This document shows positions 1-64,000 of a stretch of 64,000 nucleotides of DNA, one piece after another. Source of the DNA: Clostridia bacterium (GTDB lineage: Bacteria > Bacillota > Clostridia > Christensenellales > UBA1242); assembly GCA_017453125.1 (NCBI GenBank), contig JAFTKS010000012.1, forward strand, positions 187,790-251,789. Direction: 5' to 3'. Positions within the stretch are counted from its first letter, which is position 1; every line of letters begins with the position of its first letter. Below the pieces are notes generated by a model. It searched no databases. It was not told the origin of the DNA and saw only the letters and a list, made by a program, of their open reading frames with translations. The position numbers and the translations under genes are program-made.

Positions 1-4878
<4,878 letters not shown>

Positions 4879-5036
4879 TAAGATACTCTCCCTTGAAAAA
4901 ATTTAAAAATTTCTATTAAGTTGTAAAATATGCTAAAATCGTTTGCCAAAAACAAAATTTTTAATTATATTAAAGACATAAACGATGTAGCATAATTGAT
5001 TGTTTACGCACTTATAAACAATACCTTGCACCTAAG

Positions 5037-5065
5037 AGTTTAACACAAGAAACACACGGTGTCAA
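5037..5065 (-). promoter_or_regulatory. sigma-A promoter of rpoBC
   Basis: TTGACA-17 bp-TAAACT with TG extension on the minus strand, about 160 bp upstream of the rpoB ATG. Confidence 0.7.
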
Positions 5066-5145
5066 TTCTTTTTTTGCAATTTTTTGAAAGAATTGTTGTT
5101 TTTTGTTTGACAAATTAATTAAAATATTTTATTTATATACAATCT

Positions 5146-5183
5146 AAAAGGCACATCTATTGGGTTTAAGATGTGTCTTTTTT
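5146..5183. terminator. Intrinsic terminator-like hairpin between giant gene 1 and the rpoB promoter
   Basis: AAAAGGCACATCT-loop-AGATGTGTCTTTTTT, flanked by A and T runs. Confidence 0.55.
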
Positions 5184-5365
5184 ACTTTATTTTCAGATTT
5201 TTTAATATTTTATATAAATTTTAAAATGTACTTTGATACTTAATTTCAAGATTGAAAAAAAGTGAAATATAATTTTTACTCATCAAATATTTTATCATAT
5301 GATTAAATATAACTGCACAATTAAATGATTTTTTGCTTGAATCAATATCAATAAGTACCCTATTG

Positions 5366-5424
5366 AAAAATAAAAACGACAAAAGTGAAGGGACGATTAT
5401 TTTCGCCTCTTCTACTTTTATCGT
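5366..5424 (-). terminator. Intrinsic terminator of the 8749-aa gene
   Basis: Minus strand ACGATAAAAGTAGAAGAGGCGA-loop-TCGTCCCTTCACTTTTGTCGT followed by TTTTATTTTT, about 30 bp after the stop. Confidence 0.65.
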
Positions 5425-5455
5425 TCGTTTTTCGCTTTTACATAATTTTTTTATC

Positions 5456-8400
5456 TTACAGATAACTATAGAACAATGTATAAGGTCTTGCATCTATTTT
5501 GCCAGATGCATAGCTTAGTTTCATATAAGAACCCGTCCATGTTCCTGTTACATCAAGATTACTTTGATCTACAAAGTGATACTTACCTGTCTCAGTATCA
5601 TAATAAGTAAACATTAGAATATGACCTGTTGTCTTTCCATCAACGGTACCATAATACCAAATTACATCGCCTGGTTTCAATTGCTCATATGCCTTGTCGG
5701 TCATTGTTGTCGATCTACTGCGACTTGGATAAGGATTGACTATTTTATTAATAGTTGAATAAACAAGACTTATGAATCCACAACAATCTGTTCGCCAAGC
5801 TTTGCCATTATTGATATTATCAAGAACAGCATCTCTATTCCATATATACCTCTTACCCGTCCAATAGTATGTCCAAGCATAACTATCATTCTTTGCTGCA
5901 GAAACATTGTATCCATTCTTATAATTGCCGTTTTTTCCATCAACATCATAATTCATTGCTAAATCTGCAAATGAATTTGTACCAACATTATAATAATTCA
6001 AACTATTACTATATTCTGATGAAATAGTATCTGGCCATACATATCTATGAATTGCATAGGTATATTTATAGTTTTTAGATTTTTCAGGACTCTTGAAATC
6101 AAGAGCATTTTTAAGAACGGTCAATCTATTTTCGTCATCTAGAGCTGTACCATAAATATATTCATAAGAATCTAATGCCTTATTATATATCTCTAGTGAT
6201 TTTCCAGACAAATCAACTTCATCGTCTGGCGTCTCCTCAATAATAGGTTGTCCACCATGTATCAAATACAAGTCTTGTCCCGGAACTTTAAATACAAATG
6301 GATAAGTTCTATTAAACTCATAGAAAGCAGTCTTATCAAAAATATTATGTTCTTGAACATGTCCTGCATTAATATCGACTTCATATTGAGCTTTTGCTTT
6401 TGCCCCTTCACCATCAAACGATGTAAGAATAAAATCGCTTGTTGATGCAACTTTTGCATCTCCAACTTGATTGTTCAGCCCTGTAGTCAAATCATCTGTA
6501 TTATAACCTAAACGTAGAATATATGCAGTATATGTATTATACGTTAGACTATTATAATCAAATAGTTCGTGACCTGATGACTTTTTGATATTGATTTCTG
6601 GTTTTGAACCACACACATAAGAATATGATCCGCCTGATACAAATGTATTATATTCTACCCCTAATACAAATGAATAATCTGTTTTATATGGAGCAGACTT
6701 TGAAATAGTTCCTCTTTCTATTTCATTTCCATTTGCATCTCTTTCAATATAGTCTGACTTAAAGTTATAGTGATATTCAGTCTTTGCATAATCAAATTTT
6801 GAATAATAAGTTTCTTCTTCATCAACATCTATAAACATTTCAAAAGCATTTGGATTATATGTGTCATATGCGCCGTTGAACGTTATATTGTTCATTTTCA
6901 ATGAATTTGCTGTAAATGTCAATTGGGTTTCAGACATTTTTCCTGCAAAACCACCAGCATATTTATATGCACTTACATAAATGTGATTTAGTGCTAAAGA
7001 ACTATTGATTTCTGAAACACTACTATACACGCAACCATATGCACCACCTGCATAATAGCCCTTAACTAAAGAAGTAGAATTTGCAATACCACCACAATAA
7101 GTATAATAACCATTAGCATTCTCAAATGATGGTATTGTTGCAGTTGCACCAATTAAACCACCAGCATATGTTAACCCATAATCAGATAAATCTTCTGCAT
7201 CAAATTCTGAAGAAATCTCTGCTATCACATCAGCAAAAACATAATTACACCCATATACTTTAATATCCTGTCCCCAATTGGCACCAATAAGACCTCCAGC
7301 ATATGCATCATACAAAGTATAATCAATTTCCGATGTATCTGTGCTATCATTCTCATCATCAACTAATGTATATTCAACTTCCGATGTCGACCATACAGGC
7401 AATCTTGCATCTTGCAAACCAATCTGTACGTATGAGATTGTTACAGTATTTGCAACGTTCTCCCCAATCAATCCACCAGATGCACAATAAGACTCAATCT
7501 TTCCACAAACATTAATTTTGTTAAGAGATATAGTTGTTGGATCGTATGCAATAATTCTTCCAATTACACCTCCAGCACTAGCCTTTGCTGTAATGTTTGC
7601 ATCGGCACCATTGATTATATTGGAAAAAGACATACTAAAGTTTAGAGACTCACAATATCCAATTACTCCTCCAGCAGAACCACTATTGGCAGAGCAATCA
7701 ATATTACCATAGTTTGTAAAATTGTTGATTGTAAGTACGTAGTTACTTATTTGTTCTGAAGTAAGATCGGAATATGTTTCGACCGAACCAAATAATCCTC
7801 CGGCACCATTATCCAGCCCATCAGTAACTTCTTGATACTCAGTTAAAATATTAGCTTTGTTCAATACTGACGAAGTCTCGGAGCAAGAATATTGGTATAG
7901 ACCCCTAACAATTCCAGCAACACCACCAGAATACATTATAGATTTCACTTCAAACGATGAGCCACCAATAACGACATCACCAGAAATTTTCAAAGAAATT
8001 TGTCCATCGGAAATCGACGAACTTGTCTCTTCAACAGTTCTCTTACCAACCAATTGACCAAACAAACCACCTGCAGAAGTTGTTCCACTAATTTCTACAT
8101 TGTTTCCATCGAATTCTATATTTTCAAGAAGTGTGTGACCTGGAGTATTTTTGCTGAATGATCCTACCAAACCACCTGCAACTGGTCCAATAACTTTAAA
8201 ACTTGAATTAATAGATGAATCTGATTGTATACCACTAAATTCAACGGGCATACTATCAGAAGCAATTGCTCCAAACAATCCACCAGCAGCTCTGAAGCTA
8301 GCTTTTGTATTAATTGAGACCCCAGCTCCATTTCCACAATTTCTTACAAATAAATTTGCAATTAATGAATTTGAAATATAACCCATAATACCGCCAACAT

Positions 8401-11400
8401 CTAGCGAATTAGAATAAATATTTCCAAAATTATAGCAATTTTCAAATAAAACATTTGGTTTTAAATCTTGTCCCTCTTCTTTATTAAATCTTCCAACAAT
8501 TCCACAAAGTGCAGTAACAGCACCTTCAGAATAATTTTCTTTTAATAATTTTATCTCAGCATTATTTGACAAATTCAAGAATGCGATATTAGAGTGATTT
8601 ACAATCATATCGGCAACTATTCCTCCAACAATTGGAGCATCGAGCAATACCTTACCAGATTGCAAAGTTTGTGATGGGTCTATATAATAATATTTATTAT
8701 TATATAGGTCACTATCATCTTTATTCAGTTTATTGGTTTGCCCTATCTTATAGTTCTCAACTGTATATATATGTCCTTCAAACTCAACTTCTCGCTCATT
8801 ATCAATCAATCCAAACAAACCACCTGCATACTCATTAGATTTGAATGTTGCATTAGGAATATTATATTCGGATCTATACATATAAGGAGCTATTGTTGAC
8901 AATGTGATTTTGGCATTCTCAACATTTCCTACACGACCAATGAATCCACCTACAGATTTATCTGCTGTAAGATTTCCTTCACTTTGACAACTATCAAAAA
9001 CAATCGTTGTTACTGTTATATTACTATTTAGAGAATTCAATGACCCTAGTAATCCGCCAGCTATACTTTCAGGCTCATTGTCTCCTGTTGTTATGCCTGA
9101 GTATGACGTAATATCTGAACTTGCATTAATAGTAGAAATAAATTCAATATTATGAAGTAGATATGTAGTTTCGTTATACACAACATAATCGCCAATTCCT
9201 TCATAGATAATCTGTTTTCTTGTTTTCTCTATCTCATATCGTCTAACAAGGTTTTTTTCATACTCAGCTGCTTGAGATATTTTGGTATACATATACTGAT
9301 AATTATTTGAAGAAATAATTCCTGCAACACTATTAAATCCATAAATTTTACCCGTGTTAAAGTTATTTTGGAATACAATAGATTCAATATTTATATGCTC
9401 TCCAATGATTCCCGCTGAGTGTTCAGATTTTTCAGAACCAACAGTCGCATGATTTTGTAAAAATTTTAGTTGTACATCACTTGTAGAGATATATGCACCA
9501 TTTGCAAAACCTGCAGTCGAAACCCTACCAATTACACCTCCAGTTACCCTACCTAATATAACTGGCTGTTGAAGATCTTCAGTTTCCTCTGTTTCGTCCG
9601 TATTTTCAGAACCCTCTTCAGTGTCAACAACTTCTTCAATTGGAAGAATTTCTTCTTCTGTGTTTTCAATCGTATAAGGGTTTGTTCCTGAATAAAGATT
9701 TGCAATTTGATAAATCCAATCAGGAACATCATTTGAATATGTTGAGGCAAGAAGTGTGTCTTCATCAGAAAGTGTTGCTACCGCTGAAACTGGATCGACA
9801 TATTTCCCAGCCTCAATTATACCAATTACACCACCAGCAGTTGGAATAGATACATATTGTGTATTAACATCTACTCCAGCTGTAATATTACCAGTGTTCC
9901 AGATAAGATATTCATCTTCAATACCATTATTAGCTTCTAAAATTACATTTGCACCAATATATGCAAATACACCACCGGCCAATTCAAAGGCTGTAATATC
10001 TCCAGAGTTTTTAACCCCAAACACGCTATTATTTTTTGTAACATTGATTGTCAAAGTAGCCCCATTTGCATTAATGAAATCAGCTGAACCGATTACGCCA
10101 CCAACAACAAGTGGAACATATACTAGTTTACTTGCAGGTTGCTCAAAATAGACATCGTTCAAATCAATTAATTTTCCAGCATTTTCAACATTGCTAAGAT
10201 TTATTGTGTAATCTCCAATAACTTCTCCACTGGAAATATAGTGCGCAGTTCCAATAATTCCACCCATATATTCAACATTAGCATATACCACATCTATATC
10301 AACTACCACATTTTCTATATTATGTGTAATATCTTCTGTCTTAGTTGAAACAGCAGGAACGGCACTTGCAATAAGTCCGCCAAAGAATGTATTGTAATCA
10401 CGATTGGCAATATCAATATATTGCACATTATCAATGTTTGTCATTGGCGTTTGTGATGAAATGTCAATATTTCTAATAGATATATTGCCATTCACATAAC
10501 CAATCAAACCATACAAGTTATAAGTCTTATCTGAATTACTACTTAAAGTAAAGTAAGGAGCAGATATCGAAATACTAGACTTTATAGTATTTCCATCATC
10601 ATCTGTACTATCAATGCCCTGAATATCCAAATTATTAATAGGATAATAATATGTTCCTAACGAACTTAGCGTATTCTGATAAATATTTGTACTTGCATTA
10701 ACAATATTTCCCTTGATTTTAATAAGAATATTTTTAGGATTTTTTGGACTATCCTTGTCATATCTCTTATTAACAGCAGAATAAATATATGCGTACAATT
10801 TGTCTTGATTAAAGGATTTCTCCTTTTCGATATCAATTTCAAGAGAATAATTTCCAGAATTATTTTCAAGAGTAGCACTTCTAATCTTGATATCATCAAT
10901 AAACTTCAATGTAATAACTTCTGACTTGGTTGTATCAGATTGTGTAACCTGTTCCACCTTCAAATCCCACAATCCAGATTCGGTCAAAATCTGTTTTGTT
11001 TCGCTCATAAGTGGTTTTTGAGATGGTTGTGTATATTCTCCATTTACATATGTTGCATTAGTTCCTGACAAAGAATATAATACTGTCGCATTAAACTCTT
11101 GATGTGTAGGAACATCTGACTTTTTCATATTAAATGCATAAGCCATATTCAAGAATGTATCATAATTATATGGTTGTTCATTATTTAGGTATCTTACATT
11201 AATTGTAGTTTCTTCTTCCGCTACTACCACCGCATCAGAGTCTACAGAATTATTAAAGAACCAATACTTATTACTAGACCAATTATATGCTTTTTCTGAA
11301 TTTAGCAAATACTGAGCAGTTCCTATAATAAAGCTATAATTATTGCCACTAGAGTCCCTACACAAATCTGTAGATACCTCATTGAGGTTATATCCTCTAG

Positions 11401-14400
11401 CAAATCCAACTATACCGCCAATCTCTGGCATATTATAACCTGTAATATTGCCGTCAGCATCTTTTATAGCATACTCGGTTTTTATTGTTTCAACATCGAA
11501 AACAGTTAAAATTTTGACATCAATATTGTCAATTACATAATTTGTAGATTGAGTGCCATCATACAAATTTTCAGCATATGCTACAGCACCACCACCTAGT
11601 ACAAGATCTTTGTTATTATAATTTAACTTATGATCATTTGTATGTGCTATACCATAAAGTCTAAAGTTGTCAATCTCTACTTTGGCATTTTTTACATTAC
11701 TATTTTTGATTGCTCCAGCAATTCCACCTACAAAGTTTGAACCAATTAGATTGCCTTTGAAGGTATATGTTTCATTATTTTCACAATCTATTGTTGAATA
11801 TGAGAGATGTCCAACAAGTCCACCTATAAATATATCTGATTTCTGTGCAGTAAAGTACTCGGAACCTTCCTCACTATTTTGTCCAGCATAGAACGAACCA
11901 ATAGTAATTACTTCCGAACCAATAGATATACTTGCAGAGTCATTAATATTAGTATATAGTGCCTCGCCTGCAATACCACCTACATATGAGAATCCATTGA
12001 CAGATGCGAAATTATAAACATTTTCTAACGTAGAAACACCCTTTTCTTTCAATGATTGTCCTTGACCAATACTACCAACAATACCACCTACAAACATCAT
12101 ATATTTGTTTGGCTTTATGTCTCCATTGATTGATGCGTAATTTTTGATATTTTTCAAATGTGCAGCATTTAATCTACCAACAACACCACCAACATATCTA
12201 GTGGTAAGAGCAGATATAGAACTATCCTCTACAACAATGTCTCCAATAGCTACTACGTTTCCGTTTTTGCCATTTGCTACATATCCAAATGCACCACCAA
12301 TGTTTCCAAAGGCATCGGTAAATAGTTGCGAATCTAAAGCATATTCATTTGCAACTTGTCCCATTTCCTCTGGAGAAAGTGATTCTTGAATTTTAACATT
12401 TTTAATAGTAATATTTAGATTATCCATTTCTTGTTGATAATAAGAATTGACATAACCCGCTATACCACCAAGATAGCCCATTCCAGAAATTATTAGAGGA
12501 TCTTCCTCGGATAGTCCAGAAATAGTAATCTTGTTATTTCTTTCTTCATCATCAGTGGTAACACTCAATAGACCATTTACTCTACCTACAATTCCACCAA
12601 TATTATTATCCAATCTAACACTTGAAGTATTCTCAAATATTACGTTTGAAAGATTTATACCAACATCAGAATTTATAAATAACTCTAAGTTATCCGCCAT
12701 TCCAATAATTCCACCAACAGCCCCGCCAAATGATGCATTTTGAATTAGTGGTGTCTCATTAGCACTTATCAATCTAACTTTGTTCGAATCAAGATTGGCA
12801 CCAGATATTTTTGCTTCTCGTGCATAACCTACAATTGAACCAATTTTTGCAATTTTGTTTTCGCTAGCAATAATAACTGAATTATTTTTAATTGAGTCAT
12901 CTGCTACAACATCGTTTGAAACTGTTGCATTATCAATTATAATTGAACCATTTGAATAACCTACAATTCCGCCAATATATTGACCATCAATTGTTGTTAA
13001 GTCTGAAGTATTCAGAGCATTATCAATTTTTAAAATTATACCCTTTCCTTCTATTTGTGCAACAATACCACCAACATTACCTTTAGCATCAGTGATTCTT
13101 CCATAGTTTGATAAACCTTCGGCAGTTACCAAAACTCTTGTCTCACCATTTAGTATTGCTGATTTTTCGCTTGTAATAAAACCAATAATACCAGAAATAT
13201 ATTGACTAGCACCATTTTCAGAACCTTTGACAGTACCATAGTTAGTTAATGTACCAAGAGATACTGCTTGTGTTGCTCTTAGAGAATATGTACTTGCGGA
13301 AACAACACCATTCACTTCAACAGCACCAAATATTCCACCTACAAAGTTTCCCGTTCCTTGAACATCTAAATAGTTTGTTATAATGGCTGTATTAGTAATA
13401 TCTTTTGCGTATCCAGCAATAGCTCCAACGTAATTGCCCTTACCAAATATATGAGAACCTTCGTTTTCTGTAGTTTCGTCACATCTTAGAACAACTTCTC
13501 CAGAAATTGTTGAACCATTCATATAACCAAATAATCCAACATAATCTTTTTGCAACCCTTCTACACTAAAGTCATTGTTTTTGTAATATCCATTTGTTGT
13601 AAAGTTGATAAGCTCAACTAAAGATCCATCACCAAATTGGACATTTCCTTTGAATGCGTATGCAGGACTATAGCCAATAGGTTGCCACAATTTCTTTTGG
13701 AAATCGATTTTTCCACCAACTCCCACAATTTTGATTGTGTCTCCTGCAAAAGAGTTCTTGCCTGTATTAACTTGTTCGGCAATCCAAGCCAATTCATCGG
13801 CATTTCTAATTACATATGTTGTTGAATTATTCTCTTTGATAGTATCGTTTACTTCTTCTCCAGACCAAACATTTGCCTGCATTAGAAGTACTGGGTAGTT
13901 ATTGTTTTTCTGAGAAACTCTACTCCAAATATACGACCAGTCATCAAACAATTCGTTATTGGCCTCACTCAACGAGCTATGAGTAATTTCCATAAGCGAA
14001 TTTTCATCATAAACAGAATTTGTAGATTCTGAAATCACATAAGTTTTTCTATAACTAATACCATCTGCATTATTGATATTAGTAAACTGCAATCCAAGAA
14101 GTGAAGAATAACACTCGTCAAATTCAACACTAGCGAATGGTGAACTAAAGTTTACAAATGCAGAAGCAACTGCACCACTTATACAAGACAGGTTCATTGT
14201 ACCATCTGCTCTACTATTACGTACACCAGCAACAAGATCTCCCTCATCGCCACGACTCACGTAACAATCAATTAGCCTAATTGCTTCTTGATTTAATAAG
14301 CCAACAAAACCTCCGGCATAAGTTGCACCTATAACAGCAGAACTATTATAACATTGCTCAATTGTTGCTTTGCCTTTGATTTCTCCGACAAAACCACCTG

Positions 14401-17400
14401 CTACACCATCAGTTGATGTAACATCACCAGTATTAAATGAACCGCGAAGAACAAGTTTACTATTCTCATCAACAAGACCAACAAAGCCTCCGGCATAAGA
14501 CTTTCCTACAATATCTATCTTGTTATAAGAATGTGTAATGTTAAGCTCGGCGTTAATAACTTCGCCAACCATTCCACCAACACTTATTCCTCTATCAATT
14601 AAACACTTACTCTCTTCGGTATAAACAATTTCACTTGAGATAATCTCTGTTGATACTTTATTGCCTTTGATAAGTTTGCCAATAAAGCCACCAACAACAG
14701 CATTATCTTCTGTTTGCATAGTATGCAATAAATTAACATCTGTAAGTTTTATACCAATTAAGCTTGTCGAACCTTGTTGAATAGCAACAAGTCCACCCAT
14801 ACTACCATTGGTAGTTATAATATTTACATTGTTAAGTTTTGCTTTTGTATATTCCGTTGCAGTAGAAATACCAAATAAACCCGCTTCAGAATTTGTTATA
14901 ATTAATAAGTTTTTTATAGTATGATTATTTCCTGTAAATGAGCCATTGAAATAATTTCTACCCATATATTCAAGAATTGGCGCACCACCAATAGGCGTAA
15001 ATAATTTATACTGCATATCAATATCTGATGCCAATTCTATTCTACTAGACAAATGTTGTCCGTGATTAATAAGGTAAGAAGCATAAGCAAGACCTAAAGC
15101 AGATTTTACTGTAAGAGAATTTTCTCCAATAATAATATCGTTTTCAGTTGCAATATTTCCATATTTATTGAAATAGTTGCTCCAAACATAATCGGCATAC
15201 TCTGTTTGTGATGTACTATACAAATCAATGTCTTCGAAATACCAATCTTTGCCTATCTCTTGTTTCAATTCCCATCTGAGGAACATTCTTCCATTTTTGA
15301 TAGTTGGAAGAATCAACCAATTGTTATAAAAGTCATAATCTTCAGCAAAATTATTAATATCTTGTGCTTTTTGAAGATCTGCAACAAACGCATCTCCCAA
15401 ATGATTGTAATACACAAAATTATCTTCATCTACTGAATAAATATAGCTATCTAAAATTGAAACTGTACCAAATAAATTTTTGCTTGAATCAAATTCTGCA
15501 TCTTTGAATACACCAAGTTTTATTTGTCCATTTCCATTAGATACAATGGAATGTCCCGAACTGGCTACATTAGGATATATAACCAGTCCGTTATTTGTTC
15601 CATATACAACGGCACCAGAACCCATTGTTTTTATAACAGGATGAATGTCAATGCCATTATTAATTCCAATATAGCCACCTGTTGTAGCTAAATTATTGAT
15701 AACCGTACTAGATACTTTACCATTATTTGTAGCAATAATAGTATTTGTAGCATTAGAAACAGCAATTCCGTATACTCTAGAATCAGCATCAATATTACTA
15801 AATAAACTAATGCCATTTCTTAGAGTATTTATAAAGTAAATATCGTTATTGTTTGTTGCAATCGCTGTCATTCCACTGCAATCGCCTGTAACAATATACG
15901 ATTTCCCCGCTGTTACTCCAGAAGCGAGAGTTGTCACAGTTTCTGGAGTAAGTTTTGGGTCAATATAACTTTCATTACTTAACCAAGATAATCTTGGGAA
16001 AGCATTTATTGCTAATGTCCAAATCGAAGAAACTTCGCCTGTCGTCTTCTCAAAATTGATACCATCAGGAATATTATTTGTATCTTCATCTAGATATAGC
16101 ATTTCTGCAACACTAAGGCCTTGTCCAATTGAATTATGTTCAATCATAAACTCAGCAAGATAATATACGCTTGTCAACTCAACCATATTTTCAATATCGC
16201 TACCATCACTGGTTTCGGCCATTCCAATGATACCAGCAATTTGAGAGGCTTCATTTTCACACTTGTTTGCAATAATATTTGAAATAGAATATACATTATG
16301 CATTTGAACATTATTATCCGTATTCAAAGCATTTGCTTCAAACATTCCAACGATACCACCAAGAGCATTGTAATTACTTACATTAGTCTTGCTACTTGCT
16401 TGAATATAAGTTTCATAATTTGCATTGAAGTTATGGTCATATGTATATATTGTATTTGAAGAGTAACTATCTTCAATATTCAAATAATTATAACCATATC
16501 CAATTAATCCACCTAGGTTTGCATTATCTTGAATATAAGTTGAACCTTTGGCTGTAATCAGTTTTATATATCCCGATGCAAAACTTTGAGATATTTTTGA
16601 TGGCGAAAGCAAGGTTGCAAAACCTGCGATACCACCAATATTTACATTTGAACCTGATGTTTGAGCAAGCCCAACTACTATATTTGAATTATAGCCAGAC
16701 CTAAATAAACTTCCACCACTCATTTTTCCTATCAATCCACCAATATTAAGAATGGTTGATTCTCCAATATTCACAGGGGCGGTCGTATTGATTTCAGTTA
16801 AACTCAACATACCAATTGCAGAGCCACTATTCATTTTTCCAATAGTTCCACCGATATTGATATTAAGTTTATCAGATTCTGATACAGTCCAAGATAGTGT
16901 TGTTGAACTTTGAATTGAATTAATATTTTCTCTACAAGAGATAACAGAACCAATCAACGAACCAACGTTAATATCTCCACTAGCAACTGTATTTTCCAAG
17001 TTTATCTGTGTATTTGAATGAGTAAATGTTAGTGTTTTAATATTATTTACAATATCGTTCAATGTTATATAGCCATTTGAATTGCCACCCATTTCTCCAA
17101 TTGTTCCACCAACACTCAAGTTACCTTTGTTGGCAAATATCGAACTAGCATATACCCCATTATTCACAAATTTTATATACGAATCAATCGTACTATTTAT
17201 ATCAAGAATGTCAATATTTTCAATTGCAAATGTATTATTAACAGCTACACCTTCCAAACTACCAAATGCACCACCAACTGCAATAGTTTCAAAATTTGCA
17301 AATCCTGAATCTTTTGCAGAAATCTCCATATCAATTATAGGATCAGAAATGGTCATATTTTTTAGTGTTGTACTAGGTGCTCCGACAGAAGACGAATTAA

Positions 17401-20400
17401 TAAGTTTTCCTATAATTCCGCCTACTGCCATTGTCGAATAATCACCTTGAATATAATCAAGTGATACTGTAATAATTGGGTTTTCAACATTAATAGAATA
17501 TGATGGTGAATTTGAACTCAACGAAGCGTATCCAAATATTGAACCAACATACATATTAATGCATCGATCCGATGTTACTTCACCCGTTATATTGATAGAA
17601 GGATTGATAATATCAATTGTCTCAGGGTCTCCTAAAGCAAATGTTGTAATACCAGAATCTTCTGTGTCGGCTTTAATAACAATCGAATCAGCATAGCCTC
17701 CTAAACCACCAACATAACCAGCAGAAACAGGTTGAGACGTTCCCCCAACAACAATTTGTGAGTCATTAATAAATTCTAAATCAACATTATTGATAGTTGT
17801 TGCTGAGGTTCCTTTATTGAATGAATAGCCAAATAATGTACCAATTGCAGTAGTTGAACCACTATCGGTTGGGGCAATTAAGTTTGATGAAACAACCAAA
17901 TTGAATTCTTTGAACGTTGCACCTTTGACTGCTCCAAATATTCCAGTATAATTACTAATTGGAGCACGACTACCAGAACTATCCTGACCTACATAAATAG
18001 TATAAGGATAACCAGCTGTAGACTTCTTCTCTGGGTTACTCATTAGAGTACCTGTAAAAGGATTTCCAAGAGAAGCAAGTGAAGAATACTCAGATGCTGT
18101 AATGAAAATATCATTATCTAAATAATACTTTCTATTTGGATATAAATTGATTTGTTTCAAATCTTCGTAATCTTTTACAAGAACGATAGAGTCGTCTATT
18201 CTAGATTCGTGAGTTGGTAGCACGAAATTATCTGCCCTAGCATTCGACTTATTGACAGCAACACCTGCCCAAATAGATGATGACCATACATTCTCAGGAT
18301 AAATTTTTTGTGCAGAAACTGCGGTTGATATAATTGTATCAGATGCAATATCATAAGGTTTGAATACAAAATCACTATGTAATTGTGCATCAATGTCTGC
18401 ACTAGATGCATTTGCTTGATTTAGAAGAGATGTGAATACACCCTTTTTAGCAGATTCTTCATCATAGAATCTATTAATCAATTCATATAGAGTTCTTGTA
18501 GAAGAATATTGTCTCATTCTAGAGAAATATGAACTTGATTTTACATTATAAGAATACTCTCCATCAACACCTGTTTCTTCTTTTGCATAAGAAACGATTG
18601 CGCCACTATACATCGCCATTGTTCCAAATTGTTTAACTTTGGTCAATGTATTATTGTCGGTATCTACTTCTACAATTATATTATTGACATCTTTGTAGAA
18701 ATAATTTTTTATAGAATCGGAAGGAATATTATTCTTGTCATAAATAGTCTTTCCTTCTCCATTTAGGATTGAACCATTTGAAGACACTGTAGGAGTCACA
18801 CTCATTGACCAAGTAGAATCGGAATTTCCTATCTCTGGTAACAATACAAAGAAGCTTTTCATTGACTCTTTGTTTGCACTAGAATCATAATTATCTATAC
18901 TATCAAATGTATATGTAGTAATAGTATACATATTTTCTTGAAGCATTCTCTTATAATATGCGTCTACACCAATTTCAGCATCTACATAATTGTATCCAAT
19001 AATTGAACCAATGGTTGCTTCACTTGCATCGTTGTTGATATATTGTCTTCTTGTATTCAAACTAGACTTGTTCCAAAGGTTAAGTCCTACAATTCCTTGC
19101 ATTGTAAGTTTTGCAGTATTTGGACCTCTGAAATTATCATAATTTTCGATATACAATCCAACAACTTCTTCAGCTCCTTGCGGAATTGTTGTACTATAAT
19201 AAGAAGTATTAAGACCAATAATTCCACCAATAGCTTTGAACGAATAAACGTCTGCAGTTGTATATACTGCTGTTAATTGTCCGCCAATATTTGCACCAAT
19301 TACACCACCGGCATATAGTGAATTGATGTTATTAACATTGACTTTATTGTATGAGTTGGTTATTGTTCCTTCTTTATTAAGTCCAACGATACCACCTATA
19401 AAGTGAGCATTTGAACCAAAGAACTTTGTACTACCTACACTTGCATATCTATCAGAATCGTTATCAAAAGAAGACTTTGTATAAATATGAGTTTTCTCAG
19501 CTTTTGCTGTAAGCAAAGTAGAATCAATAGAATCTTGAGTTGATTTCAAGTTACTTACAGAACTTCTATGGATTTCGCCATTATTCTGTCCAGCAAGACC
19601 ACCTGCTACTCTTGACGCTTTGATAACTGAGTTCTGATCAACATATACTTTGTTTGAAGAAATTACAGAGTCATTACCAACATATCCAACTATACCACCA
19701 ACAATTTCTCCAAATAATGTTGTGTTACTACCCTCAAATACAAGATTTCGTATTGAACTAATCTCATTTGATGTAACAACATCTACAATATTTTCAACCT
19801 TTTTGGAAACATCAATTATACCAACAAGTCCCCCAGCATAAGAAACTTTGTTAATATTAGAAATTAAATCACCATTAGCATCAAGTTCTTTGTTTATCAA
19901 TGATTCATACACATTGAACTTAGATGTAATATTTAATTTCTTCTTGACATCGAATGTATTGTATGAAGTAAAGTTCGAAGCAGTAACAGAAATTGTGCTA
20001 GTAAGATTTACAAGAGTGCTTTGACCAGTAACTCTACCTGCTATAGCCCCTACGGCATTTAGGCCATAAACTTTTGCACTGCTACCGGAAATATTAATAT
20101 TATAAATCATACTATCAACAACTTGACCAGCTACAACACCTACGAAATTCACACCTGAACCATAAACTTCGCTTACTTCAATATCAATGTTTTTAACAAC
20201 AGCCCCATCAATAAGTTTTGCAAACATACCTACTGAAGTTACCTTTTTGAGTTCTCCGTTATCGGAATACTTCTCAATTTCTTGATATTTGCTATCTTCA
20301 GATTGTTGTTTATTAATTGCATTATTACCAATACTTGTATTAGCATTTATACTTAAGTTGGAAATCTTCATTCCATTACCATCAAGATTTCCAGAGAACA

Positions 20401-23400
20401 TAATATTATAAGTCTCAGCATTAAGAACATTACTTCCAAATGTGATATCTGTAATAAGTCTTAAGTACTTATCAGATTTATAATTTAGTTCTGCTATATT
20501 ATTTCCATCTGTATCTATTTGGTTAATGAAAATATTAAAGTCGCTTGCATTCTTGACTAAATATGGATTAAGAATACTTGCACCATATTCAATGCTTACA
20601 CTATTGCCATCTTCACTCTTATCATTCTTTTCTAGAATAGAGAAATATTCATAGTTATTGTCTGACTGAGGAAGTTTTGTTGTTTCTGATAACTCGATGA
20701 ATTTAATATCGAAATAACTCATATTTTTGAATGAATTACTTGAGATAATAGATTCAATAATCATATTTGTTATTCTAGATTTTAAATTTGCATCAGTATC
20801 GACAAGTTCAAATCCTTCTTTTTCCAAATATATATCAACCTTAATATATTGATACAATAATTTTTCAAAATCAGATTCTTTTATATCGCTAAACTTATAA
20901 TCTTTATAAATATCATTATAGCTATTAAGAGTTGTAACAATTTCAGACTTGCTAATAGCTGTAGCAATGGTAGAATCCAAATTGTTATTAACGGCATTAA
21001 TTAAATTCACACCATTACACTCAATAATTGTTGGTTGAATATTATCTCTTGAGAAATTATAAGTAATATCAGAATAGTCAAGCAAGATATTAGCATATAC
21101 ACTTTCCACTATTTTCGAAGTACTATCTGAAACATAATACTTAAGACTCATAGTATTTAAGTTCGCAGAAACTAGTTGAGGTGTACCAAATGTATAATAG
21201 CTATCTTGGAAATAAACACTTGAATTTGTTAATATGTTTGGATAGAACCAAACAGCACCAACAGTTTTCTTTATTGCATCTTCTTTGTTTAAGATATCAT
21301 CATAATTCGGAGCAAATGCAAATGTTTCGAAAGTATTGTAACTACTCAATTTACTAATCGAAATTGCTGTAGCCTTTTGTTTTTCTTGATCGGAAATAGT
21401 GATGATGTCTTTGTTTTTCTCGCCCTCAGTTTCAAAGTCTGAAGAAATAGCCTTCAAGAAATAAGCATTAGTAATATCTCCACTATCTCTTGCAACACCA
21501 TTTGTTAAATCTTCCATTGCAATAAATGGATAGTTGTTATCTTTGTCATATACTCCACTTGCTAGAGTATAAACATTATTGATTATTCCGCTATTTTCAA
21601 ATACAAATCCGACTGAGTATGAGCCTCTTACAAGCAAGTTTGCATAACTATCTTGAATAGAACCAGAGTTTTTGAATACGAATCCAGAACTATTTCCACC
21701 AATAGAAATTGCTCCTGTATTTTTAAGTCTTATACCAAGGTTATCATATCCAACGCCTACAAAGTTCTCTAAATCAGTAATTCCGGTTAAATTTTTAGGA
21801 TATTGAGAAGTGCTACTTGCATAACTATAAGCAATTCTTCCTGCATTTTCGAATACAAATGCAGATGACCCTGCTTCATAACCAGAGGCTGACGATACTT
21901 GAGATACTATATTTCCACCCTTGAAATAACTTGAAGCAATAATCGCATTCTCTTTATTTTCGGCAACAAATCCAGCAACACGATTCAAACCAAATATACT
22001 TATGTTATTAATATTAGAATTTGATATGTATCCTTCGTTTACACCAACCAAGCCACCAATGTTATGTTTTGCACTTGTGGTTACAGAACCATAATCTAAA
22101 GCTATTTTTGTCAAATATCTTTGAACAGATTCTTTTTGATTGTTTTCATTTATAAAGTAAGATTTATTGATTGTTTCACCAATTTGATATTCTGAAATCA
22201 ATCCCCTTTGTGCTAACATTTCATTTCTTTCATTGCGATGAGAATTAGCATTGTTTGTTACTTTTACATTAGTTACAATTCCTTTGTTAACACCTGCTAA
22301 CAAACCAAATGTAACTTGTGAATAATTAGCAACATCAATTGACAAATCGGCATTCTTAAATTCATCTAATCCAGTTGTAGGATTCTTGATAATTGCATCG
22401 TCTGAAATAATCGACTCATCATTCTTGACTTCAAGAATTAAGTTTTTGATTGTTGTTTTTTCAGATATTTCTGAGAACAATCCAAGAGTTAATTGTCTAT
22501 TAGTAGATTCTTCATTGTTTGAATCTGAAGTAATCGTAGTATTATAGAAATTCTTGATTGTAATTACATATCCATTACCATCTAACGACGCTATTGGAGT
22601 ATTGAGAGGTGCCCAGTCTGAAACAGTTATATCACTAAGAAGGATATAATATCCACCCTCTTCCATATTTCTAAGTTCTTTTTCTGTATAGATAGGTTCT
22701 GGATTTTCTTCGTTTGAAAGTCTTGTGAATTGCAATCCAAATCTACAATATGGATCAAATACAAAGTCTGAAGTAGTAATTGATGGATTGACTCTTACAC
22801 CACCCTCGGCTTTGGCAGTATATTCAATCTTAACAGATGCCTGCAAAATACTACTTGGATTCTTTGCATTATTTTTAATAGTCAAATATTCGCCATTAGC
22901 AGAAATTTGGAAGTCAGAATACTTTTCTCCAGCAACAAGAGGAACTAGTATATCGCCTGAAATTACTGAGAATGTACCTGCACTTGCTTTGGATAATTCA
23001 TCTTCTAATTTGCTAATTTTAGATGAAATTACGCCATCGTGATTGGCATCAAATTCTTCATCATAAGAAGCTTTTAGAATAACCCTTAGATCATAAGGTT
23101 GATTGTATATACCAACAAATTTTCCAATTGACTCATCTACATACTTAACTGAAATTCCATCAATTGTATATAAAGCAAGTCTTACAACAACAGTATCAGT
23201 TGCAGTATAAGTCACACCATTAACATTCAATACAACTTTTGCAGTTATTGAAATATCTTTTCCAATATAATCTGTATATGAATCCCCTAATTCTGCAAGT
23301 GTTTTGATTGTAAGTTGAGCTTTTGTAGAATCAATCCAAATAGGTTCAATTGAGTTTAATACTTTTTCAACTCCACCAACAATATCTGTTGATAACTCCC

Positions 23401-26400
23401 AATTTACTTGATTCTTGGAAGTAACGCCAATATCAAGTGTTTGACCAAATGCAACAACACCATTTTTTGCACCATTGATATTAAGTCTTACACTAGGAGA
23501 TTGAGCAACGGTAATATCAATAGTCTTACTATCTATTTCTTTTCCATCAAGATATGCCCTATAGGTAATTGTGAACTTTGGAGAAGTATCGGTATTGATT
23601 GAAGGAACCAATGTTCTTATATATAATTTTCCATTATATGCAAAGTGCTCTGTTCCAGAGTTGTCTACAAATACATTGCTCAATTTTGAAACACGAATAG
23701 TTCTACCATTATTCAATACTTCTCTATAATCAGTTTCTGCTTTGTAATATCCATCAAAGATATTAAAGTTCGAATCTTGATATACAGCTACCAATTGCTC
23801 AAGAGAAATATAATATGTACCATTGTATAAACTTGATTCAAATTCTACATAATCAACACTAGCAAAGTTTGGAACCAAATTTAATTCTAGAAGTCCTGCG
23901 TGTCCCGACACCAATGTATTTGATTGATAATAATCGTTTCTTTCGTATTCTGTTTGACCATCAATATACTCATCTACAGCAGAATAATGACGTAGCATTG
24001 AGTCGTTGATATCTTGTTTATTAATAATTAATTCGCTAGTTGCTATTTTTACATTTTTCATATAATCAACAACAGCATAACTAATATTATAAATTTTTGC
24101 CAAATCACTATCGTATAGATAATGTTCTGGAATACTGAAAGCAAGTTCATATTTAATTTCTTTCACATCAATGAAATTGCCCGATGCGTCTACTGCACCA
24201 TTTTCGTCTAGTATTAGTTCTCTTGATACTACGTCAAGTTGAATTTTGTCAAAATAATAACTAGCACCTTCTTCAAGTACAATTCCAGAGAATGTAGTTG
24301 AATCAGACATTGAAGTAATGGTAGTCTTTAGAATCTCTTCTACTTTTGTAATATCATTATATAAAGTAACCGAAGTATTACCTTTTACATTAAAGTACAA
24401 TTCACTATCCTCTTTGTCTGTATCAACGCTAATAAACATTGTAGCAGTATTTAGAGGAGAAATAGTTTGTGTTTTTGTAGAGGTAATTCCATAAGTTCCT
24501 TTGATTACATCAAGAACCAATAATTTAGCAATGCTATTATTGATATATCCTGTCGGAACATCTGTTCCATCAATATTTTCAGTAATATAATCTATAGCAT
24601 TTTTTGCTTTTGTGAAATCATACAAGAAAGTGATTTCACTATTATTAATAATATATGGAACTGCAAGAAGTTTGATATCATCTTGTTCTTCAATACCTAT
24701 TATATCAAGTTGAGTTGAACTATCAACATATAGAGCGTAAGTATCCCCTAGACCAAATTTTGAATCAAAATACATTCTTTGGAATTCTTGATTATTAATC
24801 TTAATTCCTTCAAACGAAAAGTCTAGATTTGCATCATAAAGTATTGTATCACTTCCATTAACAAGGAAATATCTAATTCCATAATTGTCGCTAGTCTTTA
24901 ACTTTAAGATTGCTTTGTCTTTCATATAGTTTTCTAGCATTTCGTTTTCAAGATCAAGCGAACCATTGAATTTTGAGAAGAATGTAGTTGTGATATCTTC
25001 ATTCATAACAACACTTAGATTATTATAATCCACTTCAGTGTTGAAACTTGTGTCAGTATACATACCAAATGTGTTAATTGCATTAATGATATTCAAAGTA
25101 AATGACGAACGACTTTCTTTGCTTGGATTATAAGGAGAATAAATTTCAAATGTAACAGAACCAATTCCCTTGGCAACTACATAAACCTCGTCATCAATAA
25201 TTTCAATTTCGGCTATTGAACTATTTGGCTCAATGACAATCATACCATTTTGAAGATATGGAGGAATAATCGCGATATTGATAATATCTGAAAGTTTGTA
25301 TCTATTCATTTGATCAATTCTTGCATTGATAAATTTGCTATAATTTCTATCAATAGAAGAATATTTTCCATCTAAGTTTAGATCTATAACCTTGACAGTC
25401 TCACCATCAATAATCTCACTCTTCCAAGGCATTGTTTTATAATTACTAGAACTAGCATCGGCATAATCAAGTTCATAATAATATATAGTCGTTTTTCCTG
25501 TTGTAATTGTTGATGTTGTATCAAGTATTTGTTCAACAACACTTAGCCAAACATTATTATAATCAATTTTATCATTTATAGCATTTGGGTTTCCAACTAT
25601 AATTGCTCTAGGCGGAATATTAATAATCAAATTAACAAATTTTTCGGATTTTTCTATGTAATAATCTTGTCTTGCAAAACCAATAGGATAACCAATATTT
25701 AATTGACTATTGTAGTATTTCAAATAACGTCCATTAGTATAATCAACTACACCATTTGCAATATTGAATCCGTTTGCTGTTCCAAGAGTACTATCATCAC
25801 CTTGATAGGTGTAAACTTGTTTTAATTCTGAAGCAACCGTATTGCCTTGATCATCAATTGTTATTGAAGTTGGATTTTCGCTACCAAGAGTAGCATTTGT
25901 TTGTCCCCAAGAATAAGTATTTCCATCTACTAGAACGGAAGAAATCAATGAACTAGAATAATAAACTCTTGAAATCGCTGTGTAATTAGCTCCAATTGTT
26001 TGTTTCTCTACACCAAATAAACTTAGAACATAGTTAATATTATAAGTAGCACCAAGAACAACCAAAGATGTCGAAGTTGTAGTTGAACCAATTCCCAAAT
26101 AATCATCTGTAATTTCAGAAATTGTACCAAGTGCAATATTTTGTTTTTCACTACTACCATTATCTTTAATTATAGATACCGCAAGACCAATATTCAAACC
26201 TTTTTGTCCCATATAGAAACTATTATAAGTTACTAAATTAGCAATTTTTAGGTTTCCACTATCAATCTCTTGTCTAGCGCTATTATATATAATTCTTAAT
26301 TTTGCATTAGTTCCCGCACCTTCAATTATTACAGGATTAACAACTTTTCTTTGTTCTCCAGAACTAGCATAACTATCTAATACTCCAGTTGAACCATCGT

Positions 26401-29400
26401 TATTTATAAGTTTAATTAGCGAGTAGCTATTTACAATATTACCAAATTTGTATTGAACACTATCAAATACATTGCTTACTATTGTATTATTTATCAAATC
26501 TCCGAAGTTCAAATTTGTGATTTCTTGAGTCGGCCAAGTTGAATCAGACTCACCTGTTCCTGCTGGCATATACAAATAATCTTGAGAAATACTCAACAAA
26601 TAATTAATTGTAGCGCCTGCATTACTAGTGTAAGTATTGATATTATCAGCATTACCAACAAAACTTCCTGCATTAGCTTTTGTACCAGATATGTTCATTA
26701 ATTTTCCAGAAGTTGTAGTATTATAAATACTTACTATTCCTTCGGCATACCCTAATACACCACCAAAATATAAATTATTTTGAGCAGAAAGAGCAATGTT
26801 TGTACTTACATAACTTGAAGAGATTAAAGCATTGCTAGCATTACCTATAAAGCTAGACACATATTGCAATTGTGAAGACTTAGCGATTACAATATCGCCA
26901 TAATAATCTCCTTTGATATTCGTTGTGTCGTAAGTTTTTGAAATTTCGGCATTTGTTTCAAAATAACTTGCAACTGAATTGTATGCAATATTTGATGCAA
27001 ATTTTATATTTTCAGTAGAAATCTCTTTTAGAGGATCTCCAAAATATTTTCCAATCAATCCACCAACATTGTTTGTAGCATAAATTGATGTATTGAAATA
27101 AGAGTAAATATCTGAGAAATTCAAGAACTGAACTTTGTTTGAATAAATATTTCCACTTGATTTCTGGAATCCTGCAGACAAACTCTCGCTACCATTAACG
27201 TGATAACCAATTAGTCCACCAACATTATTTTTTGCAATAATATTTGGTAATACAACGTTATTGGAAACTCTGTTCATATTTTTTCCAACAACACCACCAA
27301 CGTTATCTTTACCAGATATATAAGCTCTAACAGCAAGCCCATTAATCACACCAGAATTATCATTGCCAACCAAATCGGAAGCATTAATCCCTGCAACACC
27401 ACCAATTATAGTATTGTCGTGAATTGATAATTCATTTGCAGTCTCATAAGCATTATATCTTGGATTTATAATAGTTACAACGTCAAAGCCTTCAAGCCCT
27501 GACGATACAACAAATGAGTTGATATTAGAATCAAGTGCATCAACGTCTTTGGAAATAATTCCTGTATTAACACCTGCTACACCACCTACTCTTGTGTTCT
27601 TTGTTGAAATTGTTGAAGTGTCTTGAATATTGATTGTAGTATATACTTGAGTCGCATCAATAATGCCTGTATTATATCCAACAGCTCCACCTATATTTGT
27701 ATTAAGTGCAAATACTGAATAAGAACCATAATAAGAAATGCCTTTTGAAACGCTAGATCTTCTTATGCTTTCTAACAATGATCCATTGATTTGTGAACCA
27801 ATTGAAGAATCGTTAACAACACAATCTTCTATACGACCTGCATTATAACCAGCAATAGCTCCAACATACTCATTCAAAGTAAATCCATTAGCTGTAACAA
27901 TACTTCCGTATCCAATAATATTAATGGTATGACCACTGATAGTAAGATTGTCTACTCGTCCAGAAGTGCCAATATAACCAAACAATCCGTAATAACTATT
28001 ACCAATATCTTTGCTTGCAGTATCGTTATGGTGATCTACATTGATGTTTAGATTATAAATTCCGAAGTATCTATATACATTTTCAGAAAGTTCATATCTT
28101 CCTGATAGTGTACCAGTGAATGGTAATGATTCACTACCAATAGGCTCCCAATTTGAAATAGATGACAAATTGATATCTTTGACAAGCACATAATTAGCAG
28201 ATAATGAATCTTCATCTTTACCAATTAGTTTAAGCTCTTCAACAGAATCTATCTCAAAAGGAACTCTTTTTCCATTAGCTACACGAAGTGTTATTTCAGT
28301 AAATCTTGAATAAAACTCTTGGTAATTTTGAAGATTTGCAAGAACTTCTGCATTTGGTTTTAATGTACCGCTTTTTGCAGCAATAATGATTTTATACACA
28401 GGATTATCTTGATAAGCTTCAGAGGTCTTCGTGTATGTAAGAACAATTGTACCTTTTTCTGTTACTTTGCAATCAATATCTGTTGGACAAATAATATCAA
28501 TTTCTTTATTAAGCAAATCTGCATTTGGATCTACAGCTTCAAGTTCATAACCAAATTCAACTACATTACCCGATACATAAGAGCCTTTTGATTCGGTCAT
28601 ATCTCTAATATCAAGAGTAATTCTATTATTGAATAATTCAGGAACAATGTTTGAAACCCCTGTTGCCTCTTTTACTATAACATCAATTGGAAGTGTTAAT
28701 GTATGTACAACTTCCTCGCCTTCAGCCGTTATAAATCTCTGAGACAAACTAGCATAAACAATGAAATTTCTAATAGGGTTATCTGCTTGGTTTGTAGGTA
28801 TAGATAATTTTACCTTGTTTTGCTTAGTTTCAATTTTATTCTCTGTAGCATCAATAATAATCTTGCTATGAGAGAGTATTCCGTTACCAAATTGATATTC
28901 ATACCATAGTAGATTTCCCTCATCTTTGTCTGTATACTTTGAATTGTTATTTTGTCCAGCACTCCAAGTCAAATTATAATCAATAGTCGGATTTATTGGA
29001 TTGATATTGATTTCTAAAGATTTATAACCATACAATTCTTCATAAGCATAACCTTTATTATCAGTCACAAACTTTTCATCTAAATCTTCCAAAGAATATA
29101 CAACAACTGAATTGACATTAGATGAAATAGACTTAACTATTGTCTGCGTGAATACCTTAATTTTGATGTATACAGTTTTGCCTTCCGCTTCGCTATCAAA
29201 TTTAAATTCCAACTCAATAGGAGTATCAGAATATGCCTTTACATAAATTTGATTTTGAGAAATTTCAACAATTTGTTTATTTGATGAAATTGGTGTTCTA
29301 ACATTTAATATACCAGCTAGTGATGTTAGCTTTTGTGCAATCAAAGCATTTTCGTCACCAGTCTTTTGTTCTACTCCAAGCAAATAATGGAAATTATATG

Positions 29401-31705
29401 TTTCACCAACAATCAAACTTGTTCTATATGATACAAGGTTTGCATCATTAATCTCAGATGGAGAAGAAGGTAAAACATTTGCTCCAAACAAATAAACATC
29501 TTTACAACCATTACAATCATAATCTTTGCAACTATCAAGATGTGTGCCATATAAGTCAGGATCATAAGAACCCATATCGCCCTTATATTGATCGAAACTA
29601 AACTTCTCAAAGTTGGTTAATTGAATCTTTAATGCAGAAGGATCACTCAAACTATAATAAATTGTAAAGTTAGAAACAAGCTCCACCCCATTCTCTGTCT
29701 TAACAAATATTCTTGTTCTTCCAACATTATTGAATATTGTCATAATCCAATCATTTTCTAATTCGCTAAACTCAACTTTGGCGTATGTATTGAATGAACC
29801 ATTCTCAAGAGAAACGCTAACTTTTGAATAATCATTTGTTTCGCCATCTTCAAGTTTTGGAAGTCCAGACGCTGTCAATATTCCATCGTTAAATAATTTA
29901 ATTCTTCTATTAACAGCAGTAATATCAGGACTAAATGTTGTCTGCTCTAGAGCAACTTGCTGAGTTGGTATTGCAAGAGTTGTATTCTCATTGATGTATG
30001 AAAGTTTGATAGTTCTATTCACATAATCTGGGAAGTTAACACTTGAAATTGTGATAAATGGTTCGCCATTCAACTCTTCTGTCTTTTTTAGTTTGAGAAT
30101 ATTTCCAGAATAACAAGTCGCTATCGATTCACCATTAATAGAAATCTCTGCATTGTCTCTGTAGATATTAATTCCTGCGCTACTGGTAATAATCAAAGGT
30201 TGATTCTTAAGTGCTCCACCATTTCCCCATACGGCTACTTTGATAAATACGCCTGTGCCATTATTGTAAAGAACAATATCATTGTCTTGGAATCCTAAGT
30301 CTTCATTCTTCAAACTATCCAAATCAGCATTAGGTTCGAATACCCTAATTTCGCTTGGCATAACAACTGTTTGAACATTCATCTCAATGACTACTGGACT
30401 ATAAACACCTTCATATCCATAGTAATCAATTATGAAACGAACCTTGTATTCTCCTACCGAACCTCTTTGTGAGAATTTGAATGCATCATCAGATCGTAAT
30501 CTTACACCTGAAATCAACGTGCTATCTACAAACCCTTCGTTGATTTTTCCAGAAGAAGATACAGAAAGCATTTTCAACTTGCCATTCTCATCAAGTGTTG
30601 CATATTTTCCATCAGCAACAAGATTCTCAACGTATACAGAATATAGTCTTCTTGAAATTATTTCTCCACCAACTTCAGGACCGCCATTGATAGAATAACT
30701 CATTGTCCTTTCGCTAAGTGGTTGATAAAGACCTACATCAGGATCCGTATTTCCATCAAGAGACATTCTTAATTGCAAATCGGCTTCATGGAATTCGTTG
30801 TAGTCATTAGTATTGACAACTAATGTTAGAGCATTTCTAACAGAATCAAACGCTTTGAAAGATTTGCTCTCATCTTCTATATTAGGAAGATTGATTTGTC
30901 CAATAGATACAAGATTCTCATCAATGCCATCTAAGACAATAATCAAAACCTTTTTGATAACATTGGAACCAAGACTACCAGGATAGTTTGATGTAATCTT
31001 CAATTCAAACGAAGTAAGTATATCAAGGCTATTGTCTACAAAGATTACTCCTGGATGTGCTTTGAAATATGTATTTACCTGTTCTACTGCTTGAATTGTA
31101 AGGTCTGATGTAGCAGTAGCTTCATAAGTCACGCCCTTCTGAGTTGTATTAGAAGGAATGTAATTGATAAACTTGGAATATTCATCTAGCTTGATTTCTT
31201 GTCCTCTAATAATAGGAATTGTAGTTTCAGAAACTCGAATATCTCTAAGAGGAATAACAACATTAATTTTGTAATCAAGACTCTTGTTTCCTTCTTCAGT
31301 TTGAAAATGGATAACTGTGCTATCATTAGCAGTTGTACCATCTACAACGTTAACACTGAAAACAAACATTGTCTCGCCACTGAACTTGTTGTAATCTGAT
31401 TGTCTAACAGTTATAAGCCCCATATCAATAGGAGTTGCTATAACCGCTTTCAACACATCATCATCAACACCAGTTACACTAACTTTAACCGTAAATGTAT
31501 TTTCATTGTCAGTACTAGAATAAGTAAAGGTAGCCTCATTCTCCTTGTCAACACCATCTTGGTTTTTATCAATAGTAATACCCGATGTAGATACTACACT
31601 TATCTTCATTGACTTATACTTGTTTGAATCCCCACAAGCAAAAAGAGATATCGAAGATACCAATAACAAAATCATTAAAGTTAATATTTTTTTCCAAGTT
31701 CTCAT
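5456..31705 (-). CDS. Giant (8749 aa) surface lipoprotein: Ig-like N-terminal region, multiple GLUG-motif beta-solenoid modules, C-terminal NlpC/P60-like domain
   Basis: Uninterrupted 26,250-bp ORF. Lipobox LFA-C24; Big_2-like PSNTTQKGVTY; dozens of GG[ILV][AV]G motifs; modules capped by P-x-x-I-x-x-x-x-x-L motifs; C-terminal RTDCCGFISLVY...LKPGDVIW...GHILMF. Confidence 0.9.
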   Translation of the reverse strand: MRTWKKILTLMILLLVSSISLFACGDSNKYKSMKISVVSTSGITIDKNQDGVDKENEATFTYSSTDNENTFTVKVSVTGVDDDVLKAVIATPIDMGLITVRQSDYNKFSGETMFVFSVNVVDGTTANDSTVIHFQTEEGNKSLDYKINVVIPLRDIRVSETTIPIIRGQEIKLDEYSKFINYIPSNTTQKGVTYEATATSDLTIQAVEQVNTYFKAHPGVIFVDNSLDILTSFELKITSNYPGSLGSNVIKKVLIIVLDGIDENLVSIGQINLPNIEDESKSFKAFDSVRNALTLVVNTNDYNEFHEADLQLRMSLDGNTDPDVGLYQPLSERTMSYSINGGPEVGGEIISRRLYSVYVENLVADGKYATLDENGKLKMLSVSSSGKINEGFVDSTLISGVRLRSDDAFKFSQRGSVGEYKVRFIIDYYGYEGVYSPVVIEMNVQTVVMPSEIRVFEPNADLDSLKNEDLGFQDNDIVLYNNGTGVFIKVAVWGNGGALKNQPLIITSSAGINIYRDNAEISINGESIATCYSGNILKLKKTEELNGEPFITISSVNFPDYVNRTIKLSYINENTTLAIPTQQVALEQTTFSPDITAVNRRIKLFNDGILTASGLPKLEDGETNDYSKVSVSLENGSFNTYAKVEFSELENDWIMTIFNNVGRTRIFVKTENGVELVSNFTIYYSLSDPSALKIQLTNFEKFSFDQYKGDMGSYDPDLYGTHLDSCKDYDCNGCKDVYLFGANVLPSSPSEINDANLVSYRTSLIVGETYNFHYLLGVEQKTGDENALIAQKLTSLAGILNVRTPISSNKQIVEISQNQIYVKAYSDTPIELEFKFDSEAEGKTVYIKIKVFTQTIVKSISSNVNSVVVYSLEDLDEKFVTDNKGYAYEELYGYKSLEININPINPTIDYNLTWSAGQNNNSKYTDKDEGNLLWYEYQFGNGILSHSKIIIDATENKIETKQNKVKLSIPTNQADNPIRNFIVYASLSQRFITAEGEEVVHTLTLPIDVIVKEATGVSNIVPELFNNRITLDIRDMTESKGSYVSGNVVEFGYELEAVDPNADLLNKEIDIICPTDIDCKVTEKGTIVLTYTKTSEAYQDNPVYKIIIAAKSGTLKPNAEVLANLQNYQEFYSRFTEITLRVANGKRVPFEIDSVEELKLIGKDEDSLSANYVLVKDINLSSISNWEPIGSESLPFTGTLSGRYELSENVYRYFGIYNLNINVDHHNDTASKDIGNSYYGLFGYIGTSGRVDNLTISGHTINIIGYGSIVTANGFTLNEYVGAIAGYNAGRIEDCVVNDSSIGSQINGSLLESIRRSSVSKGISYYGSYSVFALNTNIGGAVGYNTGIIDATQVYTTINIQDTSTISTKNTRVGGVAGVNTGIISKDVDALDSNINSFVVSSGLEGFDVVTIINPRYNAYETANELSIHDNTIIGGVAGINASDLVGNDNSGVINGLAVRAYISGKDNVGGVVGKNMNRVSNNVVLPNIIAKNNVGGLIGYHVNGSESLSAGFQKSSGNIYSNKVQFLNFSDIYSYFNTSIYATNNVGGLIGKYFGDPLKEISTENIKFASNIAYNSVASYFETNAEISKTYDTTNIKGDYYGDIVIAKSSQLQYVSSFIGNASNALISSSYVSTNIALSAQNNLYFGGVLGYAEGIVSIYNTTTSGKLMNISGTKANAGSFVGNADNINTYTSNAGATINYLLSISQDYLYMPAGTGESDSTWPTQEITNLNFGDLINNTIVSNVFDSVQYKFGNIVNSYSLIKLINNDGSTGVLDSYASSGEQRKVVNPVIIEGAGTNAKLRIIYNSARQEIDSGNLKIANLVTYNSFYMGQKGLNIGLAVSIIKDNGSSEKQNIALGTISEITDDYLGIGSTTTSTSLVVLGATYNINYVLSLFGVEKQTIGANYTAISRVYYSSSLISSVLVDGNTYSWGQTNATLGSENPTSITIDDQGNTVASELKQVYTYQGDDSTLGTANGFNIANGVVDYTNGRYLKYYNSQLNIGYPIGFARQDYYIEKSEKFVNLIINIPPRAIIVGNPNAINDKIDYNNVWLSVVEQILDTTSTITTGKTTIYYYELDYADASSSNYKTMPWKSEIIDGETVKVIDLNLDGKYSSIDRNYSKFINARIDQMNRYKLSDIINIAIIPPYLQNGMIVIEPNSSIAEIEIIDDEVYVVAKGIGSVTFEIYSPYNPSKESRSSFTLNIINAINTFGMYTDTSFNTEVDYNNLSVVMNEDITTTFFSKFNGSLDLENEMLENYMKDKAILKLKTSDNYGIRYFLVNGSDTILYDANLDFSFEGIKINNQEFQRMYFDSKFGLGDTYALYVDSSTQLDIIGIEEQDDIKLLAVPYIINNSEITFLYDFTKAKNAIDYITENIDGTDVPTGYINNSIAKLLVLDVIKGTYGITSTKTQTISPLNTATMFISVDTDKEDSELYFNVKGNTSVTLYNDITKVEEILKTTITSMSDSTTFSGIVLEEGASYYFDKIQLDVVSRELILDENGAVDASGNFIDVKEIKYELAFSIPEHYLYDSDLAKIYNISYAVVDYMKNVKIATSELIINKQDINDSMLRHYSAVDEYIDGQTEYERNDYYQSNTLVSGHAGLLELNLVPNFASVDYVEFESSLYNGTYYISLEQLVAVYQDSNFNIFDGYYKAETDYREVLNNGRTIRVSKLSNVFVDNSGTEHFAYNGKLYIRTLVPSINTDTSPKFTITYRAYLDGKEIDSKTIDITVAQSPSVRLNINGAKNGVVAFGQTLDIGVTSKNQVNWELSTDIVGGVEKVLNSIEPIWIDSTKAQLTIKTLAELGDSYTDYIGKDISITAKVVLNVNGVTYTATDTVVVRLALYTIDGISVKYVDESIGKFVGIYNQPYDLRVILKASYDEEFDANHDGVISSKISKLEDELSKASAGTFSVISGDILVPLVAGEKYSDFQISANGEYLTIKNNAKNPSSILQASVKIEYTAKAEGGVRVNPSITTSDFVFDPYCRFGLQFTRLSNEENPEPIYTEKELRNMEEGGYYILLSDITVSDWAPLNTPIASLDGNGYVITIKNFYNTTITSDSNNEESTNRQLTLGLFSEISEKTTIKNLILEVKNDESIISDDAIIKNPTTGLDEFKNADLSIDVANYSQVTFGLLAGVNKGIVTNVKVTNNANSHRNERNEMLAQRGLISEYQIGETINKSYFINENNQKESVQRYLTKIALDYGSVTTSAKHNIGGLVGVNEGYISNSNINNISIFGLNRVAGFVAENKENAIIASSYFKGGNIVSQVSSASGYEAGSSAFVFENAGRIAYSYASSTSQYPKNLTGITDLENFVGVGYDNLGIRLKNTGAISIGGNSSGFVFKNSGSIQDSYANLLVRGSYSVGFVFENSGIINNVYTLASGVYDKDNNYPFIAMEDLTNGVARDSGDITNAYFLKAISSDFETEGEKNKDIITISDQEKQKATAISISKLSSYNTFETFAFAPNYDDILNKEDAIKKTVGAVWFYPNILTNSSVYFQDSYYTFGTPQLVSANLNTMSLKYYVSDSTSKIVESVYANILLDYSDITYNFSRDNIQPTIIECNGVNLINAVNNNLDSTIATAISKSEIVTTLNSYNDIYKDYKFSDIKESDFEKLLYQYIKVDIYLEKEGFELVDTDANLKSRITNMIIESIISSNSFKNMSYFDIKFIELSETTKLPQSDNNYEYFSILEKNDKSEDGNSVSIEYGASILNPYLVKNASDFNIFINQIDTDGNNIAELNYKSDKYLRLITDITFGSNVLNAETYNIMFSGNLDGNGMKISNLSINANTSIGNNAINKQQSEDSKYQEIEKYSDNGELKKVTSVGMFAKLIDGAVVKNIDIEVSEVYGSGVNFVGVVAGQVVDSMIYNINISGSSAKVYGLNAVGAIAGRVTGQSTLVNLTSTISVTASNFTSYNTFDVKKKLNITSKFNVYESLINKELDANGDLISNINKVSYAGGLVGIIDVSKKVENIVDVVTSNEISSIRNLVFEGSNTTLFGEIVGGIVGYVGNDSVISSNKVYVDQNSVIKASRVAGGLAGQNNGEIHRSSVSNLKSTQDSIDSTLLTAKAEKTHIYTKSSFDNDSDRYASVGSTKFFGSNAHFIGGIVGLNKEGTITNSYNKVNVNNINSLYAGGVIGANIGGQLTAVYTTADVYSFKAIGGIIGLNTSYYSTTIPQGAEEVVGLYIENYDNFRGPNTAKLTMQGIVGLNLWNKSSLNTRRQYINNDASEATIGSIIGYNYVDAEIGVDAYYKRMLQENMYTITTYTFDSIDNYDSSANKESMKSFFVLLPEIGNSDSTWSMSVTPTVSSNGSILNGEGKTIYDKNNIPSDSIKNYFYKDVNNIIVEVDTDNNTLTKVKQFGTMAMYSGAIVSYAKEETGVDGEYSYNVKSSSYFSRMRQYSSTRTLYELINRFYDEESAKKGVFTSLLNQANASSADIDAQLHSDFVFKPYDIASDTIISTAVSAQKIYPENVWSSSIWAGVAVNKSNARADNFVLPTHESRIDDSIVLVKDYEDLKQINLYPNRKYYLDNDIFITASEYSSLASLGNPFTGTLMSNPEKKSTAGYPYTIYVGQDSSGSRAPISNYTGIFGAVKGATFKEFNLVVSSNLIAPTDSGSTTAIGTLFGYSFNKGTSATTINNVDLEFINDSQIVVGGTSQPVSAGYVGGLGGYADSIVIKADTEDSGITTFALGDPETIDIINPSINITGEVTSDRCINMYVGSIFGYASLSSNSPSYSINVENPIITVSLDYIQGDYSTMAVGGIIGKLINSSSVGAPSTTLKNMTISDPIIDMEISAKDSGFANFETIAVGGAFGSLEGVAVNNTFAIENIDILDINSTIDSYIKFVNNGVYASSIFANKGNLSVGGTIGEMGGNSNGYITLNDIVNNIKTLTFTHSNTQINLENTVASGDINVGSLIGSVISCRENINSIQSSTTLSWTVSESDKLNINIGGTIGKMNSGSAIGMLSLTEINTTAPVNIGESTILNIGGLIGKMSGGSLFRSGYNSNIVVGLAQTSGSNVNIGGIAGFATLLSPSKISQSFASGYIKLITAKGSTYIQDNANLGGLIGYGYNYLNIEDSYSSNTIYTYDHNFNANYETYIQASSKTNVSNYNALGGIVGMFEANALNTDNNVQMHNVYSISNIIANKCENEASQIAGIIGMAETSDGSDIENMVELTSVYYLAEFMIEHNSIGQGLSVAEMLYLDEDTNNIPDGINFEKTTGEVSSIWTLAINAFPRLSWLSNESYIDPKLTPETVTTLASGVTAGKSYIVTGDCSGMTAIATNNNDIYFINTLRNGISLFSNIDADSRVYGIAVSNATNTIIATNNGKVSSTVINNLATTGGYIGINNGIDIHPVIKTMGSGAVVYGTNNGLVIYPNVASSGHSIVSNGNGQIKLGVFKDAEFDSSKNLFGTVSILDSYIYSVDEDNFVYYNHLGDAFVADLQKAQDINNFAEDYDFYNNWLILPTIKNGRMFLRWELKQEIGKDWYFEDIDLYSTSQTEYADYVWSNYFNKYGNIATENDIIIGENSLTVKSALGLAYASYLINHGQHLSSRIELASDIDMQYKLFTPIGGAPILEYMGRNYFNGSFTGNNHTIKNLLIITNSEAGLFGISTATEYTKAKLNNVNIITTNGSMGGLVAIQQGSTSLIGIKLTDVNLLHTMQTEDNAVVGGFIGKLIKGNKVSTEIISSEIVYTEESKCLIDRGISVGGMVGEVINAELNITHSYNKIDIVGKSYAGGFVGLVDENSKLVLRGSFNTGDVTSTDGVAGGFVGEIKGKATIEQCYNSSAVIGATYAGGFVGLLNQEAIRLIDCYVSRGDEGDLVAGVRNSRADGTMNLSCISGAVASAFVNFSSPFASVEFDECYSSLLGLQFTNINNADGISYRKTYVISESTNSVYDENSLMEITHSSLSEANNELFDDWSYIWSRVSQKNNNYPVLLMQANVWSGEEVNDTIKENNSTTYVIRNADELAWIAEQVNTGKNSFAGDTIKIVGVGGKIDFQKKLWQPIGYSPAYAFKGNVQFGDGSLVELINFTTNGYYKNNDFSVEGLQKDYVGLFGYMNGSTISGEVVLRCDETTENEGSHIFGKGNYVGAIAGYAKDITNTAIITNYLDVQGTGNFVGGIFGAVEVNGVVSASTYSLRATQAVSLGTLTNYGTVKGSENGASQYISGIIGFITSEKSAILNGETRVLVTAEGLSNYGRITDAKGNVGGIVAQIEGKGIILKIDNALNTSDLTTIDGQYIGGIVGYSNGSIIIDNATVSNDVVADDSIKNNSVIIASENKIAKIGSIVGYAREAKISGANLDSNKVRLISANETPLIQNASFGGAVGGIIGMADNLELFINSDVGINLSNVIFENTSSVRLDNNIGGIVGRVNGLLSVTTDDEERNNKITISGLSEEDPLIISGMGYLGGIAGYVNSYYQQEMDNLNITIKNVKIQESLSPEEMGQVANEYALDSQLFTDAFGNIGGAFGYVANGKNGNVVAIGDIVVEDSSISALTTRYVGGVVGRLNAAHLKNIKNYASINGDIKPNKYMMFVGGIVGSIGQGQSLKEKGVSTLENVYNFASVNGFSYVGGIAGEALYTNINDSASISIGSEVITIGSFYAGQNSEEGSEYFTAQKSDIFIGGLVGHLSYSTIDCENNETYTFKGNLIGSNFVGGIAGAIKNSNVKNAKVEIDNFRLYGIAHTNDHKLNYNNKDLVLGGGAVAYAENLYDGTQSTNYVIDNIDVKILTVFDVETIKTEYAIKDADGNITGYNMPEIGGIVGFARGYNLNEVSTDLCRDSSGNNYSFIIGTAQYLLNSEKAYNWSSNKYWFFNNSVDSDAVVVAEEETTINVRYLNNEQPYNYDTFLNMAYAFNMKKSDVPTHQEFNATVLYSLSGTNATYVNGEYTQPSQKPLMSETKQILTESGLWDLKVEQVTQSDTTKSEVITLKFIDDIKIRSATLENNSGNYSLEIDIEKEKSFNQDKLYAYIYSAVNKRYDKDSPKNPKNILIKIKGNIVNASTNIYQNTLSSLGTYYYPINNLDIQGIDSTDDDGNTIKSSISISAPYFTLSSNSDKTYNLYGLIGYVNGNISIRNIDISSQTPMTNIDNVQYIDIANRDYNTFFGGLIASAVPAVSTKTEDITHNIENVVVDIDVVYANVEYMGGIIGTAHYISSGEVIGDYTINLSNVENAGKLIDLNDVYFEQPASKLVYVPLVVGGVIGSADFINANGATLTINVTKNNSVFGVKNSGDITAFELAGGVFAYIGANVILEANNGIEDEYLIWNTGNITAGVDVNTQYVSIPTAGGVIGIIEAGKYVDPVSAVATLSDEDTLLASTYSNDVPDWIYQIANLYSGTNPYTIENTEEEILPIEEVVDTEEGSENTDETEETEDLQQPVILGRVTGGVIGRVSTAGFANGAYISTSDVQLKFLQNHATVGSEKSEHSAGIIGEHINIESIVFQNNFNTGKIYGFNSVAGIISSNNYQYMYTKISQAAEYEKNLVRRYEIEKTRKQIIYEGIGDYVVYNETTYLLHNIEFISTINASSDITSYSGITTGDNEPESIAGGLLGSLNSLNSNITVTTIVFDSCQSEGNLTADKSVGGFIGRVGNVENAKITLSTIAPYMYRSEYNIPNATFKSNEYAGGLFGLIDNEREVEFEGHIYTVENYKIGQTNKLNKDDSDLYNNKYYYIDPSQTLQSGKVLLDAPIVGGIVADMIVNHSNIAFLNLSNNAEIKLLKENYSEGAVTALCGIVGRFNKEEGQDLKPNVLFENCYNFGNIYSNSLDVGGIMGYISNSLIANLFVRNCGNGAGVSINTKASFRAAGGLFGAIASDSMPVEFSGIQSDSSINSSFKVIGPVAGGLVGSFSKNTPGHTLLENIEFDGNNVEISGTTSAGGLFGQLVGKRTVEETSSSISDGQISLKISGDVVIGGSSFEVKSIMYSGGVAGIVRGLYQYSCSETSSVLNKANILTEYQEVTDGLDNGAGGLFGSVETYSDLTSEQISNYVLTINNFTNYGNIDCSANSGSAGGVIGYCESLNFSMSFSNIINGADANITAKASAGGVIGRIIAYDPTTISLNKINVCGKIESYCASGGLIGENVANTVTISYVQIGLQDARLPVWSTSEVEYTLVDDENDSTDTSEIDYTLYDAYAGGLIGANWGQDIKVYGCNYVFADVIAEISSEFDAEDLSDYGLTYAGGLIGATATIPSFENANGYYTYCGGIANSTSLVKGYYAGGAYGCVYSSVSEINSSLALNHIYVSAYKYAGGFAGKMSETQLTFTANSLKMNNITFNGAYDTYNPNAFEMFIDVDEEETYYSKFDYAKTEYHYNFKSDYIERDANGNEIERGTISKSAPYKTDYSFVLGVEYNTFVSGGSYSYVCGSKPEINIKKSSGHELFDYNSLTYNTYTAYILRLGYNTDDLTTGLNNQVGDAKVASTSDFILTSFDGEGAKAKAQYEVDINAGHVQEHNIFDKTAFYEFNRTYPFVFKVPGQDLYLIHGGQPIIEETPDDEVDLSGKSLEIYNKALDSYEYIYGTALDDENRLTVLKNALDFKSPEKSKNYKYTYAIHRYVWPDTISSEYSNSLNYYNVGTNSFADLAMNYDVDGKNGNYKNGYNVSAAKNDSYAWTYYWTGKRYIWNRDAVLDNINNGKAWRTDCCGFISLVYSTINKIVNPYPSRSRSTTMTDKAYEQLKPGDVIWYYGTVDGKTTGHILMFTYYDTETGKYHFVDQSNLDVTGTWTGSYMKLSYASGKIDARPYTLFYSYL

Positions 31706-31786
31706 AACAATTCCCTATACTCTTATATTTTGGAATTTAGATAATTTTATTATTATATAATAATAAAAAAATAATCCATCTATTCA

Positions 31787-31815
31787 ATTATATTAAATAT
31801 CGCATATCTAGTCAA
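31787..31815 (-). promoter_or_regulatory. sigma-A promoter of the 8749-aa gene
   Basis: TTGACT-17 bp-TATAAT on the minus strand, about 80 bp upstream of the ATG. Confidence 0.7.
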
Positions 31816-31877
31816 ACAAAAACAACAATTAAACCATAATTGCTACAACAAATTTTAATATAAAAAGCAACAAAAAA

Positions 31878-31915
31878 CAAAAAAAAGAAAAGAGTGAAAA
31901 TCCCCACTCTTTTCT
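31878..31915 (-). terminator. Intrinsic terminator after the second giant gene
   Basis: Minus strand AGAAAAGAGTG-GGGATTTT-CACTCTTTTCT followed by a T run, just after the stop at 31943. Confidence 0.75.
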
Positions 31916-31942
31916 CGTTTTTTTGATTTTGCATAGCAAAAT

Positions 31943-33961
31943 TTAATATCTATTATCGCCAGCACAATAAGTTCCACCAAACACACTAATAGCTGTATGG
32001 TCACATCTATTGTTATACATAAACTCTGCATAGCTATTAGTAATATAGTTATAACTTCCAATTGTTGTGCTTAGAGTCACCGCCCCAAGTGTACAATTGG
32101 CCATATATGAACCTGTTGCATTTGCCGTAACAAGACCAGTTATATACAACGCATTTGATCCTTGAACAGTAATCTGATCAGCACCAAAACCATCAATTAT
32201 ACCATAATTGCTTACAATTGGCCCGAAATAATATGCAGAATTATTTCCGATCTTTCGAATCAATACATTAGTAATAGAAAGTCTTGAAATTAAGCCATTA
32301 TTTGTCTCAACAAATGAATGAGTCAATTGTGTTTTTTCGTTTGATTTGATAAAGTCTATAGTGATATTTTGCTCAGTAGACACACTATTGATTCCAACTA
32401 ATGCCGATTCTGTAGTAAGAATCAATGAGTTACTTATAAGTGTTGCATCAACAGACAAAATATGACTATCTGACGATTTGCTAGCGTCATTTGTTAAAAC
32501 AACAATTGTGCCCTTTGGAATGACTCCGTTAGATAGGCTATTAACATATTCAATGAAAGCCTCTCCGTTGCATATTCTAACAACATTGTATTTCAATTGT
32601 TCAGTGCTATAGAATTCATATTTATAACTTAGTTCATACTCTGAATTTGCCCTAATCTTCTCACCCTGTCCATTAAGTATGAAATTATTAGAACCATCAA
32701 GTAGATATCCATCTGGGTATTTTCCTTTCTGAGACTCTATAGATGCCTGAATTTTTGCTTTCAAATCTGCAACATCTTTTATAGCCTCTACCGATGAATT
32801 CTCATCTGCCTTGAAGAACAACTTTATAGTCATACTACCAGCAATATCTTTAAATCCTTGAATTTGAACATGGCTATTCTCATCATACCAAACAGTTTTT
32901 CTTTCAAGAAGTTTCTTAGGAAGTTTTTCATCATACGAATTTTCATATTTTCCTTTGCAATTACTAACATTTTCTCTATCAAAAGGTCCTTTGTCAACAT
33001 TATCCGTTAACATTGCAGAAGGAACATAATAAGTAGAATTTTCAATAATTGCATTCTCATTATTACTAAATGCAAGACCATACAATACTGTTATATAACT
33101 AGAATTTTCGGTATATCCGTAACTAGCAGAATAACAATCACTTATTACTCCATTATTTGCATAAACCAAACCATACAAAACATTTTCATCTGGATTAGTT
33201 GATTGACACACAAACTTAACAGCAGATGCCGAAGAATATATTCTGCCATTATTTGTATTTGCTAGTTGATATTTATTTTCATTCAATCCATAAATATAGC
33301 AGTTTGTAATAAGTCCAACGTTTGTTTCAGTCAAAGCAATTTTTGACGAAGTATTTTGCCCTGCATTAATATATAGATTTGAAATTACACCATTATTTGT
33401 TTTTACAAAATGGTTAAGAGCTCCAGGTGTACCAAATTTGATAGATACTTTGCCTGTTTTTATACTTCTACCGGATATGTATTGATCTGCATTAAGTGTT
33501 CCGATAGTACTCAATGTAACTTCTCCATCTTTGTCTGCATCATCAGACAAAGCTATAAACTTGTAATTTGTTGCAAGTGTAGAACCATTGGTATATTCAA
33601 ACAAATCAAACTTTGTAGCTCCACTACCTGACGAATGCCTTGTAATATATCCACTCAATTTCTCTGGAATAATTAATTGAATATTTCCTATATCCTCTAA
33701 GGTTAGTCCCGTATCAATATAATCTTTTTCAGACTCAAGGGTAATATTCTTCTTAAATTCTTTGTCATATCTAATCAAATCAAAAATTGGCGAATATTCG
33801 GATACAGTTTTAAACAAGTCACCAAAAGCAAATGTTTCAAAACACGTATCCATCTTGTAATTATTTCCAACAAATTCTTGAGCATACATAACATTCGTAC
33901 AGTCACTAGTAACACTTCCATCTGTAATCGCAGATGTCACACCACTTTGTAACTTTGGCAA
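31943..33961 (-). pseudogene. C-terminal 672-aa segment of the second giant lipoprotein, cut off by an in-frame TAA
   Basis: Begins in the same frame immediately after the TAA at 33962-33964. No properly spaced RBS before the TTG and no signal peptide. Carries the same N-x-G-x-I beta-solenoid repeats as the upstream ORF. Confidence 0.7.
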
Positions 33962-36900
33962 TTATACATATGAATATCCTTCAGTTGCATCGAATACTCC
34001 TGCATTATAGCCCAAAATGCCTGAAATATACATAGTTTTAAAGTCATTGCCACTATTATTATTTATTTCTGTAATTGCGACAAAATTATTAAGTTCTAAT
34101 CTTTGTGCAGATCCTCCAACTAAACCTCCTATTCCTACCAAAACAGGACTTGTTTCTGAATGTACTGCAATATTTTTTAAGTCGATTGTGCCCGCACCAA
34201 TAGTATTCTCAATTGACACACCACCTTCCGCAAATCCTAATACACTACCAATATATGTATTTGCAGATGTGTATACCGTATTATATTGAATATTACCATT
34301 GGAATCTTTTACAGGATTTCCTTTTTCATCAAAAACCTGTGTAGATTTTTGAATACCCGTCTGAGTATTCTCGATAGTTAACTCACCATCAAAGAATGTA
34401 TTTTGCATCAAGTTATTTGAGTTAGTAGAAGCTCCAACAATACCACCAACCGCCAAATTAAGGGTTTGTATTCCAGTAGTATCAATTTTTGAATAACTTC
34501 CAACAACACCATTACTACCAACTGCAGAATAACCCTTGTCATAACCAATAATAGATGCAACATTGACAGCATTAATTGTAGCTGTAGCAGAAGAAGTTAC
34601 CACCACACCAGAATCTGAAGAAGCAATATAATCATTTACCTTTGAACCAGATGACTGTCCAATGACATTTGCAATATTTACTTTCTCAATACTATAATTT
34701 GCCTGATATTCAATATTTATCTTTTTGTTTTCAATCTGTTGTTCTACAACATTACCAACAATATTAGAATTTTTAGCATAACCAAACATACCGCCAATAT
34801 TTCGAGTGTATGCCTTGATTATTTTGTCACCATCAACTTCATTCGACTCATTGTCAACTATTGATATTGTTCCCAAATCCATAGCACTAATATGGAATTT
34901 ACTATTATTCAATGCACCAGCAACACCACCAAAGTTCATTGTTTCTGCCGAATTGGTAAAGAGTGTACCATTTACAGCAATATCAACAGCACAAGAATCA
35001 AATGTTGTTGAGTTCATTTGTCCAGCAAATATACCAAAGTTTTCTATTTTTTCGTTTTCAATTATAACAACTCCTAGAACACTAATATCAAACTCAGAAT
35101 TAATCAATGTTGAATTATTGATAGAACCAAATAACACGCCAACATTTTTTGCTTTAAACACCTTATCTGTTAACTTACAATCAGCTATAAACGATGAATC
35201 CAAAGCTATTGTAAATTTACAATCATTGATATATACGCTCTCGAGAGTATTGGCAAGAATACCATAACTCTCCATATCAATTTTTGCATTAGTGAAATCA
35301 GTTTTGTTAACCTGAATATCAAAATCTATACTTTGTAACAATGCACCTGTGAACATATTGAATATTGTTGCAACACTCGAACCATCGTTAAGAGTAATTG
35401 TGATTTTTGGTTTTTGTATTCCTTCTTGCGACTCATCAGTATCAACACCAACAAACGATGCTTTAACCCCACCAAAATACTCAATATATTTTGAAGTTGA
35501 TGAGATATCCAAAGAAATATTTTTGTTTATTCTGAACACTTGACCTGCCACACCATTCATAAATGCGTGACTCAAAGACTCTGCAGAATCTATATTTTGA
35601 ACAGCCTTGTCAATATCTGTTGAATATGTTGGAAGCAAGTCCTCCACATCCCAAATATTAATAGTATTTCCGTCAGCATTTACGGCTGCAGATATTACAA
35701 ATTGACCAGAATCTCCACTTGCTGTTTTGAATCTATCCCCTACATTATATCCAGATGTAAATATATTTCTTGTAGTAATACTATTAACACCATCAATTTT
35801 GTATGCACTACCCAAAATTTGTTCTACATATTCTTGAGCAGTAAATGTTTGTGCATATGAGAATCTATCCAAATAATCTGAATTATTTGTAGTTGTTGTT
35901 TTCATTTCATAAACATTCAATCTATCCTCATCAACACCATTTGTGGCAGAATATGCAATTCTATAACTATAAGACTTAAGTGAAGTTTCTCCACTATCAG
36001 AAATATCTATTAGTTGTTTGAAATAATCGTCATATCTTTTGCCACTTTCGATAGAACCTTCAGAAGAATCAATAACACCCAATGTTGTACTAAATACATT
36101 CTTGGTTGCTGAAGAATACAAATCTGTTAGTATATCTTGATTTGCAAATACTTGATAATTTGGAGTTGAAACATCTCCATCATAAAATTTGTTGTATCCA
36201 CTCTTTAACAAAGCCTTTCCAATAACAGAACCAATATAGTATTTGTTGTGAGTATTTCTATATCTTGTCTCTGCGTCTGTAACACTTAAAAGTACTTTAG
36301 TTGTGTCATTTTCAGTTTTTGTAATATCTTCCTTGAATTGAATTTGTGCATTTCCAACTTCTGGAAGTTTGAAATAATAATTATAGTACGCTTCCCCATT
36401 GGAATAAAGGAATTTGGTATTATTATACAAACGAATTGTTACCTCATTTCTAAAGTTCAATTCAGACGAATCATTCCAATTTGCTAGAGAAACAACATTG
36501 TCCATAAATAATCTATTTGTTATTTGATTTGAACCATAATCATTTACTTGGAATCCAATAATACCACCAATTATATCTTGAGCAAAAACGGTTCCTGTAT
36601 GATATACAAAACCAAGATAGTTATTTCCTCTCGAATATCCAACTATTCCACCAGCAACGAAAGCCAATTCTTTTGTTACATTAATTTTTGCATAACTATC
36701 TATAATTACACCATTTTCACTATATCCAGCAATACCGCCAATAGAAACAGTATAGAATGTACCCTGATCAGAATCCAAGTCAAACAAGAAATAATCACCA
36801 TTTGTTGTTTTGTTGCCAACAATTGTACTATCATATTCTGCTTGTTCTTCATCGCTATAGGCAATAGTACATTGCTCCAATATTCCGTGGTGTTCACCAA

Positions 36901-39900
36901 CAATTCCACCACTATTATTTGATGCCTTCAACAATTGTCCTTGTGATACTATGAACTTTGAATTTTTAATTAGAGTATTCTCACCAATGTATCCAAACAA
37001 TCCTCCTGCATTCTCAGCAGTAGAAATATAGATTTCCCCTTGAACTACAATATTGTTAATAGTAGATTCATCGGTTTTTGTTCTATAGTTCTCATACGCC
37101 GATTGCTCCATTGTAACTTCCCTATTGTAGTTATTTGCCACAATAACGCCTGCTACACCGCCAACGTAAGAAACTTTGTTCTCATACCCCTTGCCTTGCT
37201 CTACACCATTTAATCCTGTAATTAATGTCTTTTTATTACTAGAATCGTACAACGAGTTAAATGAATACCCATTCTCACTTTGCACACCATCTTCTAGCAA
37301 TGAGAAACTATTCAAGAAGTATTCTGACATATCTTCACTCATTGCAGTAATACTTCCGCCTAAGCTATTATGAACAGCGGCAATATGAACGTCTTTGATA
37401 TCAACGTCATTAATAGTTAATGGAGAACCATTTGTAGAATAAACGAGTCCTGCAAGACCACCAACCATATATGCTGCGAAAATATTATTATTTCCGCCAT
37501 CAATATCAACATTGACAATATTTGCATTAACAATTGTTCCTGCTAGTATTCCTGCCCTTTCTGTCTTATCACCGCCACTACTATACGACGCAACAGAAAT
37601 ATTTAAGTTCTTGACTACAGCATTTGAAGATGTATTCTCGTGACCAATTTGCGCAAACAAGCCAAAGTTCTTGAGTCCGTTTGTATCGGTTTCGATATTA
37701 AGGTTTGTAAATGACATTCCGTTTCCATCTAATACACCACAGAACGAAATCATATATAGATAAGTTTTGTTATACACATTTGCAGTTGATTCATCAGTGA
37801 AATCCAAATTATTTACAATTCTTACAAATCTAGTAGAATCCTCACCAGACCTATAACCAAATGCCATATTATATGGATTTCCATCATAAGAATATGAATT
37901 ATCTATAATATATTTAGCAAAGTTTTCTGCTTTTTCAACAATCAAAGGATTTTGTTTTGTTCCTAAGTATGCTCTATTATCATACTCATAATCATACCTT
38001 ACTCCAGTCTGACCATCAACATCTCTTTGAATATTAGTTAATTTTCTGAACGAAATTGTATCAGTAAGGGTTGTTGCAAGTTTTGGCATTCCGCCTTCTT
38101 CAACACTCCAAATTCCACCCTCAGTTTTTCCAAATACGAATGAGAAACCTTTCCAAGTAATTGTTTGATCAAAAGGATTAGTTTTGCTATCTATTGCAAC
38201 AGCCTTTTCATTAATATTTGCAAACTCACCATTTTCTGTGTTGATTGTATAATAACAATTATTGTATGTTCCTTCGTTTTGAACTACATCATCAATAATA
38301 CCTGTAAATTGACCGGTTGTCGAAGTAATTTTAGCAAGTGTGGTTACATAAGAATTTGATACAACTGCTGCAGATGTATTCTTGAACACAAATCCACCCA
38401 AGAACGAACTTAATGTTTGAAGACTTGCATTTACGTACGAATTTTCTATTTTTGCATTATTTTCATATACAAGTCCACCAACACATCCCGTACTTTCAAT
38501 TCTAAATTCATCATCATAAGCCTTGCCATCAGCATTGAATTTGACAGATTCAACAAAAGTACTAGTCATCAATCCCGATTTATTATATGTTACAAGACCT
38601 GCTGTCGCTGAATTTTCAACCTTAGGATATGGATTATATACACCCATACCTTTATTATAAACATTACTGATTGTTCCTTCGTTAGTACAAGCAATTCCGC
38701 CTATATTTGTTCCTCCAGCAAGCACGAATGGATAAATACGAGTTTCTTGTAATTCATCATATTCGTTATTTTGCTCGCCACTCTTGTCTGAAACATTTAC
38801 ATTTGTAATATAGTATTCGCCATTATCTTCGTTGGAAATATTGACACCAACAAATGAATTTGTAATTGCTCCAGTAACAGAATTCACACCAACAATTCCG
38901 CCAATATTGGATACATACAAATTATCACCTTCAAACCCTAAAGTAGTTTGTATATGCAAATACTTGTTTGTGCTAACCGATTTGTCAGACGTATCTTTTG
39001 TAGAAATAATTTTTGCATTTGTAATTGCTCCATTATTTTTACCTGCAAGAATACCGAAGTTTACACCATTTGAATAACCCAAATCAACGCCTTCCGTCTT
39101 ATAAACATAAGAATTTTTCGTAGACGCTTTCATATATGAAATATTATCAGACATTTTCAATTCACTAATAAGCAAATCAGAAACATCAATAGTAATATTT
39201 TTTAATAATGTATTTTCACTGATTTCTGAGAAAATACCTACATTTTGATTTGTTTTTCCCCTAAAGCCAGACAAATCAAAACTTTGAATTTTAATCACAT
39301 AACCATTACCATCAAGAGAACTAAATAGTGCTTTTTGAGGTACCCAATTAACAAGAGTTATATCGTTAAGAAGAATATAATTACCATCAACACCACAATA
39401 CTTTAACAACTGAGCTTGATCCTCAATTGGAGTTGGGTGATCATATGTAGAGTTATCCTTTACAACAATTTGTAGGTTTTTGATTATTGTATATACAACT
39501 TTAGCATTGTTACCAATTGAGAACTTTCCATCTTCGTAACAATAATCAACATCCAACTGGATTCGTGTAGAATCTCCAATAGCAGAACCTTTGACCTCAT
39601 AGAAGAAATATTTGATATTATCTACTTGTTTCACATCTTGAGAAAGAGTTATGCCATCATACACGCCATTTGACATCTTCTCATAAATAGGTTGATTGTC
39701 ATCATCTACACCTACTCTATAATATAGATGATTTGCATCATACGAGTAAGTTACGTTTTCAACGTTTCCGTCAACTACTTTGTTAGCAGTTACAGCAGTT
39801 CCAGCCATTCCATACTGAGCAGCAATAACCGCACCCATCAAGCCATTCTTTGTATCTTCAACGTATAATGACTTAACATAATCTGCAATCTCAACACTAT

Positions 39901-42900
39901 CACCAATAACAACATCTTTGATTTTAATCATTGGCGACTCTTCTGACGAAGTATCAAGTCTAGAAGATGCACCGTGAGGAATTACAATAACACCATCTAC
40001 AGCTCCAGCAAATAAAACATCTTCAACCTCAAAGTCTACAGTATCGAAAAGTAACTCACAAGTAGTCTTTTCAACAACACCCATAATAATGTCTGTAGCT
40101 GTAAAAGTAATACTAAATTCAGAACCGACTGCTGTCGCTACATCTTGACACAAATAATATGTCTTTTTGTTTTGACTATCTTTTAAATCATCTATATCTA
40201 TGTAATTTACTTTTTGTCCGGTCTCATCTGCAATGTATACATAATCAATAGTTTTATCCGAATTCTGAGTTGGTTGACCATTTAAGATTTCGGTTATTCT
40301 AAACTGAATATCCTGGGCAAGATTTTTGTTATATGTTATATTCAATGCCTTTCTAACACCTTTGCCCATAATGGTTTTTTGTTCGCCATCAAGGGTAACT
40401 TTGATATCAGGCAATTCTGCAATAGTAAGTTGACAGTCATAATAAACATCTTGCTTAACAACCTTATTTGAACTATCTACCATATATGAATTGATTGTCA
40501 TATTAAGTGTTGATAAACTAATACCTTTCTCTACGTATACTTTTACAAAATATGTATTATTAAAATAGTTTTCTGTACTATAGTTAATACTTTGTTTTGC
40601 AAGTCTTAAGCCGTAGACATTATCTGTATCAATAATATCATAGGATACAACCTCAGAATATCCCAATATATTATCAGACGCTTCAAGACCTGCAATAACT
40701 GCCTCTAATTGAGTCAATGTTACATAATCTTTGTACTGCTTATTGAGAGTAATTGTTATATAACTGCTATTATTAAATTCTTCATCAAGTGTAATTTTAA
40801 GAAGTCCTGCTCTACCCGGTACAACGAACGAACTTTCATTCTCTTCTGGATATTCAATATCTGTTCCATTGTTTGTCAATGCATTTTCGCCACTTGTATA
40901 GAAATTAACGAAAATTTCTTCAATTGTTTTTGGAACAATTTTTACAACAATGGCAGAAGACTTCGTTGAATTTGTTTCGGCAACAAACTGAACATTGAAT
41001 GAAGTTGTATTCAAGTCAAACATATTAGCGTGCCTTCTGTAATATTCGCCATCAAAGCTAACAACTCCATCTATAGAAATCTTATATGTATTTAGTCGTG
41101 ACTGAGCATCTATATTTGTTTTAGTAATATATATATTATCAAATATTATATTAATAAGCGCATAATCAAATTCATAAGTGATATTACTACACTCGTAAAT
41201 ACCATTGTCAGCATCTATAACATCACATATAAATTCTTTGCCTCTTAGAGATAATCTAGACGAATATTTGTTTCCATTAATCTTTACATAAATGTCTTCA
41301 AGAATTGTAATTTTTGCAGTACCATTGTTTAAATCTTCTATTAAAATATTGGCTGTTTCTAGAATCACACCGAATGGAACGGTATTGAGAGCATCAATCT
41401 CAACGACCGTTTTTGTTACTTCCATTCCTCTCGCTCTAGCCCTTACTTCAAATGAATAAACCTTCTGCAAATCGTCTAATACAAACACATTATTGTCAAA
41501 TTCGTATTCGACACCTGAATCTACTACTGAAGTATAAGTATCTTCATACTCATTATCATCAAGTAATAAATATGGAGTAATTGCAAATTTTACATATCCA
41601 TGAGAAATGCCTGAAAGTTGGAAATCCCTTGAATCTATTTGGATAATGTTGTTGTAAGCAACTTCACTATCATAAATGAATTCTTGGTCACCAATTTTGA
41701 ACACACCATTTTGTCTAGCAGGTTCAAGAACGTTTCCGTCGCCATCTACAACCGCACTCTTAGTAGCGTCAAGTAGCTCTATAATTATTCCAAAATGAGA
41801 ATTTGCAATGTACTTACTACCATACACACCATTAACAAGTTTCTTATCATTTAATCCCAATATTGTGTATTTAGTTTTCTCATCAATGAATATATCATAT
41901 AAAGTTTCGTTATTTACCATTGAATCTGTATTCGAATCTTCTAATATTGTTACTTTATTAGACCCCTCGTTATCCATAACAACATTAAAGTCATCAAGAC
42001 CATCGACAACTACAATCGATATAGTTGTTTTTACTGACTTTGACACATAGCTTCTAATTGTAAGTGTTGCAAGGCCTGGTGCAACAGGATAAACTCTATT
42101 TCCAACAATTTTAATAACCTGTCCATTTGAGCCCTCAATGTATTCTAGTCTATCTCCTGCCCCACCTTTTAGTATAGAAGAATACACAGAGTCATCACCA
42201 AGTGCGCCATTTAATTTTAAATGGAAGTGAGGTACAGGCTCATTTGTGATTGACATTTGATAGAAATTCGAATCATTTTGACCAGTAAGTGATCTTTTCA
42301 AATACATCAATACTTGAACATATGTGACCTCTTCATTTGAGTCATTAAGTTTTGTATAAGATATATTATATAAATCATCTTTTGGATTAATAGTAACACT
42401 AATGGATTCTGGAACAATGTCATACATTGCAACACCATCTTTAAGAATCAACGGATAAGCAATATTGATTTGAGACTCTCCAGTTCCAATAGTTATAGTA
42501 TTGAAATCTGAATGAATAAACCAATCAAATGAATTAATGCTTGCTGTTCCACTAGTAATATTAAAGCCCTTTTCATTGAAGACATTCTCAACAGTTGTGA
42601 TAGTTGATGTGTCATAAATATACTGATATCCGGCATTTGCAACATAAGTTTTATCGCTATTTACAACCGCATAAGATTGAGTAACTCCACTTATATTATA
42701 TTTTCCATCATTATACTTAGCACCATCTATTGTCCACATTCCATCAGCAACATCATTTTGAACATCTACCAATTTAAATGAATCAACATAAATTCCTGAA
42801 TTTGCTTGAGTTTCTTTAAATGAATGATTGATTAAATAACCAATACCATAAGAATTCGAGATATTAATAGTTTTTGAATTATCAAGAAGTCCAACAATCA

Positions 42901-45900
42901 TACCTTTGTTCATAACATCACTAGCAATTATATCTGCATCAAAGTATGATTTGTAAATTGTTACACCGCTAATATTTTTTCCAACAAGACCTCCAACAAC
43001 GCCCGAATTTGCAAGAATATATATATTTCCACGATAAGAATTAATCTTCTCATCAGAAATTTTGGCATTGTAGAAGTTTCTAATATAACTATAAGAAATT
43101 GTTCCTCCAGCATTTTCAAGACCAACAAGACCTCCAAACAACACTTGAGAACTTACTGCCGATACAAACACATTTGCTTTCTGTGTCCAAGAATAACCTT
43201 CACCTATATCAACAAAATGCATTGATACATTGTTCAAAGCATATCCTTGAGTATCATTGGTTGAACCAAGAACTCCACCTATGATTAAGTCGTCACCATT
43301 GTCAATATTTTCATTTATGTTCACAACTATTTTAGGACTAACAACTATTGAATTCAATTCGACCGTACCATTAGCCAATACTGAACCCACAACTCCACCA
43401 ATTGTTGCTCTTACTGTAGAAGTAATTAATGACACAACCTCAGAGTCTAATATTCTTGAATTGTTGATTGTTCCAACCAATCCACCAATTATATTATTCG
43501 AAACAGAACTTATCTCGGTTTCGCCAACATTATTTTTTCCAGCAATATCAATTGATACATTTGCGTTTTCTGGACTAATAGATATACCTGCCTTATATTT
43601 ACCTGGCACTCCACTAATTATAGTATTATTTGTTGCATAACCAATCATTCCACCAACAGAAATATCAGCATTTCCATCGTTTCTAATCACATTAATATTT
43701 CCAGCAACAGAACAATTATAAATTTTTGCCCCAGCACTCTTTCCAACCAACAAGCCCACATTAACATTTGGTACAGACTCGTCAATATTAACAACTACAT
43801 TGAAACCTTCTATGGTAATATTGCTAAATAATGCGTAATCGTCTACATAATCAAATAATCCAAAATGTACATCTTGTGCGTTTCCTGTAATGTTTTTATT
43901 TACATTGAGATTATAAATTGTGTTGTAGGTTACAATTTCTTGATTATTCTTAACAAACGAATGTGCTCCACTAAGAGAGAAAGTTTTCAACTTATCTTTA
44001 GCATTATCTTTTGACACAACAAGTCCAAGGACTTCCGATTCGTGACCAGACAAATTCAAATCTCTTGTCAAGACATAATGGAAATAATTTCCAGAATTAA
44101 CGTCAGATACCAATTCTTTGTAATCTGTTACGTTTCTTATTTCGAAAGGACTATTTTCAGAACCATCTGCCGTTGTGATTCTAAACGACCTTAGCAAATT
44201 CGTAGAACTGCTATACAAATCGTACACATCATAATTATTAACTTTTTTTGCTGTCGAAATATTATCTTTTGTTGTCACAACAACGTTCATTGTCTTATTT
44301 ATATTAGACACTGATGCATCTGGAGTAACTATAATGCGCCCACTATTTTTTGTAGTACTTGCTTTAATAGAAATATCATAAACAGACTTTTGATATTCTA
44401 AGAGTTCCTGTTTACCATTGATAGTCTCATAATAACCTATAAACAAATCTTTGTTAACTGCCAAGTCATTATCAATTGTATATTCAATTACATAATTTTC
44501 TTTATCAATTGTAGAATTTCTGGACTCAAAATACACACCATCTTCTTCTACGTCTAGACTAATTTCTCCAACTCTTTCTGCAAAGAAGGAACTGATTTTT
44601 ACAGAATTTATGTTTTGAAGTTTATCAAATTGATTGATGTAAATATTAATTACAAATTCAATCTTGTTTCTATAGATGATATTTCTTAGTGCAGAATTGA
44701 TTTGATCTGTACTGGTTGCGTCACCATATTTTTGCAACCATCCCAATAGTGTCTCATCACTATCATCAGCTATTAATCTATTGTTCACAATACATACGCA
44801 TTGCTCATTTTTTGCATCAACTTCAAATAAGTCTCTATAATAAACATATCTAGGCTCCACAGACGCATCTGTTGATGAGAAATAAATTGGATTACCATTT
44901 TCATCTACAATCTTTTCATTCAACTGAGTCTCATAATCAAACATTAATTCTACAGGAGACCAATTACCTTCTGACACTGTATTCCATTCAGCACCTAGAT
45001 CATTTCTATTTGGAAGGAATGTAGACATTATGGTATGCATTGAAAGATCTTTACTATAATGTCCAAGAGAACGTTCTAGATACATATCAACAGCTTTTGG
45101 AGATGTAACCTCTACACCTTCTAGCGGTTCATAAATAAACAAATTAATAGTATGCTCTTTAACAAAATAGTCTTTTACATATCTACCACTCTCATCCATC
45201 GTTTCATATGGTGCAACATAAGATATATCAACCTTGATTGGTTGCATTTTCTCAGTGATTTCAGAGAATGTAGTTATAATTCCTTTACTATAAGAAGCAT
45301 AATATGGATTACTAATTCGAACGGTCACCCTGTCGGTAATATCATATTTAACAATTTCTTTTCCCGAATCGGTATTTTTAATTCTATAGTCATAGAACGA
45401 AATTGCTTGTTTGTTGTTTATGATTGTATATAAATATTTAACAGACGAATAAGAATAATCTGAAAGATTTGTTTCGTTTTCATAATAAGATGCCAACGTA
45501 TATAGTGTTGATTGTTTTCTATGATCAATCTTTTGAACACCAGTTGGATCTACAGTAGTATAGTACAAGAATCCTGAACTATACTGATCAACATCACAAC
45601 CTAGTTCTGGAGATTCTTCACCACCTTCCCCTGCAGTTGTATAAGAATAAATAGTTGGAATATATGTGCCTACCTCTACAGAATTAACAAGTCCATTTGT
45701 TGTCTGAATTGTAACATTAGTTGTACCAACCTCAGCATCTTTTAAAGGTTTTACATATAGACTAACAACATCGTTTTCTACATCGTAATAATCATAGACT
45801 TTGATCAAATTCTCATTATAGGTAATGCTACTTATACATTTTTCGTAAGATTGACCAACAGGCAAATCCCATAATTTAAAGCCGTCAAGATTTTCGTCAG

Positions 45901-47782
45901 CAACACCACTATAACAATATGCCTCGTTGTCTAGATTCAAATCATACCTATTTCTATCAAAGGCAATTTTTTCAACACCATTTTCAAAGGTAACATTGAT
46001 TGGGAATTTCAACAAAGAATTTGTGAAGTACTTTGCTTTGATCTCGCTAGAGTAACTACTATGTGCCATCGAATAGGTTATTCCAACATAGAACGAAATA
46101 GACTCATCTGGAATTGCTTGCAAATTATGCTTTAAAAAGAATGTATCTTGATTATTAAAGTTTGTATAATTCGAGTACTCCTGATCATCTTTTGAGGAAT
46201 ATACAACATCAGAACTATCAAAATAAGCAAGAGTTCCTTCAACGCCCGTTCCACTCTTACGCAAAACAACTTCATTTGCATATTGCTTATTAGCCTCATC
46301 AAGCATTACAAAGAACTTGAATGGACCATTAACCGAAATGGCAAACTTTGCACCAAAAACACTTCTTGGATATGTATTATACACAACGGCATTATAACCA
46401 GCCTCATCGACAACGTCGGAATCATTGACAACAACGCTTAATGGCTTTTTGTTGATAGTAATTGAAGAAGGTATACTCATAACCTCAAAATTTACAACAA
46501 CTTCCCTATCAAATTTTCCAGGATAATCTTTGTGCTCTATTATAAAGTTCTGAGTATATTTTCCCGCCGAAAGCGACTGAACATTGAACAAACTTCCCGT
46601 TCCAATCATTGAGATATTAACAGGGTCATCTTTTTGAGGAGCTTCATTATCAGCAATAACAACACGATAGTCATTAGCCAAACTAGAAGGAACACCATCA
46701 ATTGCTACACCCTTCAAAGAGAAACTAAGGTCTCTTTTTGTAAAATATGACAATTCGTCAGAAGTGAGAGTCCCTCCCTTGTAATCGTTATCAATCAAAA
46801 CAACATTATAATCACCATTCGTATCAGTATTGAGAGTAACCATTTGATTTGTGTCTTTCAAATTCATCAATAGATCAACAGATTCAATACCCGGAACTAC
46901 TTCGATATCCAAATACTTGTGACTAATGCTAGGATTCTCACTAACAGCCTTAATTGTTACACAATCATAACTAACAACCCCACCACCAACAAGGGTTTCC
47001 TCAACAACCTGAGGATAAATCGCAGGAATTTTTTGCCCCAAATCATCAAGAGCATATTCTCCACTATCGGTCATAAAATATGGATAAACCTTAAGAACCT
47101 GTCTGCCATAGTTGTCCACCACAACATCAGCATACTTATAGTATTTATAAGGCTCAAAATCCGATTCAAAAGTATAAGAGCCATTTTTATCTGTAATTAT
47201 ATATTCTCCATCACCAGTCGACAATTTTGGCACAACTACAGAATACGTCATTGCCTTTTGGGTGGTATTAACAGGACTATAGTCTACAAGACCATCAAGT
47301 TCATCAAGAACAACTTCATAGCCTTGAGCAATAGCATCTAATCTTTCAGACTTTAATGAGAAAGAATTCAACATAAGCCCGATATTGAAGTCTATCGCCT
47401 GAGTTTTGTTTCCCTCCATAGTCTTCAGAACCAGCGTAAATTTACCTGTTGACAAATGAGACAAAGGTTGAGCAGTAACTCTAGTAACACCGTTTCCCTT
47501 GTATTCAAGAACAGGTTGAGTAAGATAACCTTCCCAACCACTTACAAGCACTGAAGGATACTCTTTTATACCAGAAATTTTAACCTCAAAATCAACCATT
47601 GCGTCAGAATAATCATAAGAAATATTCTCACCCAAACCCGATTGTTTGATCAACAACTCCTGTACGCCTTCTATATTAGATGTAAACTGCATCTTTGCAT
47701 AAGGATCGGAAGAACACCCCAATACCCCAAACAAAGAGATTATCATCATACATAATATTGCTAAAGTCAACTTTTTTCTCAT
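33962..47782 (-). CDS. Giant surface lipoprotein (4606 aa to the internal stop, about 5279 codons if continuous), GLUG/Ig-like paralogue of the 8749-aa protein
   Basis: ATG at 47782 preceded by GGAG; lipobox VLG-C23; colinear blocks shared with the 8749-aa protein (e.g. EGNK, NTTQK, AGLL, YILLxDIT, SLDGNGYVI, FSEISE, KVSYxGG). Confidence 0.88.
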   Translation of the reverse strand: MRKKLTLAILCMMIISLFGVLGCSSDPYAKMQFTSNIEGVQELLIKQSGLGENISYDYSDAMVDFEVKISGIKEYPSVLVSGWEGYLTQPVLEYKGNGVTRVTAQPLSHLSTGKFTLVLKTMEGNKTQAIDFNIGLMLNSFSLKSERLDAIAQGYEVVLDELDGLVDYSPVNTTQKAMTYSVVVPKLSTGDGEYIITDKNGSYTFESDFEPYKYYKYADVVVDNYGRQVLKVYPYFMTDSGEYALDDLGQKIPAIYPQVVEETLVGGGVVSYDCVTIKAVSENPSISHKYLDIEVVPGIESVDLLMNLKDTNQMVTLNTDTNGDYNVVLIDNDYKGGTLTSDELSYFTKRDLSFSLKGVAIDGVPSSLANDYRVVIADNEAPQKDDPVNISMIGTGSLFNVQSLSAGKYTQNFIIEHKDYPGKFDREVVVNFEVMSIPSSITINKKPLSVVVNDSDVVDEAGYNAVVYNTYPRSVFGAKFAISVNGPFKFFVMLDEANKQYANEVVLRKSGTGVEGTLAYFDSSDVVYSSKDDQEYSNYTNFNNQDTFFLKHNLQAIPDESISFYVGITYSMAHSSYSSEIKAKYFTNSLLKFPINVTFENGVEKIAFDRNRYDLNLDNEAYCYSGVADENLDGFKLWDLPVGQSYEKCISSITYNENLIKVYDYYDVENDVVSLYVKPLKDAEVGTTNVTIQTTNGLVNSVEVGTYIPTIYSYTTAGEGGEESPELGCDVDQYSSGFLYYTTVDPTGVQKIDHRKQSTLYTLASYYENETNLSDYSYSSVKYLYTIINNKQAISFYDYRIKNTDSGKEIVKYDITDRVTVRISNPYYASYSKGIITTFSEITEKMQPIKVDISYVAPYETMDESGRYVKDYFVKEHTINLFIYEPLEGVEVTSPKAVDMYLERSLGHYSKDLSMHTIMSTFLPNRNDLGAEWNTVSEGNWSPVELMFDYETQLNEKIVDENGNPIYFSSTDASVEPRYVYYRDLFEVDAKNEQCVCIVNNRLIADDSDETLLGWLQKYGDATSTDQINSALRNIIYRNKIEFVINIYINQFDKLQNINSVKISSFFAERVGEISLDVEEDGVYFESRNSTIDKENYVIEYTIDNDLAVNKDLFIGYYETINGKQELLEYQKSVYDISIKASTTKNSGRIIVTPDASVSNINKTMNVVVTTKDNISTAKKVNNYDVYDLYSSSTNLLRSFRITTADGSENSPFEIRNVTDYKELVSDVNSGNYFHYVLTRDLNLSGHESEVLGLVVSKDNAKDKLKTFSLSGAHSFVKNNQEIVTYNTIYNLNVNKNITGNAQDVHFGLFDYVDDYALFSNITIEGFNVVVNIDESVPNVNVGLLVGKSAGAKIYNCSVAGNINVIRNDGNADISVGGMIGYATNNTIISGVPGKYKAGISISPENANVSIDIAGKNNVGETEISSVSNNIIGGLVGTINNSRILDSEVVSLITSTVRATIGGVVGSVLANGTVELNSIVVSPKIVVNINENIDNGDDLIIGGVLGSTNDTQGYALNNVSMHFVDIGEGYSWTQKANVFVSAVSSQVLFGGLVGLENAGGTISYSYIRNFYNAKISDEKINSYRGNIYILANSGVVGGLVGKNISGVTIYKSYFDADIIASDVMNKGMIVGLLDNSKTINISNSYGIGYLINHSFKETQANSGIYVDSFKLVDVQNDVADGMWTIDGAKYNDGKYNISGVTQSYAVVNSDKTYVANAGYQYIYDTSTITTVENVFNEKGFNITSGTASINSFDWFIHSDFNTITIGTGESQINIAYPLILKDGVAMYDIVPESISVTINPKDDLYNISYTKLNDSNEEVTYVQVLMYLKRSLTGQNDSNFYQMSITNEPVPHFHLKLNGALGDDSVYSSILKGGAGDRLEYIEGSNGQVIKIVGNRVYPVAPGLATLTIRSYVSKSVKTTISIVVVDGLDDFNVVMDNEGSNKVTILEDSNTDSMVNNETLYDIFIDEKTKYTILGLNDKKLVNGVYGSKYIANSHFGIIIELLDATKSAVVDGDGNVLEPARQNGVFKIGDQEFIYDSEVAYNNIIQIDSRDFQLSGISHGYVKFAITPYLLLDDNEYEDTYTSVVDSGVEYEFDNNVFVLDDLQKVYSFEVRARARGMEVTKTVVEIDALNTVPFGVILETANILIEDLNNGTAKITILEDIYVKINGNKYSSRLSLRGKEFICDVIDADNGIYECSNITYEFDYALINIIFDNIYITKTNIDAQSRLNTYKISIDGVVSFDGEYYRRHANMFDLNTTSFNVQFVAETNSTKSSAIVVKIVPKTIEEIFVNFYTSGENALTNNGTDIEYPEENESSFVVPGRAGLLKITLDEEFNNSSYITITLNKQYKDYVTLTQLEAVIAGLEASDNILGYSEVVSYDIIDTDNVYGLRLAKQSINYSTENYFNNTYFVKVYVEKGISLSTLNMTINSYMVDSSNKVVKQDVYYDCQLTIAELPDIKVTLDGEQKTIMGKGVRKALNITYNKNLAQDIQFRITEILNGQPTQNSDKTIDYVYIADETGQKVNYIDIDDLKDSQNKKTYYLCQDVATAVGSEFSITFTATDIIMGVVEKTTCELLFDTVDFEVEDVLFAGAVDGVIVIPHGASSRLDTSSEESPMIKIKDVVIGDSVEIADYVKSLYVEDTKNGLMGAVIAAQYGMAGTAVTANKVVDGNVENVTYSYDANHLYYRVGVDDDNQPIYEKMSNGVYDGITLSQDVKQVDNIKYFFYEVKGSAIGDSTRIQLDVDYCYEDGKFSIGNNAKVVYTIIKNLQIVVKDNSTYDHPTPIEDQAQLLKYCGVDGNYILLNDITLVNWVPQKALFSSLDGNGYVIKIQSFDLSGFRGKTNQNVGIFSEISENTLLKNITIDVSDLLISELKMSDNISYMKASTKNSYVYKTEGVDLGYSNGVNFGILAGKNNGAITNAKIISTKDTSDKSVSTNKYLHIQTTLGFEGDNLYVSNIGGIVGVNSVTGAITNSFVGVNISNEDNGEYYITNVNVSDKSGEQNNEYDELQETRIYPFVLAGGTNIGGIACTNEGTISNVYNKGMGVYNPYPKVENSATAGLVTYNKSGLMTSTFVESVKFNADGKAYDDEFRIESTGCVGGLVYENNAKIENSYVNASLQTLSSFLGGFVFKNTSAAVVSNSYVTTLAKITSTTGQFTGIIDDVVQNEGTYNNCYYTINTENGEFANINEKAVAIDSKTNPFDQTITWKGFSFVFGKTEGGIWSVEEGGMPKLATTLTDTISFRKLTNIQRDVDGQTGVRYDYEYDNRAYLGTKQNPLIVEKAENFAKYIIDNSYSYDGNPYNMAFGYRSGEDSTRFVRIVNNLDFTDESTANVYNKTYLYMISFCGVLDGNGMSFTNLNIETDTNGLKNFGLFAQIGHENTSSNAVVKNLNISVASYSSGGDKTERAGILAGTIVNANIVNVDIDGGNNNIFAAYMVGGLAGLVYSTNGSPLTINDVDIKDVHIAAVHNSLGGSITAMSEDMSEYFLNSFSLLEDGVQSENGYSFNSLYDSSNKKTLITGLNGVEQGKGYENKVSYVGGVAGVIVANNYNREVTMEQSAYENYRTKTDESTINNIVVQGEIYISTAENAGGLFGYIGENTLIKNSKFIVSQGQLLKASNNSGGIVGEHHGILEQCTIAYSDEEQAEYDSTIVGNKTTNGDYFLFDLDSDQGTFYTVSIGGIAGYSENGVIIDSYAKINVTKELAFVAGGIVGYSRGNNYLGFVYHTGTVFAQDIIGGIIGFQVNDYGSNQITNRLFMDNVVSLANWNDSSELNFRNEVTIRLYNNTKFLYSNGEAYYNYYFKLPEVGNAQIQFKEDITKTENDTTKVLLSVTDAETRYRNTHNKYYIGSVIGKALLKSGYNKFYDGDVSTPNYQVFANQDILTDLYSSATKNVFSTTLGVIDSSEGSIESGKRYDDYFKQLIDISDSGETSLKSYSYRIAYSATNGVDEDRLNVYEMKTTTTNNSDYLDRFSYAQTFTAQEYVEQILGSAYKIDGVNSITTRNIFTSGYNVGDRFKTASGDSGQFVISAAVNADGNTINIWDVEDLLPTYSTDIDKAVQNIDSAESLSHAFMNGVAGQVFRINKNISLDISSTSKYIEYFGGVKASFVGVDTDESQEGIQKPKITITLNDGSSVATIFNMFTGALLQSIDFDIQVNKTDFTNAKIDMESYGILANTLESVYINDCKFTIALDSSFIADCKLTDKVFKAKNVGVLFGSINNSTLINSEFDISVLGVVIIENEKIENFGIFAGQMNSTTFDSCAVDIAVNGTLFTNSAETMNFGGVAGALNNSKFHISAMDLGTISIVDNESNEVDGDKIIKAYTRNIGGMFGYAKNSNIVGNVVEQQIENKKINIEYQANYSIEKVNIANVIGQSSGSKVNDYIASSDSGVVVTSSATATINAVNVASIIGYDKGYSAVGSNGVVGSYSKIDTTGIQTLNLAVGGIVGASTNSNNLMQNTFFDGELTIENTQTGIQKSTQVFDEKGNPVKDSNGNIQYNTVYTSANTYIGSVLGFAEGGVSIENTIGAGTIDLKNIAVHSETSPVLVGIGGLVGGSAQRLELNNFVAITEINNNSGNDFKTMYISGILGYNAGVFDATEGYSYV

Positions 47783-47883
47783 TTTCCATTCTCCATCAAA
47801 TTTCAGCAAATTAATCTATTCTTAGTATTTTACAAAAAAAATAAAATATCAAAAGAATATATATAAATATATATACTAAATAC

Positions 47884-47912
47884 ATTTTAAAGAGTTTGTC
47901 GAAAAAAGTCAA
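47884..47912 (-). promoter_or_regulatory. sigma-A promoter of the second giant gene
   Basis: TTGACT-17 bp-TAAAAT; shares TTTGTTTGACT with the promoter at 31787-31815. Confidence 0.6.
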
Positions 47913-47968
47913 ACAAATACACACACCAAAAGCAACTTTTTAAATAAATTTCAAATATTAAAAAAACA

Positions 47969-47997
47969 TTGCGAACAAAGAGTCAATGTGCTAAAAT
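47969..47997 (+). promoter_or_regulatory. sigma-A promoter of ttcA
   Basis: TTGCGA-17 bp-TAAAAT with TG extension; implies the ORF-track TTG start at 47969 is not the real start. Confidence 0.5.
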
Positions 47998-48025
47998 ATA
48001 CGTAATAAAACACCTAGGAGAACCA

Positions 48026-48766
48026 ATGAAAAGAATATTAAGTCAAATGCGAAGAGCAATCGACGAATACAAACTTATAGAAGACGGAGACAAAATTGCT
48101 GTAGGCATATCTGGAGGCAAAGACAGCCTAGTTTTACTAAAAGCACTTGCTATGTATAAACGCTTTTCTCCGCAAAAATTTGAGCTCGTCGCAATAACCA
48201 TAGATATGTTTGCCGGAAAATCAGATTTCTCCGAAATAAAGGCATTATGTGAAGAATTAGATGTCAATTATCACATCGTAAATTCAGACATTTATCAGAT
48301 AGTTTTTGAAGAAAGAAAAGAATCAAACCCCTGTAGTCTTTGTGCAAAACTTAGAAGAGGAATGTTAAACACTACTGCAATTGAACTAGGCTGTAACAAA
48401 TTAGCTCTAGGACATACTTCGGACGACGTTATTCACACATTTTTATTGAGCTTATTCTACGAAGGCAGGCTTAGTTCCTTCCTTCCAAAATTATATATGG
48501 ATAGAACAGGAATGACTGTAATTCGCCCACTCGTCCTTACCGACGAACACGATATTTTAGCAGTATCAAAACACCTACCCGTAAAGAAAAGCAATTGCCC
48601 AGCTGACAAACAAACCAAAAGAGAATATACCAAAGACCTGATCAAACACATTCAGAAAGAAATTCCATTTGCAAAAGATAGAATTTTTTCTGCAATAACA
48701 CACCCAGAAAGATACAATCTTTTCGACAAAGCATATCAAGACAAGTCATTTTGGAATAAAAAATAA
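48026..48766 (+). CDS. ttcA: tRNA 2-thiocytidine biosynthesis TtcA-family PP-loop ATPase
   Basis: AGGAG RBS then ATG at 48026; SGGKDS PP-loop, PCSLCAKLRRG, LALGHTSDD, VIRPL. Confidence 0.9.
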   Translation: MKRILSQMRRAIDEYKLIEDGDKIAVGISGGKDSLVLLKALAMYKRFSPQKFELVAITIDMFAGKSDFSEIKALCEELDVNYHIVNSDIYQIVFEERKESNPCSLCAKLRRGMLNTTAIELGCNKLALGHTSDDVIHTFLLSLFYEGRLSSFLPKLYMDRTGMTVIRPLVLTDEHDILAVSKHLPVKKSNCPADKQTKREYTKDLIKHIQKEIPFAKDRIFSAITHPERYNLFDKAYQDKSFWNKK

Positions 48767-48793
48767 AAAAGCACCTTTAAAAGGTGTTTTTTT
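48765..48793. terminator. Bidirectional terminator between convergent ttcA and spoIIID
   Basis: AAAAAAGCACCTT-TAA-AAGGTGTTTTTTT. Confidence 0.75.
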
Positions 48794-49059
48794 CAACTTT
48801 GAATAGTACCTTGTTTTAACGACCTGAGTCTAAAATACTTCAATCTTGTAGCACAACCACCACGAATATGTTTCTCAGCAAAGTTCCTCCTCAACAATCC
48901 ACAAACTTGATAATATAAAAATTTGTTAGTTGTTCTTAATTTTTTTGATAAATCATTATGAACCGTGCTTTTACTTACGCCAAATACTTCAGCGCATTTT
49001 CTGATTGTAGAACAATTATCAATTATAAAAATAGCAAATTGCTCTTCTCTCTTTCTCAT
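48793..49059 (-). CDS. spoIIID: Stage III sporulation transcriptional regulator SpoIIID
   Basis: HTH TIRKCAEVFGVSKSTVHNDL and C-terminal EKHIRGGxATRLKY signature; AAGGAG RBS. Confidence 0.92.
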   Translation of the reverse strand: MRKREEQFAIFIIDNCSTIRKCAEVFGVSKSTVHNDLSKKLRTTNKFLYYQVCGLLRRNFAEKHIRGGCATRLKYFRLRSLKQGTIQS

Positions 49060-49085
49060 CACATCTCCTTAAATCTTCATATAAG

Positions 49086-49114
49086 AAAATATGACAAGTT
49101 TCTACACTTTATGC
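49086..49114 (-). promoter_or_regulatory. sigma-E-type promoter of spoIIID
   Basis: GCATAAA-14 bp-CATATTTT matches the sigma-E consensus; spoIIID is a known sigma-E target. Confidence 0.6.
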
Positions 49115-49125
49115 AGAAAACAAAC

Positions 49126-49164
49126 AAAAACCTTCAAACTTTAACAAAAGTATGAAGGTTTTTT
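49126..49164 (-). terminator. Terminator of acpP
   Basis: AAAAACCTTCA...TGAAGGTTTTTT inverted repeat right after the acpP stop. Confidence 0.65.
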
Positions 49165-49166
49165 AA

Positions 49167-49406
49167 TTACTTATCTTTTTTTGCTTTGCTATCAATTAAT
49201 TTTACAATATCACCAACAGTTTTTAGCTCAACACTTTCTTCGTCAGTAACAGTAATATTAAATTCATCTTCAAGAACCATTAACATTTCTACAACATCCA
49301 ACGAATCGGCTCCCAAATCCTCAATTACTCTACTTTTTAAATCTACACTTTCTGGAGCAATATTTAATTGCTCAGACAACAATTTTTTTACTTTTTCAAA
49401 AGACAT
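49167..49406 (-). CDS. acpP: Acyl carrier protein
   Basis: 79 aa, acidic, DLGADSLDVVE phosphopantetheine site; GGGAG RBS. Confidence 0.96.
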   Translation of the reverse strand: MSFEKVKKLLSEQLNIAPESVDLKSRVIEDLGADSLDVVEMLMVLEDEFNITVTDEESVELKTVGDIVKLIDSKAKKDK

Positions 49407-49443
49407 AATCTTGATCTCCCTAATATTTATAAAATACTAGTAT

Positions 49444-49472
49444 ATTTTAACATTCAAATCAAAAAGTGTAAA
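49444..49472 (-). promoter_or_regulatory. sigma-A promoter of acpP
   Basis: TTTACA-17 bp-TAAAAT with TG extension. Confidence 0.5.
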
Positions 49473-49482
49473 GCAAATCAAA

Positions 49483-50073
49483 CTATTTTGTTTCAATATT
49501 CAAATAAGATGCAGGATCAATCTTTTTACCATTATCTGTTAATGAGAAATGTAAATGTGCACCAGCGTCCGCTTCAGATGTTGACGTAGTCGAAATAGTC
49601 CCCACTTGCTGACCTCTATTTACAGAATCACCAACCTTTACATTCAAATTCTCATCTAAAGACCCGTAAGTACTAACCAATCCATTCTCGTGTTCTACAA
49701 CAACAACTTGTCCCTCTAAAACATTAGAGTAAACATCTTTTACAACACCATCTAAAATAGAATAAACTTTAGATCCTGATGCAGCAGTAAAATCTATACC
49801 ATTATGAGTCTCCCATTGTTTTAGCGTTGCATTATACATCAACTCATCACCATAGTAACCTTTATAAATCGATGCATTCAAAACAGGAAGATAAGGTGAT
49901 ACAGTTGTATTAACAGGTGTCGAATCTTCAACAATAGGCGTATCTTTTGAACCAGAAACACCCACAATAATTAATGTAAGTACAACAGCAAAAACTAAAG
50001 CGCCAAGCAAAAAATAATAACCATACTTTTTAAATATATTTTTCATCCTTTGTGCAAATGTAATATTTTCCAT
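49483..50073 (-). CDS. spoIIQ: SpoIIQ-like membrane-anchored M23/LytM peptidase
   Basis: GGAGG RBS before ATG 50073; N-terminal TM helix; HNGID and HLHF zinc motifs; position upstream of spoIIID. Confidence 0.75.
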   Translation of the reverse strand: MENITFAQRMKNIFKKYGYYFLLGALVFAVVLTLIIVGVSGSKDTPIVEDSTPVNTTVSPYLPVLNASIYKGYYGDELMYNATLKQWETHNGIDFTAASGSKVYSILDGVVKDVYSNVLEGQVVVVEHENGLVSTYGSLDENLNVKVGDSVNRGQQVGTISTTSTSEADAGAHLHFSLTDNGKKIDPASYLNIETK

Positions 50074-50128
50074 AAAAACCTCCATCGTGTTTTAATAATT
50101 GACAATCTAAAATATTTTATACATTTTT

Positions 50129-50482
50129 TTAAAAAGATTTTTTTATCAACGGATAACCAACAATACACACATCTTCACACACCATTATTTGTATATTAAT
50201 TTTTTTATAGTTAACACAAACGGAATTTTTCAAATTAGAAGTATACCCCTCAAGAACAATCCTATCATCAACAAAAAAACTATCAACAATATCAATAGAC
50301 AAAACATCAATCAATGGCAACAAATCCCTACTACTTAAAGATACACAAACACAATCCTCATAATACTCAAAATCCGACTCAGCACAAATTTTTGTAATGT
50401 TATTTTCAAACTCTTTTTCATTACCAAACATAAACATAAATATTATAAATAAAAAATAGAACAATATTATAATCCTTTTCAT
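50129..50482 (-). CDS. ywmB: YwmB-family protein (short, divergent)
   Basis: GAGGTG RBS before ATG 50482; hydrophobic N-terminus; C-terminal EGYT...KKINIQI...IVGYPLIKKSF resembles YwmB; synteny with spoIIQ/spoIIID. Confidence 0.6.
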   Translation of the reverse strand: MKRIIILFYFLFIIFMFMFGNEKEFENNITKICAESDFEYYEDCVCVSLSSRDLLPLIDVLSIDIVDSFFVDDRIVLEGYTSNLKNSVCVNYKKINIQIMVCEDVCIVGYPLIKKSF

Positions 50483-50588
50483 ACACACCTCTTGACTGAC
50501 ATTTTCTGTCATGTTGTTATATGTTTTTGTCATTTCTTAATTTATAAAAGCCATATTCTTAATAAAACAAGGAGAAACATAAAAGTTT

Positions 50589-51578
50589 ATGAAACATATA
50601 AAATTAATAACTTTTATAATATTTTTTGTGTTAACAATCACACAACTTAGTTTTACAAGTCAAACATTTTACTCAAACAAAACAACACCGTCACTTCAAA
50701 TTATTAGCATCGACACACTATCACAAAATCAAAGCCAACAACAAAAAACAAGTAATTCAAAAAAACAACATAATTTAACTCCCCAGCAATTCAAATCACT
50801 TCTTCAAGAACTATACAAAAATAATTATGTACTAACAAGTCTTAAAGATTATCTCGACACCATCACACACCAAGAACACACTGTAAATACAGACAAAAAA
50901 CCACTTGTCTTAATTATTGAAAACGTATCCTACAACAAATCTAGCTTTACCGAAACAACAGTTGATAAACTCATACTAGATAGAAATAATGAATTTGCAA
51001 CATACTCAAAACGACTATCTATTCAAGACAGAATTTCAAAGGACCTTGACGCAATTCCAATTTTAGAAAGCTTCATACAAACACACCCTGACTTTTCTCA
51101 CAATAACGCAAAGGCAGTTTTAGGTATTTGTGGTAATATTGATATTTTAGGATATTGCACCGACCCCAAGAACTCTTCTTCGAAAAACAACATCAAACGC
51201 CTTCAAGAAATTATTACAACACTAAAAGCAAGAGGATACACATTCTGTTCTAATACATATTCTTACGACAACTTGAATCTTATTGACGATATAACACTAG
51301 CAAAAAATTTATCACTTTGGAAATCAATCGTCACACCAATTGTTGGACACTCCAACATTCTATCTTTTCCTTTTGGAGAAAAACCAAACAACGAATCAAA
51401 AATTAAACTACTTGAAGAATCAACATTTAACGTTTTTATTTCCAACTCAAACAAACCTACAAACATTGTTGTTGAAGGCAATACTTATCTTACAAAAAGA
51501 CACATAGATAATTCTTCATTAACCAATACCCCCGATATATTTTTAGATTTGTTTAACCCTAGCAACATTGTGAATTAA
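50589..51578 (+). CDS. Exported polysaccharide deacetylase-like protein (catalytic motifs degenerate)
   Basis: Signal peptide; LTPQQFKSLLQELYKNNYVL, KKPLVL, FIQTHPDFSHNNAKA, GYTFCSNTY, FPFG pattern of clostridial CE4/NodB-like proteins. Confidence 0.65.
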   Translation: MKHIKLITFIIFFVLTITQLSFTSQTFYSNKTTPSLQIISIDTLSQNQSQQQKTSNSKKQHNLTPQQFKSLLQELYKNNYVLTSLKDYLDTITHQEHTVNTDKKPLVLIIENVSYNKSSFTETTVDKLILDRNNEFATYSKRLSIQDRISKDLDAIPILESFIQTHPDFSHNNAKAVLGICGNIDILGYCTDPKNSSSKNNIKRLQEIITTLKARGYTFCSNTYSYDNLNLIDDITLAKNLSLWKSIVTPIVGHSNILSFPFGEKPNNESKIKLLEESTFNVFISNSNKPTNIVVEGNTYLTKRHIDNSSLTNTPDIFLDLFNPSNIVN

Positions 51579-51599
51579 TACTAAAAAAAAGAGTATCTT

Positions 51600-52706
51600 T
51601 TATGATACCCTCTTTTTTGATATAAATATCTTAGATAACAACAATTCAATTAAGTATATGACAACAACCATATAAAATTCGACAAATCTACTCAGAATCA
51701 ATCCCCAAACAACATACCCTGAGCAGTATAATGTTTCAAATATTAACAAATACATTAATTCATATATCAACACACTACCACACCAATCAAAGCACGTGTT
51801 GATACTTTTAAACACAACATAACTAAGCAATACAGATATAATTATTTTTCCACCACCAAAATTCAGCAATGAAATTGAGAAATATATTACCAAACACTCG
51901 ATTACATCTGAAACAAAACATTTAATTATCCCAAACCAAAGAGCTCGTTTGTTTCTTTTCAAACTAGAAGAATACAAGTACAGCTTATCTATTGTATTTC
52001 TAAAACACAACTCATAGTCTTTTATCAGCCTTAGACTATACAGAATCTTAATTATTTTTGCACAAAATTCAATAATCTTTTCCCTATGTTTATTAAATAA
52101 TAAATATGGCAACATTGAAACAAAGTTAAATATGTAAGCCACGATTGAAACAATATATATCCACAATGGAACCATATTTATAAAAAACGCCCCAAACGCA
52201 ACAAGTCCAACAAACATATACATTAATCTAAAGATTTTAGCACTAATTTTTTCAGCAAACGTTATTTCCATTGAAATAGAGTCTGCAACACTCGACTCAC
52301 ACAACCTAGACATTTTTACAGCTTCAGCATTATTAAAACCAATTGTACAATGATTAAAAAAATCTGATCTAATATTTGAAGACAGTATTGCAAAATATTT
52401 TTTTTGCTTCGTTCTTTTTACCAAAACCAAATAATCAAAAAATGATTTTACAAAATACCCGACTGCTCCCATCAAAATAATTAATAACAATAAATTCTCA
52501 TTTATGGAGTTCAATACATCTGAAAACAATGCGTTACCGCTACGATTTCCCACAAAAATCCAACTGAGCGCGAGCGATATTATATCTATAAACAATATGA
52601 CAAATATTACAAACAAACTTTTTGAAGTTTGCAAAACACTTGCTTTATGTCCAAGATATTGAAAATAACTATTCTCATTTTCTTTATAATTTACTTCATT
52701 ACTCAT
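51600..52706 (-). CDS. Lysylphosphatidylglycerol synthase TM-region (flippase-like) multi-pass membrane protein, divergent
   Basis: About 8 hydrophobic segments; FFNHCT, GSVLIYE and LILSRFVEFY resemble LPG_synthase_TM motifs. Start codon uncertain. Confidence 0.5.
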   Translation of the reverse strand: MSNEVNYKENENSYFQYLGHKASVLQTSKSLFVIFVILFIDIISLALSWIFVGNRSGNALFSDVLNSINENLLLLIILMGAVGYFVKSFFDYLVLVKRTKQKKYFAILSSNIRSDFFNHCTIGFNNAEAVKMSRLCESSVADSISMEITFAEKISAKIFRLMYMFVGLVAFGAFFINMVPLWIYIVSIVAYIFNFVSMLPYLLFNKHREKIIEFCAKIIKILYSLRLIKDYELCFRNTIDKLYLYSSSLKRNKRALWFGIIKCFVSDVIECLVIYFSISLLNFGGGKIIISVLLSYVVFKSINTCFDWCGSVLIYELMYLLIFETLYCSGYVVWGLILSRFVEFYMVVVIYLIELLLSKIFISKKRVS

Positions 52707-52814
52707 ATTTAATTTTATAACCTCAAAACGCAAGTTCAATATTATTTATTATATATTAATCAAATATTAAAAACAATATTTATTCAACAAATAATAATTT
52801 TCTCTGCATAACCA

Positions 52815-52843
52815 ACATATATTTCATTTTTTTATCATATAAA
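52815..52843 (+). promoter_or_regulatory. sigma-E-type promoter of yabPQ-divIC
   Basis: ACATATA-14 bp-CATATAAA upstream of the AAGGAG RBS; yabPQ is sigma-E controlled in B. subtilis. Confidence 0.5.
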
Positions 52844-52862
52844 TTTTCACAAGGAGAATTAT

Positions 52863-53141
52863 ATGGAAAAATCATCAACAAATCCCGAATTGAGCAAATC
52901 AACCGAGAACCTAACATTAACAAATCGAAAAAACTTAAAACTTGAAGGCATAAACGAAATCGTAAGCACAAGCGAAACTTTTCTTTCGGTAAAACTCAAA
53001 GACACTATTCTTTGTATCTCAGGGCAAAATATATCAATTACAAAACTAGATGTAAATACAGGAATTTTAGAGGCTGATGGAATATTTGAATCAATAAAAT
53101 ACGGAAAACAAGGGAATTTTTTAAAAAGGATCTTTAAATGA
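52863..53141 (+). CDS. yabP: Sporulation protein YabP
   Basis: LTLTNRKNLKLEGINEIVS...ISGQNISITKLDVNTG...IKY...FLKRIFK signature. Confidence 0.9.
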   Translation: MEKSSTNPELSKSTENLTLTNRKNLKLEGINEIVSTSETFLSVKLKDTILCISGQNISITKLDVNTGILEADGIFESIKYGKQGNFLKRIFK

Positions 53142-53503
53142 TAATCAGCAACTTCCTTCAATTTAAAGACTTTTTTCTAATGTTAGGCATTGGAATTTTA
53201 TTTGGAATTATATACGATTTACTCAGTACCCTTCCTAACATATTTCAAAAATTGTGGATTAGAATACTAATAGATTTTATTTTTTCCATTCTATATTGTT
53301 TAGGATTCATTATACTTATAAATTTCATAAATCTAGGTGAATTTAGATGGTATTTGATTGTTGGATATATTTTAGGAACAATCATTGAACAAATAACTTT
53401 AGGAAATTTGTTTGCCAAAGGTGTCAAATATTTGTATAATAAACTAGTAGTTTGTATGAAAAAATTTAAAAGCACTCGAATTGGAAGGTTTTTGTTAAAA
53501 TAA
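53138..53503 (+). CDS. yabQ: Spore cortex biosynthesis protein YabQ
   Basis: ATGA overlap with yabP; GIIYD, DFIF, NLGEFRWYLIVG motifs; three TM segments. Confidence 0.88.
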   Translation: MIISNFLQFKDFFLMLGIGILFGIIYDLLSTLPNIFQKLWIRILIDFIFSILYCLGFIILINFINLGEFRWYLIVGYILGTIIEQITLGNLFAKGVKYLYNKLVVCMKKFKSTRIGRFLLK

Positions 53504-53796
53504 TGAGAAACAATCTAAAAACAGTTAAAATTATCACAATAATAACGTGTATTATAATGTTTGTATGCATTATTCTTTTAACATTTCAATTCATAAAAAT
53601 CGCCAACCTTAATGAAAAAGAAGAACATTTGTCCTCTTACAGAGAGCAGTTAGTTCAAGAAATCAACAATTACAACACTTCCAATGATTACTACACCAAC
53701 AACCGCACAGAATATTTGGAAAATTATGCTAGAGAGTCTCTTGGTTGGGGACAAAAAGACGATACTTGGTACTCAAGTAAGCCTACAAATTCATAA
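53503..53796 (+). CDS. divIC: Septum formation initiator DivIC/FtsB family
   Basis: TM helix plus coiled coil plus EYLENYARESLG motif; canonical position after yabQ. Confidence 0.85.
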   Translation: MRNNLKTVKIITIITCIIMFVCIILLTFQFIKIANLNEKEEHLSSYREQLVQEINNYNTSNDYYTNNRTEYLENYARESLGWGQKDDTWYSSKPTNS

Positions 53797-53831
53797 ATTT
53801 TAACATTATTTTAATTAATTTTAAAAATTTG

Positions 53832-53861
53832 TTGACAATCAATATATATATATGGTATAAT
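53832..53861 (+). promoter_or_regulatory. sigma-A promoter of tRNA-fMet
   Basis: TTGACA-18 bp-TATAAT with TG extension. Confidence 0.75.
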
Positions 53862-53891
53862 TTTTTCGTTATCGACGTATATATATTATAT

Positions 53892-53969
53892 CGCGGGGAG
53901 GAGCAGTTCGGTCGCTCGTCGGGCTCATAACCCGAAGGTCGTGTGGTTCAAATCCCACCCCCGCTACCA
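53892..53969 (+). tRNA. tRNA-fMet (CAT), initiator type, with atypical bases
   Basis: CGCGGGG acceptor with unpaired C1; three consecutive G-C pairs in the anticodon stem (TCGGG-CTCATAA-CCCGA); TTCAAAT T-loop; encoded CCA. Confidence 0.9.
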
Positions 53970-54404
53970 CTCAGAAGTTCCTAAACGAACTTCTTTTTTT
54001 TCGCTTTATGGGATTTCAAAAGTCTTTGACTTTTATGACCTTGTCATAGAACCACACTTCGTTCTGTAGTCGGGTCCCCTTGTTCCTCTCAGAACTTTCC
54101 CGACAATTGACGGAACGTTGTTCCTTAATACAAATCCCACCCCCGCTACCACTCAGAAGTTTCTAAATGAACTTCTTTTTTTCGCTTTGTGGGATTTCAA
54201 AAGTCTTTGACTTTTATGACTTTGTCATAGAACCACACTTCGTTCTGTAGTCGGGTCCCCTTGTTCCTCTCAGAACTTTCCCGACAATTGACGGAACGCT
54301 GTTCCTTAATACAAATCCCACCCCCGCTACCACTCAGAAGTTCCTAAACGAACTTCTTTTTTTTCGCTTTATGGGATTTCAAAAGTCTTTGACTTTTATG
54401 ACCT
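53949..54404 (+). repeat. tRNA-fMet-linked tandem repeat, about 2.5 copies of 181-182 bp
   Basis: Units start at 53949, 54131 and 54312 with the last 21 nt of the tRNA (CAAATCCCACCCCCGCTACCA), followed by a terminator hairpin; copies nearly identical. Confidence 0.95.
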
Positions 54405-54436
54405 CTCTGCAATTTTATATTTTTTACAAAAAACCC

Positions 54437-54466
54437 TTGACAAGTGTTTACAATTTATTGTAATAT
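54437..54466 (+). promoter_or_regulatory. sigma-A promoter of elongator tRNA-Met
   Basis: TTGACA then TGTAATAT -10 region 16-18 bp downstream, about 15 bp before the tRNA. Confidence 0.6.
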
Positions 54467-54481
54467 ATTTAAGTAATCTTT

Positions 54482-54558
54482 GGCGGCGTAGCTTAGTTGG
54501 CTATAGCATTCGGTTCATACCCGAAAGGTCGTAGGTTCGAGTCCCACCGCCGCTACCA
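54482..54558 (+). tRNA. tRNA-Met (CAT), elongator type
   Basis: GGCGGCG/CGCCGCT acceptor; anticodon arm TTCGG-TTCATAC-CCGAA as in Bacillota elongator tRNA-Met; encoded CCA. Confidence 0.9.
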
Positions 54559-54975
54559 AAACAGACACGTTTTCGTGTCTTTTTTTCGCTTGGGACTCTT
54601 TTGACATTCTGTCAAACAAGAGATTTCATCTCTTTGAACCTACGACGTCGTATGTAGTCTTTACTTACTTTATATACAACTCCAGCTTTTCTTCTTCATA
54701 TTTTTTACTATCAACAATCTTGTCTTTATCAATGCCGACAATTAACGTCGTTTCACTCCTTAATGCGAGTCCCACCGCCGCTACCAAAACAGACACGTTT
54801 TCGTGTCTTTTTTTTCGCTTGGGACTCTTTTGACATTCTGTCAAACAAGAGATTTCATCTCTTTAAACCTACGACATCGTATGTTGTCTTTACTTACTTT
54901 ATATACAACTCCAGCTTTTTTTCTTCATATTTTTTCTATCAACAATCTTGTCTTTATCAATGCCGACAATTAACG
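54538..54975 (+). repeat. tRNA-Met-linked tandem repeat, about 1.9 copies of 228 bp
   Basis: Units start at 54538 and 54766 with the last 21 nt of the tRNA (CGAGTCCCACCGCCGCTACCA), followed by terminator AGACACG-TTTT-CGTGTCT and a T run. Confidence 0.95.
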
Positions 54976-55050
54976 CTTTTCTTTTTTATACCAACGCCCC
55001 TACCCACCTAAATATGCCCTATTTTCTTATGTTTTTTACATTTTATCGAC

Positions 55051-55079
55051 AAAAAGAGTAGACCAACGTCTACTCTTTT
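55051..55079. terminator. Terminator of tRNA-Glu (likely bidirectional)
   Basis: AAAAGAGTAGAC-CAAC-GTCTACTCTTTT perfect inverted repeat. Confidence 0.8.
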
Positions 55080-55083
55080 AATT

Positions 55084-55158
55084 TGGTAGTCCCAAGGGGA
55101 ATCGAACCCCTGTTACCGCCGTGAAAGGGCGATGTCTTAACCGCTTGACCATGGGACC
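55084..55158 (-). tRNA. tRNA-Glu (TTC)
   Basis: Minus strand GGTCCCATGGTCAAGCGGTTAAGACATCGCCCTTTCACGGCGGTAACAGGGGTTCGATTCCCCTTGGGACTACCA folds as a cloverleaf. Confidence 0.95.
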
Positions 55159-55179
55159 ACGCTTATTTTGAACAAGGTT

Positions 55180-55208
55180 AGTATAAATGAAAAACTATCA
55201 CTTGTCAA
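55180..55208 (-). promoter_or_regulatory. sigma-A promoter of tRNA-Glu
   Basis: TTGACA-17 bp-TATACT on the minus strand. Confidence 0.75.
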
Positions 55209-55467
55209 CACTTTTTTGATAAAAAATTATTTTTTTCATTCTTTATGTGTTTTGTTATCAACCTCTTAAATTCTCAACATTAGTACTTACTTACCACTTT
55301 GTAATGAATATCTTTTTGTTATATATATAAAATATAAATAAAAGTTATTTTAAATTATATACATAAATTCGTTTGGTTGTTTTGTAAGATTGTGCTAGAA
55401 TTATTTTGTAGAAATTTGTAAAATATTACTTTGAAATTTACAACATTTGAAAAATGGAGAAATACAA

Positions 55468-58400
55468 ATGGATTATAGAAAGAAAAAATGGAATAACAAA
55501 CTAAAGAAATTTTTTATTAGCACCGCTCTTGGCGTTGTTACTTTTTTAATTGCAATTCTTGTTGTTCCTATGATACAAGTAAATGCTGCAAATCTAATTG
55601 CCACAAGAACAGATTTGGCAAATAACAACATTCACTTTGTTGCAGCAAAGACGAAAGCAAGAACCGCTGACGAATTACAAGTCGTTCAATACAAAAATAA
55701 AAATGGTTCTTTGTATTCTGGTTATGCCTATGCTTATAATAGCAACCGAACTATTAACTATTACGACGCAAAAACAGGCTCGCTTTCAACTTCTAATAGT
55801 GACGTAAATACTGCAATTGCAACAGGCACTTCCCTTCAAGGAGCTACTACATATACCAAAATTGATACAGAAGCAGAAGGTCAATATCTAACAGAGGACT
55901 TTATACCTGCTAATGCGGAATATTTTGATAATGTAGAAGGAAACAAGGAGAAAATATTTGGCAATGAAGTTGGCAATAATGACTTTGTTTTATTAAACAA
56001 TTACAATAGTCATCTTTCAAATCCAGACAACAACACCTCATCATATAATACCTACAATGTAGAAAACTTCTATCTTGCTTTTGGTGCACCTTTTAATTCT
56101 GACGGTGAAAATACATTGCTTAATAGTGTTGTAGTTACAGCAAGATTGCTAACAACAACATTAGAAAACAATCAACTTGTAAGCACTACTCATAACCTTG
56201 TATTGAATCCATCATCTACTTCAGATATTCCGACCTCTAAAGATGGACACAAAGCACGTTATTGGTCTCAATTCTTTGATCTTAACACACTTACAGCTAT
56301 CGACGATCAAAAGAATTTCTATAATGTTGATAATCCTCAGGGAAAATACGAATTCAAGTTTGAATTCATCACCTACAACAAAGACCTATCAACAAACGCT
56401 CAAACAGAATTCAATTATTCTTTCTATCTTCTTGATGGCTCTGAATATACAAAATATCCAACTATTTATAATGCAGATATTCTTAACAATCTCAAAGACG
56501 GATCTACAAACGAATATTTCTATAACTTCACCAAAGAAAATCCATACATAGAGTATGATCCAACCAAATTTAATTTGAGTTATACAAGAGTAAATAACAA
56601 ATCTCTTGACAATATTTCTCACACAATCACATCTTATTATTCAGATGAATCCTACACTATGACTCAATCAGGTTCTGAAGGTATAAAGTTTACAAAAGGA
56701 GTTCTTAAATATTACCAAGGCTCTGCAGAATTCAAAAGAGTTTATATCTTAACCAACTACAATTCTGCAAAATCTATTGTAGAAACTTCGTATTTATCTG
56801 CAAATTCAGCACAAATACCAAACCTACAATTCTCATCAAATACATATGCAGAATTTGAGAATCACCTAGCACTAGAGAATTTAACATTTGAATACAAAAC
56901 AACAATGGTTCTAGACGATTCTACTGCTGGAACATATGTTATCAATACGTATAAGACAGAGAAATATGCAGAACATTCTTTAACAAGTGATTTTGATACA
57001 TTCGACATTTCTCAAATTGGTGCTAGAATCGATTCTTATACTTTCAAAGTAACAAAAAATATCGACAATTCAATTAAGGTTACCACTGAAGACTCTGATA
57101 GTAATGTTGTTAATTTTGGAACATATACCGATACAGACAATTTGTTAAATCTTGATGTTCAAAATGGAGTAATTGTTGATCTATCCGACTTTTCAATAGA
57201 AACCACAATTGACCAACAAAACCCTTCTCAGTCAAAATATACATTGTCTTCTACTGGAAATGATGAAACAACAAAAACTTATACTTTGACAAAACTTTAT
57301 TACGTAACCGAATCTATTGACAACGGAAATGAAATTCAAGTTACATATAAAGAAACACAAAAAGATATTTCTTTGACTATTGATTCTGGTGCCAAAGTAT
57401 ATGAAATATCAGACCCAGTTAACAACAATATCAAAATTCAATATGTAGTTGAAGAAAAGACTGCAACAGATGGTAATTCAACTTATCTTGAAATTACTTC
57501 AATCAAATTGATTAATACAGCAAATATTTCTGTAAGCAATCTTTCTAGTATTAGCAATATGAAACTTCTTAAGGAAGTTCTCAATATTGAAAACTATCAA
57601 TTATCCCCTGTATATTCTTATCAATTGAAGTTTGACCAACTAGGAATCTATAATTTCTCATATTCTTATGTTTGCCCTACTCACGAAGGTGTTGAGCACA
57701 GCAAAGTATTTGTTTCAAATGCACTTAATGATTCATTGCAACAAAAGCCTTCTAATAGTACAAACTTTACAACGCCTACCGATTTTGCAATCAATCCTGA
57801 CACGACAACAACCCCTGCAGGATTCACAGACATCAAAACCAATGAACCTGTATACATTGTTGTATCTGCACCTATCGGCTCTGGAACTATCACAGTGAAC
57901 GGCGTACAATATCAATATGCAAATGGATCAAATCAACTTTCAGTTGCCGGATCTAATATCACATTAGGCTCAACAGTTGCTAATGTAACTGTTGGTGGAG
58001 CAAGCCTATCCGCTACATATTCGATCAAAACCATTGCTGGGCAAAATCACTTAAATATCGCCTACAACATAGGATCGGTTAATATTAGTGAGAAAGAAAT
58101 TACTAATAGTTACAAGCTAAAAGACAAAGATGGTTATCGCATCGAAACCGAAACCATTACAAAATATGTCTATACATTAACAACATCTTCCGCAACGATT
58201 GGAAACGGCGAAAATGCAAAAGATATTGTAAATGCATTAAAGATTCTTGAAAGCTATACAGATAGCACTGTTTACACAACTACTACCAGCACAAAACAAA
58301 CAAATCCTGGCAAAGACACTTTGCACATCTATGGATCAATTGCATATTTCAACAAATCACCAATCATTCCAACAGATAGTTCTTATGCAAAACTTGAGCA

Positions 58401-61400
58401 GGTTTCAGACAAGAACAATCAAGGATTTATTTCCGATGTAACACAACAATATTTTGCTCAATATGTGAATGTTGCTTCAAATGCAAAACCTGCAAATTAC
58501 GACTACAATAACATTGACTATACAAATTTCAAAGGCAAAATTGCAACTCTAAGAAACAAAAACAATATCATTATAACAGACGTTACTCCAGTACTATGGA
58601 ACAACTTCTCTACCCTTTCATATAATGGTAAAATTTCTCAATCTTATATATATAGATATACAAAATACAAGTTTGATAATGATGGCAATATTATTCCTGG
58701 CTCTGCTTGTCAAACATCTACATTTGGAAAAGATGTATATTGTCAATTTGATGGTTTGTATGAAGTTGTAATATTCTACACCTATGAAAACCTTCCAAGC
58801 GAAGTTCAACAAAGTGACAACAAAGTTATTGATTATACTGATTTACTATACTACCAAGTATTCACATTTATAATCGATAATAGTTCGCCAGAACTTAATG
58901 TTCTAGTTGATTCAATTGACGAAAACGGTAATAATATTGTTGATAATGATACTATTTATATTGACAAAGACGGATTACACTCAAAGGACTTAGGCGTTGT
59001 GTATGAAAATCTAGGACTTGCCAATTACACAAACAGAAATGTTAGATTAATGTGGAAAGTTCCTACATATTTCCAAAACGATATATTTATAGAAGTTAAC
59101 AGAAAAAATTATTCTTCTGAAGACTCTGGATATAATTTCAATGGAATCTTCAAATATTCTGAAAAAACAATTACAGGTAATGCATCTAGTACTCTAGTTG
59201 ACTCATTTATCACAATGGGAAAACTACTAAATAAAGATGGTAAATACTATTATTATTTGGATATCAAAGATTCAGTGGCTGTAGAAGACGGCTTGATTGA
59301 TAGCGTAATTAATGGAAAGTATAAAATCACACTACACTATGGCGCAAGCGGAAAATCTACATTTACAGAAGAATTCACAATTGATAAACAAGAAATAGAT
59401 GGACTTTCTATTCTTCCTATTGTTAAGACTGATAATGGTAATTACGTTGTAAATACAGCGTTGCCTTTTGACACACTAAATTCTAGTAGCAAACAAAATA
59501 CTCAGCTTATTAATCGAGACTTCACATTCAGATTCAATAAGAAAGATAGCTCAGCAAGCATATTTGTGTATTATGACAAAATTTCTCTTGCAAGTTATGA
59601 AGAATACGATAGAATTATCAATTCTAGTAACAACACAATGGGTATTACAACCAAATCTTATATTAATGGCAACAATATCACAATTGGTACTCAATACAAT
59701 TATGCTTATACCCATTATAATTATGAAAATATGGTTAATAACGAAAACGTTATTACATCAAACTCTAGTTGTATCTACCTATTTAGATTGAAAGATGAAG
59801 CAGGAAACGAATGTAGATATGTTATATTCTACGACAAAACCGACCCTCGCTTCCTAACCGCACCAGAACCAAGGTCTTCAAACCGAGTAGTCAATTCTAC
59901 CACACGTGCAATTTGGGGAGATTACAAAGCAATCAAAATATTGTCTGACGCCGAGTCTGAGAACAACAATGATGCTTTGACAGGATTTATAGCCGACCCT
60001 AGCAAAGGTGGATATGTTACTATCAATAATTCTGCAAAAGTTTATAAAGATATAAAAGTTGCCGATGAATATCTCAATACTGCAGATAATATTGCAACTA
60101 CTCTTTCTAAGGGAGACAAAGTACATATTCTTTCTTGGGACGAAGATTCAGAATACACTCAAATCACTTACACTCTACCTAATACAACTACTATTACTGG
60201 ATATATCAATACTAAATATATTCAAGCATCTGGAAAAGTTACAAACTATACCTCTGAACAAATTTCTACCCTACCACTTGTTCTAGGATATATGAATTCT
60301 AATCCATTGCTATTTAAGAATATAAAAATTGAAGCGATTGTAGAGAATGGCGTTACTAACTATTATGCATTGATTCCAATTAGTGACATCACAATCGAAG
60401 ACAATCAATATGGATCTGAGGCAAAAAATACTACTAACGAAAATCTAACTGAATATTATTTCTTCCCTACCGATCCAAAGAATTCCGATAACACAATCAC
60501 ACTTCCTGTATATAACGCAGATGGTTCTATCAATTCCCAAGCTGGAGATAAAACATATACAATTAGTGGCACACCTACATATTTATCAGCTACTGACTTT
60601 GATGGCACTTCTAAAAATAGATATGTAAACTTGACTTATACATATCAAATTGGAGAGCCAACTACCACAGCAACAAAATCAATAGCTGGAGCATTTGGTG
60701 AAGGTGTATTCATTTATAATGTAAAAGATGCTACAGGAAATATTTCATCTGGACTGATTTGGATGAATCTAGATAGAACAGAAACAATGGGTCTTGGTAC
60801 ATTTAATTATTCAGACAATGTTGATTATGCTCAAACATTTATAAATTCCGATGTTCCTGGCACATATGCAGCATCTAACTTCTATGTTTCTTCTATCCCT
60901 GCTGATGAAACAAATGGAATCCCTACTTATTCCGTAACTTACAAACACTTTGAATATAATGCTGAATTCTATAGTGAGTTATTTGGCAATAATAATTTAT
61001 CAATTTCAAATATTTCTCTAAAAGTAGATGGCAATGCTCAGTTTATGATCATAAGTTTGAGCAATGAAACACAGTTGACCATTCAACTGAAAGACGCTGA
61101 TGGTAATGACTACCCTAGACATAGTTATCCATACGATTTGCAAGGTTCATCAGAGAAAGATGTTTACGAAGGCGGATTTACTACAAAAACAGAAATAGAT
61201 TCAGAAAACAATTCTATTGAAAGAAAATACAGTTTGACTCTAAACGCGACTACCGACATCAACAAAAAGCAAATTGTTTCTGAAGAAGGTCTGTATATTG
61301 TAAAAAGAGAATATGATGCAACATTATTTAATGACGATGATTATGCCGAATCATTAAAGAATGATAAGCGTATCGTATATAGAGTTTTCTATATTGATAG

Positions 61401-64000
61401 AAGCGGAATTATTAATATTGATACATCAAATAGTGTTGCAAACAAACTTTATGAAGTTGGTACTAGTATAGGATTCACGCTTGGTGCTGATTATAACGAC
61501 GAAAAATACAAAAAGGTAATTGATGCAAAATCAATTCAAAACAACCAAACAGAAAATCCAGAATCTACAACAAGTAATGCATCTTATAATAGCTATGATT
61601 TGTTCTCAACAAACAAAGTTCTTGTAGAATTCACTAGAAGTTTTGATAAACACGACTTTAACAAAAAGTTTGCAAATACAAACTTCCAACAAATATTCAA
61701 AGATAAGCTACCAAACGACACAACAAAGTCTACATTAAGTACAGCTTTGACAAATTATTTGTTTAACGAAAGATTCTATGAAGATACTGTTTATAAATTA
61801 GATATGAGTATGAAAGCCAATGGTGCAGAAGTTATCAACGAACAAAATGACTTCTATACAACAGATACTACATACTTCACTACAAAAACAGGATCTAAAC
61901 CAACTACTCTCAATACAAACAAATACTGGTTCTTCTATGACACGTCTAGTAATTACTATATCGGATTTACCGATTTAGCGGGTTATTATGAGTTTGACTC
62001 AGACGGAAAATTATCAAATAAAAACGCGAATCCAAACACATTAAATATTAGTTTTGATATTTCTCACGACGCACCTGTAGGACAATTCTACGGAAAATAT
62101 TATGCAAGAGAGAATTATGATGAAGACACATCAGAACTTGGTACTGGAAAAAGTATACCTCAATACAAATATGAAATTGATGGCAAGATTGAACAATCTT
62201 ACGGATTACTTACTGAATATATGAATGGTCAGTTGGATCCACTATCATCAACTTCAAAGAATTCCACTTTAGATAAGAATGGAAATTATGTTCAGTTATA
62301 CTCTACCAATAACGAAACATTAATCTTTACATTTGCAAAAACTAATGACACCAACAAAGCTCAGATTGACCCTAATAATATCAAAATTTACAAAGGTCAA
62401 GACAACTCTGCTGCTCACCTAATATTTAATATTGAAGAAGGAAATATAATTGACACTACTGGCAATATTAAACTAAGTAGAACTCGTCAAGGTCAAGCAT
62501 TCTTTAGAAATGTAATTGACAACACAATTTATTATGCAATTGTTATATTTGATAATAACTTGGATGAAATTCTAAGTGAAAAAGAGAAAACCCAAACAGA
62601 GTACGGCAATTATAGATTGCTTACTGCAGAACAGAATAACGATTTTGAAAACTATTATATTCATATTCAATATGTTGGAGACGAAGACAATTACGCAGCA
62701 AATGACGATAATAGCAACGAAATTTCATTCTATGACACAACTTATGAAATCACAATCGACAGAATCAAACCTACATACAACCTTACAAAACTTATGACTC
62801 TTGATAAATATGTATATGTAGATGATTCTACAAAATCTCAGAAATTATCATACTCTAATTATAATTCTGTATTTGAAAACTATGCTAAGTTCTATAATTA
62901 CAAACTTGATGAATCAATGAATTATTATAGAAGCGACTTTGAGAAATATTTCTTCGCACTTGATTGTAGAGAAGAATCTTCATTTGTATTTGAACACGTT
63001 TCAGAACTAGACAATGCAAATAATGGCTCAATTTATCTAAGAAAAGTAAACAAAGATACTTATAAGTTCTCTGTAACTCCAGATGACTACAAAGCATATT
63101 ACACTACCGAATATCTAAGTGGTCACCCACAGTTTACTCCAAGTACTGCAAAAATACTTACACAAAAAGATACCATTGGCATTTCTGCTGACGACACAAA
63201 CCCTAACTATTATAAACTTTCTTTCGGTTACGATAATGACAATGAAATCAATGATGGACTATTATATGCTAGCAACCTATTAGATGCTGGAATCTTCGAA
63301 GAAAATTCGTATTATGAAATTATAGAAGAAGACGAAGCTGGAAACTATCGTGTATATGCTGTTTATATCCCACAACAACAATCAAATGAAATTACTTATA
63401 CATTCAAAAAGAACAGTCAAGCATCTTCTCTAACAGAACATAAAATAAACTTTGATAGTAATTCCACTCCTTATAAAACTGCTAGCGGTATGGAATTACA
63501 ATTTACAAATATCAAATTCAAAGATAATTTCTTAAGAGCAAATCTAACATTTACAACAAACAAGTTCACTCACCTAATTGATATTATCCTAAATCCAAAC
63601 ACTAGTGATGCAAATACTTTCGAAGTATATGTTATCAATAGAACGACCGGTCAAAATTTATGGACATTATCTGGATTATCAAAAGACAAAGTAACAAATG
63701 GCAGTGAACAATATACAAATACCGATTTGTTCATTCAAGCAATCAACGATACCCTTGATTATTATTATGAAAAAATAAATAATAGTTCTGATTCATATTA
63801 TTCAGAATTCGGATACACCGTTCAAATTAATATTATCGACAGAATTGGTGTTAAGGTTATCAACATGCAACGTTTATATGATTATGAAATAACATATAAT
63901 GTCGCAGGAAGTATTTTAATTCCAAAATTCATTCCGAATACTTCAAACTTCACTATCAGATTATCTGGCAAGAAAGGTTCTACATACATCACTTCATTGG
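55468..64000 (+). CDS. Third giant exported protein (more than 2844 aa, truncated by window edge) with Ig-like repeats and an SH3b-like domain
   Basis: GGAG RBS, ATG at 55468, signal peptide MDYRKKKW...AILVVPMIQVNA. Frame stays open to 64000, so it is missing from the ORF track. Ig-like motifs FIIDNSSP, KDEAGN, KDATGN, ITIDRIKP, EDEAGN. Confidence 0.88.
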   Translation, partial: MDYRKKKWNNKLKKFFISTALGVVTFLIAILVVPMIQVNAANLIATRTDLANNNIHFVAAKTKARTADELQVVQYKNKNGSLYSGYAYAYNSNRTINYYDAKTGSLSTSNSDVNTAIATGTSLQGATTYTKIDTEAEGQYLTEDFIPANAEYFDNVEGNKEKIFGNEVGNNDFVLLNNYNSHLSNPDNNTSSYNTYNVENFYLAFGAPFNSDGENTLLNSVVVTARLLTTTLENNQLVSTTHNLVLNPSSTSDIPTSKDGHKARYWSQFFDLNTLTAIDDQKNFYNVDNPQGKYEFKFEFITYNKDLSTNAQTEFNYSFYLLDGSEYTKYPTIYNADILNNLKDGSTNEYFYNFTKENPYIEYDPTKFNLSYTRVNNKSLDNISHTITSYYSDESYTMTQSGSEGIKFTKGVLKYYQGSAEFKRVYILTNYNSAKSIVETSYLSANSAQIPNLQFSSNTYAEFENHLALENLTFEYKTTMVLDDSTAGTYVINTYKTEKYAEHSLTSDFDTFDISQIGARIDSYTFKVTKNIDNSIKVTTEDSDSNVVNFGTYTDTDNLLNLDVQNGVIVDLSDFSIETTIDQQNPSQSKYTLSSTGNDETTKTYTLTKLYYVTESIDNGNEIQVTYKETQKDISLTIDSGAKVYEISDPVNNNIKIQYVVEEKTATDGNSTYLEITSIKLINTANISVSNLSSISNMKLLKEVLNIENYQLSPVYSYQLKFDQLGIYNFSYSYVCPTHEGVEHSKVFVSNALNDSLQQKPSNSTNFTTPTDFAINPDTTTTPAGFTDIKTNEPVYIVVSAPIGSGTITVNGVQYQYANGSNQLSVAGSNITLGSTVANVTVGGASLSATYSIKTIAGQNHLNIAYNIGSVNISEKEITNSYKLKDKDGYRIETETITKYVYTLTTSSATIGNGENAKDIVNALKILESYTDSTVYTTTTSTKQTNPGKDTLHIYGSIAYFNKSPIIPTDSSYAKLEQVSDKNNQGFISDVTQQYFAQYVNVASNAKPANYDYNNIDYTNFKGKIATLRNKNNIIITDVTPVLWNNFSTLSYNGKISQSYIYRYTKYKFDNDGNIIPGSACQTSTFGKDVYCQFDGLYEVVIFYTYENLPSEVQQSDNKVIDYTDLLYYQVFTFIIDNSSPELNVLVDSIDENGNNIVDNDTIYIDKDGLHSKDLGVVYENLGLANYTNRNVRLMWKVPTYFQNDIFIEVNRKNYSSEDSGYNFNGIFKYSEKTITGNASSTLVDSFITMGKLLNKDGKYYYYLDIKDSVAVEDGLIDSVINGKYKITLHYGASGKSTFTEEFTIDKQEIDGLSILPIVKTDNGNYVVNTALPFDTLNSSSKQNTQLINRDFTFRFNKKDSSASIFVYYDKISLASYEEYDRIINSSNNTMGITTKSYINGNNITIGTQYNYAYTHYNYENMVNNENVITSNSSCIYLFRLKDEAGNECRYVIFYDKTDPRFLTAPEPRSSNRVVNSTTRAIWGDYKAIKILSDAESENNNDALTGFIADPSKGGYVTINNSAKVYKDIKVADEYLNTADNIATTLSKGDKVHILSWDEDSEYTQITYTLPNTTTITGYINTKYIQASGKVTNYTSEQISTLPLVLGYMNSNPLLFKNIKIEAIVENGVTNYYALIPISDITIEDNQYGSEAKNTTNENLTEYYFFPTDPKNSDNTITLPVYNADGSINSQAGDKTYTISGTPTYLSATDFDGTSKNRYVNLTYTYQIGEPTTTATKSIAGAFGEGVFIYNVKDATGNISSGLIWMNLDRTETMGLGTFNYSDNVDYAQTFINSDVPGTYAASNFYVSSIPADETNGIPTYSVTYKHFEYNAEFYSELFGNNNLSISNISLKVDGNAQFMIISLSNETQLTIQLKDADGNDYPRHSYPYDLQGSSEKDVYEGGFTTKTEIDSENNSIERKYSLTLNATTDINKKQIVSEEGLYIVKREYDATLFNDDDYAESLKNDKRIVYRVFYIDRSGIINIDTSNSVANKLYEVGTSIGFTLGADYNDEKYKKVIDAKSIQNNQTENPESTTSNASYNSYDLFSTNKVLVEFTRSFDKHDFNKKFANTNFQQIFKDKLPNDTTKSTLSTALTNYLFNERFYEDTVYKLDMSMKANGAEVINEQNDFYTTDTTYFTTKTGSKPTTLNTNKYWFFYDTSSNYYIGFTDLAGYYEFDSDGKLSNKNANPNTLNISFDISHDAPVGQFYGKYYARENYDEDTSELGTGKSIPQYKYEIDGKIEQSYGLLTEYMNGQLDPLSSTSKNSTLDKNGNYVQLYSTNNETLIFTFAKTNDTNKAQIDPNNIKIYKGQDNSAAHLIFNIEEGNIIDTTGNIKLSRTRQGQAFFRNVIDNTIYYAIVIFDNNLDEILSEKEKTQTEYGNYRLLTAEQNNDFENYYIHIQYVGDEDNYAANDDNSNEISFYDTTYEITIDRIKPTYNLTKLMTLDKYVYVDDSTKSQKLSYSNYNSVFENYAKFYNYKLDESMNYYRSDFEKYFFALDCREESSFVFEHVSELDNANNGSIYLRKVNKDTYKFSVTPDDYKAYYTTEYLSGHPQFTPSTAKILTQKDTIGISADDTNPNYYKLSFGYDNDNEINDGLLYASNLLDAGIFEENSYYEIIEEDEAGNYRVYAVYIPQQQSNEITYTFKKNSQASSLTEHKINFDSNSTPYKTASGMELQFTNIKFKDNFLRANLTFTTNKFTHLIDIILNPNTSDANTFEVYVINRTTGQNLWTLSGLSKDKVTNGSEQYTNTDLFIQAINDTLDYYYEKINNSSDSYYSEFGYTVQINIIDRIGVKVINMQRLYDYEITYNVAGSILIPKFIPNTSNFTIRLSGKKGSTYITSL

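Follow-up and report, generated by a model that had tools for sequence, protein, structure and literature searches.

The tandem repeats behind two tRNA-Met genes in the window, the 64,000-nt stretch of Clostridia DNA analysed here, are most likely an undescribed miniature mobile element. With a probability of roughly one half, they are stacked copies of a miniature, gene-less and non-autonomous integrative cassette that enters the T-loop of tRNA genes and has an attachment module that folds in single-stranded form. The family inserts into tRNA and tmRNA genes at the T55/C56 step of the T-loop. The tRNA gene stays intact because the cassette supplies a replacement 3' end (b, positions 56-76) together with a terminator; the former 3' end is shifted downstream and decays there. 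The rest of the cassette is the attachment module of about 110-150 nt, longer where the core, INS, carries an insert. Its parts are b', which repeats the tRNA 3' strand in inverted form; two hairpins; a', which does so for the variable region together with the T-stem 5' strand; a*, which repeats the a' region directly; and INS, which stands in the place of the T-loop. As a single strand, b' would pair with b and a' with a*, and the branched fold would rebuild the T-arm duplex of the tRNA gene, with the extra hairpins emerging at the crossover point. Site-specific recombination would be the way of movement, the single-stranded fold being the putative active form and a recombinase acting in trans the probable enzyme that recombines the folded site with the tRNA gene. 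Arrays may grow by repeated insertion or by unequal crossing-over.

All features below lie on the forward (+) strand and are given in window positions. The initiator tRNA-fMet gene (anticodon CAT, 53892-53969; Rfam tRNA 50.2 bits at 53892-53966) is preceded by a promoter at 53832-53861, TTGACA-18-TATAAT with TG, which matches the consensus at 12 of 12 positions. The T-stem 5' strand of this tRNA has one surplus base (GTGTGG against CCCAC) that is present in most species of the genus and because of which ARAGORN overlooks the gene. Behind it lie 2.5 units of 181-182 bp each (Tandem Repeats Finder: 53949-54404, period 181, 2.5 copies, 96% matches). Unit 1 (182 nt, 53970-54151), delimited by direct reading, Tandem Repeats Finder and folding, runs from a trailer with terminator through an inverted tRNA tail, two hairpins, an inverted T-stem 5' half and the conserved core to a copy of the tRNA 3' end. 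It brings its own intrinsic terminator at 53973-54002 (stem 53973-53994 and a T run), followed by b' at 54009-54016, TGGGATTT, which on direct reading is the reverse complement of tRNA positions 57-64. Hairpins hp1 (54018-54034) and hp2 (54035-54047), recognised by covariation, are together (54018-54047) set into the inverted T-arm at position 56/57, and a' at 54049-54057, GAACCACAC, is the reverse complement of the T-stem 5' strand, extra base included, plus T54-C56. INS at 54065-54130 scores 73.9 bits with the core model R1 and contains TGTAGTC, a stem GTCGGG/CCCGAC with a nested hairpin, AATTGACG, a hairpin GGAAC-GTT-GTTCC and TTAAT-A; b at 54131-54151, CAAATCCCACCCCCGCTACCA, copies tRNA-fMet positions 56-76. 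Unit 2 (181 nt, 54152-54332) is 97% identical to unit 1, and the third unit (54333-54404) is truncated to the terminator, b', hp1 and part of hp2.

The second array follows a tRNA-Met gene (anticodon CAT, 54482-54558; ARAGORN, Rfam 64.1 bits) that we take to be the elongator from its likeness to Bacillus elongator tRNA-Met and whose promoter at 54437-54466 matches the consensus at 10 of 12 positions. It holds 1.9 units of 228 bp with the same part order as the fMet units (Tandem Repeats Finder: 54538-54975, period 229, 1.9 copies, 97%). In unit 1 (228 nt, 54559-54786; direct reading and Tandem Repeats Finder), the terminator (54563-54587), b' (54591-54598), hp1 (54600-54616), hp2 (54618-54634), a' (54636-54646), a* (GTCGTA, 54647-54652) and TGTAGTC (54653-54659) are followed by an AT-rich insert (54660-54733), CCGACAATTAACG (54735-54747), TCCTTAAT (54757-54764) and b (54766-54786). 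Its split inverted T-arm maps to tRNA positions 57-64 and 46-56. Unit 2 (54787-54975) stops directly after CCGACAATTAACG, without the final tRNA 3' copy.

An earlier note on this DNA had described tandem units behind the two tRNA-Met genes, which Tandem Repeats Finder and direct reading bear out. The parts that it listed were found in both units and in the order it gave, namely the 21-nt tRNA 3' end closing in ACCA, a terminator with T run, CGCTT, the inverted copies (TGGGATTT vs AAATCCCA, TGGGACTC vs GAGTCCCA), two hairpins, a third palindrome, TGTAGTC, CCGACAATTRACG, TCCTTAAT and the next tRNA 3' end; CCGACAATTRACG matched 4 times where 0.05 matches were expected. What had been called an inverted T-arm covers only one half of the arm; its other half is also present in inverted form, directly after the two hairpins, as the reverse complements GAACCACAC in fMet and GAACCTACGAC in Met. 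In Logan contigs of two runs, which may be the window's own source sample, the repeat pieces have about 1.6-2.6 times the depth of the flanks, and contigs of two further studies span parts of units. On contig depth alone, this argues that the repeats are real rather than an assembly artefact.

The family extends far beyond this locus. Core model R1 gave 83 matches in 19 of the 41 genomes of the genus and none in 150 other genomes of the order. The targets are 15 tRNA isoacceptors and tmRNA, at least 16 kinds, and in this 1.35-Mb genome 11 tRNA/tmRNA loci are occupied by 15 core copies, plus a tRNA-like fragment. Sixty core matches were inspected, all of them behind a tRNA or tmRNA gene, and after 50 of them the displaced, direct-orientation copy of the nearest upstream tRNA/tmRNA 3' strand (at least 12 of 14 bases) stands at the far end. 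Of the remaining 10, eight have a truncated copy and a tRNA/tmRNA gene 95 to about 340 nt upstream. Another is an fMet copy with mismatches, and the last stands at the far end of an island that includes recombinase genes, with tRNA-Ser(cga) about 25 kb upstream. Core modules are common to different tRNAs and species while the arms differ, as in the cores of G000 Arg and G061 Trp (94% identity over 49 nt) and the pair G000 Asn and G018 Met (84% over 111 nt), and the best match of a unit is mostly the unit at the same tRNA in another species. The exact 13-mer CCGACAATTRACG had true copies only in G015 and G027 among 60 relatives; as a family probe it proved too strict and was discarded, and its four out-of-genus matches fell in coding sequence. 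Among genome contigs, the core motif occurred in 11 stretches, 10 of them in MAGs of Clostridia, Clostridiales or Christensenellales and one in an Actinomycetota MAG, while viral contigs gave 0 matches; JGI metagenome contigs gave 0 for the core motif and likewise 0 for a 23-nt flank word. Rfam, searched at E up to 1 with the region and five sister loci, returned only tRNA, a Staphylococcus sRNA model overlapping the promoter and weak chance matches, and no known family was matched by the units, whose best score was 24.5 bits against an unrelated model with a gathering score of 39.8. A literature search, with supplements outside its scope, found no published description of such cassettes.

The junction is precise. 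In 29 of 39 units the block of tRNA identity begins at T-loop C56, a T-loop subsite that the Islander paper, in its accessible part, names for integrases. Each unit carries a reverse-complement copy of the tRNA 3' part, divided at 56/57 by the two hairpins. The tRNA-proximal copy is intact, the split tRNA gene having been restored by the element, and distal tRNA copies are truncated or degenerate, a decay that fits displaced fragments. In several cassettes (Asn, Ser, Tyr, tmRNA) the terminator differs from the resident one. Occupancy varies between species: over 26 assessable species the fMet site is filled in 10, with b' and a' in 8 and b' only in 2, and empty in 16, where the terminator is followed by the next gene. 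Furthermore, most units are gene-less and 130-300 nt long, and versions of 0.7-13.8 kb with like boundaries carry cargo. These include a GNAT gene (857 nt), a CBS-domain gene (911 nt), a DUF4097 gene (1020 nt), a gene of unknown kind (730 nt), and a 9.2-kb version at tRNA-Ile in G024. The largest, at tRNA-Gln of this genome, is an island of 13.8 kb that encodes a large serine recombinase and a replication protein of filamentous-phage type (G2P); a complete module and b stand at its far end.

The earlier note had held that conserved structure with partner-specific sequence implies selection, and the family bears this out, one architecture recurring behind all these targets with hairpins that covary. 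Of the refuting outcomes named in that note, those examined did not arise. With DNA parameters, the body of the fMet unit folds at z = -3.8 on the + strand and -3.2 on the - strand, and that of the Met unit at z = -3.0 and -3.2. Over 15 distinct sequences, 6 of 6 pairs of hp1 and 6 of 7 pairs of hp2 were altered on both sides. The three hairpins hp1, hp2 and hp3 were 94.2% paired, against 70.3% when shuffled, with two-sided change in 15 of 19 pairs, and the core stem was 99.1% paired, with 6 of 6 pairs covarying. In 34 units, 116 Watson-Crick stems of at least 6 pairs were counted, compared with a mean of 22 in shuffles. Pair counts were taken from model-fitted alignments because MAFFT by itself put hp2 out of register; such alignments are biased towards structure, which slid controls meet in part. 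As for strand, the reverse strand folds equally well or better by free energy in 27 of the 34 units, and the hairpin loops are rich in pyrimidine on the tRNA-sense strand (TTT 13 vs AAA 1, TTC 12 vs GAA 1). Free energy points to the reverse strand and loop composition to the sense strand, and no conclusion was drawn.

These helices also bear on the chief rival, possible though doubtful, in which the units are genes for a structured tRNA-like ncRNA. Transcription would read through from the tRNA promoter, and the RNA would end in its own CCA and terminator and adopt a multi-branch or cloverleaf-like fold with a b':b minihelix, a copy of the cognate acceptor-side helix with an NCCA tail, serving, for example, as a decoy or regulator of the tRNA-handling machinery. 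Compensatory change is strong in every local helix, but G-U pairs are near absent, since one-sided changes number none among 259 cells of hp1-hp3 and U-G one among 323 cells of the core stem. Mismatches in the long-range arms are somewhat more often G-T than A-C, 41 vs 23, and the local stems hold 816 Watson-Crick, 13 G-T and 9 A-C pairs, counts too few for a decision between RNA and DNA. Every unit keeps an exact CCA end and terminator, yet no promoter-like site was found within the units and a terminator precedes each body. In several units b' extends into the acceptor strand (tRNA positions 57-73), as the minihelix would have it, but b' and a' mismatch the tRNA at 18% (181 of 979 positions) while the local hairpins are near perfect. 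The strand-specific loops would favour a transcript, and the folding of the reverse strand speaks against it. Between species whose neighbouring protein has only 51-63% identity, the core keeps 92-94%, which would suit an RNA. Against it, the cassettes are absent from 22 of 41 genomes of the genus and 16 of 26 fMet sites, units may enclose cargo genes, and a look-up of RNA runs containing the region returned none. The earlier note had left open a non-autonomous mini-element or a structured ncRNA; the evidence leans to the former because of the filled and empty fMet sites, the cargo versions, the precise C56 junction, the decaying distal copies and the want of an internal promoter, and the RNA retains a minor share of the probability.

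Some observations run against mobility, and they are set here beside the integrative cassette. No enzyme is tied to the cassettes and no free form was found: an excised or circular form was not seen, Logan contigs had no clean excision joint, and viral contigs lacked the core motif. The "skips" between the two tRNAs in Logan contigs were considered as excision and rejected, as they hold foreign letters derived from other organisms. There is also no account of how a cassette gets matched to a new tRNA. That best matches lie mostly at the same tRNA would also fit cassettes inherited vertically over a long time and kept by purifying selection for a host function, and a transcribed RNA would also account for the pyrimidine-rich sense-strand loops. 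In addition, the fMet and Met arrays finish within the core and not at a displaced tRNA fragment, which requires extra deletions if the cassettes are mobile.

The search for an enzyme covered the window, the genome and the genus. The earlier statement that the window holds no integrase is correct; no recombinase gene was found in it, and the two tyrosine and two large serine recombinase genes of the genome sit elsewhere. No large serine recombinase, tyrosine recombinase, reverse transcriptase, IS110 or IS200-type Y1 transposase adjoins any array. The tyrosine recombinases of this genome, one Xer-like beside lexA and one 464-aa phage-type at tRNA-Arg(cct), are both away from the arrays, and the only integrase-bearing version here is the tRNA-Gln island, the units themselves being without a gene. 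The suggested co-occurrence with a recombinase or reverse transcriptase failed, as none of large serine recombinases (7 of 19 genomes with the core vs 9 of 22 without), reverse transcriptases (6 of 19 vs 4 of 22) and tyrosine recombinases tracks the cassettes across the genus. G027, with 7 copies, has a single tyrosine recombinase, of Xer-like type, and lacks large serine recombinases.

A bolder version, which is unlikely, makes the cassette a self-guided, retargetable integration device. In it b', a', a* and b would pair with both strands of the T-arm in a Holliday-junction-like four-way structure, the core would recruit a host enzyme (a universal Xer-like recombinase or an unknown nuclease), and the target would be set by nucleic-acid pairing and not by protein. 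Such pairing would account for a single core at 15 tRNAs and tmRNA with no integrase dedicated to it. Less probable still is spread by homing, in which nuclease cleavage at the T-loop of an empty tRNA gene is repaired by copying in the cassette, template switching possibly making the direct and inverted flank copies. The inverted and direct duplication of both flanks of one point (positions 55-57) might be such a fold-back or template-switch repair product, and homing would account for arms that match each new tRNA. However, no nuclease gene was seen beside the units inspected, the five small cargo proteins have neither nuclease nor recombinase domains, and the other island proteins scanned have no nuclease domain except the HUH-type G2P replication domain and a Schlafen AlbA_2 domain of the tRNA-Gln island. 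That the units are inert debris, functionless attachment-site scars of ordinary prophages or islands with local tandem duplication, is very improbable and largely refuted by the covariation counts. In its favour, the accessible parts of the Islander paper and the tycheposon preprint describe tRNA/tmRNA genes as hot spots of integration where displaced 3' fragments and tandem arrays occur, neighbouring units share 96-97% identity, which recent duplication would give, and classical recombinase islands stand at tRNA-Gln and tRNA-Arg(cct) of this genome. Debris, however, would not hold 94-99% base pairing via compensatory changes, and neither a 50-nt core >90% identical across species and different tRNAs nor one elaborate part order behind 15 isoacceptors and tmRNA is expected of it.

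Whether element or RNA, the cassettes shape tRNA loci and carry small cargo genes, and in uncultured gut Clostridia they are also a source of broken assemblies and of failures in tRNA finders. tRNA genes are classic landing sites of islands and prophages, and in the accepted picture each site has one dedicated integrase. A small gene-less family with target-tailored arms, to which no linked recombinase was found, departs from this picture. If the cassettes move, either a recombinase of very broad T-loop specificity or targeting by the folded strand of the element would be at work, and either mode, if true, would interest genome engineering; if they are RNAs instead, they would form a large unrecognised class of tRNA-tail mimics.

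Among known systems, the cassettes are closest in insertion behaviour to the islands in tRNA and tmRNA genes (the Islander or Williams principle, and tycheposons). As far as the available parts of those sources go, both insert within the tRNA gene, restore its 3' end and leave the displaced 3' fragment downstream as a direct repeat; both use tmRNA, grow arrays tRNA-proximally and have cargo-only and degenerate members. Unlike these islands, the cassettes are mostly 130-300 nt without a gene, one related conserved core serves at least 15 tRNAs, and each cassette holds an inverted tRNA 3' copy split by hairpins and has no linked integrase. MITE, REP and BOX repeats were rejected as a match, given that the copies occur only behind tRNA/tmRNA genes and that what is repeated at their ends is the tRNA end, 21 nt in direct orientation. 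The bridge (seek) RNAs of IS110/IS1111 are likewise folded non-coding modules, about 150-200 nt long, in which separate segments match both sides and both strands of a specific target by complementarity, but the cassette duplicates 21 nt of its target and not a 2-nt core. An IS110 element with bridge RNA was rejected as well: this genome, 99.7% complete, has 0 matches to the DEDD recombinase (PF01548), and action of the module as RNA would be conjecture. The E. coli tyrT 178-bp repeats (rtT RNA), cited in the earlier note, are a single locus in enterobacteria and serve as an analogy only, as there is no rtT-like Rfam match; they too are tandem units behind a tRNA gene, each closing with a tRNA 3' copy, whereas the cassettes form one family that occurs at many tRNAs, has a core in common and contains tRNA segments in inverted orientation. 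The attachment sites of CTX phage, attP(+), and of integron cassettes, attC, are folded single strands that the proposed fold of the module resembles. In these, two inverted target-like sites can pair to rebuild the target duplex, structure is kept while sequence varies, and small one-gene or gene-less cassettes are stacked in arrays, as in the cassettes here. The cassette differs in that its target is the T-arm of a tRNA gene instead of dif or attI, an integrase of IntI type was not found, extra hairpins and a conserved core occupy the centre of the site, and its single-stranded form is predicted. A CTX-type IMEX, which uses dif and host XerCD, was set aside, as all inspected copies lie at tRNA/tmRNA genes; what the two share is the inverted-site design.

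The genome carrying the window (G000; 1.35 Mb, about 32% G+C, 22 contigs; window at C7:187790-251789) has gene-less, hairpin-rich units stacked behind two tRNA genes. The initiator tRNA gene (tRNA-fMet, 53892-53969; Rfam 50.2 bits), with a consensus promoter at 53832-53861, is followed by units of 182 nt and 181 nt and a partial third of 72 nt. A second promoter lies between this array and tRNA-Met (54482-54558), behind which a 228-nt unit and a truncated one of 189 nt are found. All parts listed in the earlier note were present in both arrays, in the order it gave. The motif CCGACAATTRACG occurs four times against 0.05 expected, and the unit bodies fold with z of -3.0 to -3.8 against shuffles on either strand. 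The same motif was found by a genome-contig search in MAG records labelled Clostridia, Clostridiales or Christensenellales. In Logan contigs, units were found in runs of three studies, in the two best runs at about twice the flank depth; this speaks against an assembly artefact, although those two runs may themselves stem from the source sample.

ARAGORN misses the initiator tRNA gene because the T-stem 5' strand, GTGTGG against CCCAC, has one base extra (53940-53964; GTG-T-GG). Most fetched species of the genus share this bulge, the pair next to it having changed in compensation (GCG-T-GG vs CCCGC), and three have a regular stem. ARAGORN fails on the bulged genes. The Rfam model S774 (Staphylococcus sRNA 774) scored above gathering at 53813-53911 (53.1 bits), where the match is confined to the AT-rich promoter and the 5'-most 20 nt of tRNA-fMet, and so seems to reflect the model itself and not an sRNA.

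With a denoting the tRNA variable region, T-stem 5' strand and T54-C56, and b denoting positions 56/57 to the 3' end, the locus reads tRNA(…a-b), terminator, b', hairpins hp1 and hp2, a', a*, INS, b, terminator and onward. Here b' is the reverse complement of b, and a' that of a; a* repeats part of a in direct orientation, and INS is a conserved core of TGTAGTC, a GTCGGG/CCCGAC stem, AATTGACG, a small hairpin and TTAAT-N. The inverted T-arm of the earlier note is thus present, yet is just half of a complete inverted copy, split at 56/57 by hp1 and hp2; its third palindrome is also present and resolves into a' then a*. The direct copy a*-INS-b amounts to the tRNA 3' part with INS in place of the T-loop, and a' of the fMet unit (GAACCACAC) reproduces even the extra T-stem base. 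Over 34 units at many loci, the usual partners of b' are tRNA positions 57 up to 64-73 and those of a' are 42-47 up to 55-56, while a few units keep the inverted copy unsplit, as at tRNA-Ile of G015 (positions 34-71).

The window repeats belong to a family and are not a local oddity. The exact last 16 nt recur downstream for seven of the 36 ARAGORN tRNAs of this genome (Arg-acg, Lys-ctt, Ile-gat, Met, Ser-tga, Gln-ctg, Asn-gtt), tRNA-fMet being one more. R1, a covariance model of INS built from seven sequences, found further copies there behind tmRNA, tRNA-Tyr and a tRNA-like 3' fragment on contig C6. Confined to INS, the covariance-model scan proposed earlier returned 83 matches, spread over 19 of the 41 genomes of the genus (13 of the 27 of good quality), up to 10 per genome; no match was found in 150 other genomes of the order (five from the same family) under stricter filters and with at most 32 candidates scored per genome. 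A repeat search listed 62 matches, of which 60 were inspected and two left out as the same DNA under two loci. Behind 50 of the 60 matches, the 3' strand of the closest same-strand tRNA or tmRNA upstream is repeated, with at least 12 of 14 bases agreeing; eight have a tRNA or tmRNA 95 to about 340 nt upstream, with the copy cut short. Another match is some 25 kb downstream of tRNA-Ser(cga), at the distal end of an island that carries two large serine recombinase genes, and the last is an fMet copy with mismatches. The targets of the inspected matches are tmRNA and 15 isoacceptors: fMet, Met, Lys-ctt, Arg-acg, Ile-gat, Trp, Leu-caa, Leu-gag, Glu-ctc, Ser-gga, Ser-cga, Ser-tga, Thr-cgt, Tyr and Gln-ctg.

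The block identical to the tRNA opens with C56 in 29 of 39 units. Different tRNAs share a core and differ in the arms (G000 Arg vs G061 Trp, 94% over 49 nt), and the core tail of the G000 Met unit is nearer to the fMet unit of G018 than to the adjacent G000 fMet unit. A second core type, with its junction at positions 60-61, joins the G000 Asn unit and the G018 Met unit (84% over 111 nt). The fragment on C6 (470-690) retains a T-arm, acceptor strand and CCA with no recognisable 5' half; the terminator behind it has the same sequence as hp1 in the fMet unit (AAAAGTCTTTGACTTTT), and next comes a cassette that lacks the hairpins and has a core of the second subtype. Behind tRNA-fMet of G026 (locus L124), extra short hairpins spaced by TATGCAAT/TATGTAAT/GATTACATAC-like words, a different small repeat, run between terminator and cassette module.

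Filled and empty sites, taken as signs of gain and loss, were compared at the fMet locus, fetched via the neighbouring gene from 30 species; the tRNA was present in 28, two of them at a contig edge, leaving 26 assessable. Both b' and a' were found in eight of these and b' only in two, and in 16 the terminator alone precedes the next promoter or gene; G013 has an apparent short remnant. Copy number varies between sister species, G024 having one truncated unit and G036 one full and one truncated, and several cassettes bring a terminator that differs from the resident one. The distal tRNA copies are frequently shortened or degenerate. Versions with the same ends carry cargo: a GNAT gene (857 nt), a CBS-domain gene (911 nt), a DUF4097 gene (1020 nt), an unknown gene (730 nt) and, at tRNA-Ile of G024, two-component system, HTH and Bro-N genes in 9.2 kb, where the eight ORFs scanned include no recombinase. 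The largest, 13.8 kb, reaches from tRNA-Gln(ctg) to its 3'-end copy in G000 (C12:2292-16180, L008). It encodes a large serine recombinase, a G2P (filamentous-phage-type) rolling-circle replication protein, a Schlafen-type helicase, a Schlafen AlbA_2/HATPase_c_4 protein and a GNAT gene, and has an inner truncated cassette at C12:15510-15600 and a full module adjoining the distal b.

The structure of the units is under selection. The 34 units contain 116 stems of at least six Watson-Crick pairs against a shuffle mean of 22. A model of hp1, hp2 and a third hairpin, hp3, built from three fMet modules, aligned 19 modules (15 distinct) from eight species; 94.2% of cells were paired vs 70.3% in shuffles, and both sides change in 15 of 19 pairs. 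Pairing was 100% in hp1 (six of six pairs changed on both sides) and 98.9% in hp2 (six of seven). These values were approached by none of 500 shuffles nor by any slid version. In 55 distinct sequences the INS stem was 99.1% paired and covaried in six of six pairs. Fitting the alignments to the structure favours high counts; slid controls and plain sequence reading agree with them. Pairing is nearly all Watson-Crick, with no one-sided change among the 259 hairpin cells, a single U-G among 323 cells of the INS stem, and 816 Watson-Crick, 13 G-T and 9 A-C pairs in the raw stems. The arms b' and a', by contrast, are mismatched to the tRNA at 181 of the 979 positions.

The cassettes are read here, with a probability of about 0.5, as miniature non-autonomous integrative elements at the tRNA T-loop whose module folds as a single strand. 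A tRNA-like structured RNA is a doubtful but serious alternative. Counted for DNA were the terminator preceding each unit body and the failure to find a promoter inside the units, the near absence of G-U pairs, a reverse strand folding equally well or better in 27 of 34 units, the cargo genes, and the patchy presence of the cassettes. The loops are pyrimidine-rich on the tRNA-sense strand (TTT 13 vs AAA 1, TTC 12 vs GAA 1, TCC 5 vs GGA 0; overall T 155, C 113, A 103, G 40), and the long-range arms show a mild excess of G-T over A-C; both speak for a strand-specific single strand, be it RNA or one DNA strand. A search for RNA runs containing the region returned none.

The genome encodes two tyrosine recombinases (one Xer-like, one a 464-aa integrase), two large serine recombinases, one IS200-type transposase and no IS110. 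None of its recombinases, reverse transcriptases or transposases lies in the window, in line with the earlier report of no integrase there, and none of the recombinases, reverse transcriptases or the IS200-type transposase adjoins an array. The only Xer-like gene (C8:64658-65197, L145) adjoins lexA and has an in-frame TAA; in the other genomes of the genus the orthologous frame, of about 350 aa, is intact. The 464-aa integrase stands with an AbiU2-type HEPN gene behind tRNA-Arg(cct) in an ordinary integrase island (C12:116715-118959, L146), and a second tRNA-Arg(cct) lies on C14. Two reverse-transcriptase domains (C5:2388-3140, C2:1538-2296) belong to very large open frames, 1243 and 1286 aa long, that take up the greater part of their small contigs (4.8 and 5.8 kb). 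With carriers defined by an R1 match, which misses divergent cores such as the fMet modules of G026, large serine recombinases occur in 7 of 19 carriers vs 9 of 22 non-carriers and reverse transcriptases in 6 of 19 vs 4 of 22; G027, with seven copies, encodes just one Xer-like recombinase and lacks large serine recombinases. Self-guided targeting, in which the element's own strand would act with a host enzyme, overlaps the integrative reading and is rather unlikely. Homing by a nuclease with template-switch repair is improbable. Inert scars are a still poorer account of units whose stems covary.

It is established, in the Islander paper and the tycheposon preprint, that an integrating island makes its tRNA whole again while a displaced fragment stays behind; crossover sites in the T-loop or T-stem and tandem arrays belong to the same principle. 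Our literature search found no description of gene-less cassettes with a common core and inverted tRNA segments. If the cassettes are integrative elements, b':b and a':a* pairing in the single-stranded module would rebuild the target duplex, and INS and the hairpins would be placed at the crossover. The folded module would then be comparable in design to CTX attP(+) and integron attC.
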